From a virus (Duplodnaviria; Caudoviricetes): DNA of 34,190 nt. The notes beneath the pieces are model-generated. The model saw only the letters and a list, made by a program, of their open reading frames with translations, was not told the origin of the DNA and made no database searches. The stretch covers positions 1 through 34,190 of the IMG/VR virus record IMGVR_UViG_3300033067_000599. One strand, 5' to 3'. How positions within the stretch are numbered: the stretch's first letter is position 1; every line of letters begins with the position of its first letter. Shown here in pieces: positions 1 to 34,190 of this stretch. Made by a program: the position numbers and the translations under genes.

Positions 1-195
1 CTGGCGAGCCTGTCGCACGACGATGCAATCAAAGCCATGATGGACGAGCGGACAAATGTGCCGAAGCAATGGTGCGATACATGCCAGCACAACACGACCT
101 ACACCGTCAACGGCATCGGGATGTGGCTATGCGACCTGTGCCGGTGCGACAATACGCCTAACACCCAACGCAGCGGCGGGACAAACGACAAATGA
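1..195 (+). CDS. 5'-truncated small zinc-ribbon protein
   Basis: Frame 1 is open from the window edge to TGA at 193-195 and reads ...WCDTCQHNTTYTVNGIGMWLCDLC... (two CxxC pairs). Hand-translated; not in the ORF track. Confidence 0.55.
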   Translation: MASLSHDDAIKAMMDERTNVPKQWCDTCQHNTTYTVNGIGMWLCDLCRCDNTPNTQRSGGTNDK

Positions 196-217
196 CTAAA
201 GAAATGTTCAACGGTCT

Positions 218-793
218 ATGAAAAAACTCTCTATTAAACAACGTGCAGAATACCACAACAATGCCTTCCCACATCTTCCTCCACTAGCGTATGACGGAGA
301 ACGAAACCTTATCACCGGCATGTGGTTCCTCGGCGGTGGACGCGACACAGGATATTATGGTGCCTATCACCACAACTACATGGAACGAATCGAATCCATG
401 TTCAAAGACGCAACTAAAGTCGTCCACATATTCTCGGGTTCGCTTCCGCGTTCTGATTCGTATATTCGCGTCGACCAGAACCCAAAGCTTCAGCCAGATA
501 TTGTTGCGGACGTGGAAAAGCTCTCGACGTCACTTCCATTTGCGCCAGACTTAATCTATGCTGATCCACCGTATAGTGTTGAAGACGCAGAGCACTATGG
601 GTGTGTCTTGTGCAATCGAACCAAGGTAGTAGAAGAGTGCGGGCTTACGCTTCAAGTTGGGGGTTTCCTTGTATGGCTGGACCAAGTTCTTCCTATCTTT
701 CGCAATGACCTAATGCGAATGGTGGGCATGATTGGCAATGTTAGGTCAACAAACAACCGAGTCCGTTTAACTACTATCTTTCAAAGAATATGA
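218..793 (+). CDS. Putative DNA amino (N6-A/N4-C) methyltransferase
   Basis: SAM-binding motif I-like VVHIFSGS followed by catalytic motif IV LIYADPPY. Compact (191 aa), next to replication genes. Confidence 0.7.
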   Translation: MKKLSIKQRAEYHNNAFPHLPPLAYDGERNLITGMWFLGGGRDTGYYGAYHHNYMERIESMFKDATKVVHIFSGSLPRSDSYIRVDQNPKLQPDIVADVEKLSTSLPFAPDLIYADPPYSVEDAEHYGCVLCNRTKVVEECGLTLQVGGFLVWLDQVLPIFRNDLMRMVGMIGNVRSTNNRVRLTTIFQRI

Positions 794-990
794 ATGAAAG
801 AGACGAGTACAATAAAAAGTTTGCTGAAGCTTTAGGATGGACAAGTGTAGGGCTTACTTGCAAAAACTTTGAACCCCCATGTCTAATGGGAATTCCACCA
901 AGTATTGGACCATTATCTGTAAATTCGAGAATGTGGGATTTGTATATGACTAAGATTCCGGATTATTATACAATAGCAAAAATTATATGA
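790..990 (+). CDS. Small phage hypothetical protein (NinX/ABA-sandwich-like start)
   Basis: ATGA overlaps with both neighbours. The N-x-x-x-AEALGW...PDY pattern is typical of phage accessory proteins. Confidence 0.5.
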   Translation: MNERDEYNKKFAEALGWTSVGLTCKNFEPPCLMGIPPSIGPLSVNSRMWDLYMTKIPDYYTIAKII

Positions 991-1385
991 CCCCTGATCA
1001 AATCCTTATAGAAGCCCGCAAGTTAGTAGACCCTAGTTATACTCCTGGTCAAGCTTTTGATGCCATCCTAGCGTTGAGAACAGGAAGAGTCACGGTCAAC
1101 GACATGGCCTGGGCTTTGTCTGGTTCTCGACCAACTACCACGGCAGAAACAGACCTATCCAAAATACCTGTAGAGGAAGACCGATTTTGTGACGACACTT
1201 TAATGCCTTTCGGAAAGTACAAAGGAACACCATTACGTAATGTTCCTATTTCCTATCTCCGTTGGCTTTGGGACCAACGTCCTATGAGTAATAAGCAGCT
1301 CGAAAAGTACATCTCCTTAGCCATCAAAGCAGATGACATGGAAAACGAAGAAGATGATGGAGAAACTTGTTTAGACAAAATATGA
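987..1385 (+). CDS. DUF3820/QSregVF_b-like protein
   Basis: Signature DTLMPFGKYKGTPLRNVPISYLRWL; acidic C-terminus. Confidence 0.7.
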   Translation: MTPDQILIEARKLVDPSYTPGQAFDAILALRTGRVTVNDMAWALSGSRPTTTAETDLSKIPVEEDRFCDDTLMPFGKYKGTPLRNVPISYLRWLWDQRPMSNKQLEKYISLAIKADDMENEEDDGETCLDKI

Positions 1386-1741
1386 TCACCACCTACCGCA
1401 TTGTCGCACCATACTATGTTGCCGATCTAGTAAAAGACGAAGACACTATCGTACAAACCGCACCAATTCTCAAGTGGGCTATTGGTAAAAGCTGGGAGTT
1501 TGTCCGCGAATACCTTCAGCGCAAAGGGTACACAATCGAACCCGTAATCGACGAAGCAGAAACACGCTTTGCCTTTGAGACTAAGGCAGGCACATTTGTT
1601 GTCTACCACGCAGGAAGCTTCATACAAAAGATCGAATACTTTGACCACGAAGAAGAGAAGATCGAAGTAAAGTTCGACCAACTTCCTGACCATGTGCAAA
1701 TCTTTGTAATCGAAACAATCTTTGAGAACATTGAACTATGA
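1382..1741 (+). CDS. Hypothetical protein
   Basis: ATG at 1382 overlaps the upstream TGA (ATGA), and the stop overlaps the polymerase ATG. Start revised from 1367. Confidence 0.6.
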   Translation: MITTYRIVAPYYVADLVKDEDTIVQTAPILKWAIGKSWEFVREYLQRKGYTIEPVIDEAETRFAFETKAGTFVVYHAGSFIQKIEYFDHEEEKIEVKFDQLPDHVQIFVIETIFENIEL

Positions 1742-4407
1742 TTGTAAAAAATCGCTTTCCCACATTACAATCCCACCTACGTTTAGCAGTTATTGGAGAA
1801 TGTCCAAGCAAAGTCGAATCAGAAGAAGGAGAACCTCTTGTAGGTAAAGTAGGAGACTTTGTAGGTCGACTTCTGTCCCGTTCAGGCATATCCAAGGAAG
1901 CTTGTTTCCTCGGCAACCTTGCACAAGACCGAGCACCGAATGGTGACTTCTCTTCGTTTGATTGGAATGACAATATCGTTCAGAGCGGCCTACTCCAACT
2001 CGACATTGATCTAAAGGCATTCAAACCAAACATCATTCTCGCACTAGGCAACGCACCGTTACACTGGCTCAAGGTTGGAAACGTTGCTCCTAAAAAGGTA
2101 AAGAAAAAGGGTTTGTTTGTTTTCAAATGGCCTTACTCAGTATTCAACTGGCGTGGTTCAATCTTTCAATCACAATATGGAAAAGCGATTTCCACTCTTC
2201 TTCCCGCATACGTTTTACGAGATTACAGCACATCTCCTTTGCTACAGTTTGACATACGAAGAGCAGTATCGGAGGCGAAGACAAATACAATTGTTTTACC
2301 TGAAAGGAAAATTAACGCGTGCCCGTCTTTCTCCGATGTTACTAGCTTTCTACTGGCACTACATGCAAACCCACGTCTTGTTGCAATCGACATCGAGGGC
2401 GGAGTCTACGGCATGTCGTGCATCTCGTTTGCGGACCAAACAAATAACGCAATCATCGTACCCTTCTTCCGCAAGGACGGCACTAGCTACTGGAACCAAG
2501 ACGAGGAAGCCATAATTCTTCGTCTTCTCGCCACTGTTCTGGAGAACCCTGTTGTGCCCAAGGTTCTCCAGAACTCTCTTTATGACCGTTTTGTCCTAGC
2601 ATGGGCATACGGTATACGGGTCTTCGGAACTCAAGACGATACCATGCTAAAGCATTGGGAGAAGTTTTCAGAACTCCCAAAGGACCTTGGAACACAGGCG
2701 TCCATTTATACAATGGAGCCGTATTACAAGCAAGACCGGAAATCGAACTCCGACGACACGTTCTACCGCTATTGTTGTCTCGACAGCGCTGTAACCTACG
2801 AGATCAACAAAGTTCTCGAACCTAAAATTATCGGCTCTCCAAGAGTGCATTATACGTTCAATGTAAACCTTCTCAACGCTCTACTCTACATGGAGTTAAG
2901 AGGCACAGAGTATAATTCTGTCGAAGCAGCACAACGACGAGCTGCCATCAATATAGAACGCTACAAGCTTCAAGCCAAGATTAACACCTTGTCCGGTCGT
3001 GGGCTTACGAAACAAATTACAAGAGACGAACTAAGACGCCTATCCATAGATCGTTTTGTAATGAAAAAGTTCAGAAAACTTGCTGACAAAGTCGACGAGT
3101 CTATGAAAGCTTTTTGCTACACTAGCGACAGCAATACAGCACATGGCAATCTTTCTGACTACGCACAGTATCTTGTCTGTCTCTGCCAACCCAACCCTGA
3201 CCTAGCAACACTAGGTCAAATCGAAGACCTTCTTGGCCTCTCTCTAAACATCGAATCCCACAAGCAATTCACTCAATACCTATATGAAGAACAGTCTCTA
3301 CCCAAACAGTTTGACACCTCAAAAGATCCGCCAACTCTCTCAGCGAATTACGAAGCTTTACTCAACCTATCGAAAAAGACAACCCATCCGGTGCCCAAAG
3401 TGGCTATTGAACTACGTAGCCTACTTACTCGCCAACAAATGCTTTCAATCTCTGCGGATAGAGACGGTCGCATCCGGTGTGGATATAACATTGTCGGCTC
3501 AGAAACAGGACGTGTTACTTGCTATGAAAGCCCGACTGGATCGGGTTACAATCTTCAAACAATCCCTAAGTGCGACCGAGACTTATTCGTGGCTGACGAT
3601 GGTTTTTGGTACTTCCAATGTGATCTCGCTGGAGCTGACGGATGGACAGTGGCAGCATATTGTAAAATGCTTGGTGACTCAAACATGCTTGATGATTACA
3701 TGTTTGGAATCAAGCCTGCTAAAATCATCGCCCTTGCATTACGCGGCACAAAATGCGATTTCTCTAACCGCGAAAGCTTACGGGCTGCTAGCAAAACGGT
3801 CTCGTCTGAAGACTGGGACTACTTTGCTTGCAAACGAATCCAACACGGCACTTCCTACCTCGAAGGAGCAAGAACAACTTGCGAACAAATCTACACTGAC
3901 AGCGAAGGCAAGTTCTACATGGAAGAGAAGGAAGTAAAGAAACTCCAATACTGGCTTAAAGAAGAACGTTACGTTGGCATCCCACGCTGGCACGATTGGG
4001 TTGGGCGAAAGCTTCGAGACAACCCTATGCTGACCGCTGCGTCTGGTCAACAACGAATCTTCTTTGGTCGTCGTGACGAAATCCTACCTAAAGCAGTAGC
4101 GTTTGAACCCCAGGCAAACACAACCTATGCGACAAATCTTGCTATGCAAAATCTCTGGAATGACCCAGAAAATCGGACTACTGGAGAAACTATACCTTTC
4201 CATGTCGAACCTCTTCACCAAGTCCACGATGCACTCAACGGGCAATTTAGAAAAGAAAAAACCGAATGGTCAACTCGTAAGATTAAATCCTGGTTTAATA
4301 ACCCGCTAACCATTGCTGGGCAACAAATCACCATCCCGTATGACGGAGGCTATGGTCGCAACTGGTACGAAGCTGGAAGCGAAGAAAAACGAGTAGGCAA
4401 AATCTAG
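1738..4407 (+). CDS. Family A DNA polymerase with N-terminal UDG (family 4-like) domain and 3'-5' exonuclease
   Basis: UDG-like: IGECPSKVE..EGEPLVGKVG, PNIILALG. ExoI AIDIE, ExoII QNSLYD, ExoIII YCCLD. Polymerase motifs: ETGRV, NLQTIP, A (DLAGAD), B (KRIQHGTSY), C (QVHDA). Confidence 0.93.
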   Translation: MIVKNRFPTLQSHLRLAVIGECPSKVESEEGEPLVGKVGDFVGRLLSRSGISKEACFLGNLAQDRAPNGDFSSFDWNDNIVQSGLLQLDIDLKAFKPNIILALGNAPLHWLKVGNVAPKKVKKKGLFVFKWPYSVFNWRGSIFQSQYGKAISTLLPAYVLRDYSTSPLLQFDIRRAVSEAKTNTIVLPERKINACPSFSDVTSFLLALHANPRLVAIDIEGGVYGMSCISFADQTNNAIIVPFFRKDGTSYWNQDEEAIILRLLATVLENPVVPKVLQNSLYDRFVLAWAYGIRVFGTQDDTMLKHWEKFSELPKDLGTQASIYTMEPYYKQDRKSNSDDTFYRYCCLDSAVTYEINKVLEPKIIGSPRVHYTFNVNLLNALLYMELRGTEYNSVEAAQRRAAINIERYKLQAKINTLSGRGLTKQITRDELRRLSIDRFVMKKFRKLADKVDESMKAFCYTSDSNTAHGNLSDYAQYLVCLCQPNPDLATLGQIEDLLGLSLNIESHKQFTQYLYEEQSLPKQFDTSKDPPTLSANYEALLNLSKKTTHPVPKVAIELRSLLTRQQMLSISADRDGRIRCGYNIVGSETGRVTCYESPTGSGYNLQTIPKCDRDLFVADDGFWYFQCDLAGADGWTVAAYCKMLGDSNMLDDYMFGIKPAKIIALALRGTKCDFSNRESLRAASKTVSSEDWDYFACKRIQHGTSYLEGARTTCEQIYTDSEGKFYMEEKEVKKLQYWLKEERYVGIPRWHDWVGRKLRDNPMLTAASGQQRIFFGRRDEILPKAVAFEPQANTTYATNLAMQNLWNDPENRTTGETIPFHVEPLHQVHDALNGQFRKEKTEWSTRKIKSWFNNPLTIAGQQITIPYDGGYGRNWYEAGSEEKRVGKI

Positions 4408-4411
4408 TGCC

Positions 4412-4426
4412 TTTCAATTATTGAAA
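4412..4426. promoter_or_regulatory. Palindromic element TTTCAATTATTGAAA, copy 1
   Basis: 7-1-7 inverted repeat between the polymerase stop (4407) and the ATG at 4434, followed by AGGA. Confidence 0.65.
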
Positions 4427-4433
4427 AGGAAAT

Positions 4434-4769
4434 ATGCTGAGTAAAAAAGACCTTGAACTTATCGAAATAGAAAAGGACGAAGAAGAACAAATCGAGTACC
4501 GTGTTCGTATTATTAAACACTGCTTTCTTTTTTTACAAAAAAGTGCATACATGACTTGTATTAAACCGAGCGAAGTAAAAAAAGAAGTTTTTACGGAATT
4601 GCAAACAGCCCTTTGGCATTACGTCTATGGAGAAATCGCTGACCGCCTTGACGACATTGCGTACAAACTACAGTTAATGTCTATTGAAAGTTCTCAGTTA
4701 AAAACAATAGACGCTATTTACAAAGACATCCAAATGCTCCGTCTCAAATGCCGTAACGTTCAACCATAA
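4434..4769 (+). CDS. Hypothetical protein
   Basis: 111-aa ORF filling the gap between polymerase and ATPase, with an AAGGA SD-like sequence upstream. Confidence 0.65.
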   Translation: MLSKKDLELIEIEKDEEEQIEYRVRIIKHCFLFLQKSAYMTCIKPSEVKKEVFTELQTALWHYVYGEIADRLDDIAYKLQLMSIESSQLKTIDAIYKDIQMLRLKCRNVQP

Positions 4770-4771
4770 AC

Positions 4772-6019
4772 ATGTCCTACCTTTCTGACTACATCTTCTA
4801 CAACTCCGGCAATGAATGTCCACGAGATTTCCACATCTGGTCCGCACTTGTCGCACTAAGCACCATTGTCGGTCGCAAAGTGTGGCTTGACCGCAAGTAC
4901 TTCGTCATCTATCCAAACATATATGTTTGTCTTGTAGGTTCTCCAGGTAGTGGAAAAAGTGTAGCCAAGGACATATCTAAATACCTAATCCTAGACCACT
5001 TTCCAAACGTCCCTTTGTCTGCATCTCTACAATCCCGTGAAGACATCTTGAAAAAGATGAGCTTACCTGAAACTGCTCGTGCGTTTAAACTGGCTGACGG
5101 GACTTACCAAGAATACAGACCCTTTGCCTTATACGTTAACGAACTACCGCTGTTCCTCTCCGTCGACCCAGCAAAAATGATAGGCTTTCTTGTAGACGCT
5201 TTTGATGCACGTATAGTCGATTCTGGTTTCAAGAAAGACGTAGTTCAAGATCGGGTAGAAAACCCGTATATGACCATGTGCTGTTGCTGTCCTCCTGACT
5301 GGATGATGAGGAACTTGAAGATGGACTTGTTCTCTGGCGGACTAGGACGACGCTTAATCATTGTCCACGCGAAAAAGACCAAATGGATAGCGGAACCATG
5401 TGTACCCGACGGTGGAGACGTAGCTTGGAAGCGAGTGATTGAACATCTTCAACAAGTAAAAGACTTCACCGGCCCAATGACTTTCTCTCCAGACGGACGA
5501 GACTGGTTTATCAAATGGTACGAGAATAAAAAAGCAAACCCTCCAGAAGACCCGATTCTTGCACAGTTCTATGAGACAAAGCATGTGCAGTTACAAAAAA
5601 TAGCCATGCTTTTGGCGTTGAACGAGCTGCCACTTAGTCGAGCGATAACCGCGGACAACTTTAAAACCGCACTAGCTATGCTCGACGTGCTTGAACCAGA
5701 AATACCAAAGCTTTCTTGTGGCGTTGGCCGCAACGTACTCGCTCCTAGCATGTCAGCACTCCTCGACCATATCGCTACAGCCGGTGGACAAATGAGCGAG
5801 AAGGTTCTTCTTCGTCTACTAAGCCGCGATCTACGTGCACCAGAATTCGAGGAAATTCTTAAACAGCTAACCATAACCGAACAAATAAAAAGGGCCGTTG
5901 TGATGGACAACGGCATACCACGTTCTTGGATTTTCCTACCTGGTGAGTATGAAAAGTGGCAGAAAAAAGCTAACGAACCAAAAGGCTCTGGAGAGTCCCC
6001 GGCTGCACCCCCTGCCTGA
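4772..6019 (+). CDS. DUF3987/YfjI-like P-loop (AAA+) ATPase, probable replicative helicase
   Basis: Walker A LVGSPGSGKS, Walker B-like LYVNE, GGLGRRL arginine-finger region, probable C-terminal winged helix. Adjacent to the polymerase. Confidence 0.75.
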   Translation: MSYLSDYIFYNSGNECPRDFHIWSALVALSTIVGRKVWLDRKYFVIYPNIYVCLVGSPGSGKSVAKDISKYLILDHFPNVPLSASLQSREDILKKMSLPETARAFKLADGTYQEYRPFALYVNELPLFLSVDPAKMIGFLVDAFDARIVDSGFKKDVVQDRVENPYMTMCCCCPPDWMMRNLKMDLFSGGLGRRLIIVHAKKTKWIAEPCVPDGGDVAWKRVIEHLQQVKDFTGPMTFSPDGRDWFIKWYENKKANPPEDPILAQFYETKHVQLQKIAMLLALNELPLSRAITADNFKTALAMLDVLEPEIPKLSCGVGRNVLAPSMSALLDHIATAGGQMSEKVLLRLLSRDLRAPEFEEILKQLTITEQIKRAVVMDNGIPRSWIFLPGEYEKWQKKANEPKGSGESPAAPPA

Positions 6020-9000
6020 CAATGTTCTGTGGATGCATTTTCAACTCAATAGCCCGCTTCGCCTGCGCTATAGTCATTTGGGGATTCTGCTTTAAGTACT
6101 GATCCACCATCTGTGCTTTCATCATCTCTTCTCTTGTCGGCATACCCATGAACGGCACACCAACTGCACGTTCCATTTGCATTTTCTCCATTAACTTTGC
6201 GCTCTCAGAAGGACCCTCAACAGAAGGAAACAACCTTTGAATCTCTTGAGCATCGGTCAAGTTATATCGACTCGCACTAGCCAGAGGATCCCGCGGATAC
6301 TTATACTCCTGCGCATACTCAATAGCACCTTTCAGCATTTCACGTACATCATAATCACCATACTCTGCCTTGCCGGCATAGAGTGCTTTTTGTGCTTCCT
6401 TGTAATTCCCGTTCAGCAAAAGTTTCGCAATTTCTTTCTTAAACCCGCCAAGTTCCTTTTGCCGATTCGTCTCGCTACGTAGATACATTGCCTGACGTTC
6501 GTAATACTGATTAACCGCTTTAGGTTTAAACCCTAACGCTTGAAGCACTGCATCCGTATCGTCCATTTTATGAACCATACGGTCTTGCGTATCCCTAGAG
6601 TCACCTCCAGCTTCTACAGTCTTCAGGATATTTCTAATCCCAGTTGGCGCAATCTTTTCTAACGCAGTCCAACCATCTCCTTCCACTACTGCATTAGCAG
6701 CTTTACCATAGTTTTCCAACATAGACGCTGCTGGACCAAGGAGGTTCTTCCACGAGAACCCGTCGTACGCGGATACACCAAGGAGATTGCCTAGTTGAAA
6801 CCGGGAACCAATATCCAATGGACCAGTGTTCAACGCACCATTCAACGCACCATCGGCAATCATACGACCAAGCTCTGCGTCGTCTCCAGCAAGGTTCACA
6901 AATGCTTCTCGCAATTCCTTCTTCACAGGCACACCAAAGATTTGTTCAATCAAAGCCACTGTACCAGCAACAAGCGGGTATCCAAGCAAACCAGCAAACA
7001 ATGCTTGCGTACCCATCATTGTGGCAAAGGCTTTTTGAGCTGAACTTCTCTCAGAAGCAGACAATCCTGGTTGACGAATGATAGCCTCCTTACCAAGACG
7101 AGCCATCATCGCAATCGTGTTGAACGTATAGCTATTCAAACTATACAACAGGCCGCCAACTCCAGTCCACTTCCCCATTCCTTGGAAAACTTCTGGACGA
7201 GTAACACGACCTCCACCGAACAAAGTCACATAAGTAAAATGCGAAGCCCAGTCGTACGCCTTTTGTCGATCACCTTTTGCAGTTGTCTCCATTGCATGTT
7301 TAAACGCTGCAATGAAAGTTGCTTGGCTGTTAAACCGTGTGCTGTACCCATAAAAATGACGTGCCGCAGCCATCATTTGGTACAATGGCTTTCTCAACAA
7401 CGCATCTCTAGCTTCACCAAGCTTGTTGTCCCCAGCAACTGAACTCCTGATCTTCGCGTAATCGAAATCAGTTTCTCCGTACAAGTCTGACTGAAACCCG
7501 GTTTTGATAATGTCGTTTCTAACCGCCTCAGCCACTGCCCAGTTCAAGTCTTCATTTTCATACTTCTTCCCGTTCTTCCAAGCTTTACCCATTTCTACTT
7601 GCGCGTCGACAAGAGACCGATACACCTTACTAAGCGACATTCCTTCCCTTATCAAACCAGGAACCACTGTCAACATCTGTTGCGTAGACTCCACAAGCAA
7701 CGTTGACGGGTTCAATCCCATGTAGTTGAAAAAGATAAGGTTCTTCATGGCTGTCCATTCCTTACCTTCGGGATTAGTGACAAAGTTAAGCCAATCCGAA
7801 AACCTATTTCTGATATTCAAATTCGCACGCATGTCGGGATTATTAAGCACAAGATGAGAGCCTTGTGTAACAAACCCCTTAGCGTGTTTATGCGCCACGG
7901 CGTCGACGTAATGCACATAACCCTCGACAAGATTAATATGCTCACGTCCAGCGGTAAACTTTCTCTCCCTCATGTACGGAGACGTACGAATCCATCTTGC
8001 ACCAGTCCCGGGCACATAACCCTCTCGAACAGCATCCACAACCGTCTCTGACCCGGGCATGGATTTCTCAATGTTATACAAAACATTGTCCATATACTGT
8101 TTATCGGCAGCCGCATACACGTCAACAAGGCGTTCCTTAATCAAACCCTGAAAACGCTCAGCCTTGTCCATTCGGTTGTAATGCATCATCCACTCGACAC
8201 CTCCTTCTTTCCTCAAACCTGCTACTCGGGTTGCTGCTTCTTGACGAGACTTAAAATGCTCCAAGTGAACCTTTGGTTTTCCTTTTGCATCAAGGTCTGT
8301 GGCCAACCCATACGCAATGTGCCAAGGGAGATACCGTACTTCTGGCATGTAGAACAACTTACCAGACCGTTCTCCGCTATCGTCTGCTTTTCCGAGCAAG
8401 TGGTCCTGTAGTTTAGTGTAATCTTCATAGTTTTTCTCCAAGTCCTTGAACAAACTCTTTTTTGTCTCGTCAGACAATGGAACTTTCTTGAAAAACTCTT
8501 GAGCCGACAACGCCCATTCTTGTTCATTGGCAAAAACACGTGGATTATTGCGATCATAGACAAGACTAACAGCTTCCTGACCCCATTTAGTTGCTTCTGG
8601 AGAGAACATGTTCTTATTATGCGACTGAATAGTAATAGCCGCAAGGTTGTTTGTCATCAACCTTCTTGTCCTAATCTCTTCTTCCCCAGTAATCTTTGAC
8701 ATCTCTCCAAACTGTTCAATGCAAAGATCAACTTTGTCCTTTTCAATCATTGAAAGGGACTTATATTCAGGCGACAACGCTTCTCGTTCAGCACGAGTCA
8801 TGAACGTGTCTTCCCCTGCTACACTTCTCTCGTTCTCTCGAAGTGCAATCTTATTAAACGCACTATTTTGCTTAGTCCCTTCTGACCCAATCCAGCGCAG
8901 TCTCTTCCAGTCCATCTCTCCTTTTTCGTTGCGCCATACTCGAGTCCATACTTCCATTACGTTGTTGTTTACAAACTGTGGATAGCGAACTCCAAGGGAA

Positions 9001-12000
9001 AATACATCAACCGCTGACGGAACCTTCTTTTTGATCCCTTCCACGAACTGTGCCATTGGCTTAAGGAAGTCAAAAAATTTCCTTCTAAACCCACCGATCT
9101 CTTCTGGGTGCACAATCTCAGTCGCCGCTTCCATTGCTTGCACAACAGGGCCAGTATCAGACGGTTCAATCCCAAGTACTTCACAAACAACATTCTTTTC
9201 CCTAGTATGCCGGTTCATCAAGCGTTGCAACTCGGAAGTTGTCACTAGTGGAGGAGGATCAAATGGAGTTCTCATCTTCCTCTCAGCTAACGCCATAAAA
9301 GCTTGGACATCAGTGTCAGCTTCCTCAGCAGTACGAATCATTTTGGTCAGCGAGTCATAGATTTCCTCAACCTCTTTTCGTACATTCTTCAACGGACCAA
9401 GATTCCGTTCTGCCAAACCAAGGAATTCCTTGAACGCACCCCAAACGGTAGCAAAATCACGAAACAATCCTTGCATGAACCGCTGCGTTTCTCGGTTCCC
9501 AAATTGCATCATTGCGTTTAACTCTTTTGCGGTTCCCGGCTTCTCTGCACCCATTGCAAGAAGAGCCGAAAAGTCAGACAAAAACTCTTCGTCACCATTA
9601 ATTTTTTCGTATGCCGCTTTTCCTTGTAGCTCTACACTAGACATCAACTCGACCGGAGTAAGCATTCGAGTCATTTGCCTAATTGTTTCCACTTTTTCAA
9701 GTGAAGTCATTTTAGACGCAGACGTAATTGCTCGTAAGTACTCTCGGTATTGTGGACTATTAATGTCCCTTGCAGATTCGGCAAACATACCATGAGACAA
9801 CTCATGGGCAAGAACGAACAATGCTTCAAAAGCACGAGTAGACCGGGGACCAGTTGTCTCTCTGACCGCTACAATATGCCGCAAAACTGGAGACGTAACG
9901 TTCTCAGTAAGAGCAAGGTGCATTCCGCGTTCATTAGAAAGTAATTGTCCAAAATTAACTTTGCCTTCCATTGAACCTAGAAACCTTGCTGCTACCCTTG
10001 TAGCAGCATTCGACAAAATCCTAGCACGCTCTGGGTTTTCTCCTTGTGCCGCAAAATACCCGTTAAAAAATCTCTGAGTCGCTTGCAACAAACCTTCAGG
10101 TTTTTTGACCAAAGCTTCGTCAAGTCCAACCTCGCGAGACAAATTACTAATCCAATCCTTTGCCTCACCAGTAGGAGCAGAGTTTTTCCAGAAGTTGTAA
10201 ATACGAGCCATCTCGTCTTTCGACCGGCCTTCACGTTGAGCGCGGTTTAGTTCTTCAATGACGGTTTTTTTCCATGCAGAATCAGAAAGTTTCTCTCCAC
10301 TCTCCATCGCATTCAAACTCGGCTTAACCTTCCCCTTTGCAAACTCGGGCCGTTCTACCTCTAACCCCTTTTCATGTAATGAGTCTGCAAACTCAATAGC
10401 CAAACCCTTTCCAGAGTCAGTCTTTGGAAAGTCCTTCCACATGTCATGCCCATCTGCGCTCTTCCACTTAACACGGACAACATCCACCTCTGGCGCACCT
10501 GAATGCAACAGATTAAGCTTAGAAGCTTCACCTTGTGCTTCTTCTCTGGTCTTGTAAAACTTACCAGAAATCTGACCAGTTTCTGTATCTTGCACACCAA
10601 ACGTATTAGGCTGTAACGGAGATTCGATTACGTCAAAATCACCTTTGATAATCTTCGGACGTTCGACTACCTTAGTAAGCTTATCAGGACGATACATGGC
10701 CTTGTTACCGTCTTCGTGCTGAACCTCTACGATCACACTTCCATCTGCTTGTTTCTCTGCTTTCAGTACCTGTCCAAAACGACCTGACTTTCCTTTCAAA
10801 GTCACAATATCGCCCTGATTAAAACCTAACACTTCTTGCCCTTGTGTTTCTTTGCCACTCGGAATCACCTCCTTAGTTTTACCGAGAATTTGTTGAGCCT
10901 GGTCAAAGGACATTTTTTTAATCTCGGTCTGAAAATGTCCCAAAGCCATTAGTTCTTCCTCCATTTCTGGAGTAATAACTTTTTGCAAATCTACCTTTGT
11001 CGGTTCTGGCAACTTAGCCTCTGCACCATGAGAAGACAAGTCACTAACCATCTGCTGTACTCCAACAATCTTCCCTTCAGCTTTTAACTCACCAGCCAAA
11101 CGAACAGCACGATCAGGGTCGGGAAACACTTCCTGACGATTCTTTCCATCTTTCTCAGTCCACTTAACAACCCACGAAGCTTTTGCTCTTTGTTCGGGAG
11201 TCATCTTTGCAGCATCACTGACAATCTCCGCAAAAGGATCACTTGCTGTCTTACTCTGATCCAAAGGAAGAGTGAACTGATCAATAATAGACCCATTTTT
11301 CTGCTTCACCGGAACCGATTCAGGTTCACCTGGTACTTTTACCTTTGAAGAGGTGGGAGTGGTTGGAGTTTTAACCTCATCTTCAACCACTGTAGTAGGT
11401 GCTTTTACGGTTTTTTGGTCATCTGCACGAACCGTAATCGGCTTCTCTGTCTCCTCCCGCGTTTGGGAAGTACTAGAACCGGCTTTTGCTCGGTCCTTTA
11501 AAGTAATGTCTTCTAAAAGTTTTGCCTCTAGCTGAGCATCTGAAAACGTAGGAGAAAACCCTGGTATATCTTTTTCTGATTTAAACAGATCTTTCCATCC
11601 TAATGGCTCAGTTCCATGTGGACCAGCTTTTACTCCTTTCAACGAAGGCAAGTCCATTATACCGAACAAACCTTGCAACGCGAGGCTTTCACCAAGTCTC
11701 TTAGGTTCAAACGGATTATAGAACCCAGCAGACCAAGGCTGCCCTTGACTATGTGCTGCGGCGGCCGAGGTTAACTGTCCAATTCCCTCTGCTGCTGCCA
11801 TTCCACCGAGTTGTGCGCCAGCATACTCAGCTGGAGCTTTGATCAAACGAGACAACTGTGGACCATACTTAGTCAACGCATTAGCAACAGCTCCGCGGCC
11901 AACTGACATTGCACCAGGCATCACTCCAGGTATACCAGCTACAGCAGGCAATGTTGCACCACTAATAATAGAAGCCAATGGACTACCAGTGTCAGTGTAC

Positions 12001-12398
12001 GTCTTTGCCATCATGTCAGCAATGGCGAGAGGAAAACCAACATACGGTATTCTTGTCGCAAGAATCTGTGCACCAAGCCTTGGCACAGCCTCACCCGCGG
12101 AACGAAACGCTTCTTCGGTCTTTGGACCGACTAATGCACCCAGACTCCCAGTTAATGAACCAACAGCTTTATTGACCGGTTGAATTGCTCTGTCTACAAA
12201 CGACCCATATTCTTTAATCCCACGTCCAAGCATTCCAACATCCCCAGCCGAGAAGTTCTTACTTGCAGTCATCTCGTTGGAAAGACGTGAAAAGTCCTTC
12301 AAACCCATTCCAGCAAAGAATGGGTCTGCTTGACTGAACATGCTATGAAGTTTCTTTACTTCGTCGAAAGTAAACGGTGCCTGTTCCAGCTGATCCAT
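5970..12398 (-). CDS. Giant internal virion/ejection protein (large polyvalent-type) with zincin HExxH domain
   Basis: 2142 aa, last gene of the morphogenesis operon (T7 gp16/P22 gp16 position). LAHELSH...EEFL motif, SH3/KOW-like segment, hydrophobic helical N- and C-terminal regions. Confidence 0.75.
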   Translation of the reverse strand: MDQLEQAPFTFDEVKKLHSMFSQADPFFAGMGLKDFSRLSNEMTASKNFSAGDVGMLGRGIKEYGSFVDRAIQPVNKAVGSLTGSLGALVGPKTEEAFRSAGEAVPRLGAQILATRIPYVGFPLAIADMMAKTYTDTGSPLASIISGATLPAVAGIPGVMPGAMSVGRGAVANALTKYGPQLSRLIKAPAEYAGAQLGGMAAAEGIGQLTSAAAAHSQGQPWSAGFYNPFEPKRLGESLALQGLFGIMDLPSLKGVKAGPHGTEPLGWKDLFKSEKDIPGFSPTFSDAQLEAKLLEDITLKDRAKAGSSTSQTREETEKPITVRADDQKTVKAPTTVVEDEVKTPTTPTSSKVKVPGEPESVPVKQKNGSIIDQFTLPLDQSKTASDPFAEIVSDAAKMTPEQRAKASWVVKWTEKDGKNRQEVFPDPDRAVRLAGELKAEGKIVGVQQMVSDLSSHGAEAKLPEPTKVDLQKVITPEMEEELMALGHFQTEIKKMSFDQAQQILGKTKEVIPSGKETQGQEVLGFNQGDIVTLKGKSGRFGQVLKAEKQADGSVIVEVQHEDGNKAMYRPDKLTKVVERPKIIKGDFDVIESPLQPNTFGVQDTETGQISGKFYKTREEAQGEASKLNLLHSGAPEVDVVRVKWKSADGHDMWKDFPKTDSGKGLAIEFADSLHEKGLEVERPEFAKGKVKPSLNAMESGEKLSDSAWKKTVIEELNRAQREGRSKDEMARIYNFWKNSAPTGEAKDWISNLSREVGLDEALVKKPEGLLQATQRFFNGYFAAQGENPERARILSNAATRVAARFLGSMEGKVNFGQLLSNERGMHLALTENVTSPVLRHIVAVRETTGPRSTRAFEALFVLAHELSHGMFAESARDINSPQYREYLRAITSASKMTSLEKVETIRQMTRMLTPVELMSSVELQGKAAYEKINGDEEFLSDFSALLAMGAEKPGTAKELNAMMQFGNRETQRFMQGLFRDFATVWGAFKEFLGLAERNLGPLKNVRKEVEEIYDSLTKMIRTAEEADTDVQAFMALAERKMRTPFDPPPLVTTSELQRLMNRHTREKNVVCEVLGIEPSDTGPVVQAMEAATEIVHPEEIGGFRRKFFDFLKPMAQFVEGIKKKVPSAVDVFSLGVRYPQFVNNNVMEVWTRVWRNEKGEMDWKRLRWIGSEGTKQNSAFNKIALRENERSVAGEDTFMTRAEREALSPEYKSLSMIEKDKVDLCIEQFGEMSKITGEEEIRTRRLMTNNLAAITIQSHNKNMFSPEATKWGQEAVSLVYDRNNPRVFANEQEWALSAQEFFKKVPLSDETKKSLFKDLEKNYEDYTKLQDHLLGKADDSGERSGKLFYMPEVRYLPWHIAYGLATDLDAKGKPKVHLEHFKSRQEAATRVAGLRKEGGVEWMMHYNRMDKAERFQGLIKERLVDVYAAADKQYMDNVLYNIEKSMPGSETVVDAVREGYVPGTGARWIRTSPYMRERKFTAGREHINLVEGYVHYVDAVAHKHAKGFVTQGSHLVLNNPDMRANLNIRNRFSDWLNFVTNPEGKEWTAMKNLIFFNYMGLNPSTLLVESTQQMLTVVPGLIREGMSLSKVYRSLVDAQVEMGKAWKNGKKYENEDLNWAVAEAVRNDIIKTGFQSDLYGETDFDYAKIRSSVAGDNKLGEARDALLRKPLYQMMAAARHFYGYSTRFNSQATFIAAFKHAMETTAKGDRQKAYDWASHFTYVTLFGGGRVTRPEVFQGMGKWTGVGGLLYSLNSYTFNTIAMMARLGKEAIIRQPGLSASERSSAQKAFATMMGTQALFAGLLGYPLVAGTVALIEQIFGVPVKKELREAFVNLAGDDAELGRMIADGALNGALNTGPLDIGSRFQLGNLLGVSAYDGFSWKNLLGPAASMLENYGKAANAVVEGDGWTALEKIAPTGIRNILKTVEAGGDSRDTQDRMVHKMDDTDAVLQALGFKPKAVNQYYERQAMYLRSETNRQKELGGFKKEIAKLLLNGNYKEAQKALYAGKAEYGDYDVREMLKGAIEYAQEYKYPRDPLASASRYNLTDAQEIQRLFPSVEGPSESAKLMEKMQMERAVGVPFMGMPTREEMMKAQMVDQYLKQNPQMTIAQAKRAIELKMHPQNIVRQGVQPGTLQSLLVR

Positions 12399-12406
12399 AA
12401 AGTCTT

Positions 12407-12421
12407 TTTCAATTATTGAAA
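12407..12421. promoter_or_regulatory. Palindromic element, copy 2
   Basis: TTTCAATTATTGAAA between the TGA at 12423 and the ATG at 12398. Confidence 0.65.
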
Positions 12422-12422
12422 C

Positions 12423-12767
12423 TCACCATCCCATCGTAGGAGTCGATCCTTGTTTAATCAAATCCTGCAAGAACGCTTGACGTCGCTGGCTAGAGATTTG
12501 TTCGTCTTGTTTCGTCTGGTTAAGCATTTGACCAGTTTGTTGAGCAAACCCACCATTTGAAGGATCACCAGCAGGGGGAATAAACGATGGACCTCTTTGC
12601 TGTCCTGATCCACCTCCACCAGAAAACATGGCTGGAATCATAGACTGCATCATTCCACCTCCACCAGTGACAATGCTTGACAAACCACCTCCACCAGCGG
12701 CACCAGCCATTCCAGACGTTGCTGCTCCACCACCACCTGCTCCTAATAGTCCCGCTAAAAAAGCCAT
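12423..12767 (-). CDS. Small Gly-rich probable ejection protein
   Basis: Gly/Ala/Met-rich hydrophobic N-terminus and Gln-rich C-terminus, within the ejection gene block. Confidence 0.6.
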   Translation of the reverse strand: MAFLAGLLGAGGGGAATSGMAGAAGGGGLSSIVTGGGGMMQSMIPAMFSGGGGSGQQRGPSFIPPAGDPSNGGFAQQTGQMLNQTKQDEQISSQRRQAFLQDLIKQGSTPTMGW

Positions 12768-12769
12768 AC

Positions 12770-14356
12770 TTAAGCCCTCATTCCGTTTTGTTGAAGCAAA
12801 GCCATAACCAATTGCTTGATGTATTCTTGACTCTGCTTTAAGTGTTCTCCTGCTTTTGATCCACCTTCTGGACCAAAGTTAATGTTTCCTGGTTGCAGGA
12901 AAGACAAAGGTAGCAATTGTTTACCTTCCGACTTCTTTTTTTCTTCTTTTTTCTGTTGACTAGGGAACTGATCTCTACGTGGAATTTGATTATTCTGTTC
13001 CAATTCTGGAGGTGGAGGATTTACTAAATTCAAATTCCTCTGCATAGGAGTTCTTTGCGGAATAACAAACGCAGCAGAAGGATCAAGATTTTGCATACCT
13101 TGAACTGGAATAACGCTTGTTTGAAAACGAGGAGCAATATCAGTTTGCTGATAAGGCAACCCAGGTTGATTTTTTGGAATAAACTGAGCAGGTGGAATTG
13201 TTTGATTCATTTCATCAGTTCTTCCAAAAGGATTTTGAAAAGTGTTGATAAAATTATCAAACTTATCACTAAGATTAGCTGCACTTTGACCAGGAGTTCC
13301 TGTCATTAGACGATTAAAATAACTAGTTCCTTGACTTGTTTTTGGAACCTTGAAACCAGCAGACTGATCAAGACCAGTCATACCAGGAGTAGGAGCAACA
13401 GAAACCTTAGAAGGTTCTTGTGGTTGTTGTTGGGTTTGTCCAGACAAACCATTACCTGTGATCAAATCCATTAGACCACCAAAGATACCAGAACCGTTAC
13501 CACGAGAAGGTTGACTAGGAGGAGTCCCAGTATTCGGTGCATTAGCAGCCGGAGAAGAACCTCCCTTACCAAGCAACTGATTCGCTACCTTCATCCACTG
13601 TCCACCAGGAGTCATGCTTTGGTCTGGACCTGCTGGTTGTGGAATGCCAAGAAAGTCCATTGCAGCAGGAACGTTATCGCTCATGCTCATTTGACCTTGC
13701 ATTTTAGAGGCAGAATTAACCGCTGCAATTCTTGGTGCAAGTCTTGCCATTTCAATGTTAGAAGCAACCTCAGCTTCAGGAGCACCCATGATTGTACGAT
13801 AATCATTTGCCTCCTGAGTAGCGTTGTTGTTAATCTGCTGTCCTTGAGTAATAGCTCCCATTTGATTTTGCTGATACGGGAGCATAGATTTTTGCATATA
13901 TGATTGCCACATATGCCAAGGCAAATCAGTTCCTGGAATAGTTTTACTAAGACTCTTCCACGCATCAGCGGACTGCCTTGTTGCCTCACTAGTCGCTCCT
14001 GCATTAGCGTTCAAGTTCCCAGCTTGAGACATGTTCAACGCATTAACCGCAGGAGTACGGTTCTGCTGATCCAATGTACCAGCGGCACGGTCAAACCTTT
14101 CAAAGTCTTGCGGAGTAAATGCGGACAACCCACGATAATTCGTAGGAACGCCTTGACTCATTTGCTCGTTTCCTTTGATCAGATTTAACAACGACCCTTG
14201 ATCTACTGTCTGCTGAATACCACGATTCGCCCTATTCCTCGCAGTCTCAGCTTGCAGTGTCGGGTTAAACGCACCAATGAACTGACCTGGGTTGATCGAA
14301 TTACCATCAAACGATCCAGCCAAGCGTTCCCAAAGACTTGCCCAATCCCATGCCAT
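12770..14356 (-). CDS. Probable ejection/DNA transfer protein (Q/N/P/G-rich, largely disordered)
   Basis: 528 aa of low-complexity composition, at the position equivalent to P22 gp20. Confidence 0.6.
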   Translation of the reverse strand: MAWDWASLWERLAGSFDGNSINPGQFIGAFNPTLQAETARNRANRGIQQTVDQGSLLNLIKGNEQMSQGVPTNYRGLSAFTPQDFERFDRAAGTLDQQNRTPAVNALNMSQAGNLNANAGATSEATRQSADAWKSLSKTIPGTDLPWHMWQSYMQKSMLPYQQNQMGAITQGQQINNNATQEANDYRTIMGAPEAEVASNIEMARLAPRIAAVNSASKMQGQMSMSDNVPAAMDFLGIPQPAGPDQSMTPGGQWMKVANQLLGKGGSSPAANAPNTGTPPSQPSRGNGSGIFGGLMDLITGNGLSGQTQQQPQEPSKVSVAPTPGMTGLDQSAGFKVPKTSQGTSYFNRLMTGTPGQSAANLSDKFDNFINTFQNPFGRTDEMNQTIPPAQFIPKNQPGLPYQQTDIAPRFQTSVIPVQGMQNLDPSAAFVIPQRTPMQRNLNLVNPPPPELEQNNQIPRRDQFPSQQKKEEKKKSEGKQLLPLSFLQPGNINFGPEGGSKAGEHLKQSQEYIKQLVMALLQQNGMRA

Positions 14357-14360
14357 AGTA

Positions 14361-15488
14361 TTATGCCTTTCCGTTTCTCAACCAACCAATGAAACTCCAA
14401 ATATGGAACCAACCCCAGCACCAAGACTTCCAAATAGAAGTCTCTCGGCTGACGTATTGCGCATAGCCCCACTTTAGGAATGGACGAATACAAATCGCAT
14501 TCATCACTCGTTTCAAAGGACTGAACTTTTGCATCGCAGGAACAAGCCAATGACTCATCCAACGATAACCTGAAATTCTATTCTCCGTCCTATAACATTC
14601 TCTTCCCCAACGAACGTACCAGGGAAGTTGACCATTGAGACATTCAAGGAATATGAAGCAACACTGAGGAGTGCTTGTACTCCATGAAGTAGCACTTGAA
14701 TTTGTGTTTCCGGTTCCAGAAAGATTGTCCGTTGTAGTCGCTGTAGGCACTCCAAGCAACTCAGCCACCATTTGAAGCATAGCTAGATGCGTAGACTTCA
14801 TCCTATCAGCAGCTTGCGCTCCACCGAGTTGTTCTTGAGTTGTCTGACCTTCACTCTGCCGAGCTTGTTGCTGTGCTTGCATCGAACTACCTCGACGCAT
14901 TGACTCGATTGTGTTGAAAAGCTGAATAGCACCAGTGACATTAGAGGCTTCTTTGTCCTGCTGTCCACGAACCTCCTTGAAACGATTAATTGACTGCAAG
15001 TTTCCTAATTCTGCTAGTTCAATTCCTTGTCTGCCGACTGGACCACGCACATTAGCAGGACCACTCAACGCTTCTGCACGTGCTTTTTCAAAAGAACGAT
15101 CGTAAAGCTCTCCAGTATTGCTCTCATAATCAGACGAGTATGGATTCCTCGACATGATGTTAAAAAGAGCTTCATCACCATTAAAACTTGACGGATCAAG
15201 ATTAATGATGTCTGAAATCTGCTGAGTACCTGGGTAATCAGACTTGTTTCTTTGAAGAAGGTTAGTAAGAAAATCTTGGTGCGCTGGTTGGACGTATTCT
15301 GGATGCGAATAATACCCGGAAGCCATCACTGACTGTGACGTTTCTGACGGCAAACGATATGTTCTAGCGGCTGAACTAGTTCCTTGCCTTTGCCAGCTTT
15401 GATTAGTGTCAGTGTTCTGTCCACCAAAGCTAGCGTTAAAAAACCTTGTCGAAGCTGGGAACCAACCAAAAATTGATGACTTGATCAT
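14361..15488 (-). CDS. Probable ejection protein (P22 gp7 position) with C-terminal CFI-box-like domain
   Basis: Ser/Thr/Gln-rich body, with CCFIFLE...GY..W at the C-terminus. Start moved to ATG 15488, which overlaps the GNAT stop (ATGA). Confidence 0.6.
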   Translation of the reverse strand: MIKSSIFGWFPASTRFFNASFGGQNTDTNQSWQRQGTSSAARTYRLPSETSQSVMASGYYSHPEYVQPAHQDFLTNLLQRNKSDYPGTQQISDIINLDPSSFNGDEALFNIMSRNPYSSDYESNTGELYDRSFEKARAEALSGPANVRGPVGRQGIELAELGNLQSINRFKEVRGQQDKEASNVTGAIQLFNTIESMRRGSSMQAQQQARQSEGQTTQEQLGGAQAADRMKSTHLAMLQMVAELLGVPTATTTDNLSGTGNTNSSATSWSTSTPQCCFIFLECLNGQLPWYVRWGRECYRTENRISGYRWMSHWLVPAMQKFSPLKRVMNAICIRPFLKWGYAQYVSRETSIWKSWCWGWFHIWSFIGWLRNGKA

Positions 15489-15952
15489 AGCGTTTTTGTA
15501 AAGCAAACCAGATGTCGTTGAAAACCAAACCGTTTTTCAAAAAGAGCAAAACCTTTTCCATTAATACGTGGAGTAAACGCTTGAAGATGAACAAATCCTT
15601 TTGATTTTGCCCATTTTTCCACGTGTTTTAAACCAAACTTTGAAGCACCAGGGACTGTACGCTTGGTATACGCTGCGAAGATGACCGCGGTTCGAGCAAA
15701 GTCATACTTCGAGTTACTACCAAACGCTATCGTATAACCAATGATGTCGTTTTCGTTCAAACCATAAACGACCAAATGGCCTTCGTCTTCACCTAGAGCG
15801 ATCACATCAAGCACAAGACGAAGATAGTAATTCTCGTCCGCTTGATGAGTAGGACGCATTAAAGTATTTAAATACTTCCTACCTTCTTGAAAAATAGGCC
15901 AGTATTTAACTACCTGGTCTACTGTCTTAATCCGTATGACTTTCAGATTCAT
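15485..15952 (-). CDS. GNAT-fold virion assembly protein (P22 gp14/T7 gp13 position)
   Basis: LKHVEKWAKSKGFVHLQAFT...FEKRFGF matches the GNAT C-terminal pattern. Conserved position between nozzle and ejection genes. Confidence 0.7.
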   Translation of the reverse strand: MNLKVIRIKTVDQVVKYWPIFQEGRKYLNTLMRPTHQADENYYLRLVLDVIALGEDEGHLVVYGLNENDIIGYTIAFGSNSKYDFARTAVIFAAYTKRTVPGASKFGLKHVEKWAKSKGFVHLQAFTPRINGKGFALFEKRFGFQRHLVCFTKTL

Positions 15953-17559
15953 TGTTCTGCTTTTCCTCCATAGATATGTTCTTGAAAACCATAAAAGTTA
16001 CAAATCTTGTTGTCTGGAAAAGTGAATTTCCATCGGAAAACCTTTCCGCTTTTCTTTGGAAAAGTTAAACGACCTTGAGAAAGAGAACTATTCCATGTTC
16101 CAAGCAAAACAAATGTATCAGTTCCACCCAAGTTTTCTTTTACAGAAATGTAAACTTGAATATCAACATTTGCCGTAGCCGAGATCGTTATCGCATTAGT
16201 TTCTTTTACAGAAAATAAATCACCATAGAAAAACTCGCCTGTTATTAGTTCTTTGCTGTACGTAGCGTCTGGATCAGTGTTTGTGTTGACCAAAGAGAAC
16301 ACTTCATCAGTGCCAACATAAGAAAATGCTTGAATGTCATTAACAATCGTTCCAGATTTTCCTAAATCTCCGATTAAAGTTGTTGCTTCAATGTCCTCCG
16401 CTGCAACTAATGGGTCTAAATCGGAAATTCTTACTTCTTTCTGTCCTTGTAAACTGAAAATACCCATTGCATTAGAACTAAGGGCGGTTCTAAAGTAATA
16501 CTTATACCATTTTTTGATTTTCCAGTTGTAAATAAAGTGAACAGAATCGCTAGCATTGCAAAAATTCCAACAAATTTCGTTGTTACTGTAGTTAATGTTG
16601 GTAAAAACCCTAGTACTGGCAGCATCAACGGTTGCTGCACGGAAAGAACTAGTAAACTCTTCCCGTACTGCATCTCCAATTGAAACAATACCATCTCTTC
16701 CAAAGGAAAAAATGTTCTGCTCTACATCATTATAGAAAAAGATCTGCTTTCCGTTGCTTCCAGCCATGAAAGGGTAAGAACATCCAATGTTCGAGACCTT
16801 TACAAAGTTAAAAATCTTAGGAAGCCCAAGATACCGAGTATGCAAAATGGCATTCGGGTAAAGAGCGAACAAATCATCATCGAGGACAAAAAGACCAGTC
16901 CCACCAACAAAACTATCTTTAATGTTCGCCATCAAGGAAGCGTCATAGCAGTCAGCTTCATTGTCATGTTTAACTCCCCAAACATCTGGACGATTTAGAC
17001 CTGACCAAATGATCCCGTAATGGTTTTCAGCTTTTTTATATGAGTAATTCTGACCAACCAAATGCCCAAAAAACTCAACTAGAAACGTACAAGCTGGCAA
17101 ATCTTCAGTAGTCTCTTGCCCTACGTTTACTCCATCTGTCCATGCTAGTCGTTGAATCTTGGAAGAAAAGTAAATCCTATCAGAGAACTTAGCAAGACTT
17201 ATTTTTTTCTCCCAAAACAAAAATGCAGAACGAACCAAATAAGAAGTAAGAGAACCAAGAAGGGTAGAGTTAAGTGGAAGTTCTGGAGCATACTGATAAA
17301 CTTTTTGTTCGTAAAAGGCAACAAAAAACCCACGTCTTTGAAACAAGACTGGAAGAAAAACTAGTTCAAAAAGCCAAGACGCTGTAACTGGCTGTGTTCC
17401 TTTTAGAACAAAGATCGGTCCAGTCTGCAACAACCCGTCACGAAGAAACATTCCATTATGAGTTTTCCATACGGTTTCTTGTACAAGATGTGCTGGGCCT
17501 GTAGAATTCAGACCATTAAGCACATCTTCAACGTGAGGAATGTCTGTTGTCGTTGTCAC
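15949..17559 (-). CDS. Tail nozzle / DNA stabilization protein (P22 gp10-like beta-propeller)
   Basis: 536 aa, beta-rich. IIWSGLNRPDVW, SIGDAV, NNEICW, FIYNW..KKW and GKVFRWKF segments are typical of podovirus nozzle proteins. Confidence 0.7.
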   Translation of the reverse strand: MTTTTDIPHVEDVLNGLNSTGPAHLVQETVWKTHNGMFLRDGLLQTGPIFVLKGTQPVTASWLFELVFLPVLFQRRGFFVAFYEQKVYQYAPELPLNSTLLGSLTSYLVRSAFLFWEKKISLAKFSDRIYFSSKIQRLAWTDGVNVGQETTEDLPACTFLVEFFGHLVGQNYSYKKAENHYGIIWSGLNRPDVWGVKHDNEADCYDASLMANIKDSFVGGTGLFVLDDDLFALYPNAILHTRYLGLPKIFNFVKVSNIGCSYPFMAGSNGKQIFFYNDVEQNIFSFGRDGIVSIGDAVREEFTSSFRAATVDAASTRVFTNINYSNNEICWNFCNASDSVHFIYNWKIKKWYKYYFRTALSSNAMGIFSLQGQKEVRISDLDPLVAAEDIEATTLIGDLGKSGTIVNDIQAFSYVGTDEVFSLVNTNTDPDATYSKELITGEFFYGDLFSVKETNAITISATANVDIQVYISVKENLGGTDTFVLLGTWNSSLSQGRLTFPKKSGKVFRWKFTFPDNKICNFYGFQEHIYGGKAEQ

Positions 17560-18731
17560 GAGAGTTTAATGATTGTCACGTCTGCGTATACTTCTCCACC
17601 TTCAGTATCAGTCGTGGCTAAAGCAGGTTTTCCAAGACCATCGACGGTAGGAACTGTTTCCACAGCGTGGAGAATCTCAATATAACAAAATGACGGATCA
17701 CTATTGTTTGAAAACGATTGAAAGAAAACGGCTTCTGAAGAGTTAGTAACTCCTACTCCATTTTTTTCACTAGTCCCATAACGAGTGTGAACTTTTGTAA
17801 GATCAAAAGCGTCGTAATAACAATTAACCTTAATGTAATGTTTTCCAACATTAATTGCTGGTGCTCGAATAAGGAACAAATACTTTCCATCCTGTCGAAT
17901 CAAAATCTTCGTTCCGTCAATGTCAACTAGATTAAACTTATCTCCTTGCACCTTCCAAGGAACGTTCAATCCTCTTTTTGTCTCCGCAGTAGTTGCAGCG
18001 ATTCCAATACCAGGACCACCACCTTCAAAAACCCTAGCATAAGCTGAACCAAGACCAGAGGAAATCGTCACAAACCCAGCGGCATCAATCGACAACGCAC
18101 CAGAAAGCTTTACTGGAGCAAGACATTCTGAATCTTCTCCAACAGTTTGGCCACCGATCATCACAGTCCCCGCAGCAGCTTGAACAAAAACTGAACCGTC
18201 CAAATCACGTTTTTTAATGTGATTAAGACGAACAGCTGAATCAGCAATCTTAGCGGACGTAACGCTTGCTGCTGCTAAATGTTCTTTTTGAACGCTTCCC
18301 GGTGTTATCTTAGAAGCATCAACAGTACCGTCGACTAAATGTAAACCAGACAAAGAACCATATTTAATGTTCAGTCCAGTCAATGTTTCGTTTGCGACTT
18401 TACTATTAGTAATGCTTCCTTGTGCAATGCAACGATCAGTAATTTGACCATCACCAATTTCATTTGCAGAGATGGTTTTAAAAGCAATCTCTCGTTCCGT
18501 GATTCCTCCAGCAGAACCACGAATGCTTCCCGGTGGAATGGTCGATGCACCTATGGCGCTTGGCTTTAGACCAATGGTATCATCAAACACAGTACTCAGA
18601 TAATCAAACATCCAAGTCCTAGTTTGACGCAAGACTTCACCTAGTTTGCTAGCCGACTCGTTATCTAATGGATCGCCTTTAGTAGCGTCCAAAGCTGCCA
18701 ATGTTGGTGAAAGAATTGGATAAGTTGCCAT
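17556..18731 (-). CDS. Tail fibre/appendage-like protein, paralog B
   Basis: About 10-aa GS[IV]T..K[IL] repeats (GQITDRCI, GSITNSKV, GTVDASKI, ASVTSAKI) and a beta-rich C-terminal head. N-terminus resembles 18733-19938. Confidence 0.65.
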   Translation of the reverse strand: MATYPILSPTLAALDATKGDPLDNESASKLGEVLRQTRTWMFDYLSTVFDDTIGLKPSAIGASTIPPGSIRGSAGGITEREIAFKTISANEIGDGQITDRCIAQGSITNSKVANETLTGLNIKYGSLSGLHLVDGTVDASKITPGSVQKEHLAAASVTSAKIADSAVRLNHIKKRDLDGSVFVQAAAGTVMIGGQTVGEDSECLAPVKLSGALSIDAAGFVTISSGLGSAYARVFEGGGPGIGIAATTAETKRGLNVPWKVQGDKFNLVDIDGTKILIRQDGKYLFLIRAPAINVGKHYIKVNCYYDAFDLTKVHTRYGTSEKNGVGVTNSSEAVFFQSFSNNSDPSFCYIEILHAVETVPTVDGLGKPALATTDTEGGEVYADVTIIKLS

Positions 18732-18732
18732 A

Positions 18733-19938
18733 TCAGTTTACTTTAAGAATCAAAACGTAAGAACCATACTCCGCTTCAGTTACTGGGCGAAAAGCTGGAT
18801 TGTTAAAAATCATCGCCTTATTCGATCCAATTGAAGTGATAGCTTTTTGTTCTATTCTAAACCCGCATGGAGGACTAACTAAATTATTCGTTGTCTGCAA
18901 GACAATTAGTTTCTGCCTAACAGTAATACCGGAAGCCGCAGCAGAATAACCACTTGAGAAGTAAAAAACACGTTCAAACAGTTCAATAGTCCCATTGGTC
19001 TTTTTCCGTTGCAAGTAAAAACGGACTCTTGTTGCAACACCATCTGTTTGATACGCTGGAACTGAAAAAAGGAAAAGATAGTTACCGCTTCTATTCAAAT
19101 GTATCTTCGGGTCTTCAATGGTCAAAAAACCATTATCTGATTGATCGTAAACCTTCCAACGCGAAGCACCTTGAGTACTTTGCCACGTAGAAGGAACAAC
19201 GCTCCACGCAGAAGAAAATAAACTTTCTTCTCGAAGAATTGCGAAACCTACAGCTTTTTCACTTAACGTGGCAACACCGTCTTTATCAATGTCAAAAGGA
19301 AGATTTGTTTCTCTTACTCCTAAATTGTTCCCGTCATTTCCAATTCTCTGCCCACCAATAAGCCATGTTTGCGGGTTAGTGGCCTTTGCAAGAACTGATC
19401 CGTTTAAACTCTTCTTGCTAACGTGCTGTTTCAACACGTTCAAATTAACAAAATTACTTTCTCTTACTGCAGAATCGGCAAGAGCAGTCGAGTCTATGGT
19501 AAAGATTTGACTTAAAAAGTTTCCAAAACACTCACCAGAAATACTTCCAGCTTTAAATTTTGTTCCGTCAATACGTAAATCGTTTGCTGTAGAAAAATGT
19601 CTTCCTGCCAACGAATGATTAGCAAAACGAGATTCATCAAGACTCTTTAAAGCAAAATCTTTTTCACCAATAGAAAATTGTTTGATCTGTCTTTCTTCAC
19701 TCGTTGCAGGATTTGTTCCTTTAATGCTTGCAGCAGAAAAACTACCATTAGCAAGAGCAGACAAACGAATTACATTTTCTCCACCAAGAACGGTAAACTT
19801 GGTTTTTAAAAAATCTACCAACCAAGCACGTGTTTGTCTTGACAACGAGTAAACATCAGCAAAAGTCTCGCTGTCAGTCGGATTACTCTTAACTGCACTT
19901 AACGCAGCCAAAGTAGGAGCTAAGGTAGTATACGGCAT
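18733..19938 (-). CDS. Tail fibre/appendage-like protein, paralog A
   Basis: Same architecture as 17556-18731 with more degenerate repeats. Shared PTLAAL, RQTR.W, ADSAVR and YLFL...PA motifs. Confidence 0.6.
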   Translation of the reverse strand: MPYTTLAPTLAALSAVKSNPTDSETFADVYSLSRQTRAWLVDFLKTKFTVLGGENVIRLSALANGSFSAASIKGTNPATSEERQIKQFSIGEKDFALKSLDESRFANHSLAGRHFSTANDLRIDGTKFKAGSISGECFGNFLSQIFTIDSTALADSAVRESNFVNLNVLKQHVSKKSLNGSVLAKATNPQTWLIGGQRIGNDGNNLGVRETNLPFDIDKDGVATLSEKAVGFAILREESLFSSAWSVVPSTWQSTQGASRWKVYDQSDNGFLTIEDPKIHLNRSGNYLFLFSVPAYQTDGVATRVRFYLQRKKTNGTIELFERVFYFSSGYSAAASGITVRQKLIVLQTTNNLVSPPCGFRIEQKAITSIGSNKAMIFNNPAFRPVTEAEYGSYVLILKVN

Positions 19939-20831
19939 TAGTCAAGAGCAACCGAAACGTTGCTGTCAATTATTGTCGAATTCCAGTTTTTCACATTATT
20001 CCAAGCCCTTTCGAGTGCTTTTTCTGAAATGCTCACTCGTTGGTCTTCTTTCAAAAAGAAGTTCAATTCAACAAGAGACTGCATTAGCATGTAGTCAAAA
20101 CAGAATTCTAGGAAAAAGTTTGAAAACGTACCGATTTGAAAAGCTTCTCCATTTGCCATAATGTTAGCATTTAGAGAAAGCTGAATCGCACTATCAACTG
20201 CGGTAACAATGGCGGAAGTAGCGTCAGTTGTGTTGTAAACAATATCTCCAATGTTTACAGAACCGTCGTTGAAAGTAGCTGTTCCGCAAATCAACTTACT
20301 AGCAGTAGCAGAAGTCGTGGTTCCAGAAACCGTTCCAAAGTCTGGCAACCATTCAATCACGTCAAAATAAACATCAAACGTCGAAGCCCCACTTACCTGA
20401 GGCATTACCATGAAATCTTGTCCAACAAAAACAATCTCCTTTTCTTGGTTCTCATCTGTTACATCATCAGGACGTTCACGAAAACGACGATACATGGACT
20501 TGACATAATCATCACGTTGAATCACGTTAATTGGATAAAACGTTGCTCCATTGTCCTCTGTCAACCACGCCTGTTTGACGTTCTTAATCTTCAAAGAGTT
20601 CCCATTTGAAACCCTTACCGCGGTCGTAAGCGACCCACCAGCAGTCGGACTAACCCCGGTCACTTTTGCAAATGTTCTTGCATACTCAAAATCAACAGCA
20701 CGTTGTGAAAAATCCTTAGCGTTATTAACCGCTTGAGTCAAGCAATCGACTCCGTCATAGACGAAGTCTGTCAGATTGCGAGACATAAAAGCTGCAATTT
20801 TTTTGCGAAGAGTGATTATTGTATTTGCCAT
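19938..20831 (-). CDS. Head-tail adaptor (tail tubular protein A-like)
   Basis: Helical N-terminus (LTQAVNNA...QRAVDF) and C-terminus (SNFFLEFCFDYML...FFLKED). First tail gene after the capsid block. Confidence 0.65.
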   Translation of the reverse strand: MANTIITLRKKIAAFMSRNLTDFVYDGVDCLTQAVNNAKDFSQRAVDFEYARTFAKVTGVSPTAGGSLTTAVRVSNGNSLKIKNVKQAWLTEDNGATFYPINVIQRDDYVKSMYRRFRERPDDVTDENQEKEIVFVGQDFMVMPQVSGASTFDVYFDVIEWLPDFGTVSGTTTSATASKLICGTATFNDGSVNIGDIVYNTTDATSAIVTAVDSAIQLSLNANIMANGEAFQIGTFSNFFLEFCFDYMLMQSLVELNFFLKEDQRVSISEKALERAWNNVKNWNSTIIDSNVSVALD

Positions 20832-20859
20832 AAATAATGCGCGTTGTTAGTATGCGCGC
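20832..20859 (-). terminator. Possible weak terminator/hairpin after the capsid block
   Basis: Minus strand reads GCGCG-catactaacaa-CGCGC then ATTATTT, in the largest intergenic gap of the operon (20832-20872). Confidence 0.35.
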
Positions 20860-20872
20860 CCCACTTGATTAC

Positions 20873-21064
20873 TTAGGTGCCTGAGTTGCGCCCACCAGGA
20901 CCAGAAATACCTTTGGCCTTGCCAGTCGAGTATTCCTTCGTCTCGTTAGTCGCCTTCTCTGCACCAGTCTTCCCAGTGGCTTCACCGTCGAGCACTTTCG
21001 TGTCTCGAAAGTCCTTAGCCTTACCAGGACCGACTACCATGTCTCTCAGATTAGGAGTTTCCAT
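20873..21064 (-). CDS. Small Gly/Lys/Thr-rich protein, possibly a minor capsid component
   Basis: 63-aa ORF that fills the gap, co-oriented with the operon. Confidence 0.55.
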   Translation of the reverse strand: METPNLRDMVVGPGKAKDFRDTKVLDGEATGKTGAEKATNETKEYSTGKAKGISGPGGRNSGT

Positions 21065-21069
21065 ATGTT

Positions 21070-21408
21070 TTACCGATAACCATGAACTTCAATACGAGCT
21101 TCAGTTGTGGTTAAATCCGCAGGGTCTCCACGAGAACCATCAGTAGCATTCTCAATGTTTGCGACATAAACCGCTGAACCATCAGAGCTTGGAACGGCAG
21201 GATAAATGAGCGTGTTTGTCACGTCAAGAATCGCTCCACAACTCTCGATCTTGGTAAACCCAAGAGCAGAAGCAGTGATTTTGTTTGCAGCACTACCTTG
21301 ACCAGTCAAGACCAGAGTCAACAATGCACCAACTCGATCTTTCCCGGTTACTCCACCCTCGGACCAAGCACGAACTACTGTTACCGCAGATGCGTCTAGG
21401 TCAGCCAT
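21070..21408 (-). CDS. Probable capsid decoration/cement protein (no signal peptide)
   Basis: 112 aa, beta-rich, downstream of MCP, ends IEVHGYR. Paralog of 21412-21882. Confidence 0.6.
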   Translation of the reverse strand: MADLDASAVTVVRAWSEGGVTGKDRVGALLTLVLTGQGSAANKITASALGFTKIESCGAILDVTNTLIYPAVPSSDGSAVYVANIENATDGSRGDPADLTTTEARIEVHGYR

Positions 21409-21411
21409 AGG

Positions 21412-21882
21412 TTATCGAACTCCTCGCAGGATAAACCGATAAGAGTTACCCAACCCTAGGTTTGTTTGAGAACCAAGCATGCTCTTGTTCGCCCAAGCAC
21501 CTTGACCTAGCAACGGTCCACCAATTGCATTCGTATTCTGAAACGAAAGCAACTGAGAACCGTCAAAGTTGGGTCGAACAAAGACAGGAGTATTATTGCT
21601 TCGCATAAAAACGGTACAGTCGATAATTCGACTAAAACCGAAATTGGAAGCATAAATAGTGTCAACGTCTCCTACCCAAGTTGTATTAGTATTGATGAAG
21701 TTCAACGTTAGGTCTTGTACCACCACAAAACGAAACAGTTCCTGAGAAGGCTCAGTCCACATTACGTTCGTGACAATAGAAGCCCCGTTAGTTGAAAGCA
21801 AGTCACTAAGCAAAAGGGCACCACGAGTAACCCCCGGCAAACACAGGGCCAGGGCCAGCACTAGATTACGAATCATTTTCAT
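21412..21882 (-). CDS. Signal-peptide-bearing paralog of the decoration-like protein
   Basis: ATG lies 1 nt after the MCP stop (TAA C ATG). MKMIRNLVLALALCLPGVTRG/A looks like a Sec signal, and the mature part aligns with 21070-21408. Confidence 0.65.
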   Translation of the reverse strand: MKMIRNLVLALALCLPGVTRGALLLSDLLSTNGASIVTNVMWTEPSQELFRFVVVQDLTLNFINTNTTWVGDVDTIYASNFGFSRIIDCTVFMRSNNTPVFVRPNFDGSQLLSFQNTNAIGGPLLGQGAWANKSMLGSQTNLGLGNSYRFILRGVR

Positions 21883-21883
21883 G

Positions 21884-23269
21884 TTAGGGAGCATAAGACT
21901 GAATGTTCTTGATAAACATGTGGCTCTCTGGATAGCGGAGTTCAAACCCTGCTTCAGTCAGCCATTCGTCACGACGAAAATCATCGCCGTTGTTTTGTCG
22001 ATTCTTCAACAACTGGGTATCGCGACCAGCAAGATAGCGATAGACCAAGTTGTTCACATCAAGGATCAACATGCAGTTACGCAAGTTCGAGTCCTCGTTG
22101 AAAAGAGGATGTGTCTTGTAATACATCGTGCCGAAAGGAGACACGTGTTTCACAACGTCCATCCCGTAGGTGTCCGACATAGGCAGACCAGATTGCAAGA
22201 CCGCCTTGCCCTTGTACATCTGATTCACCACGTTCAACGCACCGTTGCCACAGAAAACGAGCTTCTCGTTGGTCGAGTTGTTCGTCGTACGGAAAGCACG
22301 TTCAACATACCCGTCAAACGTTTTCTCCGTAATTACTCCAGAGGCATTTTCAATAATGCGTTTGTTGTCGTCCGTGTCACCAGTGATCTGTGCAGCAGAT
22401 GCACCGCGGTACTTGATCTCGGCCACACTACCAGCCATTTCCCACTGCTCAAGGAACCAAAGAATACCACCGAAGGTAAACAATGGCAGACCTTGCAGGC
22501 CAGTGGTCTTAGTGCGCGAGTTGAAGAACAAAGCTCGCTCGAATTCAGTCATGTGCTGAATCGAATGCTCTTTCGCTTTGTGCTTGTAAGGACCGGTTTC
22601 GTCGAACTTCAGCGAAGTCTTCAGTGCCGTGCCAGTCAGTGAGAAAGGCGTTCGGAGAATCTGGCAATAGTTGCCGACTGCCAAAGGCAGGTTGAAGTAT
22701 TCCGCAGTAGGCCCAACAGAACCTTGTTCGAAACCTTGGCCAACGATGATTGCGCGGTTACCCACGTTTTCGTTAGTCGTTCCGTTTTGCGGCCGGTTCT
22801 TAATCGTGCTCGAATGCGCAGACAGAGCAATGAACGTCACATACTTTGACGCACCATCAATTTTCTCTGTAATCAAGCCACGAACTTCGGTCGTCCCGGT
22901 CTGATCCGTTGTGTCGATATTACAACGTACGCTAAAAACGTCACCAACCTTCAAAGGAGCAAGGTCGGAAACATACATGCGATACGATGTGTTTCGAGTA
23001 ATAGGAGCCGGGTCGGTGAGAACCGTGCCACTGGTGTCCGTAAACGGTCCTTTGCTTGCACCAGAGGAAGCAGTGGTAGTTGCACGGGCAACATAGCGCT
23101 GTTCGTTCCAGTTAAACTCAGGATCGTTTGTTTCCTCTTCGGGCAGTAGGGACAAAATCCCGAGGAGCGGGGACTTCCCATTCGGATACTGATAGAACAC
23201 CCGACGACGGTTATTCTTATACCGCCATGAGCTGTCCGATTCAGTAGTTACTAGGCCAAGAATAGGCAT
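21884..23269 (-). CDS. Major capsid protein (HK97 fold, SU10/DUF5309-like)
   Basis: 461 aa after the scaffold. PEFNWNE, NYCQILRTPFSLTGT, EFERALFF, GGILWFL and EWLTEAGFELRYPESH motifs. Confidence 0.88.
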   Translation of the reverse strand: MPILGLVTTESDSSWRYKNNRRRVFYQYPNGKSPLLGILSLLPEEETNDPEFNWNEQRYVARATTTASSGASKGPFTDTSGTVLTDPAPITRNTSYRMYVSDLAPLKVGDVFSVRCNIDTTDQTGTTEVRGLITEKIDGASKYVTFIALSAHSSTIKNRPQNGTTNENVGNRAIIVGQGFEQGSVGPTAEYFNLPLAVGNYCQILRTPFSLTGTALKTSLKFDETGPYKHKAKEHSIQHMTEFERALFFNSRTKTTGLQGLPLFTFGGILWFLEQWEMAGSVAEIKYRGASAAQITGDTDDNKRIIENASGVITEKTFDGYVERAFRTTNNSTNEKLVFCGNGALNVVNQMYKGKAVLQSGLPMSDTYGMDVVKHVSPFGTMYYKTHPLFNEDSNLRNCMLILDVNNLVYRYLAGRDTQLLKNRQNNGDDFRRDEWLTEAGFELRYPESHMFIKNIQSYAP

Positions 23270-23277
23270 AGGTTTAC

Positions 23278-24159
23278 TTATTCGTCAAAGACTTCCATGC
23301 CAGCCGGACGATTTTTTCCGTTCGACCTAGCACTTCCATCTCCCGCACCGACTTGCCCTCCTCCAGAAAGAGTGGACATACGAGAAGCCGATGTTCGTTG
23401 TGCAGACTGAGCCTGCGTTTGTTGTTGTTGTGTTTGCGTTTTACCGATCATGTCCTTCCAGCTGTCACCAAACATCTGTTGGAACATGATACGAGTCTGG
23501 TCCGCCACCAGTTGAAAAGCTTCTTCCTCGTTGCCTTGGAAGCCACTCTCAAAAAGCTTTCGAGTGACAACTTCGACCATTTGGCGTTGACCTTTCAAAT
23601 CAGGATTCTTTTCTTGAAAACGAGACCACAGTTGGTCTTCTTGATGTTTTTGATACATCGCTTGCAAAGGTGCAAGCCTAGGTTCAAAATCATTCTGCAT
23701 TTTCTGTACAAGATATGCAGCCATTGTTGCAGACTGTTGATAAACCCCATGAGCGAGTTCGTTCAACGCCGCGAGACCTTCACCTTCGTCACCGTCTGCA
23801 ATTGCCTTTTTCAGACTAGCAAGCATCTTTGCGGTCGGCTTAAAGACTTTGAAAGTTCGATCAAAGTCTTCTTGAGTAAACTGACGCTGCTGCTGGGCAG
23901 GTGCAACTTGACCGGGAACTACAACTCCTGCTTTTTTAAACGCCGCAGCGATTTGGTCTGGAGTAAGCGTCGGTTCTGCGGCTTTCTCAACGTTAGGTCT
24001 AGCAGCAGTGCCGCTGTCTGGTTTCGAAGTTTGACCAGTTCCTTGCTGTTCATTGCTTTGAGCGACATCTTCAAATACACCGTCCGACGTACCTTGGTTA
24101 TTTCCACCACCGTCAGCATTCTCTGCGGGGTCCAATAGGAATTTATACCATTTATTCAT
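23278..24159 (-). CDS. Capsid scaffolding protein
   Basis: Acidic disordered N-terminus, helical Q/E-rich core, located directly before MCP. Confidence 0.75.
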   Translation of the reverse strand: MNKWYKFLLDPAENADGGGNNQGTSDGVFEDVAQSNEQQGTGQTSKPDSGTAARPNVEKAAEPTLTPDQIAAAFKKAGVVVPGQVAPAQQQRQFTQEDFDRTFKVFKPTAKMLASLKKAIADGDEGEGLAALNELAHGVYQQSATMAAYLVQKMQNDFEPRLAPLQAMYQKHQEDQLWSRFQEKNPDLKGQRQMVEVVTRKLFESGFQGNEEEAFQLVADQTRIMFQQMFGDSWKDMIGKTQTQQQQTQAQSAQRTSASRMSTLSGGGQVGAGDGSARSNGKNRPAGMEVFDE

Positions 24160-24466
24160 TGTCTACAGGAGTTGTTTCGTTTTGTGCTTCTCGAAGTGAT
24201 TCTACTCTTGCCTTTAGAAGCGTTGTTGGGCGAGAGAGAGCCTTAGCGTGACCGATTGCTTGAAGAAGCACTGGTATGCGTTCTTCTGTCCAATCTGTCT
24301 CGATGATAATTCCCACTGTTTGAAGGAATTCGTCATTTATTGTTTTTAACAGGTCATTGAAAAACACGTTCTCATACAGTGCACTAAAGCCCCGTAGGAG
24401 TAATGAGTTGTCCAAACCCTGTAGGTTGATCTCCGGTTGCTGTGTTGGGCGGTCTTGTGTTTCCAT
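24152..24466 (-). CDS. Small helical protein between portal and scaffold
   Basis: 104 aa, overlapping the portal tail. This position is conserved in podoviruses. Confidence 0.6.
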   Translation of the reverse strand: METQDRPTQQPEINLQGLDNSLLLRGFSALYENVFFNDLLKTINDEFLQTVGIIIETDWTEERIPVLLQAIGHAKALSRPTTLLKARVESLREAQNETTPVDNE

Positions 24467-26351
24467 TTTGTGTTGGTGGACCTTGGCCTAAAATACCAGC
24501 CTTAGCCATACGTTGGTCCTGTTGTTGTTCTTGTGCTGGTTGTCTGAGAGTAAATCTCTCAGGATTCCGAACACCACGCAAGCGCAAGACTTCCAAAAGT
24601 AGCTCTCTCGGGTCCAAGCCAACTGCAATAGCTGCTTGTGGTTGAGAGAGCAAAGCAACAAGGATGTCTTGTAATGCTTGCGCGGTGAAACCCTTTTCGC
24701 TCGGCAACGTGCCATCAAAAACTTCAAAATCAAAATCGCCTTGAATGTCTTGCTTCGTGATCTTAAGAAAAGACGCTCCTTGCATTGCAGGATCGACACC
24801 AACAATGCGAACTACAGTTTCTTGGTCCAATCCGTCTCGGAGATTAGAAAGCATCTTACGGCCAAGTGGCTCAATTGCAGAATTAAAAACGAGCGAGATA
24901 ATAGTTTTCAACCGAGAAGCTGCGCTTGACGTCGCATTACGAGCTTCCTGAGCAGATCGTCTACCTGGGTAGAACTGACCCATGATGTTTTCATTTACAC
25001 CCGTCGTGACTTGGACCAAGTCTTTCAAATACTTCGCGTCATCAAGGTGACGAGTGGTAACGTCTTGAATCGGGAGTTGCTGGATGTATCTCTCAACTCC
25101 TCTTCCGGCAACCGCTGGTTTTAGTTGAATAACGGGAGAACGTTCCCGAATATCCTTCATTTCCACTCCACTAGGATCTACTATGATTTTGTTCGAGATG
25201 ACTTTCCTGACCGAAGTAATTCTCGAATTGATAAACCAAGACAATACGCTCTGTAACTGGTCAATGCTATCAGAAAGGCCGTTATTGACCAAATGGTGAG
25301 CGTCTGGATTATACTCTGCAACATCAAAAGTAAACTGGTTATGAACATAGTTTGCTGGTTCGCATTTTACTACACGAGAGTCGTTAACGTACCAGATGTT
25401 GTATAGTACCGGGTAGGTCTCTGGTCCAAGCGGTTCACTCTCGATCTTATATTCACTAGGAACAATTCTACGTTGAATCTCGGTTAAAACAACAGTGCCA
25501 AGGGATTGTGCTGTGTCTTTACTAATGTCATCACCAGAGCATTTCAAACCACGAATAGTATCTGGACCCATTCGACGCTCTGTTGCAGCGACATCATTGT
25601 TCTTCTTCAGCGGTTTGATATACTTTACACCAGAAATCATCCCGTCTGCTTCCATTTGGCGCAAAGTTGTTATCTGATATTCATCTTCACTTGCAACAAA
25701 TTCACCCTCAGCAAACCGACAAATAGGAAACGACGGGTCAGGGAAGAAACGGTATGGAGAGATGTTAAGAATCTTATTCCCAAGATACTTTGTCTTCCAT
25801 GACGAAACCTCTTGTGCCTGTTGACCACCAAGAGCTATTCCCATAAAGTCTCCTTGCGGAATGGGAATAGACGATTTCACCATCTGCTTCTCTTCGACCC
25901 AGCCAGATTTAAAAATGCCAACACCAAAACGAGCGATGTCAAGAAGGAACTGGTAAAGCTTAGACTCAAAGCGATTGTAATTCAAATCCCGTTGCAACAA
26001 AGCTTCTGCAATACGAGAGGCACCGTGACTTTGTTCATTAACAGCCAAAAGCTCAAAGAATCGTTCCCGCTGCATTAGGACAGACATGCCAAACGTAACG
26101 AACGTTTGTACCTGAGAATAACTAATTGGAACCACCATCTTTTCTGGTTCCTTACGGTCGCGGGCCTTCTTGTCTTCTTGGTCTGCCAAAATCTCACCAC
26201 GATACACTGCGTCTGCGTGGTCCCATTTGCTGTAAAAAGTCGCCATCTTCCTTCTCGAAGATTCGACAAGATTCATACTATCTTGTAAAATCTGCTTATG
26301 AAAAGGAGACTGTTCTTCTTTTGAGAAATCGTTTTTTACTGAGTCGAGCAT
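24384..26351 (-). CDS. Portal protein
   Basis: 655 aa. FGVGIFK, ISPYRFFPDP, GLSDSIDQLQ, VTTGVNENIMG..RRSAQEA and Q-rich tail are typical of P22/SU10-like portals. Confidence 0.88.
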   Translation of the reverse strand: MLDSVKNDFSKEEQSPFHKQILQDSMNLVESSRRKMATFYSKWDHADAVYRGEILADQEDKKARDRKEPEKMVVPISYSQVQTFVTFGMSVLMQRERFFELLAVNEQSHGASRIAEALLQRDLNYNRFESKLYQFLLDIARFGVGIFKSGWVEEKQMVKSSIPIPQGDFMGIALGGQQAQEVSSWKTKYLGNKILNISPYRFFPDPSFPICRFAEGEFVASEDEYQITTLRQMEADGMISGVKYIKPLKKNNDVAATERRMGPDTIRGLKCSGDDISKDTAQSLGTVVLTEIQRRIVPSEYKIESEPLGPETYPVLYNIWYVNDSRVVKCEPANYVHNQFTFDVAEYNPDAHHLVNNGLSDSIDQLQSVLSWFINSRITSVRKVISNKIIVDPSGVEMKDIRERSPVIQLKPAVAGRGVERYIQQLPIQDVTTRHLDDAKYLKDLVQVTTGVNENIMGQFYPGRRSAQEARNATSSAASRLKTIISLVFNSAIEPLGRKMLSNLRDGLDQETVVRIVGVDPAMQGASFLKITKQDIQGDFDFEVFDGTLPSEKGFTAQALQDILVALLSQPQAAIAVGLDPRELLLEVLRLRGVRNPERFTLRQPAQEQQQDQRMAKAGILGQGPPTQNGNTRPPNTATGDQPTGFGQLITPTGL

Positions 26352-26359
26352 ATTGTCTT

Positions 26360-26374
26360 TTTCAATAATTGAAA
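26360..26374. promoter_or_regulatory. Palindromic element, copy 3
   Basis: TTTCAATAATTGAAA between the TGA at 26376 and the portal ATG at 26351. 26355-26379 matches 12402-12426 at 24 of 25 nt. Confidence 0.65.
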
Positions 26375-26375
26375 C

Positions 26376-26585
26376 TCACTTAGCAGCAGCCTCTCGACTC
26401 ATTGTTTGGTCGAGATAAGCGCGAAGAGTTGTGAAAACAGGAATGGTCACGAAGACACCAAAGCGGGTCCAACCCACCCAAGACCATGCTGGGGTTTCGC
26501 TGCTATCAAACGTTTCCAACTGCGTAGCAAGAGCGGTCAGAAGAGAGATAATAAGGTAACAAAAAAGTTTAGTCTTTCCGTTCAT
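26376..26585 (-). CDS. Small two-TM membrane protein, holin candidate
   Basis: 69 aa with two hydrophobic segments and a charged TLRAYLD...K C-terminus. Confidence 0.55.
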   Translation of the reverse strand: MNGKTKLFCYLIISLLTALATQLETFDSSETPAWSWVGWTRFGVFVTIPVFTTLRAYLDQTMSREAAAK

Positions 26586-26947
26586 TACTTAGCAATGGTT
26601 ACATTCACATTCACGATCACGGATACTGCTCCGGTGGAAGCGGTCACATTTGTCGAAAGCTGTGTCAAATCCACAGTCACTGGAGTTGAGAATGCGCAGA
26701 GGTTGGAACTACGAGCACTCTCTCCATTAGAAGAGAAAGCAGTCACCGCATAACATCCTGGAACAACTGGGCCGTAATTAGTCTGAGTTGTCTCACCGAC
26801 CAGAACCCAATTAGTTCCATTTTCGCGGTAAAGTCTATATCCAACCACTTCCGGCTCTGGGTTCTTCCACCAAGCAAAGGTCCACAGATTTGCAGCATCT
26901 GCGTAAATAGCGCCGAGAAGAAACAAAGCAAGGGCAAAATGTTTCAT
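26585..26947 (-). CDS. Secreted fibronectin type III-like protein
   Basis: Signal MKHFALALFLLGAIYADA/ANL. FN3 pattern W..NPEPEVVGYRLY...YAVTAF...GESARS. Confidence 0.7.
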   Translation of the reverse strand: MKHFALALFLLGAIYADAANLWTFAWWKNPEPEVVGYRLYRENGTNWVLVGETTQTNYGPVVPGCYAVTAFSSNGESARSSNLCAFSTPVTVDLTQLSTNVTASTGAVSVIVNVNVTIAK

Positions 26948-27720
26948 GGTTGAATAGGGTATAGGTTGGTCATGTAGCTAAAAAGAGACGCCATGTCCGA
27001 GGCGGGGAGGTTTGTGCCGTAAACAGAGAAAGTGCCGATGTGTCCGTTGAAGAAATTCGCGTTGTTCATCGCTCCCAGCGTCAGGCCATTCAATCCAAAC
27101 AACCCGCAATTTCCAGAGAAAATGGAAACCCCATTACTCACGACAGTCGCCTGCCCGTTATTTGCGGTGATCGCATACGTTGTCCAATTCGTCCGCGCTG
27201 CCCCCCAAGAAACATTGGTCCCCAAAGACAGCCTCACGTAGCCAGAATTCGCATACAAAGACCCGCCCGAGGCGTTGGTCGAACCGATCACAATTTGAGC
27301 CGACGAAGGAACTGCCGCGAAACGCAAGGCGATCATGATAGTCAAAGGCTGCGGAAGAACCACGGAGCAGTTTGTGATGAAATCTGCTGCCTGAAAGGAG
27401 ACAACGTCGTGCCCGTTCCAGACCGTAGAGTAAAACACGGGATAGCGGCTTCCAAAGTTGATCAAATTACCACTAGACCCCAAGCTCGACTTGTTTGCCC
27501 AAGAGACAATGTTGTTGCCATCATTGTAAGTCGCATCGAGGTCATCGGCCTCATACCAAGCCCGAAGCCAAGTGCTGTCCGAAGGCAGCATGGACCCACT
27601 AGCCACTGGCGCATCCACATACAACAGAGCAAGACCCTCAGGCGTGCTCAGTATATCCTGTGATTTGACAGGACTAACGAGAATGAGCCAAGCCAACAAG
27701 AATGTTCGATTGATTTGCAT
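26944..27720 (-). CDS. Secreted ConA/LamG-like lectin-fold protein
   Basis: Signal-like MQINRTFLLAWLILVSPVKS/Q. LRAWYEADDL...VSWANKS...FFNGHIG..SVY...L..Y is a LamG-like pattern. Confidence 0.65.
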   Translation of the reverse strand: MQINRTFLLAWLILVSPVKSQDILSTPEGLALLYVDAPVASGSMLPSDSTWLRAWYEADDLDATYNDGNNIVSWANKSSLGSSGNLINFGSRYPVFYSTVWNGHDVVSFQAADFITNCSVVLPQPLTIMIALRFAAVPSSAQIVIGSTNASGGSLYANSGYVRLSLGTNVSWGAARTNWTTYAITANNGQATVVSNGVSIFSGNCGLFGLNGLTLGAMNNANFFNGHIGTFSVYGTNLPASDMASLFSYMTNLYPIQP

Positions 27721-29068
27721 TACAGAGACCTAACGATTTTACACCAATCTCCAGAATCGACCCGTTTGTCACAATAAATGGATTCACCCAAGAACCACCA
27801 AGCCCCCTCACCCCAAGTACAAAAGCAAGCGTACGATTAGTGGTCACAGTCGCATTAACTACAGAGATTGACATTCTTCCCACAGTATTCGCAGGTGCAT
27901 TAGTGAAAAAGAACACCATCTGAGCATTAGTCAAAGATGGGACTACATAATTCGGATGCTGATTCGTACCTGCTGCGCTAAAGTCAAACATATAGTTGCT
28001 CGCGGTGCCACTCACACCCCAGTTGGTGATGAAAATCTGATTAGTCAACACACCAGTTCCTGAGATGTTCTGTAGAATAGAATTACTCTCCTGCTTGGAC
28101 GCGGTGGTGATTCCCGCCCAATTGTTCAAATTCCCAGTTGTATCAAGAAAGTTTGAACCACCAGCATTTCTCACATTGATGTTTGATCCGCCAATGAGAA
28201 CATTTGTGAAAGTCTTAGACGCCAGACCAGAGATAGTTGTCAAAAAACCATTACTCTCTTGTTTAGACGCTGTGGTAATCGCGCTCCAATTTGTCAAGTC
28301 AGGATCTGCTGGTTGTCTAGTTACGGTCCAATTAGTCACTACTCCAGTATTAGTACTTGGAAGATCCTTCCACTCCCAAACCACATCACCAGATCCAACC
28401 TGTGGAATCTTCCCTTGTTGAGCGCCACTGAGCAGCAGGTTCGGATTAGCTGCAATGTTCGTATCCCATCCAGCCCACTTAGTCAGATTAACGTTTGTTG
28501 GTTGTGCACCATTAAGATTCGTCAACGCCGCTCCATTTGCGATGTTACCGAGAACTGAATTACTCTGTAACTTTCCAGTCAATGAGTTTGTAGGCAAAGC
28601 ACCCCAAGAAGCTTGCCAGACATTCGTGTCTAATTTGAAAGTAATAGAATTACTCCCCAAGCCACCCCATAAAGAATGCCAAGTATTACTATCTAACTTA
28701 GAAGTAAGCGAATTACTTCCAAGCGAACCCCAAGCATTCCACCAAGCGTTCGAGTCAAGTTTCACAGTAATTGCTGTGGTTGCGATCAAACTCCAGTTGG
28801 TGAGATTAAACGTTCCCCACTGCCTCGAATTTGTTCCACCCGCATCTCCCGAACCAGTGAATGTTGCGGGCATGTGGAAGCGAACTGCCCAAACCAGAGT
28901 GGTTCCTTGAATCCAATTCGTGGTCTCAACCACCATATTCGACCCACTAAGAAACGTGCTTTTCAGCCAGTTTGTTGGAGTCACTACTCCGTTCGTTGTA
29001 TTAATGTTCAACGTGGCACTTTGTGCCAAAAATGGGAAAATCAGAAAGATGAAAAAAAGTTTCTTCAT
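27674..29068 (-). CDS. Secreted repetitive tail-fibre-like protein
   Basis: Start revised to ATG 29068 (ATGA overlap). Signal MKKLFFIFLIFPFLAQS/A; 21-aa repeats and QPxDxxLT-type fibre repeats. Confidence 0.65.
   Translation of the reverse strand: MKKLFFIFLIFPFLAQSATLNINTTNGVVTPTNWLKSTFLSGSNMVVETTNWIQGTTLVWAVRFHMPATFTGSGDAGGTNSRQWGTFNLTNWSLIATTAITVKLDSNAWWNAWGSLGSNSLTSKLDSNTWHSLWGGLGSNSITFKLDTNVWQASWGALPTNSLTGKLQSNSVLGNIANGAALTNLNGAQPTNVNLTKWAGWDTNIAANPNLLLSGAQQGKIPQVGSGDVVWEWKDLPSTNTGVVTNWTVTRQPADPDLTNWSAITTASKQESNGFLTTISGLASKTFTNVLIGGSNINVRNAGGSNFLDTTGNLNNWAGITTASKQESNSILQNISGTGVLTNQIFITNWGVSGTASNYMFDFSAAGTNQHPNYVVPSLTNAQMVFFFTNAPANTVGRMSISVVNATVTTNRTLAFVLGVRGLGGSWVNPFIVTNGSILEIGVKSLGLCNANQSNILVGLAHSR
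28559..28768 (-). repeat. 63-nt (21-aa) degenerate tandem repeat, about 3.3 copies
   Basis: TVKLDSNAWWNAWGSLGSNSL / TSKLDSNTWHSLWGGLGSNSI / TFKLDTNVWQASWGALPTNSL / TGKLQSN. Confidence 0.85.
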
Positions 29069-29394
29069 GCAGCTTCCCAAGTAAGTGTAATCGCGCCATT
29101 AACAACAGGCAACGACAAATTATACAACGCTCCGTCTCCACCAAGAATTGGAAGAATACTTGGATACGCCGCAACTGGTTCCCAGTCAAGAGTCACTGTT
29201 CCATCAACAACGGGCATTGTTAGTTTGTACAACTGACCATCTCCACCAACCAAATACGGAGTTATCGCTCCACCACTTCCAGCTATAGAAAGCAAAGAGT
29301 TCATGGCAACAAGCAACTGGCCAACCTGTGACCGTAAAGCATTTACTCTACTGGTCAAAAGTGCCAATTCTTGTGCTGAACTTTGCGTAGCCAT
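29065..29394 (-). CDS. Small protein with N-terminal coiled coil and duplicated C-terminal beta motif
   Basis: GGDGQLYKLTMPVVDGTVTLDWE / GGDGALYNLSLPVVNGAITLTWE, 35-aa period. Confidence 0.65.
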   Translation of the reverse strand: MATQSSAQELALLTSRVNALRSQVGQLLVAMNSLLSIAGSGGAITPYLVGGDGQLYKLTMPVVDGTVTLDWEPVAAYPSILPILGGDGALYNLSLPVVNGAITLTWEAA

Positions 29395-29675
29395 TATTGT
29401 GGTTGGTAAGTCTTTACTGTATCGACACCAGGGATTTGAAGATTGTTTGTTGGATTAAGCGCACGAAAAAATGTGATCCATACTTGCATGTCATGTGTAC
29501 TCCAATCGTTACGAATATGGGACTCCATGATCGCCATACGATCATTTAGTTTTGACATTTCAAGCTTTACTCCTGTGATTGAACCGCCGATGATAAAAGC
29601 TGCGCCAACTATTGCCAGCACCAACCTTAATTGCACCCCGGAGGAATCCCTTATTGGTGTTTCGTTTTCTGGCAT
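29394..29675 (-). CDS. Single-TM membrane protein with coiled coil (lysis/holin-like candidate)
   Basis: LVLAIVGAAFIIGGSI TM segment followed by KLEMSKLNDRMAIME. Confidence 0.55.
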   Translation of the reverse strand: MPENETPIRDSSGVQLRLVLAIVGAAFIIGGSITGVKLEMSKLNDRMAIMESHIRNDWSTHDMQVWITFFRALNPTNNLQIPGVDTVKTYQPQ

Positions 29676-29680
29676 AATTA

Positions 29681-31099
29681 TTATGGTGCTTCGTTAGCTT
29701 CAAACGTGAAGTTAGTATTCGCAGGAGTCCCATTGTCATAATACCTAGTTGTGGGACCAAACGAATAGTTCCTGCCTACTTTCACACCACTGCTAACACC
29801 TAATCCCCAAATGATATACGATCCTGAATCTCCCTGAGCACTATTCATAGCGATCACGCTATTGGTTAAAAGACTTAAAGACAGCAATCTTCCACTGGCA
29901 GGATGTAACGTGCTGGTGTTATTAAAAATATAGAAGTCCGTGCTGTTTACCACGTCAATCAAACCCGAACGAATTCCAATTCCATGATTTCCAGTAATCA
30001 TGGCGTTTTTGGTAGTTGTTATGGAAATTCCAGTGATTGGACCTCGTCCACGATCAATAGTGATAGTATTACCGCTAATAGTCGCATTTGTAGCCGAATA
30101 AACTAAAATCCCAATGTTAGTGGCTCCCACTAGATAGTTATTAACAATCACGACGTTTGTCATTAGACCAAAGTTAATCAACGAACTAGATGGGCTACCA
30201 GCTAAAGGTGTCCCTGGACCTCCACGAAGAAAAGACGCGTCTTGATGAATAAAGTTTCCGGAGACTAGCACAGAACGCACTGTCCTAGAGCTTCCATCGC
30301 AGATACCTTGATACATACAATTCCAAATTGTATTGTTTCGAGCAACACACATGGTTGTGCCAGCACCGGAATTTCCACCAAAAGGCATCGCCCAAAACTC
30401 ACACGACCTAGAGCAACCATCTGTGATATTATTCTCGAATATCCCGACTCCCGCAAAAGCACCTCCATCCCACCCGATTTGAGATGAAATGTTCCCGTAG
30501 TTTCTGAAGTAGTTGTTTCTAACCACAATGCCGTTAGTAGACGGCACGTCGGACGAGTCCAAGACAGCAAAGTTCTGTCCGTCTAAGAACTGGCACTCCT
30601 CCACGGTAAGATACTCCGTAGCGGTCCCGTATTCCAAAGCACCATGAATCGGATAATCTATTGAATGGTTAAAGTTGCTATTGATTCCCTGGAACCGTAT
30701 CCCCTTAATCGTGACTCCAGAAGACCTTGAAACAGAGACACATGTATTCGTGTAATACGCGTCATAGATTGTTGGATTACCAACACCAATCAAGTTGAAG
30801 TTGGTCTTCGCCCAAATATTAATCCAAGTTCCACTGGCTCCCGACGCCCTAAACCTGCGCTTGTTATCATTAGTATACACGCCCGGCATGATCATAACCG
30901 TTTCCCCATTCGTTGCTGCAGCTACCGCGTTGGAAATGCTAAACCAAGCACGATGAATTTTTCCCCTTTCAGCATTAGAGTCTTTTCCCAAAGGAGAAAC
31001 ATACAAGATGTTTGTTCCAGCAACACCTGGTGGCTGAGTCGCATCTTGCGCAAACAACGAGCTTGTGAGGAAAAGAATTGGCAATAGTCGTTTAAACAT
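29681..31099 (-). CDS. Secreted right-handed parallel beta-helix protein (pectin-lyase fold, tailspike/depolymerase-like)
   Basis: Start revised to ATG 31099. Signal MFKRLLPILFLTSSLFA/Q; LYVSPLGKD, ISNAVAAA..GETVMIMPGVY, and repeated V.I.NN/GN rungs. Confidence 0.78.
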   Translation of the reverse strand: MFKRLLPILFLTSSLFAQDATQPPGVAGTNILYVSPLGKDSNAERGKIHRAWFSISNAVAAATNGETVMIMPGVYTNDNKRRFRASGASGTWINIWAKTNFNLIGVGNPTIYDAYYTNTCVSVSRSSGVTIKGIRFQGINSNFNHSIDYPIHGALEYGTATEYLTVEECQFLDGQNFAVLDSSDVPSTNGIVVRNNYFRNYGNISSQIGWDGGAFAGVGIFENNITDGCSRSCEFWAMPFGGNSGAGTTMCVARNNTIWNCMYQGICDGSSRTVRSVLVSGNFIHQDASFLRGGPGTPLAGSPSSSLINFGLMTNVVIVNNYLVGATNIGILVYSATNATISGNTITIDRGRGPITGISITTTKNAMITGNHGIGIRSGLIDVVNSTDFYIFNNTSTLHPASGRLLSLSLLTNSVIAMNSAQGDSGSYIIWGLGVSSGVKVGRNYSFGPTTRYYDNGTPANTNFTFEANEAP

Positions 31100-31418
31100 A
31101 TTGAGCAAGGAAGGTTGCTGTTAGAGCAGAGACCGTGTACGTGTTTCCAGTTGTAGACACGACTACAAAAATCCCATTCTCAAAAAAGATTGGGTAATCG
31201 TAATCTGAGAAATCAAAGTGTTGGCCGTTGAACGCTGAGATTGCGAAAACTGGTTGATCTCCAGCGGAAGGAGTGGTGTCTTTGTCAAACAAAAGAATCT
31301 TGACATCAGAACCACTTTCATTGAATCCGCGAAGACGATACAACGCACCACCTTTATCTTTCACCTGAAAGGTGGCAACAGCCCCAACTGAAGTTTTTTG
31401 TGTTAATGCACCAGGCAT
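31092..31418 (-). CDS. Small beta-sandwich virion protein
   Basis: GALYRLRGFN...ILLFD...PIFFENGIFV pattern common in phage structural modules. No signal peptide. Confidence 0.55.
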   Translation of the reverse strand: MPGALTQKTSVGAVATFQVKDKGGALYRLRGFNESGSDVKILLFDKDTTPSAGDQPVFAISAFNGQHFDFSDYDYPIFFENGIFVVVSTTGNTYTVSALTATFLAQYV

Positions 31419-31420
31419 AA

Positions 31421-32929
31421 TTATTCCTCTATTGTTTCGAGTTCTAGTTCAGGACGTACTATTTCTTCATCAGAAATGGTTTCATACTTTTGTGGCGCAC
31501 AGTCAATCCAACATGGGTTGGAAATCTCTGTGCGATAAAAACACTCCATTGCATGGTCGTCTTTGTCAATGGGCTTGTTCTCTCCTTCTGCCCAAGACCA
31601 ACGACGGATTTCCCACAAGGTTCGTCGAGCAGTTGGACAGAAACGAATTACTGGATGACCGTGAATGTCTCTTTTGGCCAACTCTTGCTTGCAGTGTAAA
31701 ATCCCTTGTGCCAACGCCTTAGTTGCTTTCTCCACAGGGAGACCAGCATTCGCAGCTTCAATCGCCATTGAATTCTTGTCCTCCGGGTCTTCAATAAAAC
31801 CAAGTGGGTCCATCTTGGTCCAGATAGGACGTCGACCGCGAAGGAAAGGTAAGATGCCTTCGATTTTTCTATTCTCGTCACCTTTGATCAAAGTCTCTAT
31901 TCCACAATGCACAAAGATGTCGTGGAAGTAATAACGAACACCAAAAGGAGATACTGTGCTGAACAGCACCATGTGCGGCGTTTGAGGGTGCGGATCAATT
32001 GTGATATAAATTGGCCAGTTGTCTGGAGGTTGGACAAAGTTTTTCCAACCAAGAGGTGGTTCTTTTAAAACATGATCGTTCCAAGAGAATTCTTTGTAGA
32101 TTAAACCGGCAAGATGGAACGGGATGCCGTACAACCGACACTGCTTCTCTTCATCAGTCAATGTGCTTTCAAACTTAGCAATTGCTTCAGGAGATAGGTT
32201 GGGGTTATCGTAGATTGAACCATTGATTGCCCAACAATCTGGTGACATTGCATCACCAGTGTCTTCAGGGAAGAAAAGGTCTGAAATCCAAGGTTCAGCT
32301 AGGGGAGTCAGGGTGAACCATTCGCTACCATGACGGTCGATAAGACCGCGTGTTACTCCAACGTACAAATCTTTCGGGCAAGGTTCATCGAAGTGGATAA
32401 AGTCATAGTCGACAGACTCTGCTGAGTCCTTGTCAGACATGAAAGCTTTAGTCGTGTAAAAGCGGAGGACGCTCTTGTTAGTCAGTTCAACTTTTGAAAC
32501 CACTCCTGAATGGTTGCGGACAGCACGCGCAATCATTGAATCTGGAAGCATGGACCAGAGTTTCCCTTCTGTTCCTGTCCAGACCTCGTCAACCTTTTCC
32601 CAGTTCACGGTCACCACTAGTCCTTTAACTGGTCGCTGTGGTATGCCACCGCGATAGGCTGGGTCTTCGGGTTTCAACCAAGCTCGCTTGCCAATAAGCC
32701 AAGCAACGTCCTCCGCACATCCAAGGTGAGATTTTCCAAAACGGTTACCGGCTCGAACCATTCGACGACGGTAGGAGATGCCAGCAGTGTGGAACATCTC
32801 TTGCTTCTTATGTGGATGGTAAAAAGCAATTCCGTTTTTCTTCATCAGATCAATTTTCTGACGAAGTATTTGTGCCTTACGTGTTCGCAAGGCGACAACT
32901 TGATCTTCTATTGCGAAAGCAGCAGGCAC
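31421..32929 (-). CDS. terL: Terminase large subunit
   Basis: PHKKQ adenine-binding motif, Walker A RAGNRFGKS, Walker B FIHFDE, coupling motif TLTP, nuclease motifs IDPH and DKDDHAM. Confidence 0.93.
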   Translation of the reverse strand: MPAAFAIEDQVVALRTRKAQILRQKIDLMKKNGIAFYHPHKKQEMFHTAGISYRRRMVRAGNRFGKSHLGCAEDVAWLIGKRAWLKPEDPAYRGGIPQRPVKGLVVTVNWEKVDEVWTGTEGKLWSMLPDSMIARAVRNHSGVVSKVELTNKSVLRFYTTKAFMSDKDSAESVDYDFIHFDEPCPKDLYVGVTRGLIDRHGSEWFTLTPLAEPWISDLFFPEDTGDAMSPDCWAINGSIYDNPNLSPEAIAKFESTLTDEEKQCRLYGIPFHLAGLIYKEFSWNDHVLKEPPLGWKNFVQPPDNWPIYITIDPHPQTPHMVLFSTVSPFGVRYYFHDIFVHCGIETLIKGDENRKIEGILPFLRGRRPIWTKMDPLGFIEDPEDKNSMAIEAANAGLPVEKATKALAQGILHCKQELAKRDIHGHPVIRFCPTARRTLWEIRRWSWAEGENKPIDKDDHAMECFYRTEISNPCWIDCAPQKYETISDEEIVRPELELETIEE

Positions 32930-33574
32930 TTAGAACCAGTAAAGTTGAAAGCGGTTAGCTGCGTAAATTTTGGTTCCGGTACCAGCAGTTGTGATGTCGA
33001 TTGCTGTACCTCCGCTTTCCGTAGCGATTTTGATTTCACCAGCACCAGGAGAGACGACGTAGTACCAGGTGTCGGCTAGGATTCCTTCTGGAAGAGTGGT
33101 GGCGGTAAAGCGGACGCGGTCATTTGCCACAAAGGTCACGCCACCAGCGAAGGTGATTTTATCTGTAGCTGGATCGAACGTGCAAGCGGTCCCTGCCGCA
33201 AAAGTGGTGAAAGGCCAGTTAAGATTAACCGTGGCAGGAAGAGAACCTTGTTCAAAACAGACCATGAAGGGGGCGGTCTTGTGAAGCACTAGGCCAACGT
33301 CACCAGAGGTTGGTCCTTTGAAGGTTACATTGTACGTCGCTTCATCGGGTGGTTTGATGATTAGACCGCCTGGTGCTTTGGGAACGGTTGGAAGAGTGAC
33401 TGCATTGTTGCCAGTGGTCAGGTCCCGAGTCTCGATATAGATAGGACTCTTAGAGTTGTCAAGAGTTAGGTCGATAGCGGTTTGCGTATTCAGCACGGTC
33501 AGATAAAGCTGAAGCACGGCTTGGCTAACGCCGGCACCACCGTCTGCTGGAGATATGTCGATTGATGTGGCCAT
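32930..33574 (-). CDS. Two-domain beta-rich virion structural protein
   Basis: C-terminal FVANDRVRF..TTLPEGI...TWYYV...AIDIT.AG.G domain typical of phage appendage proteins. Confidence 0.55.
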   Translation of the reverse strand: MATSIDISPADGGAGVSQAVLQLYLTVLNTQTAIDLTLDNSKSPIYIETRDLTTGNNAVTLPTVPKAPGGLIIKPPDEATYNVTFKGPTSGDVGLVLHKTAPFMVCFEQGSLPATVNLNWPFTTFAAGTACTFDPATDKITFAGGVTFVANDRVRFTATTLPEGILADTWYYVVSPGAGEIKIATESGGTAIDITTAGTGTKIYAANRFQLYWF

Positions 33575-33575
33575 G

Positions 33576-34181
33576 TTAATTCTTTCCTAAAAGGATTCGT
33601 TCTTGTTCTTCGAGACGAGTTATCTCTGCGTCGAGTCGTTCTTTCTCTCCATCGAAATTGGTTATTTCTTGTCGAGTCTCGATCTTTTGTGTAGGCTTTC
33701 CTAGGAAACGGTCGAGGAGAGAATTAGCGGCTGCGAGTTGGACTTGTTTGGGGGCATCAGGGTCGTCTCGCAGTTCGATGATTTTATGGATGCTGTCGGC
33801 TGCGGACTGTTTGAGTATCTCATCCAATTCGTTTCGACCTGCCTTGTTGATTTCTTCAACAATTCGCTGTCGTACAAAGGGATGTCGAAGGACTTGTCCA
33901 ACCCACTGAACGCAACGTCCAAGATGTTCCGCGATCTCTTTGTTGGACGATCCACGAGCTGCCATAAAAGCAGCTTGACGGTACCAAGGACGTTCCTTCT
34001 GAGCGATTTGAATAAGGTTGTCATTGTAAAGAGACGTGTTCTCATCAAAGGCTGCACGAATGGAAAGCTCTACATCTGGTTCTACAGCACTAGTAGTCTC
34101 CGGTGCGGGGACATGCAAATTCGACGTACCTTCAGGCGCAACTCGGTACGTCGATAAATCTATGTTTCCTAGTTCGGCCAC
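33576..34181 (-). CDS. Terminase small subunit (HTH)
   Basis: HTH GSSNKEIAEHLG...WVGQVLRHP, AANSLLDRFLGKPTQKIE, upstream of TerL. The GTG start lies near the window edge. Confidence 0.72.
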   Translation of the reverse strand: MAELGNIDLSTYRVAPEGTSNLHVPAPETTSAVEPDVELSIRAAFDENTSLYNDNLIQIAQKERPWYRQAAFMAARGSSNKEIAEHLGRCVQWVGQVLRHPFVRQRIVEEINKAGRNELDEILKQSAADSIHKIIELRDDPDAPKQVQLAAANSLLDRFLGKPTQKIETRQEITNFDGEKERLDAEITRLEEQERILLGKN

Positions 34182-34190
34182 GAGAACACG

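Follow-up and report, generated by a model that had tools for sequence, protein, structure and literature searches.

A Divergent Copy of a Post-Capsid Phage Protein Family Carries a Predicted Sec Leader and the Composition of Other Leader-Bearing Proteins

Results

The Capsid Locus and Its Setting

The window (the whole stretch of 34,190 bases that was analyzed) is a record from an uncultured phage, with a completeness estimate of 71%. Its plus strand holds a replication module that includes a family A DNA polymerase (1738-4407, plus strand) whose N-terminal domain is uracil-DNA-glycosylase-like, and its minus strand holds a late operon with terminase, portal, a scaffold-like gene, an SU10-type capsid gene, and tail genes, a layout of the podovirus type. 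The major capsid protein gene (21884..23269, minus strand; 461 aa) matches Pfam PF17236 (E 1e-27) and PHROG 1328, and its nearest solved chain is 9IN6, the "major capsid of VP1" (E 1.5e-52); cultured phages are remote from the window phage, with capsid identities of at most 30%. A long plus-strand ORF at 21770-22642 is a shadow of the capsid gene.

On the minus strand, at the positions given in an earlier note on this DNA, lie ORF A, directly behind the capsid gene (21412-21882, 156 aa), and ORF B (21070..21408, 112 aa). The capsid gene ends in CCC-TAA (21884..21889, minus strand), one base before the ATG of A, and this hexamer is a possible +1 shifty stop. An ATG placed one base past the capsid stop is consistent with the short gaps of the late operon, in which 0-8 bases commonly separate the previous stop from the next start. 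By eye, a Shine-Dalgarno consensus is not apparent for most gene starts in the window. A Logan contig (run X1, probably the source sample) covers 20389-22001 with zero differences to the window.

ORF A Is a Divergent Homolog of ORF B

A and B are homologous. By BLASTP they match over a 48-aa core only (33% identity, E 1e-5), with a local score matched by 0 of 5000 shuffles. A family HMM built without A gives it 38.1 bits over residues 36-119, compared with a shuffle maximum of 8.6 bits (1680 reported out of 2000 shuffles), and HHalign of a 150-sequence family profile against A yields a probability of 96% (E 2e-9, 76 columns). The end-to-end alignment put forward in the earlier note is significant over the core by all three methods; at the ends the pairwise alignment is not significant, although the ends do align in the models and in the multiple alignment, where an N-terminal Leu and a C-terminal Gly are retained. 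The predicted fold is also shared. The AlphaFold2 model of B is a seven-strand beta-sandwich (pLDDT 95), and that of predicted mature A (135 aa, 21412..21819, minus strand) has seven strands in the same order at pLDDT 77, with a confident core (53 of 135 residues at pLDDT of at least 90), the family alignment used as input biasing it to that fold. The viral protein A0A6J5R2Z4 is the top fold-search match for both models.

B, which has no leader, is typical of an unnamed beta-sandwich family encoded behind the capsid gene and keeps 21 of the 22 conserved family columns, whereas A keeps 11, below every one of 149 family rows (mean 18, minimum 12). The core motifs are retained in A, and the conserved Gly...Thr-Asn loop and the N-terminal family motif are missing. 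To judge by these alignments, A is a derived outlier of the B family; its binding surface may be gone, and A may no longer dock where B does. In a family tree (quick mode, 72 of 242 sequences including A, 112 columns), A sits on the longest branch (2.36) with its placement unresolved, and B is absent from the 15 best pairwise matches of A, so that a recent duplication of B is unsupported. A phage with a 75% identical B has that gene directly behind its capsid gene and has no A. Sequence searches found no close relative of A, and for this reason selection on its leader cannot be measured.

The B Family Accompanies the Capsid Gene in Relatives

B has 8 close relatives, and a profile search extended the family to 470 representatives at an E of at most 0.001. 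The representative search used the best 150 of these 470 matches, and divergent leader-bearing copies could be among the other 320; a locus-based count, for which related loci were collected through capsid and portal alignments, is free of that bias. With redundant loci included, the family is found in 99 of 124 loci in which 700 bases or more follow the capsid gene. Of 63 distinct full-length capsid genes that score at least 357 bits, 60 are followed by the family, compared with 0 of 20 that are more distant. Some relatives carry leaderless copies in tandem, three in L001/L002/L084 and two each in L023, L029, and L033, so the tandem arrangement alone is ordinary here. At L031:12772-13137, about 1.3 kb downstream of the capsid gene, there is a second leaderless ORF that is family-like but very divergent (19 bits).

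Searches of Pfam, PHROGs, and NCBIfam gave no match for A or B and only sub-threshold matches for other members. A PDB sequence search returned one weak match at E 1.2 with a 14-row alignment and none with a 150-row alignment, and in the ESM Atlas B matched unnamed viral clusters and A nothing above 0.77. No cultured phage was matched in a search with B, and the family gene was undetected in five regions of cultured phages with related capsids. Small post-capsid genes of distant relatives (L061:11195-11881, in tandem; L073:1813-2151; L078:9846-10184) look family-like by eye yet fail HHalign. In L061, a 568-aa leader-bearing gene stands directly after the tandem post-capsid genes.

A conserved hydrophilic gene of 63 aa accompanies the family (20873..21064, minus strand, in the window). 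Among 107 loci with enough downstream DNA it is present in 86, including L045 and L050, which are both without the B family, and it is found in 84 of the 85 that hold the family. Its product could be an extended cement or rope peptide.

The position, size, and conservation of the B family suggest a particle-surface protein. As a rule, podophage cement genes stand at the post-capsid position. The cement and decoration proteins A1002 gp49, KHP30 gp15, Pam1 gp6, and GP4 gp1 (PMC13730344) are, like the B family, small, beta-rich, and encoded in the head module, and B has their size and position, yet no sequence or fold match to them was obtained; unlike A, they are given no export leader in the passages cited. 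The best solved-fold matches are fibre or spike tip domains, 4mtm for B (Z 5.2, rmsd 3.3, 85 aligned) and 6f7k for A (Z 5.4, rmsd 3.4, 100 aligned), values within the range of common beta-sandwich arrangements and too weak to assign a role. Neither cement nor decoration chains nor the GP4/VP1 fibre chains were among the top rows of the fold searches, in which nothing reached a Z of 8. A complex prediction of the capsid protein with B gave no usable answer (score 0.01). Given this lack of a cement or decoration fold match, the decoration role that the earlier note had proposed from position and size still has that same basis.

Among the Family Copies Examined, Only ORF A Has a Predicted Sec Leader

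The earlier note had also described a roughly 21-aa Sec-like leader on the longer copy, and this feature held up. The predicted Sec/SPase I leader (21820..21882, minus strand) consists of a basic stretch (MKMIRN), nine hydrophobic residues (LVLALALCL, hydropathy 3.3), and a Pro-Gly followed by a Thr-x-Gly cut site (PGVTRG). A signal-peptide rule of our own, which combines a basic n-region, a hydrophobic h-region, and small residues at -3 and -1, is satisfied from either Met of A (21882, 21876), compared with 8 of 9619 antisense Met starts and 0 of 242 family starts. Both candidate starts precede the hydrophobic stretch, and the next Met, M41, falls inside the first strand. No membrane anchor was seen in A. 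Export of A is well supported at the sequence level, and we consider it quite likely that translation starts at 21882 or 21876 and that the product is exported through Sec and cleaved behind Gly21.

When 118 distinct family cores (189 ORFs, from 174 of 254 loci) were compared, a hydrophobic leader was present in A and in no other, so that A is the single case in the B family. The extended N terminus of P0034 looks like an upstream start call.

A true homolog of an otherwise leaderless family from the phage morphogenesis module has a credible leader here, and this agrees with the earlier argument against capture of a host gene: homology to that family, together with the leader and a composition like that of the other leader-bearing proteins of the phage, makes capture of a host secreted gene unlikely, for A alone. 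The same note treated the pair as a natural internal control. The leaderless homolog does adjoin A, but the control is weaker than claimed, being a single case in which half of the conserved positions are lost and B is not even among the closest matches of A.

ORF A Shares a Thr-Asn Signature with Other Leader-Bearing Proteins

A is rich in Asn and poor in Lys, and relative to the leaderless family its Asn content is higher, its Lys and Ala contents are lower, and Thr-Asn pairs are more numerous. The many extra Asn residues remarked on earlier are borne out, with 10.4% Asn in mature A vs. a family mean of 4.8 ± 1.8% and 0 of 234 members as high. Thr-Asn pairs number 5 in A (1.2 expected, p 0.003), a count likewise reached by 0 of 234 members. 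Since no family member attains either level, A gained this signature together with its leader.

Four further late genes on the minus strand, between terminase and portal, carry leaders and are rich in Asn and poor in Lys, Asp, and Glu: a 120-aa gene, FN3-like by eye and without a family match (26585..26947); a 258-aa Thr-Asn-rich gene with a weak LamG-like match below the cut-off (26944..27720; PF13385, E 8e-4); a 464-aa gene with 21 Thr-Asn pairs (27674..29068); and a 472-aa beta-helix gene with 11 (29681..31099; PF13229, E 4e-6). The five leader-bearing proteins of the window, A included, hold 46 Thr-Asn pairs vs. 14.8 ± 3.7 expected, whereas the remaining 28 proteins hold 30 vs. 32 ± 5, the capsid protein among them having 4 vs. 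3.2. In relatives, 24 nonredundant leader-bearing proteins selected by an Asn cut-off of 7% hold 243 pairs vs. 100 ± 9. A mild excess (615 vs. 489) is also seen in Asn-rich ORFs without a called leader, some of which are leader proteins that were truncated or overlooked, and leader-bearing proteins that are poor in Asn have a smaller excess (42 vs. 31) than the Asn-rich ones. N-x-S/T sequons, in contrast, are not enriched in A (3 vs. 2.3), in the five window proteins (33 vs. 28.7 ± 4.7), or in the 24 proteins of relatives (173 vs. 179 ± 11). Thr-Asn tends to precede hydrophobic residues, so a structural cause is possible. A appears to be shifted toward the composition of exported proteins, which we regard as the best independent support for its export.

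Cassettes like that at 26585-31099 of the window are present in L010, L022, L033, L036, L039, L201, L211, L213, L216, L221, L223, and L244. When 15 leader-bearing proteins of relatives were compared with annotated families, one matched the tail-spike family PHROG 4636 (E 2e-6) and three matched families of unknown function, leaving 14 of 15 with no match to an annotated virion family. A short leader-bearing, Thr-Asn-rich gene of 88-102 aa lies between fibre and nozzle-like genes at L037:14518-14826 and in the region L039:14441-14785, the second instance, after A, of a gene with a leader amid structural genes. At L221:3171-4043, L225:3912-4670, and L047:3067-4365, an Ile-Ser-x-x-Pro motif, which we take to be one known from phage fibre N termini, directly follows the leader, with no family match over that part.

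The Thr-Asn-rich secreted proteins may point to Verrucomicrobiota subdivision 3 as the host. The sole genome match, contig L145 in a bin labelled Nitrososphaerota, was not taken as a sign of the host. The capsid and family genes of L145 match the viral records L016/L035, and the contig is probably misbinned.

Discussion

A is a divergent copy of a small beta-sandwich family found behind the capsid gene in this podovirus group. Our preferred interpretation, held tentatively, is that A is an exported, probably host-modified virion accessory that would join the particle after lysis. A would be exported by Sec to the host envelope together with the four other leader-bearing late proteins, and there it might be modified at Thr/Ser-Asn sites. 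Once the compartments mix at lysis, the most likely partners of A would be the particle or the exported fibre-like proteins, B probably filling the ordinary cytoplasmic, particle-surface role. The Thr-Asn signature, the frameshift option at CCC-TAA, and the leaderless tandem copies of relatives are additions to what the earlier note had described.

The main rival, unlikely in our judgment, holds that A is exported and then retained in the host envelope as a receptor mask, a superinfection block, or a chaperone for other exported proteins, never entering the particle. It draws on the same export evidence, namely the leader rule and the Thr-Asn bias, and the loss of half of the conserved family positions would fit a change of partner. 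Phage genes with signal peptides are moreover usually read as modifiers of the host envelope (PMC10367356). Porphyromonas gingivalis prophages encode Sec substrates of unknown function with Q-rule signal peptides (PMC10367356, PMC10653852), which resemble A in their predicted use of host Sec and in a host-adapted sequence feature; they differ in having Gln at +1 and in being read as host modifiers, whereas A has Ala at the predicted +1, a Thr-Asn bias, and an origin in the head module. For Verrucomicrobia phage P8625, the passages cited report no predicted signal peptides (PMC4642752). Retention in the envelope fits less well with the location of A in the late operon, flanked by the capsid gene and B, a place from which high output would be expected, with the companion exported genes, which are beta-helix, lectin-like, and in one relative tail-spike-like, and with the lack of a visible membrane anchor. 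The whole family might instead be some other small component of the virion, for example a chain-like fibre subunit strung on the 63-aa protein, with A its exported variant, a reading that seems to us improbable. The near-constant company of the 63-aa gene (84 of 85 family loci), the fibre or spike tip domains (4mtm, 6f7k) at the head of the fold matches, and the nearest solved capsid, which comes from VP1, a phage with fibre dimers, all lean toward it, and GP4 has a separate rope protein (PMC13730344). The fibre of Pseudomonas phage A1002 is built from two divergent paralogs, gp40 and gp41, the longer of which lacks about 30 N-terminal residues in the map, a segment suggested to be cleaved (PMC13730344). 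Like A and B, gp40 and gp41 are divergent paralogs of one small fold, and in A1002 both are in the virion; unlike A and B, the subunits (as also GP4 gp80 and VP1 gp11) are larger, no homology is evident, and the passages cited do not call the missing segment a signal peptide (PMC13730344). The GP4, VP1, and A1002 subunits measure 140-171 aa, compared with 100-125 aa for the family, and the Z values are within the common beta-sandwich range.

Two further explanations both appear highly unlikely. By one of them, most A would be produced fused to the C terminus of the capsid protein, through +1 frameshifting at CCC-UAA that gives a capsid-Asn-A product in which the hydrophobic stretch is an internal linker, so that A reaches the capsid without export. 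In SPP1 a +1 shift at the same hexamer, CCCUAA, lengthens the tail tube protein gp17.1 to gp17.1* (PMC6316719), and the window is alike in that a major structural gene ends with the hexamer, in the junction CCC-TAA-C-ATG, and the +1 frame stays open into a small beta domain; CCC is also the rarest Pro codon of the window phage (31 of 376). The window differs from SPP1 in that its signal is not conserved in relatives and in that A has its own Met and leader. All four Pro codons are found for the final capsid Pro of relatives. Where a family gene lies nearby, 11 of 77 distinct junctions end in CCC-TAA, of which only that of the window has the gene in the +1 frame, the other 10 having it in another frame. 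Furthermore, the leader has the full three-part form, and A has the Thr-Asn bias of leader-bearing proteins, which the capsid protein does not share. A minor fusion product could coexist with export. By the other explanation, A is a drifting, nonfunctional spare copy, whose leader and composition are without function. That A is a singleton, on the longest branch and with the fewest conserved columns, would agree with drift, but the 156-codon frame is intact, the core motifs are kept, a leader that so few antisense starts imitate is present, and the shift in composition is directional, toward that of exported proteins.

To our knowledge, tailed phages are taken to assemble their particles wholly in the cytoplasm. 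A wider form of our preferred interpretation, possible though doubtful, is that this phage group has a second assembly line outside the cytoplasm, in which virion accessories would be exported by Sec, modified by the host at an undescribed Thr/Ser-Asn motif, and loaded at lysis onto particles built in the cytoplasm; A would be a head-module protein that was transferred to this line on acquiring a leader and Thr-Asn sites. In the literature searched, mostly at the level of titles and abstracts, we found neither an exported decoration protein nor the B family or the Thr-Asn motif.

More than 200 leaderless family members can be compared with A, so that the changes accompanying export are visible, and the shift in composition points to a host envelope process that would read Thr/Ser-Asn and not N-x-S/T. 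If A stays in the envelope, it would still be a clear, if less surprising, reuse of a head-module fold in another compartment. With a predicted leader on a head-module protein, beside a leaderless relative, one could ask directly whether proteins that have been exported can end up in the virion after lysis.

Follow-up and report, generated by a model that had tools for sequence, protein, structure and literature searches.

Tailed phages are, as far as we know, regarded as assembled entirely in the cytoplasm, and the locus described here raises the question of why such a phage would encode fibre-, lectin- and ornament-type proteins that start with what look like Sec signal peptides. The window, i.e., the whole stretch of 34,190 nucleotides that was analysed, belongs to a short-tailed, SU10-type podovirus and is 71% complete; its capsid and portal are homologous to those of VP1 (PDB 9in6, 8zkk), within the SU10-type capsid family. 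A sequence-only reading had proposed that four genes between those for the terminase large subunit (TerL) and the portal, and a fifth one following the gene for the major capsid protein (MCP), encode virion parts that may be exported to the periplasm and join the particle at lysis, or that alternatively act on the infected cell surface.

Table 1. Features of the late region of the window, listed from the terminase gene onwards.
Feature	Position	Strand	Basis
Terminase large subunit (TerL), upstream flank	31421..32929	-	PHROG 2, E 3e-12
Single jelly-roll protein without leader, 108 aa, first gene after TerL	31092..31418	-	model pLDDT 96; BFVD matches
Predicted exported right-handed beta-helix protein (tailspike/depolymerase-like), 472 aa, 11 TN	29681..31099	-	PF13229, E 3.7e-6; leader; homologue P0002
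93-aa protein with one hydrophobic stretch, putatively holin-like	29394..29675	-	size and place; weak homologue in L086
Leaderless 109-aa protein with internal duplication, possible fibre partner	29065..29394	-	
Predicted exported fibre-like repeat protein, 464 aa, 21 TN	27674..29068	-	leader
Predicted exported LamG/concanavalin-like lectin protein, 258 aa	26944..27720	-	PF13385, E 8e-4 (below cut-off)
Predicted exported small FN3-like protein, 120 aa	26585..26947	-	leader; family with leaders in related phages
69-aa membrane protein, putatively holin-like	26376..26585	-	size and place
15-bp palindrome just upstream of portal	26360..26374	n/a	two further copies, each before another gene
Portal, downstream flank	24384..26351	-	PF23899, PF16510; PDB 8zkk portal gp5, E 1e-73
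SU10-type major capsid protein (MCP)	21884..23269	-	PF17236, E 1e-27; PDB 9in6, E 9e-40
Predicted exported paralogue of conserved post-capsid family, 5 TN	21412..21882	-	HMM of leaderless members, E 1.7e-10
Leaderless post-capsid family member, likely capsid ornament	21070..21408	-	place and fold

Starting with TerL and ending with the last small gene, neighbouring genes are joined at -47 to +5 nt, and 24 nt separate the block from the portal. This layout is consistent with a single coupled operon, in agreement with the translational coupling that had been proposed. Because the junctions are coupled, the block lacks the hallmark of morons, i.e., a promoter and terminator of their own that are independent of the late operon. 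No terminator-like match was found between block and portal, although consensus scans of this kind perform near chance level and are a weak test. The genes that had been claimed for the block are all there, but two leaderless ones had gone unmentioned, namely the jelly-roll gene next to TerL and the gene with the internal duplication. The latter has no homologue in the fetched loci, and the one weak homologue found for the 93-aa protein lies just before the portal of its locus.

Leaders were called with our own heuristic for n-, h- and c-regions (basic n-region, hydrophobic h-region, small residues at positions -3 and -1). It called all five late genes leader-bearing, the four in the block as well as the one after MCP, in agreement with the sequence-only reading, and it made 1 false call among 491 TerS, TerL, portal, MCP, adaptor, nozzle and tail-fibre proteins of related loci. 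The sequence hallmarks of Sec/SPI signals are present, and the mean hydropathy of the best 8-residue window within the first 30 residues is 2.5–3.5. The true starts do not appear to lie downstream of the leaders, since no Met follows them closely: Met1 is the sole Met within the first 60 codons of the beta-helix and FN3-like genes, and the next one is at position 45 in the fibre-like and 44 in the LamG-like gene. The fifth gene has alternative starts at 21894 and 21876. Only two homologues were found for the window's proteins, P0002 for the beta-helix and P0004 for the LamG-like protein, and both start with a leader; leaders are conserved across unrelated families and their homologues. The mature leader-bearing proteins carry no C-terminal transmembrane anchor. 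On these sequence features export of the five proteins is a well-supported prediction, and the leaders would presumably be cleaved.

The domain labels fared less evenly. The beta-helix is the only Pfam label over the cut-off among the four block proteins, and its right-handed helix, as in tailspikes and depolymerases, begins shortly after the leader; the LamG label stayed below the cut-off. The fibre-like protein and the protein labelled FN3-like on the strength of a motif had no Pfam match. A PHROG search with the fibre-like protein also gave no match, its look-alikes in the Atlas score below 0.9 and are leads only, and none of the four block proteins matched a PHROG tail family. Fold searches named no family, and the PDB sequence matches to 9m6x Gp10 (E 0.74) and Phi92 gp135 (E 0.086) were not significant. 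Among 401 Verrucomicrobiota genomes the beta-helix had weak generic matches in 9 (best E 2e-6), and no close match to an ordinary host gene was found. Searches for the genomic surroundings of P0002, P0004 and the jelly-roll proteins with leaders found none. A need for disulfides was rejected as the reason for export, as cysteine counts show no even bias (12 even, 14 odd, 9 none).

The origin of the exported proteins is clearer from families that occur both with and without a leader, of which there are three: 1) the post-capsid family, 2) the jelly-roll family and 3) proteins with a short N-terminal fibre motif. The first gene after TerL, a member of the jelly-roll family (5248 representatives), is leaderless in the window and in L056 and leader-bearing in L107, L173 and L174. 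Its model matches phage proteins in BFVD with TM up to 0.92, and the family was found in none of the 401 Verrucomicrobiota genomes, in a search where phage controls matched in 3 of 5 cases. The fibre motif stands right after the leader in five proteins and begins at residue 2 in the leaderless protein of L083 (E 2.9e-4). PHROG tail fibre, spike or depolymerase families matched 4 of 28 leader-bearing proteins of relatives (E 1e-6 to 1e-3). Since the same phage families have both forms, descent of the exported proteins from phage structural-type genes that gained export, and not from host genes, is well supported.

The predicted exported proteins are also rich in the dipeptide Thr-Asn (TN). The five mature proteins of the window contain 46 TN where 15.4 are expected, a 3-fold excess, and the maximum in 2000 shuffles was 28. 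Across the loci the ratio is 2.65x for leader-bearing proteins, whereas the core virion proteins there reach 1.10x. No other common dipeptide is as well conserved as TN in 9 homologue pairs (62% for TN, 22% overall, 8% for NT), and all 6 TN of the LamG-like protein are retained in P0004. Within the jelly-roll family TN occurs at one site in 17 of 20 leader-bearing and 4 of 57 leaderless members, a count in which four members were assigned by eye to the leader-bearing and one to the leaderless group; leader-bearing members of the families may form one related subfamily, so that such counts are not independent. The enrichment and the conservation of TN are both restricted to the leader-bearing forms. 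A Verrucomicrobiota genome (G354) shows the same pattern: TN stands at 1.75x in its 31 proteins with leaders, against 1.00x in the other 139; the mark is absent from genomes G330 and G390.

This distribution suggests that TN marks a modification made in the host periplasm. As for the chemistry, glycosylation is our guess and a likely candidate, although the familiar acceptor patterns do not account for it: the N-x-S/T sequon is not enriched (285 vs 275 expected, 1.04x), nor is the Bacteroidetes-type D-S/T motif (0.92x). STT3 is not favoured as the enzyme, as 0 of 5 TN-positive genomes exceeded the cut-off; in these searches, where the genomes may be incomplete, the TN-positive five gave 1 weak match and 1 of 5 comparison genomes was just over the cut-off. 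We infer that the host belongs to a TN-marked lineage of Verrucomicrobiota. A genome scan for related loci returned four, of which two lie on 1–2 kb contigs of a Ca. Udaeobacter MAG and the others in MAGs of archaea and Rickettsiales, and this scatter makes host assignment by prophage not decisive.

Leader-bearing, TN-rich genes occupy the TerL-portal interval in 12 of 58 distinct related loci, not counting L103 and L118, whose tree rows are labelled SP through false calls of a relaxed heuristic. Eleven of the 12 fall in one 15-row portal clade (SH-aLRT 89 in a quick tree), and L094 is outside the tree, its portal being truncated. The block is absent in 29 of the 58 loci and leaderless in 17, so that export is dispensable in the wider family, and its protein content varies between phages as it does with accessory genes.

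The gene after MCP is a paralogue of a conserved, leaderless family of 104–129 aa, and a leaderless copy adjoins it in the window. The family combines what is expected of decoration or cement proteins, namely a small beta protein, conservation and a gene directly after that for MCP; compared with known ornaments, its fold reaches best Z values of 5.3 and 5.1 with no clear match, and Foldseek gave nothing at E<=0.001. No homologue of the exported paralogue was found. Phage A1002 likewise has a jelly-roll cement gene directly after its capsid gene and carries paralogous fibre proteins on the virion (PMC13730344, accessible part). In contrast to the export predicted for the window phage, none is reported for A1002 or KPP25 in that part of the source, where the term 'signal peptide' occurs 0 times. 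A1002 gp41, with 33 unresolved N-terminal residues, was considered as a fibre with a cleaved leader and rejected, as the KPP25 protein matched by size and order has no leader there.

Complex prediction, which had been suggested as a check and was run for the exported paralogue, gave a weak pass: MCP with two leaderless paralogues and the exported one scored 0.39 vs 0.01 for the best control, controls with MCP replaced included. At least 61% of contacts agree between runs, and the pLDDT of the partner is 51–57. In the calibration, from which the post-capsid job differed, the mark was reached by 116 of the 157 solved complexes and by 2 of the 215 mismatches; at <=0.60 it was reached by 18 of the 157 and by both of the mismatches. 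The model lends weak support to docking of the exported paralogue on the capsid protein.

Because predicted export signals coincide with a mark common to the exported proteins of some bacteria, the phage likely sends parts out of the cytoplasm. In the explanation that we favour, the fibre-, lectin- and ornament-type proteins of the late operon, with their predicted Sec leaders, would likely reach the host periplasm and be modified at TN sites there; once the inner membrane breaks at lysis, they would dock on finished virions. The core head, portal, nozzle and the products of the two leaderless tail-module fibre genes would be assembled in the cytoplasm as usual, and the beta-helix protein might act unattached even where the other proteins bind. 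We give docking at lysis about an even chance. The export half of the sequence-only proposal has stood, with homologues keeping their leaders; that the mature proteins would join the virion is proposed from family membership, gene position and the one weak complex prediction. T4 Hoc and Soc, phage L Dec and the P22 tailspike are accessory proteins with Ig-like, jelly-roll or beta-helix folds that are able to join completed particles in vitro, so that attachment at lysis is feasible, although unlike the leader-bearing proteins of the window they are leaderless and are made and folded in the cytoplasm. Periplasmic parts and virions would meet only briefly, at lysis, which counts against docking.

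A fuller version of the same explanation is two-compartment assembly, where the core is made in the cytoplasm while fibres and ornaments pass through Sec, are modified by an undescribed TN-directed host system (likely by glycosylation) and are added at lysis, TN being the acceptor signature of an unknown pathway of the Verrucomicrobiota lineage. We regard it as possible but rather unlikely; if true, the particle would be dressed in host-like marks. Mycobacteriophage virions are glycosylated, and archaeal viruses are glycosylated by the host AglB. Methylation of a phage tail protein by its host is reported as well (PMC13445384). Such virions resemble the proposed one in having a post-translational mark at the surface, sometimes placed by the host; the window differs in that its N-x-S/T sequon is not enriched.

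The main rival holds that the proteins are exported and never join the virion; they would act free or on the infected cell, to break down capsule or matrix for escape, to prevent superinfection or to hold cells together, as domesticated structural genes comparable to late-expressed morons. Variable and often absent block content would fit this, as would the lysis-type genes that share the interval in relatives (endolysins in L050, L066, L084 and L085, a holin in L076) and a TN mark that is the same as in host exported proteins. The beta-helix, lectin and FN3-like domains also suit cell-surface proteins, with FN3-like profile matches in 72 of the 401 Verrucomicrobiota genomes. Against it, the genes belong to the coupled late operon with no terminator-like match before the portal, one lies between MCP and its own post-capsid paralogue and two lie inside the tail module of L063, fibre-type motifs are retained directly after the leader, and the jelly-roll family is missing from all 401 cellular genomes. 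We consider this rival a tentative second choice, which may hold above all for the beta-helix protein. Exported proteins are well known among phage late genes (lambdoid morons such as Lom, Bor and HK97 gp15, T4 RI, spanins, SAR endolysins), but those are single envelope or lysis proteins, whereas the window has multiple homologues of fibre, lectin and ornament proteins. A typical moron is driven by a promoter of its own and is active in the lysogen; two complete relatives gave no integrase match among 96 proteins. Filamentous phage pIII and pVIII are virion proteins with cleavable leaders, held in the inner membrane by transmembrane anchors, and the virion is extruded; the window phage differs in its portal, HK97-type capsid, terminase and anchor-free mature chains.

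It is improbable that the exported parts form a separate structure outside the cytoplasm, such as fibrous appendages or soluble decoys soaking up antagonists or competing phage receptors. Several loci do have a small jelly-roll gene followed by long fibre genes, and the top folds for the jelly-roll protein include Ena appendage subunits (Z 7.2 and 7.1). However, virion turret and cement proteins score equally, these middling values (Z up to 7.2) fall within the range of common arrangements, and the jelly-roll gene of the window is leaderless. Least credible of all is that the leaders are membrane anchors or mis-called starts and TN a mere bias of beta-structure: leaderless low-charge proteins have a mild TN excess (1.26x) and the tail-module fibre genes are normal, but the rarity of false calls, the retention of leaders across families and the way TN follows the leader, both inside one fold and across a host proteome, speak against it.

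In this phage group, homologues of virion-surface proteins have repeatedly gained predicted export signals, together with a dipeptide mark that some bacteria also have on their exported proteins. Should they join the virion, this would be a new assembly route by which a phage borrows periplasmic folding or glycosylation; if they stay off it, they would still be a large class of exported phage proteins that has gone unrecognised. The TN signature independently predicts, in a form open to direct testing, a new bacterial protein modification, and may serve as a host-prediction marker for uncultured phages. In the literature searched, which covered few subscription papers, we found no Sec export of tailed-phage virion parts, no routing of such parts to a periplasmic modifier and no TN motif, and the TN mark on exported proteins is new here.

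A separate lead, for which the numbers are too small, is endolysin loss as a trait linked to leaders. In two complete relatives (G405, G410), of which 51 and 45 proteins were scanned (proteins above ~800 aa and ORFs judged spurious left out), no Pfam endolysin was found, with 3 of 3 controls matched. The endolysin-type matches in the TerL-portal interval, none of them in the main leader clade, come from 3 of 15 leaderless-block loci and from L050.

The pattern of genes for putatively exported proteins in this phage is real, recurs in related phages and is not accounted for by known systems. The linear virus record (34,190 bases, estimated completeness 71%) represents a podovirus whose minus-strand late operon opens with TerS, TerL, the block of genes under study, a P22/SU10-like portal, scaffold and SU10-type MCP, and further contains an adaptor, two leaderless fibre-type genes, a GNAT protein and, likely, a nozzle gene and large ejection proteins; the plus strand carries DNA polymerase A and primase. 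Phage VP1 provides the nearest solved head proteins, and GenBank phages are distant (MCP identity at most 30%).

The sequence-only reading assigned signal-peptide leaders to four genes of the TerL–portal interval and to one gene after MCP, and held the block to be coupled into the late operon. Both points are borne out: all five have basic-hydrophobic-small-residue N-termini called by our own heuristic (which called 1 of 491 core proteins of related loci), and gene junctions through the block range from -47 to +5 nt. Block GC (0.456) is like that of the genome (0.448). The mature chains consist of 17–25% Asn + Thr and 8–12% charged residues, and a C-terminal anchor is absent from them. Leaders are also kept by both homologues found among 5.8 billion proteins (P0002 for the beta-helix protein and P0004 for the LamG-like protein).

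MCP and portal scans collected 114 related viral loci, among which 58 distinct loci with TerL and a near-full portal, the window included, form the comparison set. The block is missing in 29, leaderless in 17 and composed of leader-bearing genes rich in the Thr-Asn dipeptide (TN) in 12, two false leader calls having been removed before this last count. Eleven of the 12 lie within one 15-row portal clade (SH-aLRT 89 in a quick tree), L050 being the locus outside it, and the leader-bearing block is a clade trait. Block proteins are mostly dissimilar from phage to phage, and leader-bearing genes are found too upstream of TerL and within the tail module. A ~130-aa lipoprotein and a ~62-aa gene recur directly before the portal in this clade. 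Pfam recognised no endolysin in the proteins scanned from two complete relatives (G405, G410).

The TN count over 42 distinct leader-bearing proteins of phages is 413, versus 161 in shuffles (2.56x), with no enrichment of NT (0.85x) or the canonical sequon N-x-S/T (1.04x); the value for 124 leaderless low-charge proteins is 1.26x. Within 15 leader-positive loci TN reaches 2.65x in leader-bearing versus 1.10x in core virion proteins, and the window's five leader-bearing proteins hold 46 TN versus 15.4 expected. Conservation across nine homologue pairs is 62% for TN, 8% for NT and 22% for all dipeptides; the LamG pair (the window protein and P0004, 55% identity) keeps 6 of 6 TN sites. At one jelly-roll site TN is present in 17 of 20 leader-bearing versus 4 of 57 leaderless proteins (77 short members), a contrast that kinship may inflate.

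TN enrichment in exported proteins of some Verrucomicrobiota is a finding in its own right. In G354, a genome selected as the best FN3-like match, TN is 1.75x in 31 leader-bearing proteins (z 6.7) versus 1.00x in 139 others, and it is not enriched in leader-bearing proteins of G330 (0.98x) and G390 (0.91x); four further genomes, selected after their TN-rich loci had been seen, give 1.91x versus 1.30x when pooled. TN thus marks exported proteins specifically, in some lineages but not in others; the cellular genomes examined were all Verrucomicrobiota, and the style may be that of Pedosphaerales. Export-specific enrichment was observed in G354, G110, G203, G176 and G323 (regions L182-L201, L207-L209, L222-L241). 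A motif under selection solely in exported proteins has the look of a periplasmic modification site, and the chemistry may be glycosylation; an STT3-type search of five TN-positive genomes gave no enzyme above the cut-off.

The putatively exported proteins derive from phage structural-type genes, and leaderless relatives occur in three settings. In most related phages a post-capsid family member directly follows MCP without a leader, at times in two or three tandem copies, which suggests hetero-oligomers. The window's leader-bearing copy adjoins a leaderless one and matches the profile of leaderless members (E 1.7e-10); the family fold is a confidently modelled beta-sandwich (pLDDT 92) whose matches are weak, the best being a virion chain of a gene transfer agent (Z 5.3) and a tail-fibre domain (Z 5.1). 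The 108-aa protein encoded after TerL, leaderless in the window and L056 and with leader-bearing relatives in L107, L173 and L174, is a single jelly roll closely matched by phage protein folds. Its family of 5248 representatives, in which the domain is often C-terminal in longer proteins, has leader calls in 22 of the best 150 and no match in 401 Verrucomicrobiota genomes (phage controls, 3 of 5). Finally, a short motif, which we take to be a fibre N-terminal anchor, lies at residue 2 of a leaderless L083 protein and, in L049, L055, L061 and L064, directly behind the leaders of five proteins. PHROG tail families weakly match 4 of 28 leader-bearing proteins of relatives and none of the window's own.

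The simplest explanation for ornament and fibre homologues gaining both a leader and the presumed host mark is that they would undergo periplasmic processing and yet remain virion parts, a reading to which we give an even chance. Late attachment is feasible, given that ornaments and spikes from other phages can bind completed virions in vitro, and the exported parts would join the particle at lysis. Complex prediction for MCP and two leaderless paralogues, with the exported paralogue as partner, scored 0.39 versus 0.01 for the best control and 0.01 with MCP replaced, with at least 61% contact agreement between runs and partner pLDDT of 51–57. Among the calibration pairs, 116 of the 157 solved ones reached the mark, as did 2 of the 215 mismatched ones, but only 18 of those solved pairs, and both mismatches, did so with scores of 0.60 or less. 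The prediction weakly supports binding of the exported paralogue to the MCP assembly. That the exported proteins act free or at the cell surface is the less probable general reading, and for the beta-helix protein it is the likelier fate. A separate appendage or decoy is improbable. Non-functional leaders are more improbable still; the sequences strongly indicate export.

The window's block lacks the tested independence from the late operon that is typical of morons, and the tested features of filamentous phage coat proteins. A1002 (PMC13730344) looked promising as a precedent and was rejected when the KPP25 protein matched to its own proved to have no leader. A literature search of limited coverage found no account of tailed-phage virion parts exported this way.

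One 15-bp palindrome occurs at three sites in the window (0.05 matches expected) and is absent from the other related loci fetched; it is possibly an operator or translational hairpin.

Coordinates of features in the window and in related loci
Sequence	Position	Feature	Remark
Window	4412-4426	15-bp perfect A/T-rich palindrome	directly upstream of 111-aa gene after DNA polymerase
Window	12407-12421	15-bp perfect A/T-rich palindrome	directly upstream of 2142-aa protein start
Window	26360-26374	15-bp perfect A/T-rich palindrome	directly upstream of portal start
Window	1738-4407	family A DNA polymerase	uracil-DNA-glycosylase-like domain fused at N-terminus; relatives' N-termini similar
Window	32930-33574	214-aa protein without leader, encoded between the TerS and TerL genes	one domain matches tail-fibre families of PHROG; L040 has tandem copies
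L004	6567-7600	tandem post-capsid paralogues	two or three
L009	7476-8136	tandem post-capsid paralogues	two or three
L045	7279-7937	tandem post-capsid paralogues	two or three
L063	12316-16161	pair of leader-bearing genes (TN-rich, 444 aa; LamG, 279 aa) flanked by 423-aa likely nozzle gene and 134-aa gene	134-aa gene may be split C-terminal part of the nozzle gene
L094	6768-8369	response-regulator/hybrid histidine-kinase gene	between fibre block and portal
L004	144-1607	response-regulator/hybrid histidine-kinase gene	between fibre block and portal
L065	4673-5422	response-regulator/hybrid histidine-kinase gene	between fibre block and portal
L061	5593-6024	response-regulator/hybrid histidine-kinase gene	between fibre block and portal
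L076	8483-9268	caspase-domain gene	between fibre block and portal
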